Assembly: GCA_963668315.1 (NCBI GenBank)
Contig: OY764216.1
Location: 4,064,001-4,128,000, forward strand
DNA length: 64,000 nt
Origin: Spirochaetia bacterium
GTDB lineage: Bacteria; Spirochaetota; Spirochaetia; DSM-2461
Reading direction: 5' to 3'
This document shows, in pieces, positions 1 through 64,000 of the stretch. The notes beneath the pieces are model-generated. The model ran no database searches. It was given only the letters and a program-made list of their open reading frames with translations, and was not told where the DNA came from. The position numbers and the translations under genes were made by a program. Every line of letters begins with the position of its first letter. The first letter of the stretch is position 1.

Positions 1-543
1 GGTAGAACAGTAGAAATATTAACTCCGCCTCCCTGGTTTCTCTTAATTCCCCTGCTGCTTCTTCACCCGGCCCTGAAAGCCCAGCCGGGTTCCGACGCGG
101 TAAAAAGGCGGGGCGACGAAACCGTTCTGACCGAGACAAACGGAGAAACGACTATTCAAAATCCGACTTTCAAATCACAATTTCCCCTGGCCCCCAAAGT
201 CTATTCCGACGGATTGAACCATATTTCCCATATTGTCATGAACGATCAGACCTATCAGGGCGAGGAAGTGGAAATCATCGGACAGGCGGCTTTTTCAGAT
301 CGGTTGCCCGAAGGGGCCTTCTATCTATTCCGCTTTATTATCATTTGTTGCGCCGCCGACGCCGTTCCCACCGGTTTGATCGTGACAGGTTATGATGGGG
401 AGGACATTAAAGAGGACGGGTGGTATAGGGTAAAGGGAAAAGTCGGATATCTTGATGTGGAAGGAAAGGAGTACGTCTCCCTGGATGTCAAAGAAATCAT
501 ACCTGCGGATACTCCGGATTTTCCCTACGAGAATTTGAATTAA
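1..543 (+). CDS. DUF1980/TIGR03943-family putative permease subunit, 5' truncated by the window edge
   Basis: Frame 1 is open from base 1. C-terminal motif FRFIIICCAADA..G..W..V.G and terminal P..PY are typical of DUF1980. Confidence 0.8.
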   Translation, partial: GRTVEILTPPPWFLLIPLLLLHPALKAQPGSDAVKRRGDETVLTETNGETTIQNPTFKSQFPLAPKVYSDGLNHISHIVMNDQTYQGEEVEIIGQAAFSDRLPEGAFYLFRFIIICCAADAVPTGLIVTGYDGEDIKEDGWYRVKGKVGYLDVEGKEYVSLDVKEIIPADTPDFPYENLN

Positions 544-714
544 TACCTCGTATAACGAGGTAAATGCTATAAAGTATGGGTTATATTTATGAGATATAGT
601 GCTGTTGATTTTAGATTTCTATAAGCATTTAATCTATTCAAGCGGAAAGTTATTCACTACTTTTTCAGTAGTATATATAGCCACGGACGGGATTTCGGTG
701 ATAAACTACAACCT

Positions 715-1059
715 ATGGGCTATTTCCGCTTATTAACAACCTGCCTGCTTCTCTTCTCACTTGAAGGAATATATTCATCGGGTAATCCCATGCCCTGCGG
801 GATGTCCTCTTCCGGGTTAATGGAAAACATTCTCTCCGATGACATGTGCATCCATTGTTTCTCAGAGGCCCGGGTGAACAGCCCCACTTCAGAAATATAC
901 CCTTCGAGTCAATTCCAGACGAAATCTCCCTGTCATTTCTATTACCCTAAATCAATATTTCCCCAGGGGGGATATCCTCAGGCCGCCAAAGAGATCACCA
1001 CAGATTCCTTCCATTTTACCATTCCCATCATCATTAGAAACTGTACCTGGAGAATTTGA
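715..1059 (+). CDS. Small exported Cys/His protein; candidate metal-responsive upstream ORF
   Basis: Signal-like N-terminus, MCIHC (CxxC), C-terminal IPIIIRNCTWRI; ends 47 bp upstream of the copper-type gene. Confidence 0.55.
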   Translation: MGYFRLLTTCLLLFSLEGIYSSGNPMPCGMSSSGLMENILSDDMCIHCFSEARVNSPTSEIYPSSQFQTKSPCHFYYPKSIFPQGGYPQAAKEITTDSFHFTIPIIIRNCTWRI

Positions 1060-1106
1060 GCCTCCCCTTTTCCCTCGAAAAATAAAAAATATCACGGAGC
1101 TCATTT

Positions 1107-2873
1107 ATGATAGATCAAAGCAAATCAAGAAAATTCTTCAGAATTTCCGGGATGACCTGCCGGAAATGTGAAACAAGGATTGAAAGCGGTATTAAGCCCA
1201 TTCCCTCCGTCACGCACTGTCAGGCGGATTACGTCAAGGGAATTCTCCAAATCGATTACGAAGGAGAATCATTAAGGGCGAAAGAGATTCTTGCCGCCCT
1301 GTCCGATGCCGGATATGAAGGGGTGGAAATAGGCCGGCTGAGAAAAATATGCCGGGAGATAGTGCCGCTCATTATCACAGGCATTGTCATTTTCATTTTA
1401 TATAGGGCAGGCAAAATGACAGGATGGCTCAATAAAATTCCGGAAATCAGGGAAGATATGAGCTACCCCTTTCTTTTTATCATCGGTCTTCTGACATCCC
1501 TGCACTGCCTGGGTATGTGCGGAGGAATAAATCTGACCCAGTCCGGATTGAAATCCCGAGAAACGGACAGACGTGGCCCAGTCAGAAGAAGCCTGAATTA
1601 TAATACGGGGAGGATTGTATCCTATACGCTGCTGGGGGGAATCGTGGGCGGCCTGGGTTCCGTCCTCTATCTCTCCTTGACGATGCAGACCGTAATAAGC
1701 ATCGCCGCGGGTGCTTTGATGATCATCATGGGCCTTAACATGCTGGGTCTGCTCTCGGCCCTGAAGATTCTCATCCCCGTACTTCCCGCATCCCTTTCGA
1801 TAAAAATCAGCCGACAACGGGGAAAGGCAAGTCCCTTTCTCGTGGGGGTGCTGAACGGTTTCATGCCCTGCGGTCCCCTGCAGTCCATGCAGATCTACGC
1901 CCTGTCCACGGGAAGTATTCTGAAGGGGGCCCTATCCATGTTCCTTTTCAGTGCGGGGACGGTACCCCTCATGTTCGCCTTCGGTTCTTTCAGCCTTTTT
2001 TTCAACCGCCGCCGGCAGAAGAACGTCATGAGAGTAAGCGCCCTGCTGATTGTTATCCTCGGATGGGGTATGATTAGCCGAGGATTGAACCTTAACGGGG
2101 TTTCCTTGATTCCCCGTTCTTCTGAAGAAGTCGTAGAAGGAGCCGCTGTCGCCCGGATAGAGGGAGATGTTCAGATTGTCAATTCAAAGGTGTCCCCTTC
2201 TTCCTATGAACCGATTATTGTACAGGCAGGCATACCGGTGAGATGGAATATTGAGGCCGGTCCGGGAGATATCACGGGATGCAACAACGCCATTGTCTCC
2301 AGGGATTTCGGGATCAGACAGAAACTTTCCGAGGGCTCCACTCTCATAGAATTCACACCGGAGGAAGGGGGAAACTTCGGGTTTACATGCTGGATGGGCA
2401 TGATCAGCTCCCGTATTCTGGTAGTCGAGGATCTCACAGCTTTCGATCCGGAACTGCTCAATTCACCTCCCGACTCAGAGCCGGCCCGGGTAAATATAAA
2501 GATACCGGATTACGAAGCGGAAAACATCGGCTATTCGGAAGTATCCGGCGAGGAACAGTCGGCTGTCATAAATATAGACGAAAGTGGATTCAGCCCTTCC
2601 ATAATCGTCATGGAGCGGAACAGAAAGATGACCTGGGTCTTCAATACGGGAGAAACGGATGAGATAAATCGCAGACTGATCTTCCCTTCCTATAATGCAC
2701 AAATCGATTTGACCGGTAACGACAGCCAAACCATAGAGCTTTTCCCAGAAGGGGATTTTTACTTTTACTCCTGGAAAGGGGATTTTCTGGGATTCGTCAT
2801 CACCGTGGAGGATCTGGACAGCGTATCCGATGAGGAAATACTCAAAAGAATCGCTTCCTACCTCAGCGAATAA
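1107..2873 (+). CDS. Heavy-metal (copper) transport/detoxification protein: HMA + DsbD_2 (TauE/SafE-like) + cupredoxin domains
   Basis: GMTCRKC HMA motif; HCLGMCGG and GFMPCGPLQ membrane motifs; GCNNAI...FTCWMGM cupredoxin; a second, degenerate cupredoxin repeat. Confidence 0.9.
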   Translation: MIDQSKSRKFFRISGMTCRKCETRIESGIKPIPSVTHCQADYVKGILQIDYEGESLRAKEILAALSDAGYEGVEIGRLRKICREIVPLIITGIVIFILYRAGKMTGWLNKIPEIREDMSYPFLFIIGLLTSLHCLGMCGGINLTQSGLKSRETDRRGPVRRSLNYNTGRIVSYTLLGGIVGGLGSVLYLSLTMQTVISIAAGALMIIMGLNMLGLLSALKILIPVLPASLSIKISRQRGKASPFLVGVLNGFMPCGPLQSMQIYALSTGSILKGALSMFLFSAGTVPLMFAFGSFSLFFNRRRQKNVMRVSALLIVILGWGMISRGLNLNGVSLIPRSSEEVVEGAAVARIEGDVQIVNSKVSPSSYEPIIVQAGIPVRWNIEAGPGDITGCNNAIVSRDFGIRQKLSEGSTLIEFTPEEGGNFGFTCWMGMISSRILVVEDLTAFDPELLNSPPDSEPARVNIKIPDYEAENIGYSEVSGEEQSAVINIDESGFSPSIIVMERNRKMTWVFNTGETDEINRRLIFPSYNAQIDLTGNDSQTIELFPEGDFYFYSWKGDFLGFVITVEDLDSVSDEEILKRIASYLSE

Positions 2874-2936
2874 TCGGCTGGTTCTTTCTTTCCCTTTTTA
2901 CTCCATTACTATAGTATACTGCTCATAGATGAGGAG

Positions 2937-3440
2937 ATGTATATGGAAAGGACCTATTGCGCCATCGATTTTGAAACCGCCTGCAACCACCGGGCCAGCG
3001 CCTGCGCCATCGGCGCGGCCCGCATCCGAAACGGCACAGTCGGGGAATCCTTCTATTCCCTGATAAAACCGCCGAAAGGAATGGAAATCCTTCCCTTTTT
3101 CACGTCAATCCACGGAATCAGCATGGACCAGGTGGATAGGGCTCCCACCTTCGCCGAACTCTGGCCTGCCCTGAAAGCTTTTCTGGGGAATGATATCCTG
3201 ATTGCCCACAATGCGGCCTTCGACTCCGGAGTGTTTCAGGCTGTTCTCATGCATTATGAGATTCCCGACAGACTTCCCCTCTTCGAATGCACCTTGAATA
3301 TGGCCCGCCGCCGGTGGCCGGAGCTTGCCAATCATCGCCTCGATACTCTCTGCGAATATCTCGGGATAGAGCTCGACCATCACGAAGCTTTGAGCGATGC
3401 CATAGGGTGTGCGAAAATATTCCTGGCCTCTTCCCTCTGA
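2937..3440 (+). CDS. DEDDh 3'-5' exonuclease (DNA Pol III epsilon-like)
   Basis: AIDFETA, AHNAAFD and HHEALSDA motifs; GAGGAG RBS. Confidence 0.92.
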   Translation: MYMERTYCAIDFETACNHRASACAIGAARIRNGTVGESFYSLIKPPKGMEILPFFTSIHGISMDQVDRAPTFAELWPALKAFLGNDILIAHNAAFDSGVFQAVLMHYEIPDRLPLFECTLNMARRRWPELANHRLDTLCEYLGIELDHHEALSDAIGCAKIFLASSL

Positions 3441-3446
3441 ACCGTA

Positions 3447-4583
3447 TCAGTCCGGCCTGTAAATCCGGGGGACCCTTGACGTTATGGTGGAGACAATTTC
3501 GTAGTTTATGGTCCCCGTCAATTCGGCCAGTTCATCAACGGAAAGGGCTGCGTCTCCCTGTTCTCCGAAAAGAATGACCTCATCCCCCACTTCTACGTCC
3601 CCGATATGTCCCACGTCAATCATGGTCAGGTCCATACAGACTCTGCCGACTACCGGAGCCTTTTCGCCTCTAACGAGCATAACGCCCTTTGAGGAGAGAA
3701 GCCGGCTGTATCCATCGGCATACCCGACAGATACGGTGGCGATCTTCGTCGGCCTTTCCGTCACATAGGTACTGCCGTAGCTGATCTTAAAATCACCGGG
3801 TACATCTTTTAAGTGGATGATCTTCCCTTTCAGAGTCATCACCGGCTTAAGGGGTACGATCGACATATCGACTTCGGGAGAAGGGGCCAGACCGTAAAGG
3901 ATGATCCCCGGCCTGACCATATCCAGATGGGTCTCGGCCATTTCCAGTGTCGCGGCGCTGTTGGCGGCATGGCGGATGGGAATTCTCAATCCCCTCTCCT
4001 CCAGCCGGTCCAGCACTTTCTTGAAGAAGGCGAACTGCTCCCGGGCATGGGTCTTATCAAAGGAGTCGGCATTGGCAAAATGGGTGTAGATCCCTTCCAG
4101 ATTTAATCCGGGCAGTTCGTGTATTCTGAGGACATCGGAGACGATATCATCTACCGAATCCCCCTGCAGACCTACGCGGCCCATTCCCGAATCGATTTTG
4201 ACATGCACCGTGATTCTCTTCCGGAGGGATGCGGCCGCTTCGGAAAGCCTTTGCGCCTCCTCCAGGGAGTTGACCGCGGGAGTCAGGTCATGCTCGGCCA
4301 TCACCACAGCCTGGGAAGGCGGGGTATGGCCGAACATCAAAATAGGGGCTGTGATACCGGCCTTACGCAGACCGACCGCCTCGGAGAGTCGGGCAACGGT
4401 CAGAAAATCCGCTCCGTTCTCCAGGGCTGTCCGGGCGATGCGGACGGCCCCGTGACCGTAGGCATCGGCCTTCACGACGGCGGCCAGCTTCACTCCGGGC
4501 CCGACATGGGCCTTGAGATTCTGCACATTGTTTTTTAAAGCGGACAAATCAATATCCGCCTGAATAACATGTTCTGCTTCCAT
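3447..4583 (-). CDS. alr: Alanine racemase
   Basis: AVVKADAYGHG PLP lysine, KIDSGMGRVG, GYADGY, GRVCMD, GTINYE. Confidence 0.97.
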   Translation of the reverse strand: MEAEHVIQADIDLSALKNNVQNLKAHVGPGVKLAAVVKADAYGHGAVRIARTALENGADFLTVARLSEAVGLRKAGITAPILMFGHTPPSQAVVMAEHDLTPAVNSLEEAQRLSEAAASLRKRITVHVKIDSGMGRVGLQGDSVDDIVSDVLRIHELPGLNLEGIYTHFANADSFDKTHAREQFAFFKKVLDRLEERGLRIPIRHAANSAATLEMAETHLDMVRPGIILYGLAPSPEVDMSIVPLKPVMTLKGKIIHLKDVPGDFKISYGSTYVTERPTKIATVSVGYADGYSRLLSSKGVMLVRGEKAPVVGRVCMDLTMIDVGHIGDVEVGDEVILFGEQGDAALSVDELAELTGTINYEIVSTITSRVPRIYRPD

Positions 4584-4589
4584 GGAGAA

Positions 4590-5450
4590 TTAAACCGCAG
4601 CGGCTTCTTTTACGGCATTCCCATAGGCCGTGGTTAATTCATTGAAAGATTCGATGATTCCCCTGGTCTTGGCGCCGGGTTTTCCGCTGCCAATGACAAG
4701 ATCGTCAATTTTGACGACAGGAACGACCTCTTTGTTGGAAGCGGTAATAAAGATCTCTTCGAAATCCTTCAGTTCCTCTTTTTTGATATCCCGGATCTCC
4801 ACTTCATAGGAATCCTTTACCATATCGAGAAGAACATTTCTGGTTACACCGCCCAGGATGTCCTTGCCGGGAGTCACGATTTTATTGCCGATAATGCCGA
4901 AGATATTGGTGGTGGTTCCTTCCAGGACACGATTGTTCCTGTCGACATAGACCGCTTCAACGCAGTCGGCGTTCTGGGCTTTCTGACCGGCCATGACGGC
5001 ATTCAGGTAGTTGATGCTCTTCGCTTCGGGCAGGTACCGTTCGACACCGATGGTCATGATGGAGACTCCGTCGGTATACCACCACGCGGGGCAGGCATGC
5101 TTATGGGTGACCATAACAATCAGTTTTCCCTTTCCTTCGGGAAGTACGCCGCTGGAGCTTTCTCCACCGGTGACTACGATACGGATATTGGCTTCTTCGA
5201 GATCGGGATTTTTATCCATGGTATCGTTCACAGCCTGGGCGATCTCTTCATCGCTCCACTTGAGATCAAGACCGATTATATTGCAGGAATTCCTCAGTCT
5301 TTTGATATGATCTTCCAGATGAAAGGGACGTCTGTTATAGGTTCTCATAAAATCGAATGCACCGTAACCGCGCAGAACGGCAATGTCTTTTGCCGAAACC
5401 ATAGCTTCATTTTCAGGAACGAATTTTCCGTCAACATAGTAAATATCCAT
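4590..5450 (-). CDS. PLP fold-IV aminotransferase, probably a D-amino-acid transaminase
   Basis: LRGYGAFDF, IRIVVTGG, AKSINY (catalytic K), EGTTTN, GVTR; co-transcribed with alr. Confidence 0.85.
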   Translation of the reverse strand: MDIYYVDGKFVPENEAMVSAKDIAVLRGYGAFDFMRTYNRRPFHLEDHIKRLRNSCNIIGLDLKWSDEEIAQAVNDTMDKNPDLEEANIRIVVTGGESSSGVLPEGKGKLIVMVTHKHACPAWWYTDGVSIMTIGVERYLPEAKSINYLNAVMAGQKAQNADCVEAVYVDRNNRVLEGTTTNIFGIIGNKIVTPGKDILGGVTRNVLLDMVKDSYEVEIRDIKKEELKDFEEIFITASNKEVVPVVKIDDLVIGSGKPGAKTRGIIESFNELTTAYGNAVKEAAAV

Positions 5451-5452
5451 CT

Positions 5453-6307
5453 TTATACCTCCGAGCTGGATCTGTTTCTTAATCTTTCAATATCATCTTT
5501 CTGCTGGCGCAGAATATTAACCGCTTCTTCCCGTGTGATTTTCTTAAAATGCAGTTTCTGTCCGGGCATATACTGGCCCAGAAGATCCGTATCGGCAGAA
5601 ATCACATTAAATATCCGGGGGTACCCCCCCACCGTCTGCCTGTGCTTCAGCAGAATGATAGGCCCCTTCGGCGTTAACTGAACCGTTCCGGTGGCCACCG
5701 CTTCGGAGACCATGTTCCCCAGGGAGACGCTCAGCCGGACATCGGGATTTTCCAGACGCATTCCCATATCGCTTGTATCGCCCGATATGGTCCAGGACGT
5801 ATTCAGAAAGAGCTCCTTATCGGCCAGGAAGGAGTATTCCGGTCCTTCCACGACGCGGATATATCCTTCCGGATCGGGCCAGGTCGCCAGATCACCGAAG
5901 GCTCCCCTTTCCCGGCCTGCCGGGGACTCCGAAAAAGCCTTGCCGGCGGCCCGGTAACAGAGATAGGTTCTGAATCCGTAATGCCTCTCGCCAAAGGAGA
6001 GGACCGATCCCTTCCCGGCCGCATAAACTGTTCCGTGGTCTATTTTTATTGTTCCTCCGGGACCTTTCAGGGTAACGCCGCAGTAGGCCGAACCGGTCAG
6101 GACAAAGCAGCCATCCTCTTCAAACTCCAGAGAAGGGGGAAAGAGGATTTCCAGAGCCGGAGCATCGGGAGGATTCCCCAGAAGGATGTTTCCCGTCTGC
6201 AACGCAAACAGGTCCATGGCACCTCCCGGTGTTATTCCCACATCCTGATTGCCGAAGGAAGGGAGAGAAACCCTTTTACATAATCCCTGCTGGACCGTCT
6301 TGAACAT
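5453..6307 (-). CDS. pxpC: 5-oxoprolinase subunit C (KipA/AHS2)
   Basis: GGAMD..A....N.LLGN, GFRTYL, SDMGMRL, GTVQL...GPIILL..RQTVGGYP. Start moved to the ATG at 6307 just after the pxpA stop (TTG at 6316 is also possible). Confidence 0.9.
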   Translation of the reverse strand: MFKTVQQGLCKRVSLPSFGNQDVGITPGGAMDLFALQTGNILLGNPPDAPALEILFPPSLEFEEDGCFVLTGSAYCGVTLKGPGGTIKIDHGTVYAAGKGSVLSFGERHYGFRTYLCYRAAGKAFSESPAGRERGAFGDLATWPDPEGYIRVVEGPEYSFLADKELFLNTSWTISGDTSDMGMRLENPDVRLSVSLGNMVSEAVATGTVQLTPKGPIILLKHRQTVGGYPRIFNVISADTDLLGQYMPGQKLHFKKITREEAVNILRQQKDDIERLRNRSSSEV

Positions 6308-6308
6308 A

Positions 6309-7037
6309 TCAGGCAATATCCGTCCCGGAAAGTTTCGCTGCCAGCTCGAGGGAGATGGGTGAATCGGAATGGATGCAGATCGTATCGGCTTTGATATCAA
6401 CTTCTTCTGTCGTTACCGTTCCGTCGGCCCGGGTTATATGGCCGTCGATTTTCCCGTTTTTAACGATATTCATGGCGTGGGCCACCGCTTCATCCAGATC
6501 ATGGATAGAGGCGTAATCCAGCTTACGGCTGACCAGGGTCAACTGACCGGTCCGGGGATCATAGGCGTAACGCCTTTCGGCAAAGGCCTCATAGAAGACA
6601 TCCATTCCCAGAGTCAGGCTTTCGGCAGCCAGACAGGACTGGTAAGGGGTTACCACCGTCTTTATCCCCTGCTCCTTCAGCCATCCGGCCAGAATCCGGG
6701 AAAGGTCCGGCCTGACCCAGCAGTCGTTGTAAAGGGCTCCGTGAAACTTGACTTTGTCCACGCCGCCTATGAGTTCATACTGGGCATCGAGGCTTTTCAG
6801 AAGATCAGCCGGAGCGATATCCATGGAGAAACGGCCGAAGTTCTCCCTGTCGGGATAGGACAGGTGGGCTGTAACGGCGACCTGATTCTCTTCGGCCAGT
6901 TTTTTGAAGGCGTCTATGCTCTCCCCATCTCCCGCATGGCCGCCGCAGGCGATATTCGCCATGCTGATATGCTTCATCAATTCAATATCAACGGGATGGT
7001 CGGCACCTCTTTCGCCGATGTCGCAATTTATATGCAT
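6309..7037 (-). CDS. pxpA: 5-oxoprolinase subunit A (LamB/YcsF)
   Basis: INCDIGE, ANIACGGHAGD, HLSYPDRENFGR, KFHGALYN, DTICIHSD. Confidence 0.93.
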   Translation of the reverse strand: MHINCDIGERGADHPVDIELMKHISMANIACGGHAGDGESIDAFKKLAEENQVAVTAHLSYPDRENFGRFSMDIAPADLLKSLDAQYELIGGVDKVKFHGALYNDCWVRPDLSRILAGWLKEQGIKTVVTPYQSCLAAESLTLGMDVFYEAFAERRYAYDPRTGQLTLVSRKLDYASIHDLDEAVAHAMNIVKNGKIDGHITRADGTVTTEEVDIKADTICIHSDSPISLELAAKLSGTDIA

Positions 7038-7657
7038 CAGTTAATCTCCTTCATAATAACAGTGTCGCCCGGCTCTATCAGCAGCAGATGCTTCGGATCG
7101 GTAGAGCCGATAAGATTCCACCCCCCCGGGGATTCCTGCGGATAGATTCCGGTCTGTGCTCCGCCGATAGCCACGGCCCCGGCAGGCACTTTCACCCGGG
7201 GGCTGTCGAGCCGCGGGGTTTCCAGGCGGGGGTCCAGACCGATCAGATAGGGGAAGTTCGGAAGAAAGCCGACCATAGCAACGGTAAAAGTACTGCCCCT
7301 GTGCAGGTCGATAACCTCACGGACCGTAAGTTTATGCAGATCAGCCACGCGCTCAAGATCCTCCCCGTCATACCGGACAGGTATTTCCACTCTCTTGCCC
7401 GCCTGCTCTCCCCCGGAATCATCCCGGCTGAAGCAGGAAGAGACATACTCTTCCAGCTCGGATCTGTCCGTCGTCAGGGGATCGAAATGAACAGCCAGGG
7501 CATTGTATGAGGGAACAAGGTCCAGGATACCCCGTGAAGCCGGTCCCTCTTCTTTTAAGCGGCGGTAAACCGACAGGATCCGGGAGGAAACCTCCGCATC
7601 TATCGTGCGAGACAGGGACCAGCAGAGGCAGGAATCGCCCAGAGGATACCGCTCCAT
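7037..7657 (-). CDS. pxpB: 5-oxoprolinase subunit B (KipI/AHS1)
   Basis: GFLPNFPYL, PRVKVPAGAVAIGGAQTGIYPQESPGGWNLIG. Confidence 0.93.
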   Translation of the reverse strand: MERYPLGDSCLCWSLSRTIDAEVSSRILSVYRRLKEEGPASRGILDLVPSYNALAVHFDPLTTDRSELEEYVSSCFSRDDSGGEQAGKRVEIPVRYDGEDLERVADLHKLTVREVIDLHRGSTFTVAMVGFLPNFPYLIGLDPRLETPRLDSPRVKVPAGAVAIGGAQTGIYPQESPGGWNLIGSTDPKHLLLIEPGDTVIMKEIN

Positions 7658-8566
7658 TTACATCTCCCGGTCTGCGCCTGAGGCCAGTTCAAAAAGCTGT
7701 CCGTAAAGATCATGTTCCCAGGAAGCATCGAGCCCGTCAACCGTGGCCTTATGCTCGCCGCTGACCCCGTCCACGGCTCCGGCTTCCACCACGGCATTCA
7801 GAATGCCGGCGAATTCACCGGGAGAGGGAAGAAGGTTTCTTCCGGCCATAAGGGACAGGAGGGCGGCTTTTCCGTAACCGGCCCAGTTGCTCACGCCGGC
7901 GCAGACACAATGGTGGGCATTGGTTTTACAGCTGAAGGCCCTTCCGGGCGCCACATGAACATCCACCATATTCGAAACAAGGCCCATGCCCAGTTCGTTT
8001 CCGCCGTCTCCTATACCGATAGTTCTGATCCCCTGTGCGGCGCAGTATTTGAAAAGCGTATCCACCGGTGCCACGGCAAAGGATATATCGTCCCCCCGGA
8101 AGTTGTAATATTTACCGTCCACGGCCATTCCGGGACGTTCAATGGCCACGAAATGGGTGGTATCGGGGCGTACGGAATTCACGGCGATGAGATCGTCCTC
8201 CCTGTCATAACCGACGATGTCCATCTCCCTTCCGATAGAAGCGAATCCGGCTTTCATAATATCCACCGAATGGGAATCGACGATAATGGTAACCTCTTTT
8301 CCCAGCCGGACCAGAGCTTCTGCCAGCACGACGGCACCCGGAGGGCCGTCCGTCTCGATCACACCGGCGCTCTTTATGAAAAAACCGGTGGTAAGGAGGA
8401 TATGCTTCCCCTCCAGAAGGGATTCGGTGGCGGGAAGAATATGATCCTGTACGGCCCAGTCGGCCAGGCCTCTTTTTCCCGGATCCTGCTGAATAAGCGT
8501 CTCAATGAACCGGGCATTCTGAGCCCAGGTCTGTTTCTCACTATCAGATTTTAAAATCACGGTCAT
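7658..8566 (-). CDS. DUF4392 protein (D-glutamate cyclase C-terminal-type domain)
   Basis: TGF....ETDGPPG, IERPG....YYN.RG, IGIGDGGNELGMG, GVSNWAGY. Confidence 0.88.
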   Translation of the reverse strand: MTVILKSDSEKQTWAQNARFIETLIQQDPGKRGLADWAVQDHILPATESLLEGKHILLTTGFFIKSAGVIETDGPPGAVVLAEALVRLGKEVTIIVDSHSVDIMKAGFASIGREMDIVGYDREDDLIAVNSVRPDTTHFVAIERPGMAVDGKYYNFRGDDISFAVAPVDTLFKYCAAQGIRTIGIGDGGNELGMGLVSNMVDVHVAPGRAFSCKTNAHHCVCAGVSNWAGYGKAALLSLMAGRNLLPSPGEFAGILNAVVEAGAVDGVSGEHKATVDGLDASWEHDLYGQLFELASGADREM

Positions 8567-9323
8567 AAAGGTCTCCTATAAACATATGTCCCGGGGCGTG
8601 GGTTATCATGATGGGGGGCTTTGCCACCACGGCGGCAGACTGGGGCGTCACGCCGCAGGCCCAGAAAACGGGAATTTCATTTTCCCGGACAGTCACGGCA
8701 TCGCCGTAATCGGGTTTATTTAAATCTTTTATGCCGATCATCCCGGGATGGGCCAGATGAACGGGACTTCCATGCACGGCAGGATAATCCCGGGTAATTT
8801 CGATGGAACGGATGGCATCCTTGGGTTCGAAGGGGCGCATACTGACGACCATGGGGACATCGGTAAAACGGCCCGCATCACGGCACATCAGGTTGGTCCT
8901 GTACATGGGCACATTGACATTTTCCGTAATATGACGGACATCCAGCCCTCCGGCCAGCAGAGCCTGTTCAAAGGAAAAGCTGCAGCCGATAAGAAAAAAA
9001 ACAAAATCATCACGCCACAGATCGGAAATATCGGTGCACTCCCTGGTCAGCTCACCCTTCTCATAGACACGGTATTTGGGAAGATCGGTGCAGATATCGG
9101 CATGATCGGCCAGAATATCGGTAAAACGGGACCCCTTCTCCCCCACTTCCAGAATAGGACAGGGTTTGGGATTCCGCTGGGCAAAGAGAAGAAAATCCTG
9201 GGCCCAGTCTGCCGGCAGAATGGCCAGATTTGCCTGTACATGCCCGCTGGCAAGACCGGCCGTAGGTCCTGTTAACACTTGAGACCGGCAATCCTGCCGG
9301 ACTTCTTCTGCTGTCTGACTCAT
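8544..9323 (-). CDS. DUF1445/YcsI putative hydro-lyase (D-glutamate cyclase N-terminal-type domain)
   Basis: QANL, RNPKPCP, GCSFSFE, NVPMYRTN, VSMRP, HGSP, PVFWACGVTPQ, ITHAPGHMF. Confidence 0.92.
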   Translation of the reverse strand: MSQTAEEVRQDCRSQVLTGPTAGLASGHVQANLAILPADWAQDFLLFAQRNPKPCPILEVGEKGSRFTDILADHADICTDLPKYRVYEKGELTRECTDISDLWRDDFVFFLIGCSFSFEQALLAGGLDVRHITENVNVPMYRTNLMCRDAGRFTDVPMVVSMRPFEPKDAIRSIEITRDYPAVHGSPVHLAHPGMIGIKDLNKPDYGDAVTVRENEIPVFWACGVTPQSAAVVAKPPIMITHAPGHMFIGDLYDRDFKI

Positions 9324-9674
9324 ATCATCCTCACCAGGTAATAATCATCCGAACCGGAACCTTTTAAGGTCCGGCCAGGAGTGCATTATTAAATATATAT
9401 TCAAAATCTATAGGGACATTATTCAATTTGGTTGTTTTAATCAATACCCGAAATACCGTTTTTCGTATTTTTAATCATCCTATTCTACGTTTTCACATAG
9501 ACACAAAGGGTATATCTACGCTTTACAATGTACTACATAAATGTATATTTATTCATAATATCTTTTATTTCTCTATACTGCATAAAATTAAATGGCTTAC
9601 ATAATTGTATGAAGCTCTTTTCCTTAACCTGTAACCTCAGAAAAGCGCTGGCCCGGAATAGCCCTTAGGGGAAG

Positions 9675-9706
9675 AAAAAAAAGCCGTCCTGACAGCAGAA
9701 CGGCTT
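9675..9706 (-). terminator. Intrinsic terminator after murD
   Basis: Minus strand AAGCCGTTCTG-CTGT-CAGGACGGCTT followed by a T-run. Confidence 0.75.
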
Positions 9707-9750
9707 CATTATGATAATGAGAAAAATAATCCTTCTTCGGAAAGGCTCCT

Positions 9751-11127
9751 TCAGGAGAGGGAATCCACCAGGGCTTTGAACTGATTCCCCCTGTCGAATT
9801 CATTCAGAAACATTCCGAAGGAAGTTGCCCCGGGAGAAAGAATGACCCTGTCACCCGGTTCCGCCAGGCCGACGGCCTGGTCAAAAGCCTCTTTTAAAGA
9901 ACCATAGGGTCCCTGGTAAACGATCTTTTCCCGATCCATAATATCCATCATGCTGTCGGTGGCGCTGCCCTTGAGCAGAATGACGGCCTTGGCTTTCTGC
10001 ATTTTTCCCTCGAATACGGAGAAGTCCAGATTCTTGTCGGTTCCCCCGCAGATAAGCACGGGTTTATCCTTAAAGCTCTCAACGGCGGCAACCAGGGCGT
10101 CGGGTATGGTCGCGGCCGTGTCATTGTAAAACTCAACTCCCCTCTTCGTCCCGCACAATTCCATTCTGTGAGGGACGCCGGGAAAGCTCTTCACAGCTTT
10201 GACGACCTCTTCCCGGGCGATGCCGAAAAGGCGGGCCATGGAAGCGGCGATCAGCAGATTGCCTCTCAGGTGCCTTCCGGGAAGGGCGATATCGTCGGGA
10301 ACCAGAAGCTCCTCCCCCCCGCCGGAATTACGGAACCACCCCTGCCCGCCCTGAAGGCCGAAGCTGACCTGATCGGAAAAGGAATCATCCTCAGTGGAAA
10401 AAAGAAGAACATCGGCCTTCGTCTGATTCGGCCAGTCACGATGATTCTCCTTAATCGGCATCAAGGCCTTCTGACCGGGTTTCTGTTCGCTGTAGATAAC
10501 CAGTTTATCGTCTATGTAATCCTGAATACTTTCGTAACGGTTCTGGTGGTCGTGCATAATATTGGTAATAACGGCGATTTCCGGATGAAGGAGATCTTTC
10601 CCCCTCAGATCCGCCAGCTGCCAGGAGGAGAGCTCCAGCACGACCGGATCCTCCGGGTTCAGCTGATCCAGAAAGCTCAGGGGAGATATGGTGATATTCC
10701 CCCCCAGGCGGCTGCCGGGGAAGCTCTGTTTGAGGATATGGTGGAGGGCTGAAACGGTGGTGGATTTTCCCTTGCTCCCCGTAACAGCCAGAATGGGATT
10801 AGGGCAGAACATCAGAAAAAGAGACAAGTCGGTCTCTATCCGCCGGGCCATTTTCAGGTAGGGAGAATCCAGGGTAACGGCCGGATTCTTTATGACCATG
10901 GCGGCATTGCGGAAGTCCTCCTCCTCATGGCGTCCCAGTACGTAACGTATGGGCAGGCCTTCCAGCTCCTTAATGGTGGGAGCCAGGATATCGCGGTCCC
11001 TGAGATCGGTCACGGTGACCAAGGCTCCTTCTCTGGCGAGAAATCGGGCAGAGGCCAACCCGCCCCCGTTCAGTCCCAGTCCCATTACCGTTACCGGCAT
11101 ATCTTTAAGTTCTTCTCGGTTCATCAT
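9751..11127 (-). CDS. murD: UDP-N-acetylmuramoyl-L-alanine--D-glutamate ligase
   Basis: MGLGLNGGG, AVTGSKGKSTT, GGNI, LELSSWQL, PHRME, YNDTAAT, SPGATSFGMFLNEFDRG. Confidence 0.96.
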   Translation of the reverse strand: MMNREELKDMPVTVMGLGLNGGGLASARFLAREGALVTVTDLRDRDILAPTIKELEGLPIRYVLGRHEEEDFRNAAMVIKNPAVTLDSPYLKMARRIETDLSLFLMFCPNPILAVTGSKGKSTTVSALHHILKQSFPGSRLGGNITISPLSFLDQLNPEDPVVLELSSWQLADLRGKDLLHPEIAVITNIMHDHQNRYESIQDYIDDKLVIYSEQKPGQKALMPIKENHRDWPNQTKADVLLFSTEDDSFSDQVSFGLQGGQGWFRNSGGGEELLVPDDIALPGRHLRGNLLIAASMARLFGIAREEVVKAVKSFPGVPHRMELCGTKRGVEFYNDTAATIPDALVAAVESFKDKPVLICGGTDKNLDFSVFEGKMQKAKAVILLKGSATDSMMDIMDREKIVYQGPYGSLKEAFDQAVGLAEPGDRVILSPGATSFGMFLNEFDRGNQFKALVDSLS

Positions 11128-11312
11128 GGCACTACATTAGTACAATCCCTCCTTCTTTGCAATCATATTTCCCAAGAAAGAGAGTACGGAGAATCGGGAG
11201 GCTCCCCATTATTCCCCTTTTCACGGACCAGCCGATTTTACGGCATATCAGCACTGTTTATGAGAGAGGAAATTGAATATAATAAACCAAACTTTGACCA
11301 AGAGGCATTCCA

Positions 11313-13532
11313 TTGTACAGAGCAGTTCTATTACCTTTCCTATTTTTACTAACCATCATAAATACTCCGCCGCTCCTTTCCCAGGAGATGTCATCGGATG
11401 ACCCGGTAGTCGCCCTTGTTCTTGCCGGAGGGGGAGCCCTGGGATTCGCCCATGTGGGAGCCCTCAAAGTGCTGGAAGAGGAAGGCATTCATCCCGATCT
11501 GGTCATTGGGGCCAGTATGGGGAGCATCGTGGGCGGTCTTTACTGTACGGGCTACTCAGCGGAGGAGATTGAAAATCTGGTAATTGGAACGGATTGGAAG
11601 GAAACCATGCTGGACAATTACGACAGAAGGAAACTCAGCTATGAGAAGAGGAGAAACCAGCCTTCCTACAACATATCCCTGGGGACGGAAAAGGAGAACA
11701 GGGTTAGCGATGCGGGCTTGTCCCAGGCCCAGCATGTCATGGAACTTCTGGACGCTTACCTGGCGCCCTATACGACGGAAATGGATTTCGATGACCTCCC
11801 CGTCCCTTTTCGCGCCGTGGGAGCCGATTTGCTCACCGGAGAGAAGGTCGTAATGGGAAAGGGGGATTTAAAGAGGGCAATCCGGGCCTCCATGGCCGTG
11901 CCCGGCATATTCACTCCCGTGGAATACGGGGACCGGTTCCTCATTGACGGCGGGTGGGCGGAAAATCTTCCCACGACCGTGGCCCGTGAAATGGGAGCGG
12001 ACATTGTCATAGCCGTTTCCCTCTTCTCCTTGGAGGGAGACATGGACAAGCTGAATACGGTGGGGGCCGTCACCGCCCAGGCCGATCAGATCCGCACTCT
12101 GGAACGGTACAGAATGAGCCGGGAAGCGGCTGACCTGATCATATCTCCCGAACTTTCCGGGTATACCATGGCCGATTTCGAAAGGAGCGCCCGCCTCTCC
12201 GAGCTTGGATACCAGGCGGCGGACCGGATGCGGGGCGAGATCCGGGCTCTGGCCGATTCTCTGAAAAAGGACAGGCTCGCATCACAGGCCCGAACCTGTG
12301 ATGACAGGGTAATTCCCCTTTCGGCCATAAATGTCTCGATAGACGGGAATAGGGTCAGGGAGGAGAAACTGGAAAAGGAAATCACCGAGGCCCTGGGTGA
12401 CGCACCCCGGTTAAGTGAAATCCGCCAAAAACTGTATTCCCTTTACGACAGGGGCGATTATACCCATGTCTGGTACCGCCTTGTGCCGGCGGACGGGGAA
12501 AAGTTCACGATGGAAGTCGACGCGCCGGGCGGTATCATTCCGGAAAACAGTTTCAGCCTGGCCCTTGATTTTTCCAGCCAGGCCATCGAGGGACGCATAA
12601 CGGAATTCTCCCTGAAAACCTCCTACCAGCGCTGGCTGGACAACAGCAGGCGCAACCGGCTGGAACTGGAGCTCCGGCTGTCCGATTTTCCCTCCCTTGC
12701 CACGGAATTCGATCATAAATTCCCCGACAGGGATATGTCCCTCGGCGGGGAAGCCCACTTCAGAAGTGATACCCGGTACTTCTTCGAGGACAGCACCGTT
12801 TCGTCACTCTACGGCAGGCAGATTCTGGGAGCGGAGACCTATCTGGAACACTCCTTTTTTGACCGTTTCGATATTAAGGGAGTTCTGTATTATGACTTTT
12901 TCTGGATGGATCATCAGCTGGGCGTTGACTTCCTGGAAGATGAGACATGGCAGAGACTGGGGGCAAGAGGCATCATTTCCATTGATACCCTGGACAGGCG
13001 GGTCGTACCCAGGAAAGGGGTGAATGCGGTCTACCTGGTTGAGGGAGGCGTTGACAGAGAGGGAAACCGGATCGGATTCTATAAAACCGCCGGACTGGTT
13101 TACCTCTCCCTGACGGACTTCCTCGTGGCCGTTCCCCGCTGGGAAGCCCAGGGGCTTCTGGCAGGGACTCTCTCCCCCCTGGAAGCTCCCACTCTAGGAA
13201 ATTACATCAGCCTCTACGGATACTATCCCCAGGAACTGAGGGATGAGAACGCGGTCATGGGAGGAATGGAAATCCGGATAAAGCTGGCCAGCCTGCCCCT
13301 GGGAATCGGCAATGATGTCTATCTCGCCGCCGGGGGAAATTATGCCGCCCTGTGGGAGGACGACATACAGAAGCAGTATGACAACTACAGGGATTTCTAC
13401 GGTTTCGGGACCGGCCTTATCCTGAATACCATTCTGGGGGAAGTAAGCTTTACCATAAGCGGCAACAGGGACGGGAGGTTATCCTCTTTCTTCGGAATCA
13501 GCACTTCACTGCCCCTGGCGGAAAAGCTCTGA
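11313..13532 (+). CDS. Patatin-like phospholipase with probable POTRA and C-terminal Omp85-like beta-barrel (PlpD/type Vd-like)
   Basis: Signal peptide; GGGALG, GASMG and DGG motifs; C-terminal half has alternating aromatic beta-strand pattern (DTLDR..P.KG). Confidence 0.85.
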   Translation: MYRAVLLPFLFLLTIINTPPLLSQEMSSDDPVVALVLAGGGALGFAHVGALKVLEEEGIHPDLVIGASMGSIVGGLYCTGYSAEEIENLVIGTDWKETMLDNYDRRKLSYEKRRNQPSYNISLGTEKENRVSDAGLSQAQHVMELLDAYLAPYTTEMDFDDLPVPFRAVGADLLTGEKVVMGKGDLKRAIRASMAVPGIFTPVEYGDRFLIDGGWAENLPTTVAREMGADIVIAVSLFSLEGDMDKLNTVGAVTAQADQIRTLERYRMSREAADLIISPELSGYTMADFERSARLSELGYQAADRMRGEIRALADSLKKDRLASQARTCDDRVIPLSAINVSIDGNRVREEKLEKEITEALGDAPRLSEIRQKLYSLYDRGDYTHVWYRLVPADGEKFTMEVDAPGGIIPENSFSLALDFSSQAIEGRITEFSLKTSYQRWLDNSRRNRLELELRLSDFPSLATEFDHKFPDRDMSLGGEAHFRSDTRYFFEDSTVSSLYGRQILGAETYLEHSFFDRFDIKGVLYYDFFWMDHQLGVDFLEDETWQRLGARGIISIDTLDRRVVPRKGVNAVYLVEGGVDREGNRIGFYKTAGLVYLSLTDFLVAVPRWEAQGLLAGTLSPLEAPTLGNYISLYGYYPQELRDENAVMGGMEIRIKLASLPLGIGNDVYLAAGGNYAALWEDDIQKQYDNYRDFYGFGTGLILNTILGEVSFTISGNRDGRLSSFFGISTSLPLAEKL

Positions 13533-13573
13533 GGAAGCGGAGAGAGCTCCCTTTCTCAGCTAGATGACTCATT

Positions 13574-13617
13574 TGTAATCGTCTTGTAATTGTGGTGCAA
13601 TCCATTGAGTGTATATT
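13574..13617 (+). promoter_or_regulatory. OmpR/PhoB-type direct repeat (TGTAAT-N5-TGTAAT) followed by a -10 box TATATT
   Basis: TTGTAAT at 13573 and 13584 (11-bp period); TATATT at 13612-13617. Confidence 0.5.
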
Positions 13618-13622
13618 ACATA

Positions 13623-13741
13623 CAAGAGCAACGGGAACGAAGTTTCCCCTTATGATGATTATTGACTTGATAATGATACTTTTTTCATAAAACTCTCTCC
13701 ATTAGTTTTTTAAAGACCGGTCAACAGCCGGTCTTTTTTTT
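13623..13741 (+). ncRNA. Candidate ~120-nt small regulatory RNA
   Basis: Own promoter; 5' hairpin GGGAAC-GAA-GTTTCCC; anti-SD/anti-AUG segment TTTTTTCATAAAACTCTCTCC; strong terminator; no ORF of note. Confidence 0.5.
13712..13741 (+). terminator. Intrinsic terminator
   Basis: AAAGACCGG-TCAACAG-CCGGTCTTT followed by further T's. Confidence 0.85.
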
Positions 13742-13794
13742 CCCCTCCCCCTCGGTATTATCGATGCCGCGGGGGGAGGCCCGGACCTCGCTTG

Positions 13795-14325
13795 TCATTT
13801 AAGCGGATTATTCAGAATCGTCCCGATATCCTCCCTGAGGACGGGGAGAATTGCGGTAAAATCAAAAGTGAAATCCCTTTCTGTTCCCTTGATCCTATAT
13901 CTGAGGATTCCCCTGCCGCTTATGGCTTCTGCTTCCCCATGGAATTTAAAGGGATTATTTATCCACAAAACCCTGCCGAACAGGAGGGGGGAAACGTCAA
14001 AGACCTGAGGTTTGGAGTCCCCGAATCTGATAATACAGCTTTCGGGGGGATTGTCCTGGGTTTCAAAATACTCAAAGGTGATTGTCAATAAATAGGTGGG
14101 CGATTCGGTCAGCTGCCTTAAGTTCATGTATACGGTCATGGCTTTACCATCCCTCTGTTCAAAGGATGTACTGTACTTGAAGTGCCTGGTGCTGTAGATG
14201 GGATCGGTTCTCTCCCAGATCTGCCAGCCTCGGTATGAACGAACCGTATCCCAGGAATCTTCGCAGAAAAGAGAGAGGGGAAGAAGCAGAAAAAAGAAAG
14301 TTACTGCGAATTGAATCGGTTTCAT
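13795..14325 (-). CDS. Hypothetical secreted protein
   Basis: 176-aa ORF with signal peptide MKPIQFAVTFFFLLLPLSLFC; no family recognised. Confidence 0.7.
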   Translation of the reverse strand: MKPIQFAVTFFFLLLPLSLFCEDSWDTVRSYRGWQIWERTDPIYSTRHFKYSTSFEQRDGKAMTVYMNLRQLTESPTYLLTITFEYFETQDNPPESCIIRFGDSKPQVFDVSPLLFGRVLWINNPFKFHGEAEAISGRGILRYRIKGTERDFTFDFTAILPVLREDIGTILNNPLK

Positions 14326-14401
14326 AACATACCCTTTGTCTTAATTATAGGCTTTTTCCCTGCGGATTGTTCCGATTGCTCTCATTTTTCAGAAATCTCT
14401 C

Positions 14402-14938
14402 CTACCATCCATTCCTGTGGATAAGGCTATTCATATTTTTTCTGGGCCTCTGCTTCGGAGATTCATCGGCATAGCCGAGGGTAATGACTCCCACCACATA
14501 CTTATCCCCGGGAATATTCAGAACTTCACGCAGGTCATTCTGCTTATACCAGCCTACCCAGCAGGTGCCCAGGCCCAGCGCTTCCGCCTCCAGTATCATA
14601 TGATCAACAGCAAAAGCCGTATCCCGGATAATCTGCTTAAGCTCGGGAAAGGGGGCATCCTCGTCAAGGACCAGACCATCGGTCTCGGGGATTCTCGACT
14701 GAATGTCCGCGGCGCAGACAATCAGCACGGGAGCGGAGAGCATCCATTTCTGGTTATGGGATACTTCGACAATTTTCTTCTTCAGATCCACCTCATCGAT
14801 AATGATGAAGTGCCAGGGCTGCGTATTGCTTTCGGAGGGAGCCAGAGATGCGTTTTTAATCATTTTTTCTATGAGTTCATCATCTACCGGGGTATCCTTA
14901 TACTTTCTGATACTTCTTCTCTTTTCTATGATTTCCAT
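14402..14938 (-). CDS. Nitroreductase family protein
   Basis: RRSIRKY, APSESNTQPW, GLGTCWVG, LGYA...RPRK. Confidence 0.92.
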   Translation of the reverse strand: MEIIEKRRSIRKYKDTPVDDELIEKMIKNASLAPSESNTQPWHFIIIDEVDLKKKIVEVSHNQKWMLSAPVLIVCAADIQSRIPETDGLVLDEDAPFPELKQIIRDTAFAVDHMILEAEALGLGTCWVGWYKQNDLREVLNIPGDKYVVGVITLGYADESPKQRPRKNMNSLIHRNGW

Positions 14939-14980
14939 ATCTTATCCTCTTTCCTTGCCGGTAATCCCTTATCCCGGGAA

Positions 14981-16555
14981 TCACCCCTTATCCGAAAGGG
15001 TGACGGTGTTTCTGCCCCCGTTCTTCGATTTATACAAAGCCATATCGGCCCATTGGTAATACTTGTCAAAACCAAGACTCTCCTCTCCTTTGACAAGAAC
15101 GGCCCCTAGGGAGATTGTCAGTATGCCCGATGTGTTCGCCCCATTGGCGATATTCAGGTTTTCCACCGTTCTGCGAAGAATCTCCGCTTCCTGCATCAGC
15201 TGCTCCTCATTCTCGGCGGCTGTCAGAACGGCGAATTCCTCTCCGCCTACGCGAAAGAGGTAATCGGTTTTCCTCTTCAGTCCCTCATTCGCCGACCGGG
15301 AAACCATTTTGAGGATCCGGTCCCCCTCCTGGTGACCGTAGGTATCGTTGAAGTGCTTGAAGTGATCAATATCAAAAAGAATCAATCCCATGGTTCCCTT
15401 TTTTCTGCGCAGCCGGGAGTACTCCATCTCGGAGATCTGATCAAACATTCTCCTGTTCCAGATGGAAGTGAGCCCATCCCTGGTGGATAACTCCCCGACC
15501 AGTTCCAAGGCATTGTGCAGTTTGATACTCAGGATGAGAGAGATCACCAGAAACAGTCCCACAAGGACAATGGGCGCCAGGGAAAAAATGACATCCCCTA
15601 TGACAAGGGATCTTTCCGTTTCGAGGAGAAGCGACCATGATCCGGCGGACAGGGAATACCGGGTAACCAGCTTTTTTCCTGATCTGATGCTTTTTCCCTC
15701 CGGAAAAGCGTCGAGATCAAGAGAAGCCAGATGACCGTGCTTGGGATTTTCCCAGAAAAGATCTCCCAGAACGATATGCCTCTCTGTGAAAGGGATGTCC
15801 TGCCATGAGAGGATCTCGTCGATCCCTTCCTTGTTGATATCGATTCCTATGATGCCGATTATTCTGCCATCCATCCTGACGGGAATGCTGACGGTTACAA
15901 TCATTTCACCCCCCATGGGACTTACATACACATCTGTCCAGACGGGATTGCCCGCCGGGTTGGAGTCGGACAGGGCGTTCTTGAAAGAATCGGTTTCATA
16001 AAGGGTTTCGGAAAAAAAGTATGTCCCCCTGTCGACAGGGGGATAGAGATAGAGAAAATGATCCAGAGAAAGATAATAAATATAAGGGGTATCGGTAAAC
16101 CGTTCGCGGAGGGCTCTAAAGAGGGGGGTCAGATTGACGGCCATGGCCATCTCGGCGGCTTTCGGGCTGTTTTCCAGCGGTATGGGTCCCGATCCCGTTA
16201 TCGTTCCCCAGTCCGCTGAGGAAGGGTCGTCGGAGAACTGCAGGACATAACCCTGATTATTCGGCAGGGAGGCAAATCTTTGATGCAGGGAAAAAGGAAG
16301 GCTCCCGTCTCGGTCGAGAAATTCTCTGTTCAAATCCTTCAGTTTCTCTTCCGCCATATTTCTCATGGAAAAGATTGAGTACGTCCTCACTTCAATACCG
16401 TTCTCTATGAGTCCTTTCAAACGAAGGCCGGCATTTTCAATATTCCCTATCTGACTGCTGTAATAATGCTCAAACAGTCTTATATAGAGAAACAAGGAAA
16501 TAAAAAGAAAAAGTATAATAAAGACAAGCGTATATTTCCTACCCAGTTTCTGCAT
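14981..16555 (-). CDS. Membrane sensor diguanylate cyclase (Cache-like + GGDEF)
   Basis: Two TM helices flank a Cache-like domain (WTDVY); DGLT..WNRR, DIDHFK.FNDTYGH..GD, RVGGEEF. Start uncertain (ORF is open to 16633). Confidence 0.9.
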   Translation of the reverse strand: MQKLGRKYTLVFIILFLFISLFLYIRLFEHYYSSQIGNIENAGLRLKGLIENGIEVRTYSIFSMRNMAEEKLKDLNREFLDRDGSLPFSLHQRFASLPNNQGYVLQFSDDPSSADWGTITGSGPIPLENSPKAAEMAMAVNLTPLFRALRERFTDTPYIYYLSLDHFLYLYPPVDRGTYFFSETLYETDSFKNALSDSNPAGNPVWTDVYVSPMGGEMIVTVSIPVRMDGRIIGIIGIDINKEGIDEILSWQDIPFTERHIVLGDLFWENPKHGHLASLDLDAFPEGKSIRSGKKLVTRYSLSAGSWSLLLETERSLVIGDVIFSLAPIVLVGLFLVISLILSIKLHNALELVGELSTRDGLTSIWNRRMFDQISEMEYSRLRRKKGTMGLILFDIDHFKHFNDTYGHQEGDRILKMVSRSANEGLKRKTDYLFRVGGEEFAVLTAAENEEQLMQEAEILRRTVENLNIANGANTSGILTISLGAVLVKGEESLGFDKYYQWADMALYKSKNGGRNTVTLSDKG

Positions 16556-16766
16556 ATGCGATTCCACCGCCTTTTTTTGAAATATTCCATGGGATTCTGT
16601 ATACATTTTAGGATATTCTATGTACAGATTCAAAAGGATTGGAAAAAAAGTTCCTCCCCGATCATCCAGTGTCCCCCCGATAGTGGCTGCTAGGGCATTA
16701 TATCCATCAGAACGTCTTATCCGCCATGGCGGGAAAAGGGTCAGGGGCTATTGATACTGCCGCCCT

Positions 16767-17255
16767 CTAAACGGTGAAATCGAGCCTCATATCGAACCAT
16801 TTCTCCCCGCCGTGGCAGGATTTGGATACTCCTTGGTTTTTGAATCCGAACTTCCGGTAGTAGGAGATGAAATGCTCCTTGCAGGTAAGGATGATACCTT
16901 TTCTCCCCTGAGCCCGGCAGTCGGCGATAACCCGTTCCATAATCAGGGCGGCATAGTTATTTTTCCTCTGCCCCGGCAGTATGGTAACCCCGAACAGAGC
17001 CTGCCAATCGCCCTGCTCATTATGCATTGTACTTTGATCAAACATTTCATCAATGATGGTTTTTCTGTCTGTAACCATACCGTTAATGAATCCGATGATT
17101 TCGTTCTCCTTCTCGAGGAGCCAGAAATGCTCGGGATAAACGGCAAGGCGTGTCCTGAAAGACTCTTCCGGACATGCCTCTGCCGGGGGGAAACACGCAT
17201 TTTCTATATTCACGATGGCTTGTAAGTCGTCCATATGGGCTAATCGTATATTCAT
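16767..17255 (-). CDS. GNAT family N-acetyltransferase
   Basis: CFPPAEA, GFING, LTCK......Y.KFGF...G.S...HGG..W.DM. Confidence 0.9.
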   Translation of the reverse strand: MNIRLAHMDDLQAIVNIENACFPPAEACPEESFRTRLAVYPEHFWLLEKENEIIGFINGMVTDRKTIIDEMFDQSTMHNEQGDWQALFGVTILPGQRKNNYAALIMERVIADCRAQGRKGIILTCKEHFISYYRKFGFKNQGVSKSCHGGEKWFDMRLDFTV

Positions 17256-17331
17256 AAACTATCCTTTTTAAATTTTCTTATAGAATCTTCTTAAATATAT
17301 GACGGTCAGAACATCGTACCGTCCTGCCGGG

Positions 17332-18342
17332 CTATACCGAATCCCGTATGACAAGCTCGGGGGGAATGACCACTTTGCGCGCTTCCCTTCTCCCGGAGAG
17401 AAGATCGATGAGAAGCTCGCAGGTCTGTACGGAAATCGCCTTGGAGGGCTGGGCGACTGAAGTCAGATTCGGCTCAACAAAAGAACAGAGACCGATATTG
17501 TCGTACCCTACGACGGCGATGTCTCCCGGAACCGCTATGCCGCGCTTTTCCAGAGCCTTGATAAGGACAATACCCATAATATCGGTATGGGCGAACACGG
17601 CGTCGATCCGGTTCAGATAGGGTGAAAGGGTCTCCCACATCTCATCGATTTTCTCCAGATCATTTATGCCCTGTATGATCAGAGACTCATCGACCCCTAT
17701 GCCGTACTCCTCCAGCGCCTTCCTGTAGCCTAAGGTTCTCAGTGAGAACTCCCTCCGGTCCTCCGGACGGCAGAGACAGAGGATTTTCCTCCGACCCTTA
17801 TCCAGTAGACAGCGGGTAGCCATGTATCCCCCGGTTTCATGGTCACAGTAGACGGCATTGACACTGCCCGCTTCCAACGGGGGAATCTGATGGGAAAAAA
17901 CAAAGGGAATATTCCCCTTTTTCAGAAACTCCAGCGTCTTTTTCTCTATGGAGGAACTGAGGATAATGAATCCGTCCACCTTGCGGCGGTTGACCAGTCG
18001 TATGATATTATCCTTATTGGAGATGACATTTTTCTTAAAGGTGGTGAGGATATCCAGATCCCCCTCCTCAAGCTGATGCCTTATATGCTTGAGGAAGGTA
18101 TTGGTATAGAAATGGGGCTGGTCGTCATCGGCATCATCGTTGAGAATGATGCCGATGGTGCCCGTCTTGCTGGTATTGAGGCTTCGGGCGTTCGCATTGT
18201 ACTCGAATCCCAGATCGCGGGCGATTTTCTTGATTTCCTCGCGTTTTGCCGGGGAAACGCCGGGCTTCTCGTTCAGACAGCGTGAAACGGTAGAATGAGT
18301 GACTCCGGCTATACGGGCGATATCCTTTATGGTAACAGCCAT
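17332..18342 (-). CDS. LacI family transcriptional regulator
   Basis: TIKDIARIAGVTHSTVSRCLN HTH; VPGDIAVVGYDN...PNLTSV. Confidence 0.95.
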   Translation of the reverse strand: MAVTIKDIARIAGVTHSTVSRCLNEKPGVSPAKREEIKKIARDLGFEYNANARSLNTSKTGTIGIILNDDADDDQPHFYTNTFLKHIRHQLEEGDLDILTTFKKNVISNKDNIIRLVNRRKVDGFIILSSSIEKKTLEFLKKGNIPFVFSHQIPPLEAGSVNAVYCDHETGGYMATRCLLDKGRRKILCLCRPEDRREFSLRTLGYRKALEEYGIGVDESLIIQGINDLEKIDEMWETLSPYLNRIDAVFAHTDIMGIVLIKALEKRGIAVPGDIAVVGYDNIGLCSFVEPNLTSVAQPSKAISVQTCELLIDLLSGRREARKVVIPPELVIRDSV

Positions 18343-18426
18343 CTTTCCTTATTACGACCTCGGATTTCTATGATCCATAGTATTTTAATGGAAATGGCAA
18401 GGCCTTGTCCATATGAATAAAAGACA

Positions 18427-19308
18427 TTACCTTCTGGCAAATCCCATTCTTTCCATTCTCTGATAGACATCATCGGCACGGCCCGTAAAAGGCCCGGGCG
18501 ATTCCATTTTTATCGAGCAGAGCGCCGCCGCATAGAAAACAGATTCATAGGGATCGGCGGTGATTCGCTTGGACAGATAGGCGGCGAAAGTGGTATCTCC
18601 CCGTCCGGTCCTGCCCGACAGGTTTTCCGGATTGAAAGGCGCTCGGTATAGCTCTCCCCCGGTACAGACCAGCACCTCTTCGTTATGGGTGACCATTACT
18701 TCCCTGGCGCCCCACTGGGACAGGAGAACGGCCGCTTTCTCCCGGTCCTTTTCTCCGGTCAGGATCTCGGCCTCCGCCGCATCGGTCTTCAGATAGCTTA
18801 CGGAAGGCAAGAGATCCCTGGCCTGTTCCCACTGCCGGAACACCAGGCTCCCCTCCTCGCTGCATCTCAGCACCCCCTGAACATCCAGGGCGACCTCTCC
18901 CTTCCGTCCCAGGAAGGAGATGAAATCATCGGGTATTTCCCCCTTGAAGAGCCCCGCCAGATGATAGATTCTGCCCGAAACGGGAGGGAAATTATCCACC
19001 TCGAAGGCTCCGGCCTGGGAATCGAGGGTGATTTTTCTCCTTTCCCTGTCGGGAGAATCATATTCAAGGGTGATGCAGGTTGTCTCCGGGTCATTCAGCC
19101 TTAAGACGTCTACTCCCCTTTCCCGCATCACATCCAGGAGGGTATCGTCCTTTTCCGAAGCTTTCGTAACGACAAGGACCTGGGCGGCGGACCGGGCGGC
19201 GGCTATGGACGAATAGTAGACGGCTCCTCCGAGACTCTCCGAGCGGATTCCGAGGTCCAGCAGTGTGTCCTTACAGACATGGCCGAGCATAATGATATCG
19301 TATTTCAT
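18427..19308 (-). CDS. PfkB/ribokinase-family kinase, PPi-dependent myo-inositol-kinase-like
   Basis: GHVCKD, GGAVYY, LKTDAAEAE, GRTGRGDT, SIKME.PG. Confidence 0.85.
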   Translation of the reverse strand: MKYDIIMLGHVCKDTLLDLGIRSESLGGAVYYSSIAAARSAAQVLVVTKASEKDDTLLDVMRERGVDVLRLNDPETTCITLEYDSPDRERRKITLDSQAGAFEVDNFPPVSGRIYHLAGLFKGEIPDDFISFLGRKGEVALDVQGVLRCSEEGSLVFRQWEQARDLLPSVSYLKTDAAEAEILTGEKDREKAAVLLSQWGAREVMVTHNEEVLVCTGGELYRAPFNPENLSGRTGRGDTTFAAYLSKRITADPYESVFYAAALCSIKMESPGPFTGRADDVYQRMERMGFARR

Positions 19309-19364
19309 GATTTTTCCTAAATTGATAAGCTAACCGGGAGGAGAATTCCTCCCGGAGATATTTT

Positions 19365-20543
19365 TTACTGAAGTGCCAGCCAGAAATTTCTCAGATCATC
19401 GGCGGCCAGGTAGTTGTATTCCAGGTCCACGGGCCAGACGTTCAGAGAATCGAGAGCCTGCGTTTCCACGGTGGGAACATCCGTGCGTGAAGGCCAGGAT
19501 CCGCGTACGTGGAAGGGCTTGAATCCGGGACCGGAACCGTCGGCTTCTCCGCCCACCCAGCGGATAAGCAGTTTGGCCGCATTCACATGCTCCGCCTGGT
19601 CGGCGACATAGAGATAGGCGGGATCGAGGATTCCCTGACGGGGGGAGAGCTCTTCGGCTACGTTGACCAGAAGGTCGGGTCCGGCTTTGCGCATCTTGCT
19701 TGAGGTGGCGATGCCGAAGGGGGGATCCACCTGTCCCGGGGCGCCCACGGCCTCAACAATATCACCGTCGGAAGTCATGACAATCAGATCGTTGGCGGAG
19801 AGGCGTTTGAGGAACTCATAGCCGGCGTTCTCCGTTCCGTCCAGGACAATATCCTTACCGAACTCTTTCTTGTAAGCGGCAGCCATATCGTCGCTGTTTT
19901 TCACCATGGTAATGAAAAGTCCCATGATTTCGGAATTTTCGATCGGGCTTCTCAGGATAACCTTCCCCTTGTATTCCGGACGGGTAAGATCCCACCAGCT
20001 GTCAATGGGACAGGAATCGTAGACTTCGGTATTGTAGAAGACCTGCTTCATTTCAAAATAGGGGGCGTAACCGCCTTTCTGATATTCGGCAGGGGCGGTT
20101 TTCATCATATCTGCGGGGATGAATCCCTTCACAAGGCCCATTTTGACAAACTCGCTGTACACGGCGCCGTCCGAATCCTTGATAAAGAGCAGATCGGCGT
20201 TTCTGATCCCCGCTTCATGCTCCCTCTGAAACTTCTCCAGAATTTCGGAATTCCGCATATCGTAGGCAACGAGTTCAATGCCGGGATACCGGGCTTCAAA
20301 GGTCTCCTTGACATCGTTGAAGCGGCTGGACATGGAATAGACCGTGACCTTTCCCTCTTCCTTGGCTTTGGCATACAGCTCATCGGCGCTCAGATTCTCC
20401 CCGAGCCCCACAGTCTCTTCCCAGCTGACCTCAGCTTCCCCTGAAGAGGCGGCATAGGCTTTCTTGGTGCATCCGGACATCAATAGCCCCAGAGCGGCCG
20501 TGACAAAACAAAGAACGATGGCTGTTTTTTTTGCTTTTAACAT
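19365..20543 (-). CDS. ABC transporter substrate-binding lipoprotein (Fe3+/sugar-phosphate class)
   Basis: Lipobox LMSGC; AKEEGKVTVYS, FEARYPGI, SWWDLTRPEYKG, HVNAAKL. Confidence 0.88.
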   Translation of the reverse strand: MLKAKKTAIVLCFVTAALGLLMSGCTKKAYAASSGEAEVSWEETVGLGENLSADELYAKAKEEGKVTVYSMSSRFNDVKETFEARYPGIELVAYDMRNSEILEKFQREHEAGIRNADLLFIKDSDGAVYSEFVKMGLVKGFIPADMMKTAPAEYQKGGYAPYFEMKQVFYNTEVYDSCPIDSWWDLTRPEYKGKVILRSPIENSEIMGLFITMVKNSDDMAAAYKKEFGKDIVLDGTENAGYEFLKRLSANDLIVMTSDGDIVEAVGAPGQVDPPFGIATSSKMRKAGPDLLVNVAEELSPRQGILDPAYLYVADQAEHVNAAKLLIRWVGGEADGSGPGFKPFHVRGSWPSRTDVPTVETQALDSLNVWPVDLEYNYLAADDLRNFWLALQ

Positions 20544-20618
20544 AAAATAACTCCTCTAATAATTTTATAGACATCGGCGGCGCTTCCTAGGTCACCACCG
20601 AGATATCCCGCCGTACAA

Positions 20619-21752
20619 TTAATCCGTAGCTCTTACGATCAGTGTTCCCTCCTTGTTCTCGAACAGGTTCATTCGATTCTCCTTAAGGCCGATCCAGACG
20701 GTCTGTCCCATCTCATAACGGAGCTGGCCTATCTCCTTGGCCATGACAAGGTGCCCTCCCAGATCCAGCTCGAGAAGAGTCTCCGATCCGGCGGGCAGAA
20801 TGGACGTCACATCGCAGGGAAAAAGCCCCTCCTCCTTCTCGCGGCTGATATGGATATCCTCGGGGCGAATGGCTACCGTCACGTCTTCTATCCCGCCGGC
20901 CTGAAGGCCGCATCCGCATGTCCTGTTTGCCATTCCCAGAAACTCCAGGTCGCCGAAATCGCAGTTGACGGTCAGGGATTCCCCGCTCTTTCCTCCGATG
21001 GTTCCCTTGAGAAAATTGATCTTGGGGTTTCCTATGAATTCCGCCACTTTCAGGGTGGAGGGATTATTGTAGATTTCACTGGGTGTATTGCACTGGGTCA
21101 GAACGCCTTCGAAATAGACGGCTATCTTGGAGGAGAGTGTCAGCGCCTCCACCTGATCGTGAGTCACGTAGATGATTGTCGTATTCAGATCCTTGTGAAG
21201 GCGCTTGAGTTCCGCCCTCATGTCGACCCTGAGCTTGGCATCCAGGTTGGAGAGGGGCTCGTCCAGAAGAAGAATCTTCGGCTGGGAAACAATGGCCCGG
21301 GCGATGGCCACCCTCTGCTGCTGCCCTCCGGAGAGTTCGGAGGGATAACGCTCGGAGTAGTCATGGATCTGCATCTTCTCCAGAGCCCCCATAACCTTGT
21401 CCTTGATCTCGTTTTTCGGCATTTTCTTCACGGTAAGGCCGAAGGCCACGTTCTCGAAGACGGTCATATGGGGCCACAGGGCATAGCTCTGAAAAACCAG
21501 ATTCAGATTTCTCTTCGAAGGGGGGGCGAATTTTCCCTTTTCCGGATCGGCCACGGCCACCCCGTCTATCGTGACGAGGCCGCTCTGGGGATTTTCCAGA
21601 CCTGAAATGACCCGGAGGGTTGTTGTCTTGCCGCAGCCCGAAGGCCCCAGAAGGGTCATGAAGTCTCCCTGGTCTATGGTTAAATTCACATCCTTGAGTA
21701 TGTGTTCCCTATCATAATATTTATTGACTTTTTTCAGTTCTATCCGGCTCAT
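20619..21752 (-). CDS. ABC transporter ATP-binding protein (FbpC/PotA class)
   Basis: GPSGCGKTT, LSGGQQQR, DEPLSNLD; C-terminal TOBE-like region. Confidence 0.95.
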   Translation of the reverse strand: MSRIELKKVNKYYDREHILKDVNLTIDQGDFMTLLGPSGCGKTTTLRVISGLENPQSGLVTIDGVAVADPEKGKFAPPSKRNLNLVFQSYALWPHMTVFENVAFGLTVKKMPKNEIKDKVMGALEKMQIHDYSERYPSELSGGQQQRVAIARAIVSQPKILLLDEPLSNLDAKLRVDMRAELKRLHKDLNTTIIYVTHDQVEALTLSSKIAVYFEGVLTQCNTPSEIYNNPSTLKVAEFIGNPKINFLKGTIGGKSGESLTVNCDFGDLEFLGMANRTCGCGLQAGGIEDVTVAIRPEDIHISREKEEGLFPCDVTSILPAGSETLLELDLGGHLVMAKEIGQLRYEMGQTVWIGLKENRMNLFENKEGTLIVRATD

Positions 21753-21753
21753 A

Positions 21754-23592
21754 TCAACCTCCTATTCCTTTGGAAATATCCGCTTTGCTAACTTTTCGGG
21801 CGATGAAATTCACAGTGATGATAATGAATATAATCAGTGTGGTGATGGCATTGGAAAACTGCTCGAACCCGGACTCCGTATAGGAGTATGTGAGTGTCGT
21901 CAGTGTTGCCGTTTCCGGCGTTACAAGGAGCATGATCAGGGCCAGTTCTTTCATCCCGCTGATAAAAATCAGGAGAAAGGCGCTGAAGACTCCGCCCTTG
22001 GCGAGGGGGAGGATGAGCCGGGAGAAGATCCTGACCCAGGGGGTTCCCTCGATTTTCGCCGCTTCCTCCAGTTCCGTATTGATCTGCATCATGCTGCTGG
22101 TCCCCGAACGGACGGCGAAGGGCAGATATTTCACAATGCTGATGAGGACCAGAAGGGCGAACGTTCCATAGAGGACGGGCAGGAAGAGCTGGGGCTTGGA
22201 GAACATGGAGAGGTAGATCGTGCTCAGAGCGATGGAGGGGATGAGCATGGGGGTAAAGGAGATCTGCTCGATGAAGCGCCCGCTCAGCTTCTTTCTTCCC
22301 CGGGAGATGATATATCCCAGCAGGAGTCCCGCCACCGTGGCGATTAGCGAGACGAGGAAGACAAGACGGAGCGTATTGAACAGGGCTTTCCATATTCTCG
22401 GATTATGGAAAATACCCGCTTCTCCGTCGGCGATGGCCGGGTTTCCCTCTCCTATCCAGAAGTGCAGGGTCAGATTATCCAGGCTGTAAATCCCCTCCCT
22501 GAGCATGACGCTCTGAAGGACCAGGACCAATAGGGGCATGATGACACCCAGGATGACGAAAAGGAGGACTAAACCGGTGATGAAGGGCTTCAGCTTCTTC
22601 AGCTTGATGTAGTTCTTTCTGGTGCTCTTGCCGCCGATCGTCGTGAAGCTCTTCCGTTTGCCGATGGCTTTCTGGTTCAGATAAACCGTAAAGCTGGCCA
22701 CAGCCATAAGGACGATTCCCAGAGTAAAGGCCTGGGTGGTCAGCCTGTTTCTGATATTGGCGTAAATCATGGTGGAAAGGGTGTAGTAATTCACCTTAAG
22801 CCCCAGAAAGGCCGGTGCTCCGAAGGATCCTATGGCCTTGGAAAAGGTAAGGATGAAGGAGGAGAGGATAGCCGGCAGGACCAGGGGAAAGGTGATTTTA
22901 CGCAGGATAAGGCTTCTTTTCGCTCCGGTGATCTCGGCCATCTCCTCCAGGTCGCCCCCGATTGAGGAGAGGGCCGAGGAAATGAGCAGAAAGGAGAAGA
23001 CAAAGTAATGGAGCGACAGGGTCACCACGATGGGGACGAAGCCGTAGGAGAACCAGTCGGGAAGGCTGATTCCGGTGATGGCCTGAAACATACCGGGATA
23101 GCCGCCGATCCGGTCGTTCTTGAAAAGGACCTGCCAGGCCAGAGCCTTGCACCAGGAAGGGACCATGTAGGCCACTACCAGGATGAATGAGAAGAACTTC
23201 TTCATGGGTATGTCGGTTCTCGTGATGAGCCATGCGAGGATTCCCCCGATGGTGATGCCGATGCAGGAAACGCTCAGCGAGATCATCAGGGAGTTGATAA
23301 GCGGCTTGTAGAACATGGCCCGGCTGATCTGACTGGCAAAGGTGGTCGCCCAGTATCTCATGGTGAACGACCCTTCGGGCAGTCCCGTTTTCGCCGCGTC
23401 CCTGAACTGAAGCTCAAAGGTGGACGTGAAGATCTCCCACAGGGGCAGCGCCACAAGATAGAGCAGCAGAATAATGGACACAACCGTAATCAGATTCTGA
23501 GGATTCCTGATATAATTCAGCGCCCTGTTTCCGTAGAGGCGCAATTTTTTACTCTGGACACTCCTATCGGTCAATTCTGCGATAGTTCCCAT
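21754..23592 (-). CDS. ABC transporter fused double permease (FbpB class)
   Basis: About 12 TM helices; two EAA loops (LEEMAEITGA, LEEAAKIEG). Confidence 0.93.
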   Translation of the reverse strand: MGTIAELTDRSVQSKKLRLYGNRALNYIRNPQNLITVVSIILLLYLVALPLWEIFTSTFELQFRDAAKTGLPEGSFTMRYWATTFASQISRAMFYKPLINSLMISLSVSCIGITIGGILAWLITRTDIPMKKFFSFILVVAYMVPSWCKALAWQVLFKNDRIGGYPGMFQAITGISLPDWFSYGFVPIVVTLSLHYFVFSFLLISSALSSIGGDLEEMAEITGAKRSLILRKITFPLVLPAILSSFILTFSKAIGSFGAPAFLGLKVNYYTLSTMIYANIRNRLTTQAFTLGIVLMAVASFTVYLNQKAIGKRKSFTTIGGKSTRKNYIKLKKLKPFITGLVLLFVILGVIMPLLVLVLQSVMLREGIYSLDNLTLHFWIGEGNPAIADGEAGIFHNPRIWKALFNTLRLVFLVSLIATVAGLLLGYIISRGRKKLSGRFIEQISFTPMLIPSIALSTIYLSMFSKPQLFLPVLYGTFALLVLISIVKYLPFAVRSGTSSMMQINTELEEAAKIEGTPWVRIFSRLILPLAKGGVFSAFLLIFISGMKELALIMLLVTPETATLTTLTYSYTESGFEQFSNAITTLIIFIIITVNFIARKVSKADISKGIGG

Positions 23593-23625
23593 AGTTTCCT
23601 CCTTTTTTTTTCATAATTTCCTTCC

Positions 23626-24387
23626 TTAATTTATGTGATTAATATCGTCTACAATCCTCGGGATATCGGACAGGCTGTAAATTCGGTAAGTCGGTTCATA
23701 CTCTCCCCCGCCCTCGCCGTCGCTCAGCTTTGTGAACTCCGAGCAGATCTGGATGGATCCGTAGAGTCCGGCATTTCGGGCACCCGCCACATCCCGTGAG
23801 AGGGTATCCCCGACATAAAGTGTCTTTTCGGCGGAACTTTGCATCCTGCCGAGCATGTCGCGGAACAGAAAGCCGTGGGGTTTTCTGATCCCGTAATCGG
23901 AGGAGAGGCCGATTTTCTCGAAGTAGTGGCTCATGCCGTACTTTTCCAGAGATCTGTGGACCTGGGTAAAGCTTCCCGTATTGCTGATGATTCCCATCCT
24001 GATTCCCCGGGATTTCAGCTCTTCCAGCATCTCCGGCGCCTCCTTGCGGCACTCCCTCACGATAACTTCCGTTTCCCAGAAATAGGCCAGTTTCTCGTGA
24101 TTATCGAAGATAAGCTCCGCGGGAATGGAGAGGTCTTTGAAAATCCAGTCGTTCCAGACCATGGCGGGATGTACCTCGATGCAGGTTTTTTCCCGGAAAG
24201 AACGGTACTCGCCGTATCTTTTCTGCAGGTAGGAGTAAAACTCCCCTCCCCCCAACGGGAAGATTTTCCCGTAGGACATCCCCAGTATTTCTTCCATTTT
24301 TCCTTCGATGATTTCCGGGACGCGGTCGGAATAGTGGATATCCTCCAGCGTGCCCCCCATATCAAAAAGGACGGTATCTATCTGCAT
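23626..24387 (-). CDS. HAD-superfamily phosphatase (subfamily I)
   Basis: FDMGGTL, ISN, RKP, VGDTLSRDV.GA. Start taken at MQIDTV, which overlaps the upstream gene end. Confidence 0.88.
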   Translation of the reverse strand: MQIDTVLFDMGGTLEDIHYSDRVPEIIEGKMEEILGMSYGKIFPLGGGEFYSYLQKRYGEYRSFREKTCIEVHPAMVWNDWIFKDLSIPAELIFDNHEKLAYFWETEVIVRECRKEAPEMLEELKSRGIRMGIISNTGSFTQVHRSLEKYGMSHYFEKIGLSSDYGIRKPHGFLFRDMLGRMQSSAEKTLYVGDTLSRDVAGARNAGLYGSIQICSEFTKLSDGEGGGEYEPTYRIYSLSDIPRIVDDINHIN

Positions 24388-25070
24388 ATACGCTCCTTTA
24401 CGATTAAAGAATCCCAATCCAGTTTTTTCACCTGTTCGACGAACTCCCCGATGGTTCGGACCCGGCGGCGCAGGGATATGCCTCCCGTGGCCAGATCACC
24501 CGGTCTGTGGAAATCGGAACCGGATATAATCAGAAGCTCATTCTCCCGGGCGATCTGCACGGCCCGGTGGTCCCGGGAATCGTGGCGCGGATTGCCGTTG
24601 TGCACCTCAAGGCCGTGGACGACCAGGGGGCTCACGAGGGAACATCCGTCCCTGAAGGGGTGGGCCTGGAATACCAGAAGGTCTTCCCGGTCCCCTACGA
24701 GCTCCATGAAATCCGCTATGGTCGATCTATGGATGAATTCCAGACTCTTCAAAGCGGACACATCCAGACCGTAGACAAGATAATCGTTTTTGTTCTCGGT
24801 GAACCGCAGTTCCAGCCCCCAGAGAATATCCATATCCAGCTTTTCGCCCTCTTCGGCGGCGGCTTGATAGCCTTCCAGGTATCTGTCGATCATTCCGTTC
24901 CAGCTCGTTTCCTCAAGCCTTTCGAAATACTCCTCATTGAAGTGATCCGTAAAGACGATCCCCTGGTAACCGGCATCCTTATACATTCTGACCGCCTGGA
25001 CTGCCGGAACATGACCGCAGCTGCTAACCTCGGCCGTATGGGCATGTATTTCGTATTTATATTTTTCCAT
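24378..25070 (-). CDS. PHP-domain phosphoesterase
   Basis: EIHAHT, FTDH, GLELR, AHPFR, EVHN, GSDFH. Confidence 0.92.
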   Translation of the reverse strand: MEKYKYEIHAHTAEVSSCGHVPAVQAVRMYKDAGYQGIVFTDHFNEEYFERLEETSWNGMIDRYLEGYQAAAEEGEKLDMDILWGLELRFTENKNDYLVYGLDVSALKSLEFIHRSTIADFMELVGDREDLLVFQAHPFRDGCSLVSPLVVHGLEVHNGNPRHDSRDHRAVQIARENELLIISGSDFHRPGDLATGGISLRRRVRTIGEFVEQVKKLDWDSLIVKERICR

Positions 25071-25089
25071 TCCAACTCCTTCAAATTAA

Positions 25090-25103
25090 CTTAAACGTTT
25101 TAG
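25090..25103. promoter_or_regulatory. LacI-type operator A (CTTAAACGTTTTAG)
   Basis: Near-palindrome with central CG; matches the sites at 26143 and 36963. Confidence 0.7.
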
Positions 25104-25119
25104 TATCGAGCGAAAAAAA

Positions 25120-26127
25120 TTATATACGTCCCGTTGAAGTCCGGACTTTCAGTTCCGAGTGGAGCATGACTTTCCTCTCTTCACCCTGCTGATCACCGCA
25201 TATTCTGTGATGCAGCTGCTCCATGGCCATCTCTCCAATCCGGAATTTAGGCTGACGGATGGTACTGAGACCGATCATGGGCAGCGAAGCAAAGGGGATA
25301 TCGTCATAGCCGATCACCGACACATCGTCGGGGACCCTAAGGCCCGCCTCATTCAGGGCTTCCATCACCCCAATGGCCATAAGATCGTTCAGAGCGAACA
25401 CCGCCGTGGGAATTTCTGTACGGCCGGAGAGAATACGCGCCATGGCGTCACGGCCGCAGTCCCTCCCCTTAAGCCCCTCATCATCGATAAAGACATCGGA
25501 ATTCAGCCCGTTCTCCTCCATGACACGGCAATATCCCTTGACTCTGTCCGACCGGGTCTTCGTATTCAGATCATCGCAGATCATCGTGATTCTCCGGTGT
25601 CCCAGCTCCACAAGATGGGCAGCCGCCAGCATGGCGCCCTGGTAATTATCGCTTCCCACATAGTCATCCATGGTATCGTTGACCTTGCCCCCGAAATAGA
25701 TAATGGGAATCTGATTCTTCACGGCCTCCTTGATGTGGGAGATATCATTGCCGACGGGCCCCACCAGCAATCCGGCCACACGGTTCTCCATCATGATGGA
25801 GATGTACTTTCTCTCGCTTTCCAGATCCCTTTTCGTATCCCCCAGCAGCAGGGTATAGCCGTATTCCATGGCCTTCTCATTTATTCCCTTATAGATAACG
25901 GGATATATCGGCGTGGAAATATCGGGAATCAGTACACCCACCGTTTTATTGCCCTGCTTCACAAGATTCCGGGCGATCATGTTGGGCGTATATCCCAGCT
26001 CCCGGCTTATCCTAAGGATTTTGTCCCGGGTGGCTTCTCCGATATCGGGCTGACCATTCAGTGCCTTTGACACGGCGGCTGCCGAAACACCCGCTTTCCT
26101 GGCAATGTCCTTTATGGTAACCCTCAT
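25120..26127 (-). CDS. LacI family transcriptional regulator
   Basis: TIKDIARKAGVSAAAVSKALN HTH; VPDDVSVIGYDD. Confidence 0.95.
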   Translation of the reverse strand: MRVTIKDIARKAGVSAAAVSKALNGQPDIGEATRDKILRISRELGYTPNMIARNLVKQGNKTVGVLIPDISTPIYPVIYKGINEKAMEYGYTLLLGDTKRDLESERKYISIMMENRVAGLLVGPVGNDISHIKEAVKNQIPIIYFGGKVNDTMDDYVGSDNYQGAMLAAAHLVELGHRRITMICDDLNTKTRSDRVKGYCRVMEENGLNSDVFIDDEGLKGRDCGRDAMARILSGRTEIPTAVFALNDLMAIGVMEALNEAGLRVPDDVSVIGYDDIPFASLPMIGLSTIRQPKFRIGEMAMEQLHHRICGDQQGEERKVMLHSELKVRTSTGRI

Positions 26128-26142
26128 TTCCGCCGACTCCTT

Positions 26143-26187
26143 CTTAATCGTTTAAGTAATTCTACACCCACTTCCTCCGCAGGTCAA
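26143..26187 (-). promoter_or_regulatory. Sigma70 promoter (TTGACC-17-TAGAAT) with operator A (CTTAATCGTTTAAG, 26143-26156)
   Basis: Read on the minus strand; the operator overlaps the predicted start site of the lacI gene, implying autoregulation. Confidence 0.7.
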
Positions 26188-26268
26188 TGATTTTATGCAC
26201 CCGAACCGGGAATATTTCAGGGCGGTACATCTGAAAAATCCGGCATATTTCACTGACCTGCCCCCTGT

Positions 26269-27144
26269 TCAGCCTTTATACCCGATTTCGGCCATTCTCT
26301 CGTACACCTCTTCCTCGGTACCGCTGAAGGGACCGGGCGCTTCCATTTTAATGGAGCAGAGCGCCGCAGCGTAATAAACCGATTCTTCCGGACCGGCGGT
26401 CAGCCTTTTCGCCATATAGGCCGCGAAAGTCGTATCGCCCCTTCCCGTCCGGCCCGAAAGGTTTTTCGGATTGTAGGGGGCCCTGTAGAGACTCTCGTCC
26501 ATCACAAGGAGTACTTCGTTATTATGGGTCAGGATGACTTCCCGGGCGCCCTTTTCCGCCAGATAACGGGCGGCGATCTCCCTGTCCTTGACACCCGTCA
26601 GGATTTCCGCTTCCGCCGCATCCGCCTTGAAGTAGGTGATATAGGGCATGTAACGGTCGATATTGTCCCAGTTTCTGAAAAGGAGTTCCCCCTCTTCGCT
26701 GCAGCGCAGAAGCCCCTGGGCATCAATTCCCACCTGACCCTTATCGGCCAGAAAGGGGATGAATTCGTCGGGGATCTCCCCCCGGAAAAGTCCCGCCAGA
26801 TGATAAATCCGGCTGTCCGATTCGGGAAAACGGTCTACCCGGAAAGGATCGGCCTGGGACAGCAGGGTCACCTCGCGCCTTTCCCTGTCCTCGGAAAGAT
26901 AGCGGTTTTCAATACTCGTGGTATCCCGGGAATCCACCCGTGTCACCCGGACGTTCTGCTTCCTCATAATATCCAGGGAGGAATCGTCCTCTTCCCGGCA
27001 GGCCGTGATGACATGGACATCGACCCCGGTCAGGGCGGCGGCTATGGACGAATAGATTACCGGACCACCGGTGAACTTCTGCACTTCCTCTCCATAGATC
27101 ATAATATCCTTCGAGATATGACCGATCATAGTAATATCAAACAT
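26269..27144 (-). CDS. PfkB/ribokinase-family kinase, paralog of 18427-19308
   Basis: GHISKD, GGPVIY, FKADAAEAE, GRTGRGDT, SIKMEAPG. Confidence 0.85.
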   Translation of the reverse strand: MFDITMIGHISKDIMIYGEEVQKFTGGPVIYSSIAAALTGVDVHVITACREEDDSSLDIMRKQNVRVTRVDSRDTTSIENRYLSEDRERREVTLLSQADPFRVDRFPESDSRIYHLAGLFRGEIPDEFIPFLADKGQVGIDAQGLLRCSEEGELLFRNWDNIDRYMPYITYFKADAAEAEILTGVKDREIAARYLAEKGAREVILTHNNEVLLVMDESLYRAPYNPKNLSGRTGRGDTTFAAYMAKRLTAGPEESVYYAAALCSIKMEAPGPFSGTEEEVYERMAEIGYKG

Positions 27145-27949
27145 CTTTTTCCTCCATCAGGGAGTTGAGGACGATCCCCACTCCGTCTTTATTATTCTCG
27201 GGGGCGACCAGATCGGCGGCTTCGCGGACTTCCTTCCTGCCGTTGGACATGGCCACTCCCATTCCTGCCATTTGTATCATCTCCAGATCGTTGAGATTGT
27301 CGCCGAAACAGATAACCTCATCCAGAGAGAGTCCCAGATGGGAAGCCAGATCCTTCAAGGCCTTTCCCTTATTTGTCCCCTCGGGCAGTATTTCCAGGTA
27401 GGTATTTTCCGACTGCACCAGATTGGCGCGACAGTCGGTCCCTTCCCTGAAAAGCTTCCGGAACTTATCAAAATACCGGTTATCCCCGATCATGAGGATT
27501 TTGGTAATCTGCTTGTCAATGATTCGCTGCAGATCCGGCACCACGGCGCAGGTGAAACCGTCTCCCTTCTCGTAGGCTTTCACCGCATCGGTTCGGCGGA
27601 GTATATAGGCCTCGCCGCGGGAGTAGAAAATAAAATCAAAGGGAAAGCCGGGAATAAGGGAAGCCGCCCGGCGCACCTCCGCGGGGGTGAGGCAGAGGTC
27701 CTTTATGACCTCCCCCGTATGGGGGTTGTAGATTCGGGCGCCGTTATAGAGAATGACCGGGACCCTGATAGCAAGATCACGGCAATAGGAGGCTACCGAT
27801 TTTTCTATCCGGCCGGTGGCGAGGGAGAGTTCTCCCCCCTCCCTTCTGAAGCGCTCAATGGCTTCCCTGTTCACCGGAGAAACGACTTTGCTGTCGTTGA
27901 CGAGAGTTCCGTCGATATCGCAGACCACGAGCTTGTAGGGAGTTTTCAC
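27137..27949 (-). CDS. Cof-type HAD-IIB phosphatase
   Basis: DIDGTL, ATGR, NGA, NKG, FGDNLNDLEM. Confidence 0.93.
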   Translation of the reverse strand: MKTPYKLVVCDIDGTLVNDSKVVSPVNREAIERFRREGGELSLATGRIEKSVASYCRDLAIRVPVILYNGARIYNPHTGEVIKDLCLTPAEVRRAASLIPGFPFDFIFYSRGEAYILRRTDAVKAYEKGDGFTCAVVPDLQRIIDKQITKILMIGDNRYFDKFRKLFREGTDCRANLVQSENTYLEILPEGTNKGKALKDLASHLGLSLDEVICFGDNLNDLEMIQMAGMGVAMSNGRKEVREAADLVAPENNKDGVGIVLNSLMEEKDV

Positions 27950-29082
27950 TTACCCTCCTCGCCGTTCTCTTCCAGAAGACGGATGCTTTCCAGATTCAGA
28001 AGGAGACTGACTTCATCGTCCACCCGGTAAATTTTCGATTCCTGGGGACAGTAGGATTCCACACGCACGCTCCTTCCCCTGACCTCGACTTCGTACTCGA
28101 CGAAATTCCCGAAGAATACCGCTTTTCGCACTTTCCCTTCCAGTTTTTCCGCCCCGCGGTCCGCCAGGCGTACGGCTTCGGGGCGTATCACAGCCGTGCC
28201 CCTGCCCGTCCGTTTCCCGAAAGCCTTCCCGGGACGGCTCAGGCCGTATTTTTCCCCCAGGATTTCCACCGTCGCCTCATCCCCCGTAAAGGAAAGGACC
28301 TCCGCGGGGAGAAAATTGGACTTGCCGATAAAATCGGCCACGAAGAGAGAGTTCGGCTCATTGTAGAGCTCCGCCGGGCTTCCGACCTGCCGGATTTTCC
28401 CGTCCTTCATCAGGACGACCTTATCGGATATCGCCATGGCCTCCGACTGATCGTGGGTTACATAAAGACTGGTAATACCCAGCCTCTTCTGGAGGGCCCG
28501 CAGTTCGTCTCTCATATACTCCCTCAGTTTCGCGTCCAGATTGGAGAGGGGCTCATCAAAAAGCAGCACCTTCGGCTCAATAACCACCGCCCGGGCCAGG
28601 GCAACCCGCTGCTGCTGGCCCCCGGAGATCTTTGAGGGAAGCCGGTTCTCCAGCCCCCGGATCTGCATCAGGTCGATGATCTGATTGGCCCGTCTCTCCA
28701 CCTCCTCCGCGGGAAGCTTCTGGAGCTTCAGGCCGTAGCAGATATTCTTGTACACCGTCATATGGGGAAAGAGGGCATAGCTCTGAAACATCATGGCCAT
28801 ATCCCTTTTGTTCGGGGGAACCGATTCAATGGAACTGTCCCCCAGAAAGAGCGAACCGGATGTGATGCTCTCAAAGCCGGCCACCATTCGGAGCGTGGTG
28901 GTTTTGCCGCATCCCGACGGCCCCAGAAGAGTGGTCAGCTCCCCCGCATTGATATCCAGATTAATCCCGTCCACGGCGGTGAACTCCCCCTTGCCGTCGA
29001 GGCTGGGGAATTTCTTGGTCAGATCGACCAGCTTCAGACCGCGGCTTTTCGCTTTGATTTCTTCTTCTATTTTATTTTTCAT
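27946..29082 (-). CDS. ABC transporter ATP-binding protein (FbpC/PotA class)
   Basis: GPSGCGKTT, ISGGQQQR, DEPLSNLD. Confidence 0.95.
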   Translation of the reverse strand: MKNKIEEEIKAKSRGLKLVDLTKKFPSLDGKGEFTAVDGINLDINAGELTTLLGPSGCGKTTTLRMVAGFESITSGSLFLGDSSIESVPPNKRDMAMMFQSYALFPHMTVYKNICYGLKLQKLPAEEVERRANQIIDLMQIRGLENRLPSKISGGQQQRVALARAVVIEPKVLLFDEPLSNLDAKLREYMRDELRALQKRLGITSLYVTHDQSEAMAISDKVVLMKDGKIRQVGSPAELYNEPNSLFVADFIGKSNFLPAEVLSFTGDEATVEILGEKYGLSRPGKAFGKRTGRGTAVIRPEAVRLADRGAEKLEGKVRKAVFFGNFVEYEVEVRGRSVRVESYCPQESKIYRVDDEVSLLLNLESIRLLEENGEEGK

Positions 29083-30772
29083 GAGACTTTCTTCCTTTCC
29101 TTTCCGGCTTTTCCGGATTAATTCTTTCCACCAGAATATTGAGCATGTAAATGGCTGTGATGATGACGGCGATCATAATGACGATATAGGCGGCCGCGTC
29201 GCTGTACTGACTGACTTCAAAGAGGGAGAAGATTCTCGTGGTGACCACATTCCACCTTGCCGAGACCAGGAAAATGATGGCGCTTACCGCCGTCATGGCC
29301 CGGACAAAGGAGTAGACCAGACCGGAGAAGAAAGCTCCTTTAATGAGCGGCAGGGTCACATGGAAAAAGGTTTGGAAGCTGTTGGCCCCCATATTGACAG
29401 AGGCTTCCTCTATGGAGGGGTCAATCTGCATCAGAGCCGATGAGGCGCCTTCGATACCAACCGGCAGATTTCTGAAAACGAAAACACAGATCAGTATCAG
29501 CGCCGTTCCGGTCAGGAGGAAAGGCCTGTCGTTAAAGGCCAGAATAAAACTGATTCCCACGACCGTACCGGGCAGGGCAAATGTCAGGAGGGAGGCGAGG
29601 CTCATATACTTTTTGCCGATGAAACTCTTCCTCACGGTAAGAAAGGCGATGGCCATGCCCGTCAGGCCCGTGAGGGGCGTGGCGATAACGGCCAGCAGAA
29701 CGGCATTCTTCAGGGGCTTGAACCCGATGGAAAAGACGTATCGGAAATGATCCAGAGTGGGAGCGTAATTTATTCCCCAGACCTTGACGAAGGCTCCTAC
29801 GATGACGGTGCCGTAGAAAAGGACGATTATCCCGCTGAAAAGAAGACAGAAGGTAATGAGGGGAATGACAATATGCCTCTCGCTCAGGCGAACCCTGTGC
29901 TGGGAAGGCTTACCGGTGACGGTGACGAACCCCTTGCCGCTTACCCAGTATTTCTGCAGAAGAAAGGCGATAAGGCTGGGAAGGAGAAGCATAATGGAAA
30001 GTATGGCGCCGGTCCGTAAATCGTACATGCCCGTTATGACCCGGTAGGCTTCCACTCCCAGGGTGGGAAAGCCCCCCCCGATAACGGCGGGATTGCTGAA
30101 ATCCTGCAGGGATTGGATGAATACGAGAAGGAGGGCGCTGAATATTCCCGGCAGGGAGAGGGGAAAAGTCACGGTCCAGAAGATCTTCCAGCGGGAGGCG
30201 CCCAGATTGAGGGCGGCGTCCTCCACGGAAGAGTCGATCGCCTGAAGGATTCCCGAAAGGGTAAGATAGGCCACGGGAAAAAAGGAGAGTGACTGCACAA
30301 GAATCAGACTGTGCATGCCGTAGACGTTGAAATCGGTTATCCCCAGGAGATTGTTGGTAATGATCCCCTTTCTTCCGAAGAGGAAAATGATCGACAGGGA
30401 GAGGACAAAGGGGGGTGAGATAACGGGAAGAGTCGCCATCGTCTTCAGGAATCCCCGGAACGGGGCGGCGGTTCTGGTTATGGTAAAGGCGAATAGATAG
30501 CCGACCACAGTGGCGATCACGGCGGATATAGCGCCCAGTTTTATGCTGTTGAAAAATGTCGTTCGGTAGGATCTGTTCATAAGAACGTCCCCGATCGTTT
30601 CAAAGGTGATACTCCCGTTTTCAGAGGTAATACTGTAGCGGAGTATCATAAAAAGCGGATACATGACGAAAAGAGTCAGCAAAGCTATCAGTATTATAAT
30701 GAATATCAGAAGAACCGGCTCTTTTCTGAGCATTTTCAGTTTCCAAAATAGATCTTTCAGTGAGTTTCTCAT
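29072..30772 (-). CDS. ABC transporter fused double permease (FbpB/AfuB class)
   Basis: About 12 TM helices; VEDAALNLGA and IEEASVNMGA EAA loops. Start taken at MRNSLKD. Confidence 0.92.
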   Translation of the reverse strand: MRNSLKDLFWKLKMLRKEPVLLIFIIILIALLTLFVMYPLFMILRYSITSENGSITFETIGDVLMNRSYRTTFFNSIKLGAISAVIATVVGYLFAFTITRTAAPFRGFLKTMATLPVISPPFVLSLSIIFLFGRKGIITNNLLGITDFNVYGMHSLILVQSLSFFPVAYLTLSGILQAIDSSVEDAALNLGASRWKIFWTVTFPLSLPGIFSALLLVFIQSLQDFSNPAVIGGGFPTLGVEAYRVITGMYDLRTGAILSIMLLLPSLIAFLLQKYWVSGKGFVTVTGKPSQHRVRLSERHIVIPLITFCLLFSGIIVLFYGTVIVGAFVKVWGINYAPTLDHFRYVFSIGFKPLKNAVLLAVIATPLTGLTGMAIAFLTVRKSFIGKKYMSLASLLTFALPGTVVGISFILAFNDRPFLLTGTALILICVFVFRNLPVGIEGASSALMQIDPSIEEASVNMGANSFQTFFHVTLPLIKGAFFSGLVYSFVRAMTAVSAIIFLVSARWNVVTTRIFSLFEVSQYSDAAAYIVIMIAVIITAIYMLNILVERINPEKPERKGRKSHEK

Positions 30773-30850
30773 ATATGTCTCTGTGTATTGACGAACCTTC
30801 CCTTCCCCCGTTCCGCCAGGGAAACGGAGAGAGAGAAGGAAAAGGGGCAC

Positions 30851-31909
30851 TTATTTCAGATTGTCCGCGCTGGCGACTACCTGGGTAAATTCTTCGATGA
30901 GCCGCTTGCGGTTCTCTCCGGCCCATATGAAATCATAATCAATGATGGGAAGATCCTTGATGTTGACAGCCCCGTCAGGAACGATGGCGTTTACATTGAC
31001 AGGAAGACGGAAGGAGCCGTTCTGTGAATAGATATCCTGTCCTTTCTTGCTCAGAACCCAGTCGATGAAGGCATGGGCGTTCTCCTGCTCCTCGGCGGGT
31101 CCGTCCTTGATAAGGGCGATGGCTCCGATCTCATAGCCCGTTCCCTCTTCGGGGAAGGAGATCTCAACGGGATAGCCCTGCACGGCGGGCTTGAGGCAGT
31201 CATGGGAAAAGGAGAGCCCCACCGCCGCTTCGCCGAGGCCGACGTTCTTCGGGGGAGCCGATCCGGATTTGGTATACTGCCTGATGTTGCTGTTGAGCTT
31301 GCCGAGATACTCCATGGCCTCTTCTTCGCCCAGCATCTGAACAAGGGTCGCCAGGATCGTATAGGCCGTGCCGGAGGAACCGGGATGGGCCATGGAAATC
31401 TGATCCTTATAGACCGGATCGAGCAGATCATTCCAGGAAGAAGGATAGGCCAGTCCCCTGTCGGCGAACCATCCCTTATCCACGGCGAAAGCCAGAGCTC
31501 CCACATACACAGGGGACCACATCCCGGCGGGATCGCGGTAGCTTTCGGGGATATTCTTCAATTCGGGCGAACTGTAGGGTTCCAGAAGACCGTTTCCCGC
31601 AGCGGCGATAAAGGTATCGCAGTTGCCGCCGTACCAGACGCTGGCCTGGGGATTATTCTTCTCGACCTGTACTTTTGACAGAATCTCTCCGGCGGAGAGG
31701 CGGACAAAATCCACGGAAATGCCCGTATCTTCCTTGAAGGCCTCCACATAGGAAGGGATCTCCGTCTCGGGCAGGGCACAATAGATGGTAAGCCGCTTCG
31801 AACCGCTCCCGTCCTGGTCTCCCGAGGCGGCCAGGGTGCAGGGGATACCGGCCAGCATAATGCAAAAAGCGATGAATCCGACATGAAGGGATCTGAATCT
31901 TGTTTTCAT
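30851..31909 (-). CDS. ABC substrate-binding protein (AfuA/sugar-phosphate-like)
   Basis: RLSAGE, EKNNPQA.VW.GG, P.SSGTAYT, YTKSGSAP, P.EGTGYEIG; GAGGAG RBS before MKTRF. Confidence 0.9.
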   Translation of the reverse strand: MKTRFRSLHVGFIAFCIMLAGIPCTLAASGDQDGSGSKRLTIYCALPETEIPSYVEAFKEDTGISVDFVRLSAGEILSKVQVEKNNPQASVWYGGNCDTFIAAAGNGLLEPYSSPELKNIPESYRDPAGMWSPVYVGALAFAVDKGWFADRGLAYPSSWNDLLDPVYKDQISMAHPGSSGTAYTILATLVQMLGEEEAMEYLGKLNSNIRQYTKSGSAPPKNVGLGEAAVGLSFSHDCLKPAVQGYPVEISFPEEGTGYEIGAIALIKDGPAEEQENAHAFIDWVLSKKGQDIYSQNGSFRLPVNVNAIVPDGAVNIKDLPIIDYDFIWAGENRKRLIEEFTQVVASADNLK

Positions 31910-31940
31910 AAAAACTCCTCTAATTTTTTTCACTTCCTGA

Positions 31941-31952
31941 GCACACGTGTGC
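31941..31952. promoter_or_regulatory. LacI-type operator B (GCACACGTGTGC)
   Basis: Perfect 12-bp palindrome just downstream of a minus-strand TTTACA-17-TATTAT promoter; identical copy at 35147. Confidence 0.72.
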
Positions 31953-32020
31953 GTTAAAGTTATAATAAAGCCACAATGTCAGATTGTAAAGTTTTTTTTG
32001 AAAATCCTTCCCTGTCCGCC

Positions 32021-35000
32021 TTAGAAACAGGAGGCCTTCAGATTCTGGCCGATCCCTTTGAACACATAGGTGAGCGGTTTCTGTCTTTCCCGGCCGATCT
32101 TCAGATTTTTTTTCAGTGCCGCAATATACTGATCTCCCCTGCTCAGATAAAAGGCCATGGCCTTTGAGTAATTCTTACCGAGGAATCCGTCGAGGAACAG
32201 ATTGCCTATCATTTTCTTTCTCTCAAGGACAGACTGGAACCTCAGGAATATCAGCCTCTCCTCGGGAGTCATCTGCTTCACCATTGCCTTGAGCACCGTC
32301 CGGGCATGGGGCTGGTAATACCAGAAATAGAGAAGATCCAGGGCATCATAAATGGAAGAGTTCAGCAGCTCCGGATCTTCGATCTTAATGGTCTTTGCGA
32401 CTTTCTTGGGGTTCTTCAGAAGATGGAGAACGCTGTCTTCGGGCAGAAGCAGCTCCATTCTGATAAAGGACCGGTACATCTGCCTGATCTTCCGCTGATA
32501 ATCCCTTCGCCTCAGGCGGATATTACGGTTCCTGTCCGCCGTTCCCTCTATGACACCGGCGACACAGTCGGAAGCGGCCTTTGAAATGACGGCGGCCCAT
32601 TTCTGGAGTATCATCTCAACGCCGGCAATACCCAGGGAGCCCAGCAATCCTCCCAGAAGGGCGTTGAAGGCAATAGCAAGGGGAATGGAGAGAATGGAAC
32701 GGAAAAAATTACCGGCGATCGCCCCCGTGGGGAGTCCCCTCAGAAAATTGTGACTGGAAATATAAATTCCGTTCACCAGTGCCATGATTCCGTAAAGGGC
32801 CAGCACATTGGTGGAGGTGTTGATTCCGAATCCCCTGTCCAGGAGGAGGGATTTAACGAGAAAATCCAGAAGGGGAACGGAGAACCCCGTATAAAGCAGG
32901 GAGTCGGCGACGCGGCTCCAGTTCACATAGCTGTTCCAGGAAAGGAGGGGCGAACGGCGCAGGCTGTCCCCTCCCAGAACGGACTGCAGTATGTTCCTCA
33001 GCCCCGTTATGCCGAACCAGATGGGCGCTCCCAGATAGGCCAGAACCCACCACTGCTTGGTCAGGGAAAAGGTCAGGAATGCCGGGATGAAGCCTATGGC
33101 CACCTTGATGACATTCTTCATATTACTGTTAAGATATTTCCATTTATAGGAGAGACTTGATCGGTTCTCCCGAGCGTTCTCCCGCTCGGGAGCGGACTCT
33201 GAGGCCTGGGGTTTCCATCCCAGGGCGATGACATTATTGGCACCATCCCTGTCGGAGGAATAACTCTCGGCCAGCCACTCTCTGTTTTCGGTGAAACGGT
33301 TGACCATCAGAGGATTATCCTCTGAGTTTGAATAACGCTTAGTCTTCGCGGGAAAATATGTCCGCCTTACTCTCACGGGGAGGTAGATGGGCAGCAGCCG
33401 CTGCTCGTCCCTTTTTCTGACCTCCCTCTGGGTTTTTCTGGGCAGAGTGTCGATCACGGCAAGGCCCATTCCGTACAGCTGGCTCGACCTTCCCGTAGAG
33501 TCACTGCCCCACCGGTCGGCGATGGGATGATTCTCATAATAACGGAGAAGGCCCGGCAGGTCATTGAGTATATGATTCAGATTCTCCACGCGCTGCTCGG
33601 TATCCTCCTCATCCGACTCTTCCGCCTCTTCAATCAATGAGAGGATGGCCCTCTTCAGGGCAATGGTATTCCCCCTGTTGAGGGGATGCTGAAAGGACCG
33701 TATCCGGGGAATTTCATGATCCAGACCCTGGGCCCAGTCCTTATGGTTATAGATTTCCAGAGCTGATATGCTCCCTTTGCTCCGGTAGATAAGCTCAAGC
33801 ACATCTTCTGCATTAAGTCCCGTCAGATTGAGAGTTAATCGGTAGCCCGGATGTATGGAATCCAGCCTGTCAATCAGCTCTTCGAGGGGGGGATTTTTCT
33901 CCCCTTTCTTCTCCTTTTCCTGCTGTCCTCCGTCAAATTCCCGGAAATACTCCTCAAATATTTGTTCGGAGATACAGTTTTCCAATAGATCGATCTGATC
34001 TTCCAGAGCTTCTCTTTCGGGACCGGAGGCCCCTTCCGCCGCCTTACGGCAGATATCCAGCCTCTTTTTGAAGAGAGGCTGGGCCCTGGTATAGATGTAC
34101 TCGGAAAGATGGAGCATGGAAGCCTGACCGGTACCCACGAAACTCCTGAAATCCTTCGATTCCAGTTCCGGAAGATCCACGGCGTAGACCTTATTGAAGT
34201 TGAACCGCATCACCCGGTTGAACACTTTGAGGGCGGCAAAGACTTTCTTCTCCCTTTTACGGCTGAATTTAGCCCCCTCCTCCATAAAGGAGACAACTTC
34301 CGGTCTTTCCAGAAAACGCATGAAGCCGTCCGCATCGGAGAACCCCCGCGGGGTCCAGATCAGGGAAACGGCCCTTCCCCGCAGATCGGCTTTAAATTCC
34401 ACCCCTATGCGCAGTTCGATTTCCATGTATGAAGCCGCTGTCAGCAGTTCCTTGGCCGCTTCGGCGGGTATATAATTGTAATAGACAACGGTAAGAGAGC
34501 GGATGCCCTTAATCCAGGCATCCATAATAAGATGGGAGGGTGTCTTCCGCCCCTTGGTATGGGCATCGTGGACATGGTGATCAAAGGTCAGCTGATTCCA
34601 CTCTTCCGGCATTTCCAGGAGATGATAGGCTTTGAGAAATTTGCGGACAACCGCCGGCTTTCCCGTTAAAATGTTATGAAAATCATAGGCCAGTTCAAGG
34701 CGGCGCCGTTCATCCCCTTCTTCTCTGAGAAGATCTTTCATTACGGAAAGAAGGGCCCGCGCCGTATTCTTGCTCATCGATCCCTGGGAGCTGAAAATGA
34801 CCTCATCCCTGAGTGAGTGCAGCGCCTTAAGCCTATCGTCAGAGGAACCCTCTTCGAGGGTATCCAGAAGATTCCTCATGAGATTCGCCACCCGTATACC
34901 CTTGGAATCACCCAGTTCCTTGATCCCGCTCGGATGCATATGGTAATTAAAAAGGGGCTGCGGCTTTTTTTGCCGCCCCTGGTTTGCTCTTCTGTCGGGG

Positions 35001-35050
35001 AGATGCTCAAGTAATCTCCGGTCCCGTTCATTAAATAAAAAATCCCGCAC
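32021..35050 (-). CDS. Large hypothetical protein: PHP-like metallo-domain + multi-TM region
   Basis: DHHVHD, GVEF, LEIYN and GSDSTG resemble PHP motifs; hydrophobic helices at about aa 645-830. Confidence 0.75.
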   Translation of the reverse strand: MRDFLFNERDRRLLEHLPDRRANQGRQKKPQPLFNYHMHPSGIKELGDSKGIRVANLMRNLLDTLEEGSSDDRLKALHSLRDEVIFSSQGSMSKNTARALLSVMKDLLREEGDERRRLELAYDFHNILTGKPAVVRKFLKAYHLLEMPEEWNQLTFDHHVHDAHTKGRKTPSHLIMDAWIKGIRSLTVVYYNYIPAEAAKELLTAASYMEIELRIGVEFKADLRGRAVSLIWTPRGFSDADGFMRFLERPEVVSFMEEGAKFSRKREKKVFAALKVFNRVMRFNFNKVYAVDLPELESKDFRSFVGTGQASMLHLSEYIYTRAQPLFKKRLDICRKAAEGASGPEREALEDQIDLLENCISEQIFEEYFREFDGGQQEKEKKGEKNPPLEELIDRLDSIHPGYRLTLNLTGLNAEDVLELIYRSKGSISALEIYNHKDWAQGLDHEIPRIRSFQHPLNRGNTIALKRAILSLIEEAEESDEEDTEQRVENLNHILNDLPGLLRYYENHPIADRWGSDSTGRSSQLYGMGLAVIDTLPRKTQREVRKRDEQRLLPIYLPVRVRRTYFPAKTKRYSNSEDNPLMVNRFTENREWLAESYSSDRDGANNVIALGWKPQASESAPERENARENRSSLSYKWKYLNSNMKNVIKVAIGFIPAFLTFSLTKQWWVLAYLGAPIWFGITGLRNILQSVLGGDSLRRSPLLSWNSYVNWSRVADSLLYTGFSVPLLDFLVKSLLLDRGFGINTSTNVLALYGIMALVNGIYISSHNFLRGLPTGAIAGNFFRSILSIPLAIAFNALLGGLLGSLGIAGVEMILQKWAAVISKAASDCVAGVIEGTADRNRNIRLRRRDYQRKIRQMYRSFIRMELLLPEDSVLHLLKNPKKVAKTIKIEDPELLNSSIYDALDLLYFWYYQPHARTVLKAMVKQMTPEERLIFLRFQSVLERKKMIGNLFLDGFLGKNYSKAMAFYLSRGDQYIAALKKNLKIGRERQKPLTYVFKGIGQNLKASCF

Positions 35051-35146
35051 TTTATTATCCTCAAGTCAAAAATTCGTCTAGGGAATACACTTCCCCCTAT
35101 TGCTTATGCCCGAAGCCGGGGCACAAAATATTATACACCCAAAAAG

Positions 35147-35158
35147 GCACACGTGTGC
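35147..35158. promoter_or_regulatory. LacI-type operator B (GCACACGTGTGC)
   Basis: Identical to 31941-31952; about 100 bp upstream of the 1009-aa gene. Confidence 0.7.
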
Positions 35159-35190
35159 TTTCTTTTTCTATTTTTCTTCCCCCGGGACAT

Positions 35191-35233
35191 AAAAGAAGAC
35201 CTCCGGCGGATCGTTTTTTCATCCGCCGGAGGT
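35191..35233 (-). terminator. Intrinsic terminator after the phytase gene
   Basis: ACCTCCGGCGGAT...ATCCGCCGGAGGT stem followed by CTTCTTTT on the minus strand. Confidence 0.75.
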
Positions 35234-35258
35234 TGATAATTAAGACCAGGTCCCGCCC

Positions 35259-36689
35259 TTAATAGTCGGCTTTCAGTGTTTCGATGTTTTCTTCCAGGGT
35301 CGTCTCAAGGCCGAAACCCAGATCCTCCACCTTCCTGCCGTAATAGGCTTTCACATCGGACCAGTTATAGTAGTGTCCCGATACGGGCTTTATGGTTTCG
35401 GCAAAAGAAGTCTCCTTCTCATTAAGCAATACCTTCACCAGAGGTTTCTTTCCGTCGGCGGTATAGACGATCCACTCCAGATTCGCGGCCATGGGCCCGT
35501 AGTAAGCCACATCCCAATACTCTATGGCTTCAGCAATATCATCGCTGGGCACGGCGGAATCCTCGATCTCAAGAAAACCGACCAGGGGTACCACCGTCTC
35601 GGCATGGGCGAAACTGAAAACACCCGTGTAGTCCGTCTCTCCCGCCAGATAGGCATCCACCTCGTTTATCATCCTTTTCGCCAGGGGCGCCATGATCTCC
35701 AGGGAGATGGGCTCTTCATTCACCCTGCCCGGTCCTTTCGTGTAAAAGGATTTGGCATTCTGAACTTTCTCGAACAGCACAAGCTCTTCCTCTTTGAAAT
35801 AGCCGCTCATATCAACATCGGAAAAACCGTCGTCCTCAAGGGCGGGCAGAATGATGTACATTTCCCAGAGAGCATTGGTGGCCGTTGCCAGGCTGTTGAT
35901 AATAACATCGTCATCCTCGCTGTAAAATTCGAATTCCCCCTTATCAAGCCGATCGACAAATTCCGGGGTGAAGAACTGGGAAATAACCCGCTTGTTGATG
36001 GCCCTTGCCTCATCGGTTTCGGTAAAGGAGATAATGTCCTCATACCAGTCGCCGTTTTCCTTATAGTCATCATACTTTCCGGCGATATCAAGGGATCTCA
36101 GATAGGGGTCTTTTTTCTTTTCATTCTGTACGACACTTATTTCCCCACTATATCCCGTCGTCCTTAGTCCGGTCAGGAAACTGTCCCTGGACTCGCAGGT
36201 TCTCTCCTTATAGGTGGCGTCGGCAAATAGGGGCCTGCCCTCATCAAAAAGATCCTTATAGAGGACTCCGGTTCTCTGTCCTATCATATAGAGCTCGTTC
36301 TTTCCGAGAAGCGTCAATAAGCCGTATTTGCCCTTTTCATAGGCTGCGATTCTCTCTATATCCTTCTTTACAGTATATCCCGCCTCGGATAGAGCCCCTT
36401 CGGACTCGGCCAGAGCTATCATATCCAGCCAGGATTTGTCATATTTGAAGCCGGACAGATTTCTTGACCCGTGACGGTTCAGCCAATAGATAAACTCCGC
36501 CTCATACCCTTCCGGCGGCTGTGTATACACGGCTCCCACCGGCTCCGGATAGGGAACCTTCGAGCCCAGATAGAGAGAACCGGTACTTTCTGCCTTCTCC
36601 ACGGCAACCGCACCGCCATCCGTCCTGCCGGAAGGAAAAAGGGTGAAGGATAAAGCAAAGACACATAAAAACAATAAGACTTTTCTCAT
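35259..36689 (-). CDS. Secreted histidine acid phosphatase, MINPP/phytase type
   Basis: Signal peptide; NRHGSR catalytic motif; FAHAET (HAE proton-donor motif of the MINPP clade); PMAANL. Start at MRKVLL with GGGAG RBS. Confidence 0.88.
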   Translation of the reverse strand: MRKVLLFLCVFALSFTLFPSGRTDGGAVAVEKAESTGSLYLGSKVPYPEPVGAVYTQPPEGYEAEFIYWLNRHGSRNLSGFKYDKSWLDMIALAESEGALSEAGYTVKKDIERIAAYEKGKYGLLTLLGKNELYMIGQRTGVLYKDLFDEGRPLFADATYKERTCESRDSFLTGLRTTGYSGEISVVQNEKKKDPYLRSLDIAGKYDDYKENGDWYEDIISFTETDEARAINKRVISQFFTPEFVDRLDKGEFEFYSEDDDVIINSLATATNALWEMYIILPALEDDGFSDVDMSGYFKEEELVLFEKVQNAKSFYTKGPGRVNEEPISLEIMAPLAKRMINEVDAYLAGETDYTGVFSFAHAETVVPLVGFLEIEDSAVPSDDIAEAIEYWDVAYYGPMAANLEWIVYTADGKKPLVKVLLNEKETSFAETIKPVSGHYYNWSDVKAYYGRKVEDLGFGLETTLEENIETLKADY

Positions 36690-36857
36690 AAAAAACTCCC
36701 TTTGAACATAGTTCAAAAAAGGCGGTAAATCATGCTGCCGCAGACATATCCGATTCTCATTAGACATACGTATGTTTACTTTTAAAGACCGGACAAACCG
36801 AGATTAGCCGTCCGGATGACATGGGATTTTTCTCCCTGCAAGATATTTCCTATTTTT

Positions 36858-36917
36858 TTATAGGCAAATTAGATAGATAAACCCTACCCTTAGGTTATGA
36901 TATTGTATTTCTACCAT
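36858..36917 (-). CDS. Possible 19-aa upstream ORF (MVEIQYHNLRVGFIYLICL)
   Basis: AAGGAG RBS 4 nt before the ATG, within the phytase leader region. Confidence 0.3.
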   Translation of the reverse strand: MVEIQYHNLRVGFIYLICL

Positions 36918-36962
36918 ATCGCTCCTTCTTTATACAGATTTGTAAAAAATGGCTCAAACTTC

Positions 36963-37007
36963 CTTAAACGTTTAAGTAATTATAATATCAAAACGGCAAA
37001 CTGTCAA
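36963..37007 (-). promoter_or_regulatory. Consensus sigma70 promoter TTGACA-17-TATAAT with perfect operator A CTTAAACGTTTAAG (36963-36976)
   Basis: -35 at 37007-37002, -10 at 36984-36979; the palindrome overlaps the predicted TSS. Confidence 0.85.
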
Positions 37008-37155
37008 GGAAAAATAATGAAGCTCTCCGATAGGGTACGGGAATGTTTCCCCGGAATGGGAGAAACTGGTTTATGATCAGGAAAGGGGATGAAAACCGTC
37101 CGATCACCACAGATCAGGTCATCGATACGGTTTTCCTTCGGTTCCCCTCTTCTGC

Positions 37156-37914
37156 CTAAGACGTCCCAAGAAGCTGACTTCTCAGGGACACTAGTTCTTT
37201 CACATGCATGGTGGTTATGGAATGAACGCCGGCCCTTATATATTTCTCAAAGTCATCCCCGGGACCGACAGTCCAGACGGCTATGGGAAGGAAGCGCTGA
37301 TCCGCATGGACCTGCAGTTCCTTTCTGTAGAGATTATGACGGATATTAATGCCGCAGCAGCCGGCGGAAACGGCCGTGTCACAAATGCCCTTCACCTTCC
37401 TTTCATAGGAGTAATCGCTCCTCTCCATAAACGCCTCATCGGCATTCAAGAGAACCTGGAATTCGGGATAGTTGGACTTCAAGTAGGACGCTCTGACCTT
37501 GCCGCATCCGGAAAAAATCACCCCTTCCGCCAGATCGCGGTTTTTCACCAGTTTCGCCACAGGAACGATACACTCATCATCCTTGATATCCAGATTAAGA
37601 AGAATTCCCTTATCCCTGGCGATCTGCAACGCTTCCGCCAGGGGGATGATCTCTCCGTACGAAGAGGAATGGGTAATTTCCTTCCTTTTGAAGAGGCCGG
37701 ATATCTCATCGTAGCTCAGCTTCTCTATGGGTAGTTTCTCCCCCTCCTTCGTCTCCAGGAAATCGTCATGCCAGAGAATCGGGACTTCATCACCGGTGCC
37801 CCTTACATCAACCTCACAGACATCGGCACCCCACTCGGCTCCCTTCAGAAGGGACTCTATGGTATTCTGCGGCGTATCATTACACCCGGTATGGGCGGTT
37901 ATCAGAAGATTCAT
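37156..37914 (-). CDS. Glycerophosphodiester phosphodiesterase family protein
   Basis: TAHTG....NT, EVDVR, LWHD, NLDIK, WTV, GVHSITT. Confidence 0.88.
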   Translation of the reverse strand: MNLLITAHTGCNDTPQNTIESLLKGAEWGADVCEVDVRGTGDEVPILWHDDFLETKEGEKLPIEKLSYDEISGLFKRKEITHSSSYGEIIPLAEALQIARDKGILLNLDIKDDECIVPVAKLVKNRDLAEGVIFSGCGKVRASYLKSNYPEFQVLLNADEAFMERSDYSYERKVKGICDTAVSAGCCGINIRHNLYRKELQVHADQRFLPIAVWTVGPGDDFEKYIRAGVHSITTMHVKELVSLRSQLLGTS

Positions 37915-37927
37915 TTTACCCTCCTTC

Positions 37928-38761
37928 CTACTTCAGCCCCATGGAGAAGCCGTCTGTCAGGTGCTTGTAGTAGAAACCCGAGAAGAGCAGAACAGGAAGG
38001 GTCGCCAAAAGGCCGATGGCCATCAGCTCTCCCCACAGGGTCTCGTACTCGGTAATGAAACTGACGATTTTCAGGGGCAGGGTCTGCAGGGAGGGAGTTC
38101 TGATAAAGAGCAGGGCGAACAGGAACTCATCCCATGCGATGATCACACTGAAGATCGCCGTGGCCACGATGCCCCCCGAAGAGAGGGGAACCACAATATG
38201 GGTCAGGATCTTCATCCGGGAAGCCCCGTCTATCTCGGCGGCCTGTTCAAACTCGAGGGGCAGGGATTTCATAAAGCCGAAAAGCATCCAGATACAGTAA
38301 GGAAGCGTGTATACCTGATAGACCATGATGAGGCCCCAATGGTTGTTTATCAGCTTCACCTGGGAAAACAGGGTATAAAGGGGGATGGAAAGTACCATGG
38401 GGGGAAGGATCTTGACGACCAGAACCCATATGAGGAAGATCACATTCAGCTTAAAGGGGAAATTATGCCTGATGAGGGCATAGGAGGCAAGAAAGGCAAG
38501 GACCAGCGAGATGGCCGTGGATGTGAAAGCCACAAATATACTGTTCATCAGGTTCGTCAGAAATCCCCCTTTCAATACGTTGACAAAGTTCTCCAGACTG
38601 ACGATTTTAGGAAAAAACGTCGGGATGGGAGCGATATTCTCCAGGGGGGTCTTCACGGCTGTTATGAGAATCCAGTAAATGGGAAAAAGGGAGACCGCCA
38701 GCACAAGGATCATAAAAATCCAGAAAAAGATGCCCTTCCGGGCCATTACGGAACCAGCCAT
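37928..38761 (-). CDS. Carbohydrate ABC transporter permease (MalG-like)
   Basis: FEQAAEIDGAS EAA motif; AWDEFLFA. Confidence 0.93.
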   Translation of the reverse strand: MAGSVMARKGIFFWIFMILVLAVSLFPIYWILITAVKTPLENIAPIPTFFPKIVSLENFVNVLKGGFLTNLMNSIFVAFTSTAISLVLAFLASYALIRHNFPFKLNVIFLIWVLVVKILPPMVLSIPLYTLFSQVKLINNHWGLIMVYQVYTLPYCIWMLFGFMKSLPLEFEQAAEIDGASRMKILTHIVVPLSSGGIVATAIFSVIIAWDEFLFALLFIRTPSLQTLPLKIVSFITEYETLWGELMAIGLLATLPVLLFSGFYYKHLTDGFSMGLK

Positions 38762-39639
38762 CAGTTGTCCTCCTTCATTATGCCCCGAATGTAGAACGAA
38801 GCGATGATAGCGATAACGATAAGTACATAGAGGGCGGAGGCGCTGGCCCGTCCCAGATTGAAATAGGAGAAACCTTCCCGGTAGATATAGTAGGAAACCG
38901 TTTCGGTGGCGTTTCCCGGCCCTCCCTGGGTCAGGGCGTACACCTTACCGAAGATTCGGAAGGTGTCGATGGTGCGCAGCATGATGACCAGAAGGATCTG
39001 GCTGCTCAGGATGGGAAGAGTCACGGCCCGCAGATTGAGAAAATATCCCGCCCCGTCGATACTGGACGCCTCGAATATCTCCCTGGGTATGGAATTCAGC
39101 CCCGCCTGCATCACAAGGAAGGCGAAAGGGGTCCACTGCCATATATCCACGATGATAATGGAGGAGAGGGCCCGCATCTTGTCGGTAAGCCAACCCACCG
39201 GTTCAAGGCCGATAGATTTTAATATATAGTTGAAAAGTCCGATGTCATAGTGATAGAGAACTTTCCAGACGGAACAGACAACCATGGTTGACACCATCAT
39301 CGGGAAGATGACGGTTATCATGAAGGGCCGTTTTCCCGGGAAATGACCGTAAAACATCAATGCCAGAAAAATTCCCAGGGTTACCTCGAAAATCGTCGCA
39401 AAAAAGGCGAAGACGATCGTATTGAGGAAGGCCGTCTGGAAAACCGTATCTTTTCCTATGGAGATAAAGTTCTTTAAGCCGACGAAGCCCCGGTCATCGG
39501 AAAGATAGTCATATTTGAAAAAGGAAAGAATGATAGTATTCAGTACCGGATAGATTGTTAGAAACAGGATGACTAACAAAGCGGGCATAAATATCAATGT
39601 ATAAAAGGTCGTATTTTTCTTTGAGTATATAGTGTTCAT
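38761..39639 (-). CDS. Carbohydrate ABC transporter permease (MalF-like)
   Basis: FVGLKNF, DIWQWTPF, EASSIDGA, TQGGPG. Confidence 0.93.
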   Translation of the reverse strand: MNTIYSKKNTTFYTLIFMPALLVILFLTIYPVLNTIILSFFKYDYLSDDRGFVGLKNFISIGKDTVFQTAFLNTIVFAFFATIFEVTLGIFLALMFYGHFPGKRPFMITVIFPMMVSTMVVCSVWKVLYHYDIGLFNYILKSIGLEPVGWLTDKMRALSSIIIVDIWQWTPFAFLVMQAGLNSIPREIFEASSIDGAGYFLNLRAVTLPILSSQILLVIMLRTIDTFRIFGKVYALTQGGPGNATETVSYYIYREGFSYFNLGRASASALYVLIVIAIIASFYIRGIMKEDN

Positions 39640-39697
39640 AAATACCTGCAATAGTGGGAAATGACCCGGTCCGCTCGGGACCGGGATGGGGAATTAC

Positions 39698-40969
39698 CTA
39701 TTCAACAATCTCGCCGATCTTGGCGTTTACCTGATCGAGTGCTTCCTGAGCGGTGAGATCACCGATAAGAGCCACCTGGAGATAGGTGCCCAGGGCTTCT
39801 TCTATCTCTTTCCATTTATTCGTCCGGGGACGGGGAACGCCGTTCTGAAGACCGTCCAGCTGAGCGGGATACCAGGCGTACTTCTCTATCAGGGAAGGTA
39901 TTTCGTGAACGCTCTTCCTGGTGGGGGGAATACCCGTGGCGTCGGCCATTTTCGCCTGCATGTCGGCGCTTGTCAGAAACTGGAGAAAATCAAAGGCTGC
40001 GTCTTTGTTATGGGACGATTCGGGAATACCGGCCAGCCAAACGCCGATCATGGGAGAGGATTTCTCCACCTGGGCGGGATGCTTGGTGACAACGACCTTG
40101 CCCACAACATTGGACACGGCGGGATTATCCAGGTCGCTGATCCAGCCGGGCCAGACTTCGATGGCCATGGCGCCGGTTCCGGCATAGACCGCATCCTTCA
40201 CCTGGGCCGACTGATACATGGCGACCCCTTCGGGAGCGTACTTGGCCAGGGCCAGGAAAAATTCCAGAGCCGCCAGCGCCTCGGGGCTGTCCATGGCGGG
40301 TTTGCCGTCCACCAGCACCTTTCCGCCGAAGGACCAGAAAAGGGGCAGGAAACCGGTTACGATGGGGTTTCCCTTGGCGCCTCTGAAGAGAACGGGGAAG
40401 ACATCCGGTTCATTGGCATCAAAGGTCTTTGCCGCCGCCATAACCTTATCCCAGGTATCGGGGACGTCCAGGCCGTATTTCTCGATAAGGTCCTTTCTGT
40501 AGGCGAACAGCTCCACATTTCCCACCAGGGGAAGGGAGTAGAGAGTTCCCTGGTCACCGTAGGGATACCGCCCCAGTTTGGTGAGTGAGGGAATGAAATC
40601 GGGATCCAGGGTGAGGCCCTTTGCGTCATACATGGCGCCCAGATCGGCCAGCCATCCGGCTTTCTGTATCTGAGTGGCGTTGGGGTCATCTATGAGAATC
40701 ACATCATAGGTTCCCACGCCCCCTTTCATGTCGATGACGGATTTTTCAAACAGACTGGAGCCGGAAAGCTTCAAGATCTCAAAGCTGATGTCGCTGTGCA
40801 GGGCGGCATATTCATCGCAGGCCATCTGCATCGCATCACCATAGGCGCCGTCTCGGCCGGCAATAGTCAGGGTAACCGGTCCTCCCTCATCCTGTCCGCC
40901 CGAGGCGAATACAGCCTGCGGGACAACAAAAAGAAGTGCCGTTAACAGAACAATGATTTTTTTCTTCAT
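39698..40969 (-). CDS. Carbohydrate ABC substrate-binding protein
   Basis: Signal peptide MKKKII...FASGGQD; YRKDL, PDTWD, AAFDFLQFL. Confidence 0.92.
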   Translation of the reverse strand: MKKKIIVLLTALLFVVPQAVFASGGQDEGGPVTLTIAGRDGAYGDAMQMACDEYAALHSDISFEILKLSGSSLFEKSVIDMKGGVGTYDVILIDDPNATQIQKAGWLADLGAMYDAKGLTLDPDFIPSLTKLGRYPYGDQGTLYSLPLVGNVELFAYRKDLIEKYGLDVPDTWDKVMAAAKTFDANEPDVFPVLFRGAKGNPIVTGFLPLFWSFGGKVLVDGKPAMDSPEALAALEFFLALAKYAPEGVAMYQSAQVKDAVYAGTGAMAIEVWPGWISDLDNPAVSNVVGKVVVTKHPAQVEKSSPMIGVWLAGIPESSHNKDAAFDFLQFLTSADMQAKMADATGIPPTRKSVHEIPSLIEKYAWYPAQLDGLQNGVPRPRTNKWKEIEEALGTYLQVALIGDLTAQEALDQVNAKIGEIVE

Positions 40970-41118
40970 AAAATCCTCCATTTACAGAAAAAATTATAGA
41001 AAGAGTCTCGCAAATTGACAATGATTTTTTCCCCGCCGCTTATTTAGCGAAAAAAGATTAATAGCGAAATACACGTAATAAGTGTATAATGCTTGTTAAG
41101 TTTATTTTGTGAGTGTCT

Positions 41119-42090
41119 ATGGAAACGAATAACCCGGGAAAACGCCGTCTAAAGCAGCAGGATCTGGTCTCCAGTATTTTCCGGCTCTTCGCCGATGAAT
41201 ATGAGAACAGTGATGCCGAATCCATCTGGGACATTAACCTTCCCATCGAACGGATAAAAGAGTACCTTAAAGAGAAGCATGATACGTCCTACCGCAGCAA
41301 CCTGTGGATATACACCCAGCTGAAGCGCTATGAGGAAGAGGCGGGCATCAGGCTTTTCACCAAAGAGCAGAGCGGGCGGAACAACCAGATGTTCAACCTG
41401 CGCATCTACGACAGAATGCTCTCCTTCGCCCAGAAACAGCATCTCTATGTGACAAGGAAGATAAAGGTTGCCAACGGGGTTTTCGATAAAATCATCAACA
41501 GGCTGAACGAGCAGCCCGATTCCCGGCCGGTGACCCTCATGCTCGGAGCGGGCAGCACCATCTTCCATCTGGCGGAAATCATAGCGGAATATTCACAGCA
41601 GAGCCGCCATGAATGGCATATATACACCCACAATATAGGGGTCATCCACCGGCTTCTGGCGCCCGATGTCAACTCGTCCAGGGTAAAGCTGTCCATTCCC
41701 GGAGGAAATATCGATCCCGCCACCTACTGCATCGTCTCGGAGGATGTCAGCTTTTACGAAAACGTCCCCTTTGATTTTATCGTCCAGGGGACCAGCAGTG
41801 TGGTGGACGGGGAACTCTATATCGAGTCGGTGGAGGAATCGGCCATGAAAGAGGCCATTCTTCACAACTGCACGGGAGAAAAGATTCTTGTCCTGACAAA
41901 GCACGAATTCAGCAACCCCCTGGCGGGCAGAAAGTCCTACGGGAAAATATCCGACTACGATTTTCTGGTCATCCCCCGCATTCAGAAGGATTCGGCCCAC
42001 AAGAAGGATTACGAGAAGGAATTCGACCGGTACAGGGACCTCTTCCAGGCCTATATCGTCAACTGGAATTACGAGATACTCTCTTCCTGA
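41119..42090 (+). CDS. DeoR/GlpR-like regulator (sugar-phosphate sensor domain) with divergent N-terminus
   Basis: K..VA, LGAGSTIFHLA, IYTHN, PGG, ES.MK....KILVL...F resemble the DeoR C-terminal domain; divergent from the sugar ABC operon. Confidence 0.7.
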   Translation: METNNPGKRRLKQQDLVSSIFRLFADEYENSDAESIWDINLPIERIKEYLKEKHDTSYRSNLWIYTQLKRYEEEAGIRLFTKEQSGRNNQMFNLRIYDRMLSFAQKQHLYVTRKIKVANGVFDKIINRLNEQPDSRPVTLMLGAGSTIFHLAEIIAEYSQQSRHEWHIYTHNIGVIHRLLAPDVNSSRVKLSIPGGNIDPATYCIVSEDVSFYENVPFDFIVQGTSSVVDGELYIESVEESAMKEAILHNCTGEKILVLTKHEFSNPLAGRKSYGKISDYDFLVIPRIQKDSAHKKDYEKEFDRYRDLFQAYIVNWNYEILSS

Positions 42091-42099
42091 TTCAGACTA

Positions 42100-42258
42100 T
42101 CATCCGGCGATGAGTATAAGCAGTACCACCCCCATGGTAATGCTTAAAAGCTCCAGAAGACCAATGCATAAACCTGCATCCTTGACCTTCACCGGTCTGT
42201 TGAATGTGACCTTGCTGTGATGGGCATGTTCTGTGGGAAACGGTAATATCCTGTTCAT
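42100..42258 (-). CDS. 52-aa small membrane protein (not in the ORF track)
   Basis: GGAGAG RBS; MNRILPFPTEHAHHSKVTFNRPVKVKDAGLCIGLLELLSITMGVVLLILIAG; C-terminal TM helix. Confidence 0.55.
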   Translation of the reverse strand: MNRILPFPTEHAHHSKVTFNRPVKVKDAGLCIGLLELLSITMGVVLLILIAG

Positions 42259-42346
42259 AAGTCTCTCCTATGGGACTATTTCACCACGGAAGGGACTTTT
42301 TTCCCATATGCTGTTTGGTACAATTTCCCCGAACTCCCCTACCGGT

Positions 42347-43513
42347 CTATTTCGTATTCAGTTTGATAAGGGTGACTTCGTCTTTCCGGGCTTCCTTGGA
42401 TTGCCTTTCGAACATGGTGTCGATGAAGCTCACCATCTCCTCGAGGGATTGATCCATAAGGACATTGATGTTGATGAATTCCAGGAGCTGTTCAAAGGAG
42501 TATTCGTTATTCATCTGTCTTTCCATAAAGATTCCGTTTGTAGAGATGATTACCTGCTCGCCCTTCTCCAGAGTCATTTCCTCGTCCTCCCACCGGCTTT
42601 CCCCGTTGACTCCCAGGGGAAGGGATTTTTCCCCGTGGAGATAAACATGCTGATGGCTGAGACGCAGCAGGGGCGGCTGGCCGGCCTGGGCGAAACGGAG
42701 AGAGCGGTCCTCATGGTTATAGAACAGAACGGTAAAGGAGACAAAGGAGCCTTCGGGAAGGAAACCCGGCTTTGAGAGATGCCGGTTCAGGGAATCGAGG
42801 ATTCGGGAGGGTGAGGTAAAACTTTCCATACGGGGGAGCAGCTCCCCATGGATCAGTCCTTTCAGGAAAAGGGAGATAAACGCCGAAGTCAGTCCCATCC
42901 CGGCCACATCTCCCAGGAGCAGAAGAAGGCTGTGATCATCGGGTCTCAGAATATCCCAGTAATCACCGCCGAAGGGATAATCCGGCCCGTCGCTATGAAA
43001 AAGCTCCAGCCTGCATCCGGGAACCTGAGGAAGGTCGGGATGCCTGAAAAGCTTCTGATAACTCAGGGCGCTTTCCCTTTCCGCCTCCAGAAGCTTCCGG
43101 GTTTTGCGGCTCTCCACCCGGTGGTGGTAGAGCTCCAGTCCCCTTTCCAGATGAATCAGCAGATTCTGTTTCTCCCAGGGCTTATCTATGCAACCGAAAA
43201 GATTATGTCTAAGGAAATCGGGGATATCCGAAGAAGAGACAAAACCGGATAATACGATGGTAACAATGTCGGGATGGAGGGTATTCACATGCTCCAGCAG
43301 CTCGTTTCCCCTCATTTCCGGCATCTTCAGATCGGTGATGACAAGAGAGACATCTTCCCTTTTGAGGATCTCCAGAGCCTCCGAAGCCCTTGAGGCTTTC
43401 ATCAGTCTGTGGTTGCCCCTGATAACCCATTCGTGCAGCTGCCTGGCAAGAGCCGAGATGACTTCCGGCTCGTCGTCTACGAGAAGAATGATATCTCCCT
43501 TCCCCTTTGTCAT
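42347..43513 (-). CDS. Response regulator receiver + SpoIIE/PP2C-like domain
   Basis: LVDDE, ITDLKMP, KPW; GGDYWD, GDVAG.G, AGQPP. Start MTKGK overlaps the upstream kinase stop. Confidence 0.9.
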   Translation of the reverse strand: MTKGKGDIILLVDDEPEVISALARQLHEWVIRGNHRLMKASRASEALEILKREDVSLVITDLKMPEMRGNELLEHVNTLHPDIVTIVLSGFVSSSDIPDFLRHNLFGCIDKPWEKQNLLIHLERGLELYHHRVESRKTRKLLEAERESALSYQKLFRHPDLPQVPGCRLELFHSDGPDYPFGGDYWDILRPDDHSLLLLLGDVAGMGLTSAFISLFLKGLIHGELLPRMESFTSPSRILDSLNRHLSKPGFLPEGSFVSFTVLFYNHEDRSLRFAQAGQPPLLRLSHQHVYLHGEKSLPLGVNGESRWEDEEMTLEKGEQVIISTNGIFMERQMNNEYSFEQLLEFININVLMDQSLEEMVSFIDTMFERQSKEARKDEVTLIKLNTK

Positions 43514-44916
43514 GAATCCTCCCCGGTCAGAGGGAAGTGCAGCTGAAAGCAACTGCCTTCTCCCCGGATGTCTTTGATATTAATGCTGCCGTTATGAGCC
43601 TCCATGACTCCGTGAGCGACAGCCAGTCCCAGTCCAATTCCCTGATCCACCTCTTTGGTAGAATAGAAGGGCTCGAAAATTCTTTCCCGGTGTTCCCTGG
43701 GTATGCCGGCACCGGTATCTTCGATTTCGATTATGACTTCCGAACGCTTCTTATCCAGGAATCCCCTTATCGTCAGGAGCCCCCTGTCCTTAATAGCATC
43801 GGCAGCATTCAGAAACAGATTGACGAAGACCTGCTGCAGTTTATGCTCCGTCCCTTCGATCGGGGGCAGAGATTCAATCTCCCTTATCACCTCGATACGG
43901 TTATTCAGTTTGTTCCCGACAATATGGAGGGCATCTTCAATGATATCCGGTAGATTCAGCGGCTTCTTTGTATCATGGCTCTCCCGGGCGAAAGACTGGA
44001 GTCCCTTGACGATTTTGTTAATCCGCCTGGCCCCTTTCTGGGAGTCTTCCAGAAGACTTCCGATATCCCCCCGGATAAAGTCAAAATCCTCCTCCTCCTT
44101 CTTCTTCTCCAGAAGGCCCAGAAGTTCTTCTCTCTTTTGCCCGTTCTTTTCGGAAATTATCCTTTCAGAAAGTTCCAGAAGAGATTGATAGACATGAAAA
44201 TACTCTGATAGAGTCTGGGTATTGCTCAACAGGAATCCAGTGGGGTTGTTGATCTCATGGGCGACACCGGCGGCCAGCTCTCCGAGGGAAGCCATTCTTT
44301 CCTGGCGTATCATCCGTGTCTGGGCCCTGCTTAATTGCCCCAATGACTCTTCCAGCTCATGGGTCCTCTCTTCCACCTTTCTTTCCAGTAGATTGGAATA
44401 TTCCCTCAGCTGCCGGTCTTTCAGTTCGGCGAAATAGGCATTGCCGATAATGCCGCAGATGGTCCTGAGCAGCTCCAGCTCCCTCTGCTTCCATTGGCGG
44501 ATCCGGATATTCTCATCGAATCCGATAAACCCTTTTATAAAGCGCTCCATAATAAGAGGATACACCAGGAGGGACTTGATCTCCTGAGGTTCCAGTATCG
44601 CCCTCAGGTCCTCCGGCAGCGTAGAGATATTCTCCGAGAAGACCCGCCCTTCCCTTTCCATCAGCCTCCGCCAGGAGGGAATGGCACCGTAGGGTATGAA
44701 CTGCAGTTCATCAATCTGGGGACCGATTCCCCGGTTGCACCATTCATAGGTATTGCTGGTGGTCAATCCATCGGGGGCATCCAGAAATATATAAACCCGG
44801 CTGACATCGAGATGATTCCCGATCAGGGAAAGCACCGAGTTGATTCTCCCGTCAAAATCGGTCTGCCTGTTGATAAGATTCAGGGCTATCTCAGACAGGA
44901 TTTCAAGGTCTCTCAT
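43510..44916 (-). CDS. GAF-sensor histidine kinase
   Basis: SRVYIF..NTYEWC GAF; AHEINNP; QVFVNLFLNA; DTGAG; FEPFYSTK; GIGLGL. Confidence 0.93.
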   Translation of the reverse strand: MRDLEILSEIALNLINRQTDFDGRINSVLSLIGNHLDVSRVYIFLDAPDGLTTSNTYEWCNRGIGPQIDELQFIPYGAIPSWRRLMEREGRVFSENISTLPEDLRAILEPQEIKSLLVYPLIMERFIKGFIGFDENIRIRQWKQRELELLRTICGIIGNAYFAELKDRQLREYSNLLERKVEERTHELEESLGQLSRAQTRMIRQERMASLGELAAGVAHEINNPTGFLLSNTQTLSEYFHVYQSLLELSERIISEKNGQKREELLGLLEKKKEEEDFDFIRGDIGSLLEDSQKGARRINKIVKGLQSFARESHDTKKPLNLPDIIEDALHIVGNKLNNRIEVIREIESLPPIEGTEHKLQQVFVNLFLNAADAIKDRGLLTIRGFLDKKRSEVIIEIEDTGAGIPREHRERIFEPFYSTKEVDQGIGLGLAVAHGVMEAHNGSINIKDIRGEGSCFQLHFPLTGEDS

Positions 44917-46169
44917 TCTTCCCCTCCCGAATGTTCCCTGCAGACGGGAAAGGATAATCGGAAAAGAGAGCCCTTCTCCTTTTCCGATTCCACCTCTATT
45001 TTCCCGTCATGGCTGTTGATAATATCCAGGGAGATGGATAAGCCCAGGCCGGTTCCCGCTTCCTTCGTCGTAAAGAAGGGTTCAAAAATCTTCCTCTGAG
45101 TATCCCCGTCCATACCGCAGCCGTTGTCGGCGATCTCCAGAAAAACCTCTTCGTTTCTTTCGTAACTCACCAGGGAAATCCGCCCCTTTTCCCTGTCCAC
45201 GGCATCGGTCGCATTAATAAGAAGATTGACGATGACCTGCTCTATCTGATTTTTATTCCCCCGGATGGGGGGGAGGAAACCGGGCTTTGTCTCGATTGAG
45301 CCGATGTATTTCAACCGGTTGCCGACAAGCTGAAGGGCATCCTCCATAACATCGTTCAGGTCGACTTCCTCCTTTCTCTCCTCATCCTTCCGCGCATAGG
45401 TTTTAAGCCCTTTGACGATCTGGGCTATCTTCTCTATTCCCTGGCGGTAATCCCTTATCAGGGACTGCAGATCGTTCCGGATGAAATCGAAATCCACTTC
45501 CCTCTCCATCTCCTCAATCCGGCGGAGGATCTCTCTCCTCTGCTCCTCCCCGTCAGAAGGGACTGTCAGAGAGAGCCTGTAGAGATTAATCAGCCTGTCA
45601 TAGGAGGATATGTAATCGGCCAGGGTCTGGGAATTCCCGTATAAATAGCCGGCGGGATTGTTGATTTCATGGGCGATACCCGCGGCCAGCTGTCCCAGAG
45701 AAGCCAGACGCTCCTGTTGTATGATCTGCTTCTGAGCCCTGGACAGCTCAGAGAGAGACCGTTCCAGCTCTTCGGTTCTCCGGGCGACCTGTTCCTCCAG
45801 GGAGCGCTGCCGGCTTTTCAGAGTTTCCGTCATCCGGTTGAAAATCTCACCCATGAGTTGAAACTCCCGGGGCTTGTGAATGGACAGTTTGACGGATAAA
45901 TCGCCCCGGGCCACTCTTGCTGCCGCCCGGGACAGTTCCTTAAGGGGCTTCCTGAACCAGGAATACACCACGGAAGTGATCAATACGGAATATATGATAA
46001 AGGATGAGGACAAAAGCCCCAGAAGAAACAGCTTCCGCTGAAAAGTCACGCCGCTGCCCTTGAGGAGATTCTGAAGGAGAAGAGCCGAAAAAAACAGGAT
46101 AACCAGCGCGGAAAGACATAATAACAGAATCATCCGGCGGCTCAGTTTATCGTTCATTCCTCTTCTCAT
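44913..46169 (-). CDS. Membrane HAMP histidine kinase
   Basis: Two TM helices with a very short loop, HAMP, AHEINNP, DNGCG, FEPFFTTK..GTGLGL. Start uncertain (46157-46175). Confidence 0.92.
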   Translation of the reverse strand: MRRGMNDKLSRRMILLLCLSALVILFFSALLLQNLLKGSGVTFQRKLFLLGLLSSSFIIYSVLITSVVYSWFRKPLKELSRAAARVARGDLSVKLSIHKPREFQLMGEIFNRMTETLKSRQRSLEEQVARRTEELERSLSELSRAQKQIIQQERLASLGQLAAGIAHEINNPAGYLYGNSQTLADYISSYDRLINLYRLSLTVPSDGEEQRREILRRIEEMEREVDFDFIRNDLQSLIRDYRQGIEKIAQIVKGLKTYARKDEERKEEVDLNDVMEDALQLVGNRLKYIGSIETKPGFLPPIRGNKNQIEQVIVNLLINATDAVDREKGRISLVSYERNEEVFLEIADNGCGMDGDTQRKIFEPFFTTKEAGTGLGLSISLDIINSHDGKIEVESEKEKGSLFRLSFPVCREHSGGEE

Positions 46170-46343
46170 GTACAACCCTTCCCTTCTCTGTTAATCTTAA
46201 TGAACGGTTAACGTATTTTCCAGAATTTTCTTTCCCATGGTAATTTTGTTTCCCATCCTCCCCCAATTTATAATTCAAAATATACATTCCGGGAGGATTG
46301 TGATGAAAAAGGATTCGACTCTTCCTTCGGCCGCCCTGTGTTC

Positions 46344-47279
46344 TCAGCCGGCCGATTTCTCGTAAAATTCACCGTAACAGACCGGTTCATTCGATTCCAT
46401 GAGGGCCATTGCCTTGCGGGGGTGCTGATTCAGGATTCCCGAAACGGCATAGGGGATCCGGTATCCCCACTTGAGCCGGTTCATCAGGGGTTCGATTTCC
46501 CTCTGGATGACATTAAAAACGGGTATCAGATTGCCCGAGGAGGACCCGATTTTGGAAAGGAGCAGTTCCAGAGGCGTATTGCCTGCCCCCCGCCCCATTC
46601 CGAAATAGGAGCCGTCGATATATTCGGCGCCCGCTTCGACGGCGGCAAGACTGTTTGCCAGGGCCATCTGCGTGTTGTTATGTCCGTGGAATCCCAGTTT
46701 TTTTTCGGGACAGAACGCTCTGTACTCCTCCAGACGGCTCTGGATATCCCGGGGAAGAAAGGAACCGAAGGTGTCGGAAAGGTATATCCCCGACGCGCTG
46801 GAACGGTTCACCTTTTCCAGACACGCCCTCACCTCTTCGGGAGTGCCGGTGGAAACAGCCATGATGTTGATGAATGTCTCATATCCGAGATCCACCAGAT
46901 AATCGGATAACTCCAGGGCCTCATCGATCTGATGGACATAACAGGCCAGACGGAAGATATCGATGAAGGAATCCCTGCGGGGGATAAAGTCCTCCTTATA
47001 GACTCTCCCTATATCACCCATGACGGCGATTTTCATATTTCCCTTTCCCCGGACGGCGACTTTCCGGATCAGCTCCTCGGGGCAGAACTTCCAGGGTCCG
47101 TGCTCTTCGGGATTGAAAACTTTCGGACTGACCCGGTAGCCCATCTCCATGACTGATATCCCGGCGGCCTTATTGGCTTCAAATAAGCCGGTGACCGTCT
47201 CCAGAGAGAATTCCCAGTTGTTCATCAATCCCCCGTCCCGCACGGTGCAATCGATCAGTTTCGGTTCCATAGTACTCAT
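46344..47279 (-). CDS. DRE-TIM metallolyase, HOA-like stand-alone aldolase catalytic domain
   Basis: DCTVRDGG, DTFGS, GFHGHNN, GMGRGAGN, WGY.IPY..SG.LNQHP; AAGGAG RBS. Confidence 0.9.
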   Translation of the reverse strand: MSTMEPKLIDCTVRDGGLMNNWEFSLETVTGLFEANKAAGISVMEMGYRVSPKVFNPEEHGPWKFCPEELIRKVAVRGKGNMKIAVMGDIGRVYKEDFIPRRDSFIDIFRLACYVHQIDEALELSDYLVDLGYETFINIMAVSTGTPEEVRACLEKVNRSSASGIYLSDTFGSFLPRDIQSRLEEYRAFCPEKKLGFHGHNNTQMALANSLAAVEAGAEYIDGSYFGMGRGAGNTPLELLLSKIGSSSGNLIPVFNVIQREIEPLMNRLKWGYRIPYAVSGILNQHPRKAMALMESNEPVCYGEFYEKSAG

Positions 47280-47307
47280 ATCTCAACTCCTTGAATCGGC
47301 TGAAGGC

Positions 47308-47345
47308 AAAAAAAAGGACCCGGGATTTTGTTGATCCCGGGTCCT
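47308..47345 (-). terminator. Attenuator terminator
   Basis: 12-bp stem AGGACCCGGGAT/ATCCCGGGTCCT, 7-nt loop, T-run; lies between the leader peptide and the aldolase RBS. Confidence 0.92.
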
Positions 47346-47364
47346 GTAATTACCGTCTGGTAAA

Positions 47365-47466
47365 TTACCGCATTCTCTGCGGCGTACAACGACCCGGGCA
47401 TCTAAAGTAAAAATAGAAACCAAAAAAATAGGAGAAAGTAAAATTTCTTGCCAGGGTCATATTCAT
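47365..47466 (-). CDS. Phe/Tyr-rich attenuator leader peptide (MNMTLARNFTFSYFFGFYFYFRCPGRCTPQRMR)
   Basis: 7 Phe + 3 Tyr in 13 consecutive codons; followed by antiterminator segment CCCGGGTC and the terminator; TTGACA at 47504-47499 upstream. Confidence 0.85.
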   Translation of the reverse strand: MNMTLARNFTFSYFFGFYFYFRCPGRCTPQRMR

Positions 47467-47533
47467 ATTAACAACTCTTTACCAAGGATTCCCTTTTTTG
47501 TCAAGGTACCGCCTATAGAAAAGGCTCTTTCAG

Positions 47534-48277
47534 TCAAGGCTCAATTCCGTACCTTTCCAGTATGCTCAGGTATGTTCCGTTCTCTCTTATCAGGGCGAGA
47601 CCGGTATTAAAAGCGTCAATCAGCTCCCGGCCCTTGGGATTATCCCTCCCCGCGGCGACGTACAGGGGCTTAACGGAAAGGGAGTTTTCTGTGAATTCGA
47701 TTTTTTCCAGAAGATCCGGATCCGCACGGAGAATCACCTCCCTGGCGACCAGTTCATCTTCGAGGGTAAGATCAATTCTATCGACAATCAGCTTGCGAAT
47801 ATTGGTAATAAGATCTGACGAGCTGTCTTTACTGAAAAAGGAGGCTGCCTGAAACTCCTCATCGTAGATAAATCTCTTGATGACGCCCACGTTCTTTCCC
47901 CGCAGACTCTCCAGCCCCTCATATTCGAAAGGGTCTCCCCGTCTCTTGATGAATTTCACCGTATTGGTGATATAGGGATCACTGAAATACATGAGGCCGT
48001 TCCTTTCCTCACTGTACCAGGTATCGGGAAGGATATCGTATTTACCCGATATCACTCCCAGCTCGGCCCGGGCCCAGGGAATGTATTCCATCCGAACGGT
48101 ATATCCCTGAGTTGACAGGGCGGCCCTGATAATCGCCAGCGATATGCCTCCGGTGTCGTCTTGTTCATCAACGTAGGGCACCCACTGACCGGCGGCGGCA
48201 GAGACAGTTCTTTCCTGAGGGAAAAATAGGGTTGAAGAAATAAGGAAAAAAAACACCCCTTTCATGAATCTGGCCAT
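47534..48277 (-). CDS. Orphan periplasmic substrate-binding protein (family 3-like)
   Basis: WVPY....GG, PWARA, YSEER...FSDPY, FNTGL..I.ENG.Y..I..RYG. Confidence 0.85.
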   Translation of the reverse strand: MARFMKGVFFFLISSTLFFPQERTVSAAAGQWVPYVDEQDDTGGISLAIIRAALSTQGYTVRMEYIPWARAELGVISGKYDILPDTWYSEERNGLMYFSDPYITNTVKFIKRRGDPFEYEGLESLRGKNVGVIKRFIYDEEFQAASFFSKDSSSDLITNIRKLIVDRIDLTLEDELVAREVILRADPDLLEKIEFTENSLSVKPLYVAAGRDNPKGRELIDAFNTGLALIRENGTYLSILERYGIEP

Positions 48278-48396
48278 ATATCCTGCTCTTAATCTCCCTA
48301 TGCCGATCTACTAATATCATAGGTTAAAAACAGGTAAAAAGCGAATTCATAATGGGGTGTTCTCTTGATTCCTCTAGCCCCTTAGGCCGGGAGAAA

Positions 48397-50280
48397 TCAT
48401 TCGCCCGCCAGCACTTCTCCGGCGGCTTTCTCTCCGGCGATCCGTCCCGTGTTCATGGCGAAGCTCATGGTGAGGCCTTCCAGATCGGGATAGGAGTTGT
48501 CATACATTCCGCCCGCGTCGGCGCCTACGGCAAAAAGGCCGGGAATGACAACCCCGTCTTCCTTCATGGCCTGGGCGTCTTCGTTAATCCGGACTCCCCC
48601 GATGGAACCGTAGGAGGAACCGCTGACCTTAACAGCGTAGAAGGGCCCCTGTGATACGGGATACACCAGATAATCGGGATTTTTGTAGAACATATCGTCC
48701 TTACCGGATCTGACAGCCTCATTATACCGGGCGGCGGATTTTTCCAGTTTTTCCGCCTTCATGCCGGTGGCTTTCGCCAGATCAGCCAGGGTATCTCCTT
48801 TGAAAAGGACATTTCCCTGATCCATCAGCTTATTGATATCATCCTGGAGAGAGGGAAGAGGACCAATAACGATATTCACGTCGTTTCCTCCCTGGGGATG
48901 CATCAGTCCGGAACCGTTCATCTGATAGGCGCCGGTCAGGTTGAGTCCTTCGGTCATGAAGGTATCCACGCTTGCCTGGTCGAAGACGGCGAAGTACTCA
49001 CCGCCGGCGGCAAAGGTGGCGTTGCCCCAGATAACATTATCGTAGGCGACCCCTTCGTCCACAAACCGGGTTCCCTCTTTGTTTACCCAGAAGAGGGGGG
49101 CGTCCTTGACCTGGGCCACGGCGCTGTCCCCGTAACGGTTGAAGATGGTCTTGGAGCCGCTGATATCGCCCAGATGGATCTGAATGGCGTGGTTGCCCAG
49201 CTTGTCCGCTCCTGCTTTCCAGGCCATTTTCACCCCTTCTCCCTGGTTTCCCAGGCCGAAGTAGTTGTAGTGATTGATCTGGCTGTTCTCTTTCATCATT
49301 TCGGTGTTTCCCCCGAAACCGCCCGAAGCCAGGATCACTTTCTTGGCCCGCACGGTCAGGATGCCTCCGTCCTCTTTCTCGGCGATGACACCGGCAATCT
49401 GTCCCTCTTCATCCTTCAGAAGGTCGACGGCCCGGGTGTTCAGCCGGAGGTCGAGACCATACTCATTCTGCATTCTTTCATAAAGGGCGGGGAAATCTTC
49501 CTTGGAGTTATCCCACATATGGTAGGTTTTGGGATAATCCAGATGGGCTTTCTGGTCGATACCCAATCCCAGATGCAGGCGGATCCCGTTCTCCATCAGC
49601 CAGTCGATGGTGGAGGAGGATTTATCCAGCACGGCTCTCATCAGGGGGCCGTTGGATCGGTAATGGTTGTACTCGATAAGGTGCTTGAAAATTTCTTCCG
49701 TGGTGACATGGTAGCCGGCGGCTTTCTGCAGGGAAGATTCGGTGGCCAGAAGTCCCATTCCGGTCGTGGCCAGACCTCCCACCTTATCCAGCTTTTCCAG
49801 AACGGTGACTTTAACCCCGGCCTGGGCGGCGGAAAGGGAGGCTCCTGTTCCCGACGTACCCGCACCCACGATGACCACATCGGTGGAAATCTCTTCATCC
49901 ACACCGGAAGCGACCTCTTGGGGGATCATGCTATCCGGATCGATGCCCGCCTTTGCCAGAGCGTCGGAAGCGGCATCCAGGATGGCTTCGCTTGTCTTGC
50001 TGGCACCGGATACCGCATCGATTTTTGTGCTCTGCCGTTCCAGTATCGCCTTCTGCAGTTTGGTCACGGCCAGAGAACCGATTCCCTCCGTTTCATGGGG
50101 GGCCGATATCTGCACATCCTTGATGACTCCCTTCGTATCGATGTCCAGGGTGACGGAGAGATTCCCCCCCATCCCTTCCGCTTCGGACGTATAGGTGCCC
50201 GGTTTCACCTTGTTTCCCCCGCAGGAAAACAGGGCCAGGGCCAACACTAAAATGGCCGTGATTGTTAACACTCTTTTCAT
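48397..50280 (-). CDS. Lipoprotein FMN-binding (flavinylated) + FAD-dependent flavocytochrome c/fumarate-reductase-superfamily reductase
   Basis: Lipobox LFSC; HETEGIG; DAVSGASKTS flavinylation motif; VGAGTSG; ASGGFG; GLFAVG. Start MKRVL with AGGAG RBS. Confidence 0.9.
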   Translation of the reverse strand: MKRVLTITAILVLALALFSCGGNKVKPGTYTSEAEGMGGNLSVTLDIDTKGVIKDVQISAPHETEGIGSLAVTKLQKAILERQSTKIDAVSGASKTSEAILDAASDALAKAGIDPDSMIPQEVASGVDEEISTDVVIVGAGTSGTGASLSAAQAGVKVTVLEKLDKVGGLATTGMGLLATESSLQKAAGYHVTTEEIFKHLIEYNHYRSNGPLMRAVLDKSSSTIDWLMENGIRLHLGLGIDQKAHLDYPKTYHMWDNSKEDFPALYERMQNEYGLDLRLNTRAVDLLKDEEGQIAGVIAEKEDGGILTVRAKKVILASGGFGGNTEMMKENSQINHYNYFGLGNQGEGVKMAWKAGADKLGNHAIQIHLGDISGSKTIFNRYGDSAVAQVKDAPLFWVNKEGTRFVDEGVAYDNVIWGNATFAAGGEYFAVFDQASVDTFMTEGLNLTGAYQMNGSGLMHPQGGNDVNIVIGPLPSLQDDINKLMDQGNVLFKGDTLADLAKATGMKAEKLEKSAARYNEAVRSGKDDMFYKNPDYLVYPVSQGPFYAVKVSGSSYGSIGGVRINEDAQAMKEDGVVIPGLFAVGADAGGMYDNSYPDLEGLTMSFAMNTGRIAGEKAAGEVLAGE

Positions 50281-50294
50281 AAGATCTCCTTTTA

Positions 50295-50355
50295 TGACCA
50301 TGGTCACTGACCGCGGTCACCGAAGCATTCTACAGAGACATCTTTTAATTGTCAA
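50295..50355 (-). promoter_or_regulatory. Sigma70 promoter TTGACA-17-TAGAAT with tandem palindromic operators TGACC-N2-GGTCA x2
   Basis: TGACCATGGTCA at 50295-50306 and TGACCGCGGTCA at 50308-50319, between the promoter and the RBS. Confidence 0.8.
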
Positions 50356-50383
50356 TTTATTATCGATATTAATGGAACGATTT

Positions 50384-50992
50384 TTAGAGCGTCAGCAAAT
50401 CAAGGAGGATTTGAAAACGGCCGGCCACATATTCCTCAATGGAATATTCCCCGCTCTTTGTACACCACCTCTGGATCGACCCGAATAGGAAGTCCTGCAG
50501 AATATCGGCCAGAAGCCCCGGCTCCATCTCCCTGAATATCTCTCTCTCCTGCCCTTCCCGAACAATTTCATATATGGTCTGCCAGTGCTGATTGGATTCC
50601 ACCACGGCGGGATCGGGATTCTGCTCCAGAATGATCTTAAGAATCTCCCGGGAAAATTCATATCCCTGACGGGTGACGATTTTCACGTAGCAGCTGAGAA
50701 AATCCTGTATTTTCAGAACGGGATCGGTCTGGTTTTCCCAGGAGCGCTCGGCAAACATATCACGGTTGATGCTGGCGAGTATTTCGAAAAGGATATCCTT
50801 CTTCGAACTGAAATAGAGATAGAATGTCCCTTTGGCGACCCTGGCCTCTTTGCATATCTGGCTGATGGTCACCTGGCTGTAGCCCTGTTTCCTGATCATA
50901 TCCATGGCGAGCTGCCGTAATCTGCCCTTCGTATTTTCCGCCTGTAATTCTCTGCTTGATGGGGTCACAGGGGAATCATATAGGATTTGCAA
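50384..50992 (-). CDS. TetR/AcrR family regulator
   Basis: GYSQVTISQICKEARVAKGTFYLYFSSKKDI. Start codon uncertain. Confidence 0.92.
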   Translation of the reverse strand: MQILYDSPVTPSSRELQAENTKGRLRQLAMDMIRKQGYSQVTISQICKEARVAKGTFYLYFSSKKDILFEILASINRDMFAERSWENQTDPVLKIQDFLSCYVKIVTRQGYEFSREILKIILEQNPDPAVVESNQHWQTIYEIVREGQEREIFREMEPGLLADILQDFLFGSIQRWCTKSGEYSIEEYVAGRFQILLDLLTL

Positions 50993-51088
50993 CTCCTTGA
51001 CAATGATTCCCCCTCTCCAAAGGAGTTAGGAGAAAAACCGCTTGACCGAAGGGGCGCTTTTTTCCATTATAGAGGCAGAGGAACCACG

Positions 51089-52189
51089 GTGAAAATAATC
51101 CGCAGCATACACGTTTTTTCCCCCCATGACATGGGGGTTAATGATATTCTGATCTGCCGTAACAGAATAGAGGAGATATCTCCCCATATTTCTATAAAAT
51201 ACAAGGAGCTGGAAGAAATTGACGGCACGGGGCTCATGGCTTTTCCCGGCCTGATTGACCAGCATGTGCATATTCTGGGAGGGGGCGGAGAAAAGGGGTT
51301 TGACAGCCGGATCCCGGAGATCGGGGCCGACGCTCTTTATAAGAGCGGAATCACCACGGCGGTGGGGCTTCTCGGAACCGATACGTCCACCAGAACGGTG
51401 AAATCCCTTTTGGCCAAGACGAAGGAACTGAGGCTGAAAGGGCTCTCGGCCTACTGCCTGACAGGCGGATACGCTTATCCTTCCCCCACGTTTACCGGCG
51501 ACATCCATGACGACATTGCCTATATCGATGAAATTCTCGGGCTCAAACTGGCCATGGCCGATCACCGGAGTTCCTATCCCACGGAGGAGGAACTGATTAA
51601 AGCCGCCTCCGCCGTCAGAAAAGCCGGTCTGCTATCGGGAAAAAAAAGCTATCTCCATATCCATATGGGCGATGATGAAAATCCCCTTAAGACGATAAAC
51701 TCCCTTTTGAGGAATACCTCTCTTCCCATCACTCTTTTTCACCCCACCCACTGCGCCAGAATGATGAATGATGCCATTGACTTCGGGAGGAAGGGCGGTT
51801 ATATCGATTTTACCGCCTCCGAAAACCCGGAGAGGACAGCCGATGAACTGGCGGAGATAAGCGGGGCCGTGGAGGACAGATCACTCATAACGCTCAGTAC
51901 CGATGCCAACGGCAGTCTCCCCCTCTGGAACAGCGAAGGGGAACTGGTCTCCTTTAAAGCCGCCTCGCCCCGTTCCCTGTTTGACTCGATAGGCTATCTT
52001 ATAACTTCGGGGAGAATGACGGTTCCCGAAGCTCTCTCCTTTGCCACGTCCCACGCAGCGGGAGCCATAGGTCTCTATCCGCAGAAGGGAACGCTCCGCC
52101 CGGGCAGCGACGGGGATATTCTTCTGGTGGATAGTAATTACACTATCCGGTCGGTGATAGCCGGAGGAATTTTCCTTTTACGGAATTGA
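51089..52189 (+). CDS. iadA: Isoaspartyl dipeptidase (beta-aspartyl peptidase)
   Basis: DQHVH.LGGGGE.G, GLLGTD, TGGY, DHRSS, HIHMG, PTH, STDANGSLP. GTG start at 51089. Confidence 0.88.
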   Translation: MKIIRSIHVFSPHDMGVNDILICRNRIEEISPHISIKYKELEEIDGTGLMAFPGLIDQHVHILGGGGEKGFDSRIPEIGADALYKSGITTAVGLLGTDTSTRTVKSLLAKTKELRLKGLSAYCLTGGYAYPSPTFTGDIHDDIAYIDEILGLKLAMADHRSSYPTEEELIKAASAVRKAGLLSGKKSYLHIHMGDDENPLKTINSLLRNTSLPITLFHPTHCARMMNDAIDFGRKGGYIDFTASENPERTADELAEISGAVEDRSLITLSTDANGSLPLWNSEGELVSFKAASPRSLFDSIGYLITSGRMTVPEALSFATSHAAGAIGLYPQKGTLRPGSDGDILLVDSNYTIRSVIAGGIFLLRN

Positions 52190-52215
52190 ATATGAATATC
52201 TAAGGAGGTATTTAC

Positions 52216-53361
52216 ATGATTATTATAGCAAACGGAAACCTTATTACCTGTGCCGAAGAGAATTACGTCCAAAAAGACATACTCATCGAAGAGGGGAAAA
52301 TCCGTAAGATCGGCGATATAGACAAGGAGCTGTACTCAAAGGCCGAAGTCTTTGATGCCGAGGGCCGATACGTTACTCCCGGACTGATGGATCCCCACTG
52401 CCACATAGGTATTCTGGAAGAGGCGATCCGCCGGGAAGGGGCCGATGTCAACGAAACGACCGATCCCAGCACTCCCCATCTCAGGGGCTACGATGCGGTC
52501 TATCCCTTTGATGTGTCCTTCAAAGATGCCCTGGAAAACGGTGTGACTACCGTCGCCACCGGACCGGGAAGCGCCAATGTCATCGGCGGCGTCTTCTGTG
52601 TCCTGAAGACCGTGGGAACCAGCGTGGAGGAGATGACGGTAAAACAGGAATCGGCCATAAAAATGGCTCTGGGAGAGAACCCGAAGTTCTTCTACGGCGA
52701 TAAAAGCATGGCCCCCGCCACCAGAATGGCTTCGGCAGGAATCATGCGTACAGAACTGATCAAAGCCAGGGAGTATCATGAAAAACTGAAAAAAGAGGAG
52801 AGCAAGCCGGATTACGATCCCAAAATGGCCTCCCTCTGCCGTGTTTTCGACGGTTTTCCCGTAAAGATCCACGCCCACAGGACTGACGATATCCAGACGG
52901 CCATGAGAATAGCCGAGGAGTTCGGCCTGAATTACACCATTGAGCACTGTACCGAAGGCCATCTCATAGCCGACGAACTGGCCCGTAGGGGTGCCCGGGT
53001 CATTGTCGGGCCGTCCATGGGAACGAAATCAAAGTACGAACTGAGAAACAAGACATACAAAACCGCCGGCATTCTGGAAAAAGCGGGGGTCCCCTTCTCC
53101 CTTATGACCGATCATCCCGTTATGGCCCTGGCCGACACGAAAATACAGACGGCGCTCATGATCCGCGAAGGTCTTACAGAGCTGACCGCCCTTAAGGCCA
53201 TGACCATCAATCCGGCGCGTTTCAACGGCGTGGCCGACCGGGTCGGCAGCATTGAACCGGGCAAGGATGCGGACGTGGTAATCTGGACCCATAACCCCTT
53301 TGATGCCCAGTGCCGGGCTTCGAAAGTTTTTGTCAACGGAGAACTGGTCCACAGCCTGTAA
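52216..53361 (+). CDS. Metal-dependent amidohydrolase (peptidase-like)
   Basis: PGLMDPHCHIG, DVNE.TDP.TP, GPGSANVIGG, KMALGENPK, HAHR, EHCTEG, TDHP. Confidence 0.9.
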   Translation: MIIIANGNLITCAEENYVQKDILIEEGKIRKIGDIDKELYSKAEVFDAEGRYVTPGLMDPHCHIGILEEAIRREGADVNETTDPSTPHLRGYDAVYPFDVSFKDALENGVTTVATGPGSANVIGGVFCVLKTVGTSVEEMTVKQESAIKMALGENPKFFYGDKSMAPATRMASAGIMRTELIKAREYHEKLKKEESKPDYDPKMASLCRVFDGFPVKIHAHRTDDIQTAMRIAEEFGLNYTIEHCTEGHLIADELARRGARVIVGPSMGTKSKYELRNKTYKTAGILEKAGVPFSLMTDHPVMALADTKIQTALMIREGLTELTALKAMTINPARFNGVADRVGSIEPGKDADVVIWTHNPFDAQCRASKVFVNGELVHSL

Positions 53362-53480
53362 TCCGGGGTCGGTCAGTTGTAAACATCTTGAAAAAATGAT
53401 AGGATTCCCTGTCTTTACTCAAGGATTATTTCCTTGATGTAAAAATATTTAATTAGGATTATTTTTTCAAGATTACCATT

Positions 53481-54503
53481 ATGAACAAAGAGATTTTTAC
53501 AGAATATGAACTGGGCCGTCTTACCCTGAAAAACAGAATAGTACGGTCGGCGACCAACGAATACTGCGGGAATACGGACGGTTCCGTTTCGGAAAAACAG
53601 ATGGCCGTTTATGAGCGGCTGGCACAGAACAGTACGGGACTCATCGTTACCGGGAATTTCTATATCGAACCGAAGGGAATGAACGATGAAACGCAGAACA
53701 GTCTGGCCGCCGGCTACTCCCCGGCCTCGGTGAAAGAGCTGACCACCCGTGTCCATCGGGCGGGAGCGCCCCTTATAGCCCAGATCAATCATGCGGGCTG
53801 CCAGTCCAAAAACCGTCCCGACGCCCGGGAAGATTACGCCGCGCCGTCCCTTCTGGACCATGGGGAGATAGAACGGATAGCCGGGCTTTTCGCCGATGCG
53901 GCTCAGAGGGCCGCCGACTGCGGATTCGACGGTGTTCAGCTTCACTGCGGACACGGCTACCTTCTCTCCCGCTTTATCGATCCCGCCACGAACGACAGGA
54001 CCGATGAGTTCGGCGGTCCCATTGAAAACCGCTTCGCCTTTGCCGAGCTTATTCTGAAAAAGATGAGAGCCCGCCTGGGAGAGGACTACCCCCTTCTTAT
54101 CAAGATCAACAGCAACACCTCGGCGGAATACGACTTCACTCCCGATCTTCTCTCTGTAGCCCGAACTTGCGAAAAGCTGAATATCACCGCCGTGGAACTG
54201 AGCGGCCACGACTTCATCACGATGAAAAGGGACCGGCACAACTATTATACCGAAGCGCTGAAAGCGGTTAGAGGGAAGTGTTCGATTCCCCTGATCCTTA
54301 CGGGAGGAATCCGCAGCATCGATGATTTTGCCGCCGCTCTTGATGACGGCGCCGATCTGGTCGGAATCAGCCGTCCCCTGATCTGCGAGCCCGATTTTGT
54401 CACCCGCCTTGAGAAGGACCACGGGTATAAGAGCCGATGCATCAGCTGCAACAAGTGCTTCACTCTCTACAAGGAGAAGGGAAAACACTGCGTTTTCCAT
54501 TAA
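53481..54503 (+). CDS. NADH:flavin oxidoreductase (old yellow enzyme family)
   Basis: KNRIVRSAT, QINHAG, GFDGVQLHCGHGYLLS.F, NDRTDEFGG, C-terminal CISCNKC. Confidence 0.92.
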   Translation: MNKEIFTEYELGRLTLKNRIVRSATNEYCGNTDGSVSEKQMAVYERLAQNSTGLIVTGNFYIEPKGMNDETQNSLAAGYSPASVKELTTRVHRAGAPLIAQINHAGCQSKNRPDAREDYAAPSLLDHGEIERIAGLFADAAQRAADCGFDGVQLHCGHGYLLSRFIDPATNDRTDEFGGPIENRFAFAELILKKMRARLGEDYPLLIKINSNTSAEYDFTPDLLSVARTCEKLNITAVELSGHDFITMKRDRHNYYTEALKAVRGKCSIPLILTGGIRSIDDFAAALDDGADLVGISRPLICEPDFVTRLEKDHGYKSRCISCNKCFTLYKEKGKHCVFH

Positions 54504-54526
54504 AAAAAGCGGGCCGAAGCCCGCCT
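54502..54526 (-). terminator. Intrinsic terminator between convergent genes
   Basis: Minus strand GGCGGGC-TTCG-GCCCGC followed by T's. Confidence 0.8.
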
Positions 54527-54569
54527 GGAGAATGTCAACTCCGCCCGATGTTTCAGGGCGGATATATAA

Positions 54570-55961
54570 TTAAACCGGTTTAGCCTCCCGGTATATAAAC
54601 TTACCCCCCGAAGCGTTCTCCACGGTTTTACCGTCTTTGGCGATCACTTCGCCCCTTCTCAGGGTCATCACGGGCCAGCCTTTGATTTTCCGTCCTTCAT
54701 AGAGGGACCAGTCGGCAAAAATCGGCAGCAGATTGGGAGTGATGACGGCTTCCTTTTCCAGATCGACCAGAATCAGGTCGGCATCGCTTCCTTCCAGAAT
54801 CGCGCCCTTTTTCGGATAGAGGTTGTAGGTTTTCGCCGTATTGGCCGACGTGATCTCGGCAATTTTCTGCAGGGATAGGCCGCGGTTGTAATAGCCTTCG
54901 CTCAGCACGATGGGGAACATGAACTCCGCTCCGCCGAATCCCAGGGCGCACTTGTCTATGGCATATCCCCTGGCGAACTTCTCATCCCAGTTAATGGAGA
55001 CATGATCCGTTCCGATATAGGTGATGATTCCCTTTTTAATGCCTTCCCAGAGGGCGTCGTTATCGGCCTTGTGCCTGAGGGGCGGCTTGACGATTCCCCC
55101 CAGTTCCTTGGGATTATCCACCGTCTCGACCAGGTAGTGGGGACAGGTTTCTATATGCATATTCTCCCTGTCGAACCAGGGAAGATTTTCCAGGGCCTCC
55201 ACACTTTCACGGGCGCTGCAGTGCACAACGGCCATCTTGGCATCGAACTGTTTGGCCAGATAGGTCGTCCTTATGATATTTTCTGTCTCCACGATTCCCG
55301 GATTCCACTTGTCATAAAACTCCAGATGGTCCTGATCCTCCACATGGGCGTACTGCTTTTTAAAATACTTGCCCATTTCCACGTTTTCGCAATGGATAAG
55401 CAGCATCAGGTCCTTGGAAATGGTATTCATTTTCTCGTAGATATCCATAAGCAGCTCATCGTCGAAGGAAATATCCGTTCCGTAGCGGGATTTTTCCAAT
55501 CCTTTGTAACCGAGGAAAAGCTTGTAGGATGTGATTCCCAGGTCTTTCACATAGGATTCCATCTCTTCCAGATGTTCACGGGTCATGACGCCCAGATGAA
55601 AACAGAAATCAATGATGCCGTTCTCTTCCCCGATTTTTTTCTCTTCGGGAACCTGTTCCTTATAGCTTCTTGTGCTTCTGACAAAATTGACGATCGTCGT
55701 CATACCGCCGATGGCCGAAGACCGGGTGGTGATGCGATAATCCTTCGCCAGGCGCTCCTGATCTCCGTAAACGCCGTAGTGGCTGTGGCCGTCGATGGCT
55801 CCGGGGAAGATATGCTTGCCCGCCGCATCAATGATTTCGGCCCCTTCGCAGCTGAGATTCACCCCCAGTTCGGCGATCTTGCCGTCCTTTATGGCTATAT
55901 CGCACTCTTTGATCCCTTCATAGGGGATAACCACTTTTCCCTTCTTGATGATTGTATCCAT
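54570..55961 (-). CDS. Cyclic amidohydrolase (dihydropyrimidinase/allantoinase/dihydroorotase family)
   Basis: DGHSH, SYKLF, HCEN, VHCS, ETCPHYL, PPLR, GTDH, GSDADL. ATG overlaps the upstream stop (TAATG). Confidence 0.9.
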   Translation of the reverse strand: MDTIIKKGKVVIPYEGIKECDIAIKDGKIAELGVNLSCEGAEIIDAAGKHIFPGAIDGHSHYGVYGDQERLAKDYRITTRSSAIGGMTTIVNFVRSTRSYKEQVPEEKKIGEENGIIDFCFHLGVMTREHLEEMESYVKDLGITSYKLFLGYKGLEKSRYGTDISFDDELLMDIYEKMNTISKDLMLLIHCENVEMGKYFKKQYAHVEDQDHLEFYDKWNPGIVETENIIRTTYLAKQFDAKMAVVHCSARESVEALENLPWFDRENMHIETCPHYLVETVDNPKELGGIVKPPLRHKADNDALWEGIKKGIITYIGTDHVSINWDEKFARGYAIDKCALGFGGAEFMFPIVLSEGYYNRGLSLQKIAEITSANTAKTYNLYPKKGAILEGSDADLILVDLEKEAVITPNLLPIFADWSLYEGRKIKGWPVMTLRRGEVIAKDGKTVENASGGKFIYREAKPV

Positions 55962-56665
55962 TATGCTTTCTCCCCCAGTCCTTCGACATAAGCCTTGGCA
56001 TCTTCCACGCTCAGAAGGTCGGCATATTTCATCCACATATCCAGAAGGCTCACCCTGTGGGAAAGCTCGATTCTGTCAAAGAGACATTCGTAGAGAACGC
56101 CCACCTTATAGTTAAGGGAAGCCGCGTCGACCACAGCGCCCCGAACGCATCCGGAAGTGACGCCGCCGCATATCAGCAGGGTGTTCACGTCAAGCTGATT
56201 CAGATATTTGATAATGGGCGTCCCGCTGAAAATACTGGCGCTCGTCTTCTCGATCACGATATCCGTATCCTGGACATTCACCTCTTTTACCAGCTCCGTA
56301 TTGGGATGGCCGTCCACATAGCCGGAACGGTCGCGGCTGGATTTGCGGGCAAAACCGTCAAACTGCAGATACTTGGCAATCTGGCGGGTAAATATCACGG
56401 GCAGTCCCTTTTCCCGGAAAAGTTCGATAACGGGTACGGCCTTTTCCACGGCGGCCCATGCCCTGTCGCCTACTCCGGTGGGGTATTTATCGAGCTGATC
56501 CAGGATAGGCCCCCGGTCGCCCACATAATTGGGCTGGGGATCCACGACCAGAAGAGCCGGTCTCTGTCCCAGTCCGCGGGGATTACCGAATCCCCCCTTC
56601 TTAATGACTTCCGCGTCGTCGCCGATCAGCAGATCGCTCCAGATATCTTCCACTTTCATGGTCAA
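55961..56665 (-). CDS. Isochorismatase-family cysteine amidase (N-carbamoylsarcosine/maleamate amidohydrolase-like)
   Basis: G.RPALLVVD, EK..ASIF.GT, TSGCVR...VDA, DMWMKYAD. Confidence 0.9.
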   Translation of the reverse strand: MTMKVEDIWSDLLIGDDAEVIKKGGFGNPRGLGQRPALLVVDPQPNYVGDRGPILDQLDKYPTGVGDRAWAAVEKAVPVIELFREKGLPVIFTRQIAKYLQFDGFARKSSRDRSGYVDGHPNTELVKEVNVQDTDIVIEKTSASIFSGTPIIKYLNQLDVNTLLICGGVTSGCVRGAVVDAASLNYKVGVLYECLFDRIELSHRVSLLDMWMKYADLLSVEDAKAYVEGLGEKA

Positions 56666-58140
56666 ACCTCCTTGGTTTCCAATAGTAAATTATTTATTTC
56701 ATCGTCGTCCTCCCGGGATTCCCGCGGGGATACCCGCAGATAGGACCCGGCGATGGCGACCAGAATCAGACAGAAAAGAACAATGAACGCCAGGCGGAAC
56801 CCCCGGCTTATCAGGGCCATGTCATTTCCGGCGAGCTCTGCCTTGGCCCCGTCGTAGACCGCGCCCTTCAGGCGGGCGGGCAGGCCGGATGTCACCACCA
56901 TGAGGGAAAGGGCCGTACTGATGACGGTACCCATATTCTGGATCATGGAGCGCATGCCGTTGGCGATACCCCGGCGGTTCACCGGTACGGTCAGCATGAT
57001 GGATTTGGTATTGGGCGTCATGAAAACGCCCGATCCGAAGCCGATCAGAAACTGCCCCGCCGCGATAAAGGGAAAACTGGCGCCGGGATGCATATTTAGG
57101 ATCAGAAACAGCATGCCCAGAGCCGCAAGGGCGAGCCCCGAAGTGGACAGTTTCACCGTACTGTATTTCCGGCTGAGCACTCCCACCAGGGGCGAGGCGA
57201 TCAGCATACCCAGGGTGATGGGCAGAACCTTGAGCCCCGCGCCGAAGGTGTTCTCCTTATCCATGACCTGGAAAAAGAGAGCGATAAGGAGCACCACCGA
57301 AGAACGGGCCAGGGAATTCAGGAAGTTGGAGAAGTTTGCCATGCAGTATTCCCGGTTCCTGAAGAGATTGAAATCGATGGTGGGACAGGAAGTCCGTTTT
57401 TCCCAATAGATGAATACAATTGTAAAGACGGCAAAAAGGACCAGTCCGGCTATGACCGAAGGAGCCTTCCAGCCGACAACCCCTCCCTGGGAGAGGGAGA
57501 AGATAAAGCCGCCCAATCCCAGAAAAATACAGAGATTCCCGAAGTAATCGATCTTTTCATCCAGGATGCGTCCCCGGGAAGGCTTGAGAATGAGAAGGCC
57601 CAGGATAAATCCCAGCAGCCCCAAAGGCACGTTGAACCAGAACACCCAGCGCCAGCCCAGGCGGTAAACGAGCAGTCCCCCGATAACCGGCCCCAGCAGC
57701 TGGGAAGCGGAGGAAACCAGTACATTAATACCCAGTGCCACCCCCAGATCCTTTTCAGGGAAGGAATCGGTGATATAGGGTGTCGTGTTTGTCACGACCA
57801 GAGCCCCGCCCACGGCCTGAAGAACACGCAGAACGATTAAAAGCCCAACGGAGTTGACAAATCCGCATAAGAAGCTGACAAGAGTCACCAGCCCCAGACC
57901 GGCCAGATAGAGCTTCCGCCTGCCGAAGATGTCCGCCGTCTTCCCGAATACCAGGATCAGGATGGAATTGACCAGCATATAGGAGAGAAGAATCCAGTTG
58001 GTCGCCAGCGGTCCGGCATGAAAAAAGCTGGAAATAACCGGCAGCACCACGTTGAGAGAGCTCATATTCAGAAAAACGACCATGACTCCCAGACTGGTGA
58101 CGATCAGAAGATGCCAGGGATATTTTGAATCCTCCATCAA
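56662..58140 (-). CDS. MFS transporter (DHA2, 14-TM)
   Basis: GKTADIFGRRK, RVLQAVGG, GPVIGG, GWRWVFWFNVP. Confidence 0.92.
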   Translation of the reverse strand: MMEDSKYPWHLLIVTSLGVMVVFLNMSSLNVVLPVISSFFHAGPLATNWILLSYMLVNSILILVFGKTADIFGRRKLYLAGLGLVTLVSFLCGFVNSVGLLIVLRVLQAVGGALVVTNTTPYITDSFPEKDLGVALGINVLVSSASQLLGPVIGGLLVYRLGWRWVFWFNVPLGLLGFILGLLILKPSRGRILDEKIDYFGNLCIFLGLGGFIFSLSQGGVVGWKAPSVIAGLVLFAVFTIVFIYWEKRTSCPTIDFNLFRNREYCMANFSNFLNSLARSSVVLLIALFFQVMDKENTFGAGLKVLPITLGMLIASPLVGVLSRKYSTVKLSTSGLALAALGMLFLILNMHPGASFPFIAAGQFLIGFGSGVFMTPNTKSIMLTVPVNRRGIANGMRSMIQNMGTVISTALSLMVVTSGLPARLKGAVYDGAKAELAGNDMALISRGFRLAFIVLFCLILVAIAGSYLRVSPRESREDDDEINNLLLETKEV

Positions 58141-59495
58141 GTCTCCTCCGATCTGTCGGGAGAGCAGAGGTGAATCAGTGAAAGCATATCTTTCTCTTCT
58201 TCCAGATTCCAGATGGTTGTGAGGATCTCTTTCTGCCGTTCCGGGGTATAAACCGATTTGGTCAGCTGCCGGAATTTTTCCTCAATCTCCTCTATGGAAA
58301 GGGGAACGCCCGGTCCTCCCTTGGCGATGGAACAGCTGCGGCGGAACTCCTTCCCCCCTCTCGTTACAACGGTCACGTAGGCCGGCATTTCGGTGGGATA
58401 ATTTTTCTCGCACTCTTCTGTGGCCACCACTTCGGTCAGGGAGGCGATTTTACGCACGCGGGTATCTTCAAACAGGTGAGGAGCAAAGCAGTCCTGATCC
58501 GGTTCCCCCCCATAGCACAGGATCCCCAGAGCGTAGGGGATGGAAAATTTGGCCGCCAGAACATTCTTCGGATCGGTACTGCACAGCCCGGCCGCCCGGC
58601 TGTATGTCTCTACTTTTATGGATGCTATATCATCGGGGCAGACCCCATCCTTCTCCAGGATCTCCTTCATGGCATCAATGGGAGCATGGCTGTATCGGCA
58701 GAACGCATAGGGTTTGAAGTAGTTGTCCCTGATCTCCCATTTGCCGTAATCCTTTTCCAGAGGCAGCGTATCCAGCCCTTTTCCCAGAGCCTCGGTGAAA
58801 ACATATGTCAGATTGTCCCGGGGCGCGGTAAAACCGGCTTCCACCATTTCGGGAAGGGCGATGGCCGCTTCGGCGCAGTGGCCCATGTAGGCGTTCCTGA
58901 CCAGAGCTCCCTCCAGAGCTGCGGTCCACATGGTGGGCAGGGCAAAGCTGGCGCTCATAAGGAGCCCTTCGGCAAAGGCTTCATCATCGGTTTCCGCCAG
59001 AAGCATGGCCGCCGCCGCGGCTCCGGCGACACCCCATCCCCCGTGACCGTGGGCCTGGGGATTCAGGGTAACCGCCCGGCCGAAACGGGAGGACACCTCG
59101 TAACCGGCCAGCAGATATTCCAGAAATGTCTTCCCCGGAACGGAGCGGCCCTGAACGCGGGTAAGAAGGGTGGGAATGACATGGGCGCCGGGATGCCCCT
59201 TGCTCCACTGGTGTCCCTCGTCCATCTCGGTGGCCACGGACCCGCATCCGTTCATAAAGGCCGCCTCCTTCGCGCTGAGGGAGACGGGAGTCCCGATAAC
59301 CGCAAAGGGGCCGTCCTCCCATCCCTTCCTCTTCTCCTGAAGAGCCCGGTTTTCCGGTGTATTGTTACCGAAAACAAGGGCGCCGAGGGAATCTATCAGT
59401 GTCAGTTTCAACGCTTCCCGGGTTTCCCTGTCGCAGGTTTCCCAGGAGGCGGATCTTATCCGTTTAATCAATGGTTTTAAATCAATCATCATCAC
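58137..59495 (-). CDS. MmgE/PrpD family protein
   Basis: AAFMNG...EMDEG....GHP, KPYAFCRYSH, AKFSIPY. Confidence 0.9.
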   Translation of the reverse strand: MMMIDLKPLIKRIRSASWETCDRETREALKLTLIDSLGALVFGNNTPENRALQEKRKGWEDGPFAVIGTPVSLSAKEAAFMNGCGSVATEMDEGHQWSKGHPGAHVIPTLLTRVQGRSVPGKTFLEYLLAGYEVSSRFGRAVTLNPQAHGHGGWGVAGAAAAAMLLAETDDEAFAEGLLMSASFALPTMWTAALEGALVRNAYMGHCAEAAIALPEMVEAGFTAPRDNLTYVFTEALGKGLDTLPLEKDYGKWEIRDNYFKPYAFCRYSHAPIDAMKEILEKDGVCPDDIASIKVETYSRAAGLCSTDPKNVLAAKFSIPYALGILCYGGEPDQDCFAPHLFEDTRVRKIASLTEVVATEECEKNYPTEMPAYVTVVTRGGKEFRRSCSIAKGGPGVPLSIEEIEEKFRQLTKSVYTPERQKEILTTIWNLEEEKDMLSLIHLCSPDRSEET

Positions 59496-60814
59496 GCCCC
59501 TAGCAGCGGCAGCAGCTCGTTCATATCCTCGATAGTTTCAAGCCGCTCCACCAGGTCAATTATTTTTTCCCTGCGGGACTCATCCCAGAGGAAAGAGGTC
59601 ATTCCATGGAATTTCTCTTTAAGTTCTTCATCGCTCAGGGGAAGAGAAAAATCCCCCTTGATCTCGGTAATCATCAGTTCCATGGGTTCCTTTTCTTTCC
59701 TGATGACTTTGATCCTCATGGCCCTCGTATCGGGCAGCCACGAATTGAGTTCTTCATCCTCCCGGACGGAGATCTTTCCGGCCAGGTCTCTTATCTCTGT
59801 GTCTCTGATAACGGGAAAGGTCATCTCTTCGGCCGTAACCTGTCCCCTGAGCAGCATGGCCGCCGCCGTAAAGGGGATGGAAAAGCGGGCGGAAAGGATC
59901 TGGTCGGGGCGGGTTTCCCTTAGCATAGCGGCCGCTTTATAGGCCTCCACTTCGATTCGCTCCACCTCGCAGGCTTTCAGTCCCTGAGCCATAAGCTCCT
60001 TGAGGCCGTCCAGCACGCCGTGGGTATAACGGCAGCTCGGATAGAGCTTCATATAATTTTTTTCAATATAAAGAAGCCCCCGCTCCGTTTCGCCCAGCTT
60101 TTTTCCGTCCAGAGCGGTTCCCAGGATCTCCGTAAACAGGGAAACGACCACTTCCGGTTCGCTGAAGATTCCCGTTTCCACCATGGCCGGTACCATAAGA
60201 CCGTGAAGATTGCTGAGTCCCACATAGGCGTCGCGCACATTGGCCCCGGCGAAGACGCTGGCCCAGGCGGTGGGCATGGGAATACTGTTGGCCAGGATCA
60301 GGGCCTTATGGATAAACTCCCGGCTCCTGCCTTGCAGCTTCGAAACGGCCGCCGCCGCGCTGGCCGTTCCCCAGTTGCCGTGGGGATGGACTTTCGCGGT
60401 CAGGGAAACCGCGCTTCCCCACAGAACCGCCGTCTCGTAGGCGGCCACCATAACGGTAAGGAAATCCTTTCCCGAATAGCGGCCTTTCCGGATTTCTGAG
60501 AGCAGAGCCGGAAGAAAATGGGAGGCCGGATGCCCCTTGGCAAACTGATTCCCCTCATCCAGTTCTGTGGAAACCATAGCCGTTCCGTTCAGGAAGGCGG
60601 CCCACTCCCCCGAAGCGGTTCCCTCTTTTCCCACGACGCAGGAAGGGCCCTCTCCCAGGCTTTCCGGACTTTTCAGCAGAGCCGATCCGGCGGCCATGGC
60701 GGCCAGGGAATCGAGAAGCACCCGCTTTGCCGAGGCGATGATATTCTTATTCAAATTCTCAAACCGGAGGGATTCAATCCATTGAGCCTGTGCTTCAAGT
60801 GCTTCTTTAATCAT
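59492..60814 (-). CDS. MmgE/PrpD family protein
   Basis: AAFLNG...ELDEG....GHP, HPHG, KLYPSCRYTH, ARFSIPF. Confidence 0.9.
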   Translation of the reverse strand: MIKEALEAQAQWIESLRFENLNKNIIASAKRVLLDSLAAMAAGSALLKSPESLGEGPSCVVGKEGTASGEWAAFLNGTAMVSTELDEGNQFAKGHPASHFLPALLSEIRKGRYSGKDFLTVMVAAYETAVLWGSAVSLTAKVHPHGNWGTASAAAAVSKLQGRSREFIHKALILANSIPMPTAWASVFAGANVRDAYVGLSNLHGLMVPAMVETGIFSEPEVVVSLFTEILGTALDGKKLGETERGLLYIEKNYMKLYPSCRYTHGVLDGLKELMAQGLKACEVERIEVEAYKAAAMLRETRPDQILSARFSIPFTAAAMLLRGQVTAEEMTFPVIRDTEIRDLAGKISVREDEELNSWLPDTRAMRIKVIRKEKEPMELMITEIKGDFSLPLSDEELKEKFHGMTSFLWDESRREKIIDLVERLETIEDMNELLPLLGA

Positions 60815-60815
60815 T

Positions 60816-61526
60816 TTAATGTCCCAGATAGGCGGATTTTATTTTTTCGCTGTTCAGAAGTTCGTCCCGGGAGCCTTCCAGAACGATCCGGCCGTTCTCC
60901 ATGACATAACTGCGGTCCGAAAGGGCCACCGCCTCCTTGGCGTTCTGCTCCACCAGAAGGACAGTCACACCGTGGCTTTTAATCGTCTTGATCGTCTCAA
61001 AGACCTCTTTCGTCAGCAGGGGGGATAAGCCGATGGAAGGCTCATCCAGGATCAGCAGCTTGGGTGCGGACATCAGTCCCCGGGCGATAGCCACCATCTG
61101 CTGCTGGCCGCCGCTCATGGTCCCCACGATCTGCGCCTTTCTCTCTTTCAGAATGGGAAACAGTTCGTAGCAGAAATCCAGATTGGCCTTTTTGATTCTC
61201 CGCGCCTCATAGGTGTAAGCCCCCAGTTCCAGGTTCTCCAGAACAGTCATATCCGTAAAGAGCTGCCGTCCCTCGGGAACCTGAACCAGACCCCTCTGAA
61301 CGATCTCGTTCTGGGGAATATTGTCGATACGCCGGTCCTGAAAATGGATCTCTCCGGCACTGTTATGGACAAATCCCGAAATCGTTCTTAACAGGGTGGT
61401 CTTTCCCGCTCCGTTGGAACCGATCAGGGAGACGAATTCCGTCGGTTTTACATGAAAGGACACCTCATGGAGAACTTTCAGCTCCCCGTATCCCGAAGAT
61501 AGATTTTCCACTCTTAGCATTGTCAC
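60816..61526 (-). CDS. Branched-chain-amino-acid-type ABC ATPase (LivF-like)
   Basis: GSNGAGKTT, VPEGRQLF, MSGGQQQM, DEPSIGL. Confidence 0.93.
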   Translation of the reverse strand: MTMLRVENLSSGYGELKVLHEVSFHVKPTEFVSLIGSNGAGKTTLLRTISGFVHNSAGEIHFQDRRIDNIPQNEIVQRGLVQVPEGRQLFTDMTVLENLELGAYTYEARRIKKANLDFCYELFPILKERKAQIVGTMSGGQQQMVAIARGLMSAPKLLILDEPSIGLSPLLTKEVFETIKTIKSHGVTVLLVEQNAKEAVALSDRSYVMENGRIVLEGSRDELLNSEKIKSAYLGH

Positions 61527-62236
61527 ACTCCTCCCAGATAGGCTTCGATAACCATCGGGTCTTCCATAACGGCCTTGGGCGTGCCCTCGGCGATTTTTTC
61601 TCCATGGTGAATAACCATCACCTTGTCGGAGAGCTTGGTCACGGCCTGCATGAGATGCTCGATAAAACAGACGGTGATGCCGCTCTCCCGAATTTTGTAG
61701 ATAAGGCCGATCATTTCCTCCACCTCCACGGGGTTCAGACCGGACATCACCTCATCCAGGAATAGCAGCTGAGGCTGAGTCGCCAGGGCCCGGGCCATCT
61801 CGACTTTTTTCTGTTCCACGAAGGTCAGATCCTTCATGCGGATATCGGCTTTTTGGGAAAGGCCGACAAAATGGAGCCTCTCCCGGGCCAGCTCTGAAGC
61901 TTCGGCCGCTTTCTTGATGCGGTTGAAAGCGCCGACCATAACATTTTCCCTGAGCGTCAGGTTTCCGAAGGGCTGGACAATCTGAAAGGTACGGGCGATA
62001 CCGGCCTTGCAGATAAACTCAGGCTTCCAGCCGGTGATCTCCTCCCCGTTGAACTCGATGGCCCCCTCCTCGGGTGTATAGAAACCGCAGACCGTATTGA
62101 AAAAGGTACTCTTGCCCGCCCCGTTCGGACCGACGATACCGACGATCGATCCCTTCTCCACTTCCAGATTCACACCGTTGACGGCGACAAGACCCTTAAA
62201 ACGCTTTGTGACGCCGGATACTTTCAATATAGACAT
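61523..62236 (-). CDS. Branched-chain-amino-acid-type ABC ATPase (LivG-like)
   Basis: GPNGAGKST, GIARTFQ, IEH, VIEAYLG. Confidence 0.93.
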   Translation of the reverse strand: MSILKVSGVTKRFKGLVAVNGVNLEVEKGSIVGIVGPNGAGKSTFFNTVCGFYTPEEGAIEFNGEEITGWKPEFICKAGIARTFQIVQPFGNLTLRENVMVGAFNRIKKAAEASELARERLHFVGLSQKADIRMKDLTFVEQKKVEMARALATQPQLLFLDEVMSGLNPVEVEEMIGLIYKIRESGITVCFIEHLMQAVTKLSDKVMVIHHGEKIAEGTPKAVMEDPMVIEAYLGGV

Positions 62237-63249
62237 TATTCGCTCCTCCCCTGCTTAACAGACTTGAGAAAGGGGATTCTTTCCTTAACAACACTCCAGA
62301 CCTTGAGAAGAGGCTTTTTGATCCGGTCGAAAATACTGACGATGCCGTCGGGCAGAAACAGAATGATCACGATTACCAGAACGCCGTAGATGACCAGATG
62401 GAGACCGGGAAACCGGCTGAAGTAGGCGCTGGTGATCTCGCTGAGGGGCACCGTAAAGAGAGCGCCGACCAAAGGACCCCAGACCGATCCGGTTCCGCCT
62501 ATTACCGCGGGAAGGAGAATATCCACCGAGGTGGAGTTGCCGAAGGCTTTCACCGGATCGATGTACAGAATGTACTGGGTATAGAAGGAGCCGCCGACCG
62601 CGGTGAGAAGGGAACTGAGCCCGATGGCGATCATCTTATTTTTGTAGGTATTCACACCGAGGGACTGGGCGGCGTCTTCGTTTTCCCTGATGGCGACCAG
62701 GTCGAATCCCAGTCTGGAACGGCTGATCTTCCCTGTCAGGAAGGTGATCAGAACCAGGAAGAGGCCGATAACGTAGTAGTACCCCTGCCCCGTATTGAAC
62801 TGGAAGTTCATAAAACCGGGCTTAAGAGGAACCAGTACGCCCATGGTCTTGTTCATGAAAGCCGTATTTTCCACAATGATCCGGCAGATCTCGGCAAAGG
62901 CCAGCGTCGCCAGGGTAAAGTAGGCACCCTTCAGATGGTAGCGGAAGCTGAGGAATCCGATGAACAGACCCACCAGGGCCGCCAGTGCGGCGCCGGCCAG
63001 GGTGCCGATCCAGGGATTGATTCCGAGCTTCACGAAAAGCAGGGACGATGTATAGGCTCCGATTCCGTAGAAAGCGCCGTGGCCGAAGGAAAACTGTCCC
63101 GAGTAGCCGCTCATGATATTCCAGGCCTGACTCACATAGGCATAGAACATCAGCATAATGACCATATGAAGGAAATAATCGTTCACCATAAAGGGAAGAG
63201 AGGCGAACAGGGCCAGAATTATTGCTGCAAAAATCAGTTTTTTCATCAT
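62236..63249 (-). CDS. Branched-chain-amino-acid-type ABC permease (LivM-like)
   Basis: GYSGQFSFGH.AFYGIGAY, AIRENEDAAQSLG. Confidence 0.93.
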   Translation of the reverse strand: MMKKLIFAAIILALFASLPFMVNDYFLHMVIMLMFYAYVSQAWNIMSGYSGQFSFGHGAFYGIGAYTSSLLFVKLGINPWIGTLAGAALAALVGLFIGFLSFRYHLKGAYFTLATLAFAEICRIIVENTAFMNKTMGVLVPLKPGFMNFQFNTGQGYYYVIGLFLVLITFLTGKISRSRLGFDLVAIRENEDAAQSLGVNTYKNKMIAIGLSSLLTAVGGSFYTQYILYIDPVKAFGNSTSVDILLPAVIGGTGSVWGPLVGALFTVPLSEITSAYFSRFPGLHLVIYGVLVIVIILFLPDGIVSIFDRIKKPLLKVWSVVKERIPFLKSVKQGRSE

Positions 63250-64000
63250 TTTTTCACCTTCCCGCCGAAGATTCCGTTCGGCCTGAGCATAAGAACCAGG
63301 ACGAAGAGAACGAAAGTCAGAATCTCTTTCCAGCTTCCCGACATATAGGCTCCTCCCACCGATTCGGCCAGACCGATCAAAAGGCCGCCGACCAGGGCGC
63401 CTACGAAGTTGCCCAGACCGCCGAGAACGACCACGACGAATCCTCTGGTGACGAAGCTCGCTCCCACGGTGGGAGTGGCGTAGAAGAAGGGTACGATGAG
63501 AGAACCGGCAATACCGGCCAGAGCCGTGCCGAGACCGAAGGTCATATAATTAATCCACTTTACATTGATTCCAACGATAGCCGCGCCGCTTCGGGTATTC
63601 GCCGTAGCGCGGATCGCTTTTCCCAGTGTCGTTTTTTTCAAAAGCCAGAAAAGGAAAGCCGTCAGCACCAGGGTGAACAGAAAGGCAATTCCCCTGGGTT
63701 TATTTATCAGAAGAGATCCCACTTCGATGGGCGACTGAAGTGACGGAAGGGAGAGAGAACGGGGATCGGGGCTGCAGGTCAGCAGTATGAGGTTCTCCAG
63801 CACCATCATGATACCCATGGTCACGAGCAGCTGATTGTGCTCGGGGGCGTCCATCGTCTTCTGCAGAAGTGTCCCCTGCAGCAGGAGTCCCAAGACGAAA
63901 AGGGCGATAATTGAAACGGGGATGGTGATATAGGGACTTATCCCCATGGCGTTGCTGAGACCGTAGGTAATGTACATTCCCAGCATCATGAATGATCCCT
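63246..64000 (-). CDS. Branched-chain-amino-acid-type ABC permease (LivH-like), 5' truncated by the window edge
   Basis: GKAIRA, GINV, VVVLGGLGN..GA..GG, RPNGIFG. Confidence 0.92.
   Translation of the reverse strand, partial: GSFMMLGMYITYGLSNAMGISPYITIPVSIIALFVLGLLLQGTLLQKTMDAPEHNQLLVTMGIMMVLENLILLTCSPDPRSLSLPSLQSPIEVGSLLINKPRGIAFLFTLVLTAFLFWLLKKTTLGKAIRATANTRSGAAIVGINVKWINYMTFGLGTALAGIAGSLIVPFFYATPTVGASFVTRGFVVVVLGGLGNFVGALVGGLLIGLAESVGGAYMSGSWKEILTFVLFVLVLMLRPNGIFGGKVKK

Follow-up and report, generated by a model that had tools for sequence, protein, structure and literature searches.

In mammals, D-glutamate cyclase (DGLUCY; C14orf159 / 9030617O03Rik, EC 4.2.1.48; PMC5339696) combines a DUF1445 (PF07286) and a DUF4392 (PF14336) domain in one polypeptide. 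The mouse fusion is reported to convert D-Glu to 5-oxo-D-proline, as judged against D and L standards, and to show no glutamate racemase activity, and an assay of the reverse reaction is described (PMC5339696). Split bacterial homologues of DGLUCY have been recorded in a single table row covering six species (PMC11580864). DUF4392 also occurs as a single gene, as in archaeal TON_0340 (PDB 4dwz, 5gkx), to which a Mn-dependent phosphatase activity on surrogate substrates has been assigned (PMC5132392). DUF1445 is found in the B. subtilis operon pxpA(ycsF)-ycsG-ycsI(pxpI)-pxpB(kipI)-pxpC(kipA), alongside the three 5-oxoprolinase subunits (PMC10448178), and a search of B. subtilis gave no DUF4392 match. 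The literature searched yielded no measured activity for bacterial DUF1445 or for the DUF4392 and DUF1445 pair, and no paper on the operon described here or on a DUF4392-MurD fusion.

The locus lies in a window of 64,000 nucleotides, the whole stretch of spirochaete DNA that was analysed. It is like DGLUCY in containing PF07286 and PF14336 in the same order and unlike it in having them as two separate genes, set among PxpABC, a D-transaminase and Alr; a cyclase role for the pair is a prediction from sequence. Compared with the B. subtilis operon, DUF4392, the D-transaminase and Alr are additional, neither a transporter nor a regulator is found among the genes, and PxpA and PxpC are divergent. 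The original prediction of gene order and identities was borne out, with all seven genes intact and matched to their domains in the order DUF1445-DUF4392-pxpB-pxpA-pxpC-class IV aminotransferase-alr (Table 1), separated by successive gaps of -23, 0, -1, +1, +2 and +6 bases. DUF1445 and DUF4392 occupy different frames, with a 23-base overlap, and are split in all copies of the operon. For pxpC, the ATG after the pxpA stop was chosen; the longer start given by the ORF finder (6400) would overlap pxpA. The spacer ahead of the operon (9324-9750) has a GC content of 35% versus 51% genome-wide, and no sigma-70 consensus site was called on the minus strand within 9324-9679.

Table 1. Features of the operon and its flank, in window coordinates
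Feature	Position	Strand	Details
murD, full-length	9751-11127	-	TIGR01087 385 bits, over cut-off
Terminator-like hairpin just after murD	9680-9707	-	12 pairs and T run; consensus match only
AT-rich region upstream of operon, presumed promoter/operator	9324-9679	-	
DUF1445/YcsI (PxpI) gene	8544-9323	-	259 aa; PF07286 211 bits, NF003969 over cut-off
DUF4392 gene	7658-8566	-	302 aa; PF14336 261 bits
pxpB, 5-oxoprolinase subunit B	7037-7657	-	206 aa; PF02682, TIGR00370
pxpA, 5-oxoprolinase subunit A (LamB/YcsF)	6309-7037	-	242 aa; PF03746 172 bits; divergent subfamily
pxpC, 5-oxoprolinase subunit C	5453-6307	-	284 aa; PF02626 170 bits; divergent subfamily, internal deletion
PLP fold IV aminotransferase	4590-5450	-	PF01063; group II D-amino-acid transaminase motifs
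alr, alanine racemase	3447-4583	-	378 aa; TIGR00492 417 bits, over cut-off

The operon had been described as immediately downstream of murD. The murD gene does share the strand of the operon and lies upstream of it, yet at a distance of 427 bases and beyond a terminator-like hairpin, the hairpin being weak evidence as a single site in a region with 15 such sites versus 14.7 in shuffles. Moreover, murD does not adjoin the operon in any of the 11 other carriers within the flanks examined (one carrier is cut by contig ends), nor is an operon gene found within about 1.5 kb of murD in five relatives. The hairpin, the gap and the non-conserved adjacency rule out murD as a member of the unit; it is an accidental neighbour, and for this genome the suggested link to it is not supported.

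Group II transaminases prefer D-Glu and D-Ala, which are the best donors for AmicoTA of Aminobacterium colombiense. Assessed against the published motif tables (PMC10003956, PMC12429042) and aligned to 7p8o, the operon enzyme carries RxxxxF and the second-shell Arg/Lys of the betaY strand as R27, F32 and R90, the P-pocket Lys for the gamma-carboxylate as K240 and the catalytic Lys as K144. The O-pocket-helix Arg, the Phe, the second-shell Arg and the P-pocket Lys of the Haliscomenobacter hydrossis (7P7X) and A. colombiense (8AHR) enzymes are thus kept, whereas motif 1 positions 33 [TY] and 35 [LA], at which published members vary, hold Phe33 and Arg35 instead of Thr/Tyr and Leu/Ala. A phmmer search scored archaeal branched-chain enzymes at 152 bits versus 133 bits for group II D-transaminases; nevertheless, the IlvE motifs YxxxxFxGxR and YxR are absent, and an L-branched-chain transaminase was rejected on motifs, in favour of the proposed D-type enzyme. 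A separate IlvE over cut-off is encoded elsewhere in the source genome. The operon alr, which exceeds its TIGR00492 cut-off of 168 bits, is one of three alanine racemase genes in that genome, together with two paralogues.

Conservation of the grouping had been set beforehand as a check, and the seven-gene order was found on single contigs of nine genomes. The identical order in eight genomes besides the source argues for a grouping beyond chance, and near-complete copies are present in two further genomes that lack alr and in one in which the operon is split across two contigs, giving 12 carriers, among them several distant bacteria. The DUF4392 copies from operons of this type form one clade (support 97/98). 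In three treponeme-like genomes another D-transaminase, with canonical motifs, adjoins DUF4392 and pxpA, and this cluster is an independent pairing.

All six metal-site acids of TON_0340 are shared by the operon DUF4392, as E71, D73, E143, D187, E191 and D277, and are invariant in 29/29 bacterial rows and nearly so in vertebrates. These residues suggest a dimetal enzyme, and DUF4392 is a candidate D-glutamate cyclase / 5-oxo-D-proline hydrolase. Fusion of DUF4392 to PxpB was seen in four of the 120 homologues listed. A search with a fish DGLUCY orthologue returned matches from fishes and platypus only; these vertebrate fusions share with the operon not only the metal acids, but also the cysteine motifs of DUF1445, and keep both cysteines (109/115 and 115/117).

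The conserved Cys anticipated in the GCS and ACG motifs of DUF1445 were located as C114, kept in 141/149 representatives of the family, and C223, kept in 124/129, with both present in 118/128. In two-cysteine racemases the conserved Cys stand at strand-end/helix-start positions in two chain halves. DUF1445 is like MurI/hydantoin racemase and DapF/proline racemase in this respect, since in its structure model C114 and C223 each lie where a strand ends and a helix follows, one in each half of the chain. A racemase in DUF1445 would represent a fold separate from those of MurI/AGH and DapF/ProR. Relatives in the PDB are 2pif and 3db9; fold searches (Foldseek, VIA-align) matched only the family's own structures and NrpR-like 3nek (Z 9.4, rmsd 3.5, 163 aligned), with no racemase family among the matches listed, an absence that excludes nothing. 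An internal sequence repeat was rejected, as profile comparison of the two halves gave a probability below 1%. In local alignments of half against half, C114 falls opposite C223 in two of four cases and weakly in a third, which was not taken as evidence.

Each DUF must be able to function alone, since each occurs without the other. DUF1445 is present without DUF4392 in B. subtilis and C. glutamicum, and in 27 of the 46 genomes with DUF1445 in a second phylum (that of the carrier G438), where the solo genes mostly adjoin pxp genes or amino-acid transporters. In addition, five of the 30 long DUF1445 representatives scanned are fused to OplA-type oxoprolinase domains. C. difficile utilises 5-oxoproline without pxpI (10.1101/2024.05.01.592088), so that DUF1445 would have an accessory role, in keeping with a racemase. 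The searches made found no 5-oxoproline (lactam) racemase; the 2017 paper on the discovery of PxpABC (Niehaus et al.), which may discuss ycsI, lay outside their scope, and the search terms used brought up nothing relevant in PMC13274462 and PMC6131576.

The route tentatively preferred, at rather less than an even chance, leads from D-Glu to L-Glu through the lactam by way of DUF4392, DUF1445 and PxpABC in turn. The transaminase would transfer D-amino-acid nitrogen to 2-oxoglutarate, giving D-Glu (or would drain D-Glu to pyruvate), and Alr would tie the D-Ala side to L-Ala. From D-Glu, DUF4392 would form 5-oxo-D-proline, DUF1445, as a predicted racemase using C114 and C223, would convert this to 5-oxo-L-proline, and PxpABC would open the ring with ATP. 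We infer which reaction belongs to which domain, that a racemase takes part and in which net direction the route runs. In favour of the route are the conserved gene order, the independent pairing in the treponeme-like genomes, the separate occurrence of the two DUFs and their fusions to oxoprolinase domains, the C. difficile case, the conserved cysteines and metal acids, and the presence of no other pxp set in the source genome. A role in D-Glu/5-oxoproline metabolism, as first proposed, is supported along with the gene identities, the grouping, the D-type transaminase motifs and the cysteine pair. Several points count against the route. The D-only product of the mouse enzyme counts against a racemase and, if the cysteines kept in fishes and platypus are also kept in mouse, an active lactam racemase would be hard to reconcile with it. 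The phosphatase assignment of TON_0340 likewise counts against it, as does the lack of a transporter or regulator gene in the operon. In a cell that has MurI, driving D-Glu to L-Glu with ATP would, unless controlled, amount to a futile loop, and D-Glu could already be cleared by MurI or by the transaminase with Alr.

It is possible, although rather doubtful, that no racemase is involved and that the genes form two parallel branches. PxpABC would act on the L-lactam and DUF1445 with DUF4392 would run the cyclase in reverse, from 5-oxo-D-proline to D-Glu, which the transaminase and Alr would drain to 2-oxoglutarate and L-Ala, both lactam enantiomers thereby being repaired or consumed. This calls for no chemistry beyond that of the mouse fusion, for which the reverse direction has been assayed, gives the transaminase and Alr a clear job, avoids a futile cycle with MurI and fits the overlap of the two DUF genes and the occurrence of DUF1445/DUF4392 fusions in both orders in other organisms. 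However, it leaves unexplained both the cysteine pair and the solo DUF1445 genes beside or fused to oxoprolinases. The equilibrium between Glu and 5-oxoproline lies on the lactam side, by roughly tens to one, and ring opening without ATP would need a strong pull. If only these parallel branches proved true, they would still constitute an undescribed route of D-lactam repair by known chemistry.

Pxp enzymes open 5-oxo-L-proline. A D-specific PxpABC, opening 5-oxo-D-proline directly, was one of two options originally put forward; it is judged most unlikely, and the other option, a putative epimerisation by DUF1445, fits better. The PF03746, PF02682 and PF02626 subunits are all encoded together, as the sole pxp set of the source genome, and do form a distinct subfamily. 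Whereas pxpB narrowly passes TIGR00370 (146.3 bits versus a cut-off of 145.55), PxpA, at 173.7 against 213, falls below all five NCBIfam PxpA cut-offs and PxpC reaches 129.9 against 500. Moreover, of the columns that 14-16 other Pxp sequences conserve, the 11 operon copies have changed or lost 35/76 in PxpA and 25/59 in PxpC. Nevertheless, two genomes (G263, G273) carry this divergent pxpB-A-C by itself, 15 kb being free of DUF and transaminase genes and the genome of PF14336 matches, and canonical Pxp or OplA-type enzymes fill the equivalent slot beside DUF genes elsewhere. A cyclase coupled to D-specific opening would, by itself, merely burn ATP. There is also a slim chance that the substrate of the DUF proteins is some other small molecule; DUF4392 could, for instance, be a phosphatase or amidohydrolase of a glutamyl derivative and DUF1445 a hydro-lyase, with the D-enzymes loosely co-regulated. 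The activity of TON_0340, the NCBIfam name of the DUF1445 match ('putative hydro-lyase'), the many DUF4392 genes without these partners and the P. putida Pxp paralogues, which use other lactams as substrates (10.1101/2021.12.09.472016), all point this way; yet the sole characterised DUF1445-DUF4392 fusion acts on D-Glu, and the fact that D-transaminases, oxoprolinases, Alr and a MurD module have joined these proteins repeatedly and independently indicates the same compound.

The enzymes might instead run towards D-Glu, by Alr and the transaminase or from L-lactam through D-lactam, and feed MurD for the cell wall. For the operon this is decidedly unlikely. The suggestion that it supplies D-Glu without MurI fails for the source genome, in which murI (TIGR00067 198.6 versus a cut-off of 146.65 bits) rules out replacement by the operon. 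A murI gene over cut-off is also present in 10/12 carriers, none being detected in G438 and G398, and is the group norm (38/41 relatives). Furthermore, an active Pxp would draw lactam the opposite way. What favours such supply comes from the phylum of G438, where murI was found in none of the 21 genomes with DUF4392 versus 166 of the 230 without it (251 genomes, related members not being independent; metagenome loci with planctomycete-type fusions are outside these counts). In 10 of the 21 the only class IV aminotransferase detected has branched-chain motifs. In addition, five genomes encode, besides a full MurD, a fusion of DUF4392 with a degenerate MurD that comprises its first two domains. 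On the other side, 64 of the 85 murI-negative genomes also lack DUF4392, and two genomes (G500, G534) have an aspartate-racemase-like gene. MurL (NF041275) gave no match in five murI-negative genomes, the controls being silent too. The canonical D-transaminase model NF005209 had no match over cut-off in 80 genomes (the 64 lacking both murI and DUF4392, 15 of the 21 with DUF4392, and G157); ten of these 64 reached more than 265 bits. Most of the murI-negative genomes there are thus left with no identified D-Glu source, and DUF4392 is not a general substitute. Judging from gene content, the DUF1445/DUF4392 pair may nevertheless be a D-Glu source in this phylum, which would explain wall building in MurI-less lineages.

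A more general and unlikely proposal unites these observations: DUF1445, as a racemase of its own fold, and DUF4392 would invert Glu reversibly through the lactam. The pair would act as an ATP-driven D-to-L funnel where coupled to Pxp or OplA and, in lineages without MurI, D-transaminase or MurL, as a fourth source of wall D-Glu, gated by a catalytically dead MurD module sensing UDP-MurNAc-L-Ala. A test of the route would locate the catalytic half of human D-glutamate cyclase and reveal the role of B. subtilis ycsI/pxpI. Two widespread uncharacterised families, with 3,454 cluster representatives for DUF1445 and at least 5,253 homologues for DUF4392, thereby gain a concrete and cheap test.

The operon consists of seven intact genes, identified by gene calling and profile searches, which lie on the minus strand downstream of murD. 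Successive genes are spaced by -23, 0, -1, +1, +2 and +6 bases, in keeping with the tightly coupled run from DUF1445 to alr described in the original prediction. The link to murD drawn there did not survive: the two are 427 bases apart, with a terminator-like hairpin in a spacer of 35% GC, and the adjacency is incidental, since murD was absent from the examined flanks of the operon in all 11 other carriers and no operon gene was found near murD (~1.5 kb) in 5/5 relatives. Divergent from murD is a gene for a patatin and Omp85 domain protein, the architecture of which we take to be PlpD-like.

Positions of the operon genes (window coordinates) and of features in other regions (region:position)
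Feature	Position	Strand	Basis or genome
DUF1445	8544-9323	-	profile search
DUF4392	7658-8566	-	profile search
pxpB	7037-7657	-	profile search
pxpA	6309-7037	-	profile search
pxpC	5453-6307	-	profile search
class IV aminotransferase	4590-5450	-	profile search
alr	3447-4583	-	profile search
patatin/Omp85 protein	11313-13532		
lone divergent pxpB-pxpA-pxpC	L300:5939-8170; L301:6185-8419		two genomes
transaminase as two ORFs	L302:4620-5467		G400
amidohydrolase upstream of DUF1445-DUF4392	L044:6603-9831		
racemase-family gene upstream of distant DUF4392	L042:6775-9921		G157
group II transaminase/amidohydrolase overlap	L021:5125-7012		host, ~1.232 Mb
degenerate-MurD fusions (domains 1 and 2 only)	L048:8980-10755; L050:1066-2838; L060:3334-5184; L047:622-2361; L153-L157; P0121-P0240		

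PF14336 (DUF4392) was matched by profile search in 6/41 relatives and 9/401 genomes of the phylum, and the operon is therefore patchy in distribution. The grouping is conserved, the complete gene order occurring on a single contig in nine genomes (G000, G001, G019, G020, G245, G321, G398, G438 and G439). Copies in G007 and G012 lack alr, and that of G400 is split across two contigs, with its transaminase in two ORFs that represent either a pseudogene or an assembly error. DUF4392 of G438 (Thermodesulfobacteriota) nests among spirochaete copies in the tree (support 97/93), which suggests transfer; flanks vary between genomes, and one copy sits after a tRNA-Leu gene. The operon is real, conserved and mobile, a form of the pxp operon with an added D-glutamate branch. 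All of its components belong to known families; the literature searched, which did not include the PxpABC discovery paper, yielded neither this combination nor a lactam racemase.

The reading that draws on all of these observations, plausible but tentative, is that DUF4392 would cyclise D-Glu to the lactam (5-oxoproline) by metal-assisted amide formation, DUF1445 would invert its alpha carbon by a two-base mechanism, PxpABC would open the L lactam with ATP, and the transaminase and Alr would exchange nitrogen among D-amino acids, alanine and D-Glu, these last two steps being established for the families. Together with MurI this would form a futile loop, requiring regulation. The aminotransferase scores below every NCBIfam cut-off, and its residues R27, F32, R90, K144 and K240 match the pattern given for group II D-amino-acid transaminases in published motif tables (PMC10003956, PMC12429042); branched-chain motifs were not present in the read-out, which argues against an L-branched-chain enzyme. 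The group II enzyme of Aminobacterium colombiense, AmicoTA, prefers D-Glu and D-Ala as donors and does not act on L-amino acids, according to the available text of PMC10003956. Operon DUF4392 retains all six metal-site acids of archaeal TON_0340 (PMC5132392, available portion). A D-specific Pxp, one of two options originally proposed, is not favoured: the operon subunits form a divergent subfamily (NCBIfam scores and alignments), but this also stands alone in G263 and G273, where PxpC lacks several canonical motifs, and elsewhere canonical Pxp or OplA-type oxoprolinases occupy the slot beside the DUF genes, so the divergence does not signal D-specificity.

The second option, epimerisation by DUF1445, gains from its conserved cysteine pair, C114 being kept in 141/149 and C223 in 124/129 cluster representatives; C55 is also frequent (120/137), and the remaining cysteines are not common. 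The DUF1445 model (pLDDT 92) places both at predicted strand ends ahead of helices, one in each of two halves of like strand-helix order. Comparison of the halves gave no significant sequence repeat, and the matches listed by the fold search were the family's own structures and one NrpR-like protein. The chief objection to a racemase comes from the mouse DUF1445-DUF4392 fusion, for which formation of 5-oxo-D-proline but not of L-Glu is reported (PMC5339696, available text), whereas fish and platypus fusions, compared here without the mouse sequence, retain both cysteines. Parallel branches, with PxpABC acting on the L lactam and DUF1445 plus DUF4392 on the D lactam, would need no racemase but leave lone DUF1445 unexplained, and are considered unlikely. 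Each domain appears able to function alone, with DUF1445 working beside an oxoprolinase, judging from their partners and from the growth of C. difficile without pxpI on 5-oxoproline (10.1101/2024.05.01.592088, available text). In three genomes of treponeme-like type, a distant DUF4392 stands together with pxpA and a D-transaminase bearing canonical motifs, DUF4392-PxpB fusions account for 4/120 homologues among the matches listed, and the long representatives scanned include DUF1445 fused to OplA-type domains (5/30) and DUF1445-DUF4392 fusions in both orders. Among 251 genomes of the second phylum, that of G438, 46 match DUF1445, 21 DUF4392 and 19 both; the commonest DUF1445 neighbours in 40 fetched regions are amino-acid ABC transporters and pxp genes.

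Supply of D-Glu to MurD without MurI, also originally proposed, fails in the host, which has a glutamate racemase above the TIGR00067 cut-off, two further MurI-superfamily racemases and, elsewhere, two more alr, a second group II transaminase and one IlvE. As murI is also present in 10/12 operon carriers and 38/41 relatives, the spirochaete operon is an accessory unit and no MurI substitute. The idea fares better in the second phylum, where murI occurs in 0/21 DUF4392 genomes, from about six lineages in the tree, versus 166/230 others (per-genome completeness not given; Fisher p 2e-11, overstated since kin are not independent). Five of its genomes carry DUF4392 fused to MurD domains 1-2 plus a separate full MurD. 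Such fusions make up most of the best 120 matches listed, the named ones being from Phycisphaerae or Planctomycetota; most stop ~140 residues past SSFQL, without the third domain, and the Glu ahead of this motif in full MurDs, presumably a magnesium ligand, is replaced in 113/113 with a readable motif. E. coli MurI is activated by UDP-MurNAc-L-Ala, a possible parallel for the MurD module. The fusion gene often lies between an OplA-type oxoprolinase (before) and DUF1445 (after), and six triple fusions with DUF1445 occur among the proteins listed.

A supply role for the pair in other lineages must be weighed against the 64/85 murI-negative genomes (of 251; regions L153-L168, L224-L263) without DUF4392, the aspartate-racemase-like gene of two fusion carriers, and the possibility of a bifunctional DapF such as is reportedly described in one study (PMC5885031). 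Profile searches gave no canonical D-transaminase match in most of these 64, and class IV enzymes of the 21 DUF4392 genomes (30/41 matches fetched) were branched-chain-type only in 10, D-type or D-like in 6, ambiguous in 2 and absent in 3. MurL (PMC8788868, available text) had no match in five murI-negative genomes, nor in controls. A bolder case is rather improbable: DUF1445 as a lactam racemase with its own fold would, with DUF4392, invert Glu reversibly, serving as a D-to-L funnel beside Pxp or OplA and as a wall D-Glu source without MurI, D-transaminase or MurL, gated by a dead MurD module sensing UDP-MurNAc-L-Ala. G457, a single contig without murI, DUF4392 or a canonical D-transaminase match, has DUF1445 and no PF01177 match.

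In G157, an Asp/Glu/hydantoin-racemase-family gene directly upstream of a distant DUF4392 is possibly a stand-in for DUF1445, neither DUF1445 nor murI being matched in a profile search of this genome. At L044, where no pxp genes were found, the amidohydrolase is similar to N-acyl-D-amino-acid deacylases; it matches PF07969 and scores under the cut-off of NF006560. Next to DUF4392, genes for TAXI-type TRAP transporters are found repeatedly (L053, L054, L057, L074, L163-L166), and the available text of PMC12344293 describes a TAXI protein that binds glutamate and pyroglutamate. The second host gene with group II D-transaminase motifs overlaps a histone-deacetylase-family amidohydrolase gene, and in three representatives (P0242, P0262, P0263) DUF1445 follows an alkyltransferase-like DNA-binding domain (PF01035).

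Follow-up and report, generated by a model that had tools for sequence, protein, structure and literature searches.

The classical attenuators of the pheL, trpL and leuL type and the Acholeplasma uORFC-13-1 combine a leader peptide rich in cognate codons with an adjacent antiterminator and an intrinsic terminator, and the report on Acholeplasma places this Phe uORF (uORFC-13-1) and its terminator upstream of aroF only (Brewer et al, PMC8632094). In the present study, an arrangement of the same kind was analysed on the minus strand of a window of 64,000 nucleotides from a Spirochaetia bacterium, in front of a gene for a 311-aa protein. Among described enzymes, the 4-hydroxy-2-oxovalerate (HOA) aldolases DmpG, BphI and HsaF (TIGR03217; 1NVM, 4JN6) share with this protein the full-length DRE-TIM fold, the R-D and H-x-H metal site and the tyrosine that controls stereochemistry. 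In BphI, the aldehyde pocket is lined by Leu-87 and Leu-89, and Tyr-290 is responsible for (4S) selectivity (PMC3962088).

The DAHP synthases of types I-alpha, I-beta and II have in common with the present system the product that we propose, control by F/Y/W leaders and a chorismate mutase-like partner, but they belong to an unrelated sequence family, and their reaction needs PEP and cannot be reversed. The donor of a DRE-TIM aldolase would instead be pyruvate or oxaloacetate. Ran, Draths and Frost reportedly engineered the KDPGal aldolase DgoA to make DAHP from pyruvate and erythrose-4-phosphate (E4P) in E. coli. That work is said to show the proposed reaction to be possible in the engineered host; unlike the present protein, DgoA in that form is a laboratory construct with a class I Schiff-base fold, a fold shared by the Eda-like partner gene described below. 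A search of the literature outside subscription journals found no description of the aldolase family or its leader; the main text of GapMind 2026 (PMC13759103) had no match for 'aldolase' or 'DAHP', and passages of PMC13678936 were unrelated to the family.

The leader, its predicted switch and its conservation

The original prediction had placed a TTGACA hexamer, a uORF, the strand CCCGGGTC, a terminator stem, an RBS and a 311-aa ORF in this order, and the coordinates of every one of them were reproduced (Table 1). The consensus promoter scan did not call the TTGACA/TG-n-TAAAGA promoter, and the start site is predicted at, or a few nucleotides from, the leader ATG. Since the uORF has no RBS and starts 38 nt past the start of the -35 hexamer, it is probably translated leaderless. 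Genome-wide, only 2 of the 58,490 short ORFs hold at least 10 F/Y/W in 13 codons.

Table 1. Features of the leader and of the gene that follows it, in window coordinates
Feature	Position	Strand	Remarks
-35 hexamer TTGACA	47499..47504	-	Read directly; upstream of the leader in 8/8 orthologous loci
Weak extended -10 (TG-n-TAAAGA)	47476..47484	-	17-nt spacer after the -35
Leader peptide ORF, 33 codons, MNMTLARNFTFSYFFGFYFYFRCPGRCTPQRMR	47365..47466	-	7 Phe, 3 Tyr, 0 Trp
Sensing run, codons 9-21	47404..47442	-	7 Phe and 3 Tyr
Antiterminator strand CCCGGGTC	47391..47398	-	Can pair with the 5' arm of the terminator
Intrinsic terminator, 12-bp stem, 7-nt loop, 8 T	47308..47345	-	Stem 47345-47315, T-run to 47308
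RBS AAGGAG	47287..47292	-	
Gene for the 311-aa DRE-TIM metalloenzyme, similar to HOA aldolases and of an uncharacterised family; candidate aldolase forming DAHP from pyruvate	46344..47279	-	

Terminator-like sites by themselves were not in excess in the region (4 found, 4.5 expected in shuffles); the folding of the leader gave z = -4.25, with 0/200 shuffles as good. When the ribosome was treated as a mask in constrained folding, the antiterminator formed with stalls at codons 9, 11, 14, 17 and 19 and was lost with the ribosome at codon 21 and beyond. In the mechanism that we infer, a ribosome stalled on codons 9-19 would leave CCCGGGTC free to hold the 5' arm of the terminator and allow read-through, and one that has moved past codon 21 would cover CCCGGGTC and let the terminator form. 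Scarcity of aromatic amino acids is thus predicted to turn the aldolase gene on.

The closest orthologues of the aldolase were found in Spirochaetales genomes, and an aromatic-rich leader with a terminator precedes the orthologue in 8 distinct spirochaete genomes, namely in the window, L003, L004, L005, L009 and L043 (proteins 55-70% identical) and in L232 and L241 (47%). A quick tree built from 104 rows unites these 8 loci in a single clade (SH-aLRT 97); it omits 86 of the 126 unlabelled loci and 46 of the 60 CM loci. Trp codons occur in 7/8 of the orthologous leaders, the window leader being the exception. The distance from TTGACA to the leader start is 36-40 nt in six of the loci, where translation is probably leaderless; in the other two, which start with TTG, it is 57-58 nt. 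Leaders were compared by duplex energies, as the divergent rows are out of register in the MAFFT leader alignment; the cognate duplexes of antiterminator and 5' arm lie between -20.5 and -26.4 kcal/mol, and no more than 3 of 2000 shuffles equalled them. The strand CCCGGGTC is invariant in 6/6 close loci, although L003 reads it in a different frame, and the antiterminator co-varies with both terminator arms in L232 and L241, where each antiterminator pairs most strongly with the 5' arm of its own locus (-21.5 and -21.7 kcal/mol). When 146 Spirochaetia genomes were scanned with a model of the leader built from sequence only, it gave strong matches at the aldolase gene only, and none of its 18 weak matches (E 8e-5 or worse) was a leader preceding an aro gene. 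Three spirochaetes (G001, G038 and G698) carry two family members each, one with and one without a leader. The genes that flank the locus in the window are not kept around the orthologues; they are a family-3 solute-binding protein (47534-48277) and an FMN/FAD flavocytochrome-c-like reductase (48397-50307) upstream, both on the minus strand, and histidine kinases downstream. Conservation in 8 genomes with compensatory base changes strongly backs the claim of a leader-peptide attenuator, and we consider this regulatory reading to be close to certain.

Leaders of like build with a terminator were found in the same genome before leuA (Ile/Leu; G000:C1:872836, minus strand), asd (Thr; G000:C1:466043, minus strand) and trpS (Trp-Trp; G000:C1:5316337, plus strand), so that leader content predicts gene function in this genome. 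All three start about 35-40 nt past a TTGAC hexamer, begin with M/V-N and are probably leaderless attenuators as well. No F/Y leader precedes either of the two DAHP synthase genes of the window genome. Elsewhere, all type I-beta loci fetched from the order of G187 (4/4) have an F/Y/W leader and terminator before the canonical aroF. A long F/Y/W/C-rich leader with a terminator stands before aroF and a prephenate-dehydrogenase-like gene in L219 (2623-2793, minus strand) and in L220-L222, and in the Bacillota order of these leaders the trp operon is under a T-box. In comparison with the classical attenuators, the present one has mixed Phe/Tyr/Trp sensing and a direct 2:3-type switch, is probably leaderless in 6/8 loci and controls an uncharacterised gene; its leader matches no Rfam family.

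The DRE-TIM protein and its active site

The 311-aa protein is HMGL-like (PF00682, 98 bits), with no other Pfam match, and scores below every NCBIfam cut-off. Its best NCBIfam matches are the HOA aldolase models (125 against a cut-off of 229 bits for PRK08195, 110 against 286 for TIGR03217), and no DmpG_comm domain was matched. The acetyl-CoA-dependent Claisen synthases (LeuA, HCS, CimA and Re-citrate synthase) gave at most 65 bits against cut-offs of at least 413 and align to residue ~270 only, the protein being without their post-barrel subdomains. It is not a member of the DAHP synthase families PF00793 and PF01474. The closest fold to its AlphaFold2 model (pLDDT 93) is 3DXI (BVU_2661; Z 35.1, rmsd 2.4, 290 aligned, TM 0.84), followed by DmpG (Z 32.8, rmsd 3.0, 301 aligned); 3DXI and the DmpG-type aldolases match the model along its entire length, and the acetyl-CoA synthases reach Z of at most 27.4. 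Residues R14, D15, E45, H198 and H200 are invariant in 57 sequences. The protein is a DRE-TIM metallolyase, a TIM barrel with R-D, Glu and H-x-H metal ligands.

The protein differs from DmpG, BphI and HsaF in its low identity (22-28%, sub-cutoff), in the lack of a dehydrogenase partner and in its biosynthetic contexts. The original prediction had noted that a DmpF/MhpF partner was absent, and this was confirmed for the whole genome, in which TIGR03215 was not found (96.95% complete); no acylating acetaldehyde dehydrogenase was present among the clustered neighbours of the homologues either. The active site differs too. Compared with the fetched DmpG, the His after RDG is replaced by Leu18, which indicates that the mechanism differs from that of the HOA aldolases. 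The hydrophobic aldehyde pocket L-L-L-P-G of DmpG becomes M87-x-D89-I-G-R92, with D89 and R92 invariant, and the stereo-controlling Tyr of DmpG (GYAGVY) aligns with the invariant Y277; the BphI residue numbers were mapped onto the fetched DmpG by inference. As judged from the residues, this polar pocket would suit a hydroxylated, phosphorylated aldehyde. By analogy, a like facial selectivity on E4P would lead, through a swap of CIP priorities, to a 4R product, and 4R is the configuration of DAHP and KDO8P.

BVU_2661 (3DXI) and a KdsB-linked sister clade share the motifs RDGG..N.W.F and WGY..PY..G...HP with the window protein. Members of the sister clade, also uncharacterised as far as found, are longer and lie in polysaccharide loci in which the aldolase is followed by KdsB and a HAD phosphatase, or occur as KdsB fusions (L211:7804-10942; L278:5995-8997; P0133-P0151). 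The sister-clade aldolase, standing where KdsA normally stands, is a candidate non-PEP ulosonate synthase, and this company suggests that the lineage may make 3-deoxy-2-ulosonate phosphates.

Distribution, gene neighbours and resident DAHP synthases

The family ranges over spirochaetes, Bacteroidota, Bacillota, Lentisphaerae and several uncultured lineages, with a tandem double form in euglenids, a diplonemid and Oxyrrhis. Members were found in 26/301 Spirochaetia, 9/301 genomes in the phylum of G046 (one of the sister clade), 8/103 in the order of G187, 22/151 in the phylum of G089 and 3/251 in the phylum of G050. They are now labelled '4-hydroxy-2-oxovalerate aldolase', 'aldolase catalytic domain-containing protein' and even 'H-NS'. 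The tandem double-domain proteins (P0121-P0128, 719-765 aa; Euglena, Eutreptiella, Artemidia and Oxyrrhis) have no obvious targeting peptide; in the quick tree, those of Euglena cluster with sequences from Bacteroidota.

In a tally of 227 loci, 60 had a PchB/CM neighbour, 27 a KDPG/KDPGal-aldolase-like neighbour, 8 the leader and 6 the trp operon; the other 126, many with flanks of just 1.5 kb, had none of the four. These contexts fall on different clades, and loci inside one context are related, so that the number of independent events is small. In the order of G187, the gene lies between trpE(G) and trpB in 6/8 hosts. In G187 itself, whose locus was the only one fetched with enough flank, the trp operon is complete and opens with a T-box that has a UGG specifier. 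Searches for T-boxes at other Bacillota loci found none in 5 sources (3 of them Bacillota) or in 8 loci; a set of 10 sources gave one. A protein of 1058 aa (P0131) in which TrpE(G) is fused to the aldolase domain has a long branch and clusters with the trp clade.

The PchB/chorismate-mutase-like gene lies directly upstream in the 60 loci, which are from Bacteroidota where named, with gaps of -61 to 136 nt, and its catalytic Arg, Arg, Lys and Arg are invariant in 50 aligned sequences. Fusions of this partner to the aldolase were absent among 7 longer matches, which is a weak test; other PchB-like domains (P0168-P0173) are fused to PF01042 (RidA-like) or PF01980 (TsaA-like). A KDPG/KDPGal-aldolase-like (Eda-like) neighbour was seen in 29 loci of several clades, including 2 found after the tally. 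Its motif (AVGG/ACGG/xSGG) is without Thr in 25 of the 27 readable sequences and is PTGG in L331 and L332. The motif could be read as a signature of KDPGal-type stereochemistry; as the best PDB match is a Thermotoga KDPG aldolase, this reading was dropped and is not counted as evidence. By themselves, the PchB-like and Eda-like neighbours are no proof of a shikimate role.

Homologue neighbourhoods had been proposed as a place to look for aromatic links, and such links were found in the trp operon with its Trp T-box, the TrpE(G) fusion and the PchB/CM-like neighbour. The expected company of aroB, aroK or aroC was not seen. The direct neighbours are chorismate-consuming enzymes, and among the loci examined the gene never adjoins aroB, aroC, aroK or a DAHP synthase, barring L055, where a type-I DAHP synthase/chorismate mutase gene lies two genes upstream. 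The predicted sensing of Phe and Tyr agrees with the 7 Phe and 3 Tyr of the window leader, but the signal is not Phe/Tyr-specific, since Trp occurs in 7/8 leaders and the trp operon of a different clade has a Trp T-box. This mixture directs attention to the common pathway. The link of the gene to aromatic amino acid biosynthesis is strongly backed by conservation and independent gene contexts, and we regard it as highly probable. As further observations, an indolepyruvate-oxidoreductase-like TPP/POR gene pair adjoins the homologue in two unrelated loci (L007:7149-9438 and L061), homoserine dehydrogenase is directly downstream in L093 and L171, and a copy on a Priestia plasmid lies a few genes away from meta-cleavage genes.

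The window genome has two DAHP synthases above curated cut-offs, one of type I-alpha and one of type I-beta that carries a prephenate dehydratase fusion, and a type II enzyme was not found in it; aroB, aroC, chorismate mutase, prephenate dehydratase and the trp operon are also present. L001 (580-2475, minus strand) encodes a 631-aa protein that joins type I-beta DAHP synthase to prephenate dehydratase and has no chorismate mutase domain, and frames of like length occur in other Spirochaetales. When 50 of the 79 hosts were searched, judged mostly by score and frame length, 49 had a PF00793 match of DAHP-synthase score or size, although not each was classified; further hosts had a DAHP-synthase-like match in 5/5 and 5/5. 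The sole exception, G089, prompted a test in its phylum, in which 22 carriers of the gene were compared with 28 of the 129 non-carriers, taken in list order. A type I-beta enzyme over the cut-off was found in 1/22 carriers and 17/28 non-carriers; 7 carriers had type I-alpha and 5 had type II. All three types were missing in 8/22 carriers and 5/28 non-carriers (p = 0.12) and, among aroC-positive genomes, in 6/19 and 3/26 (p = 0.10, or p = 0.05 with a sub-cutoff match in G840 discounted), these being one-sided Fisher tests on mutually related drafts whose completeness is not established. Five drafts of 7-10 Mb (G089, G820, G875, G890 and G900) have the gene, aroB and aroC, with only KdsA in PF00793 and no match to a type I-alpha, I-beta or II DAHP synthase; in two of them the gene adjoins the Eda-like partner. 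These five are candidate sole users of the aldolase; the difference between carriers and non-carriers is suggestive and not significant.

Proposed reaction and its meaning

Control by Trp-only, Phe/Tyr-only and mixed signals is explained most simply if the controlled step comes before chorismate; the step that known operons control in this way is DAHP synthesis. DAHP-forming aldol chemistry is thus the most likely candidate for a single reaction. In our best reading, to which we give an even chance, the protein would be a metal-dependent aldolase that joins pyruvate (or oxaloacetate) to E4P and makes DAHP, both the substrate pair and the direction being predicted. In this genome it would act as a third, PEP-sparing isozyme that is called up on starvation, and a few other genomes may depend on it as their sole source of DAHP. 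Against this reading stand the canonical DAHP synthases kept in the window genome and in most hosts, the weak difference between carriers and non-carriers, the lack of adjacency to aroB and aroC and the replacement of the His after RDG. Moreover, a plain pyruvate aldol reaction is reversible, and the pairing with a second aldolase is left unexplained.

Alternatively, the enzyme may belong to the same regulon but work in reverse as a house-cleaning aldolase. Its substrates would be by-products of high shikimate flux (DAH that has lost its phosphate, DAHP epimerised at C4, or C6/C8 ulosonates from the wrong aldose), from which it would release pyruvate and an aldose. Cleavage is the usual direction of HOA-like enzymes and would account for the co-occurrence with canonical DAHP synthases as well as for the second pyruvate aldolase alongside in 29 loci. 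Repair enzymes, however, seldom stand under an amino-acid attenuator of their own, and here the leader is on the aldolase gene with none on the canonical DAHP synthases of the genome. As the KdsB-linked sister clade also looks biosynthetic and the five gap genomes would not be accounted for, we think this explanation rather unlikely.

We judge it similarly improbable that the barrel binds another 2-oxo acid (phenylpyruvate-type, prephenate or oxaloacetate) or supplies a precursor in some other aromatic-linked reaction, working with enzymes that use chorismate and release pyruvate, such as TrpE(G) and the PchB-like protein. The direct neighbours do consume chorismate and are not aroB or aroC, DRE-TIM enzymes use many 2-oxo acids, and the catalytic His is replaced; yet a need under both Trp-only and Phe/Tyr-only control should place the step upstream of chorismate. 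Moreover, the T-box operon has all trp genes and the window genome has aroB, aroC, chorismate mutase and prephenate dehydratase, so that no downstream gap is evident, and no chain-elongation partners like leuCD or leuB were seen.

An ordinary catabolic HOA aldolase with an incidental leader would agree with the best NCBIfam matches, the DmpG-like fold and the Priestia plasmid copy near meta-cleavage genes, but the scores far under the cut-offs, the lack of DmpF and of a DmpG_comm domain, the different pocket residues and a leader kept with compensatory changes make it very unlikely. The original prediction that the gene replaces AroF/G/H in this organism is hardly tenable, because two intact canonical DAHP synthases above curated cut-offs are kept and 49/50 other hosts have a DAHP-synthase-like match, even though the only F/Y leader with a terminator of such strength in the genome sits on the aldolase gene.

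Returning to the pyruvate-dependent synthesis of DAHP, a wider form of this reading can be put forward tentatively, with the balance somewhat against it. The widespread unannotated DRE-TIM family would make DAHP from pyruvate in nature and provide a fourth way into the shikimate pathway, unrelated to the known ones and in some lineages the only one, and at the same time its sister clade would be a non-PEP stand-in for KdsA in ulosonate-containing polysaccharides.

Overall, the attenuator is a further instance of a known leader-peptide type, and the enzyme, should our reading be right, adds an unrelated isozyme to a textbook step. The present study gives a pathway context to the large family that carries the labels listed above. 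An error in the chemistry proposed here would leave untouched both the regulon assignment and the F/Y/W attenuator of spirochaetes with its probably leaderless translation. If DAHP is indeed made from pyruvate, tools that look for pathway gaps would have to include an additional step, and Kdo-like sugars would by implication have a parallel route of their own; nature would then already have the PEP-sparing entry to the shikimate pathway that metabolic engineers reportedly built.
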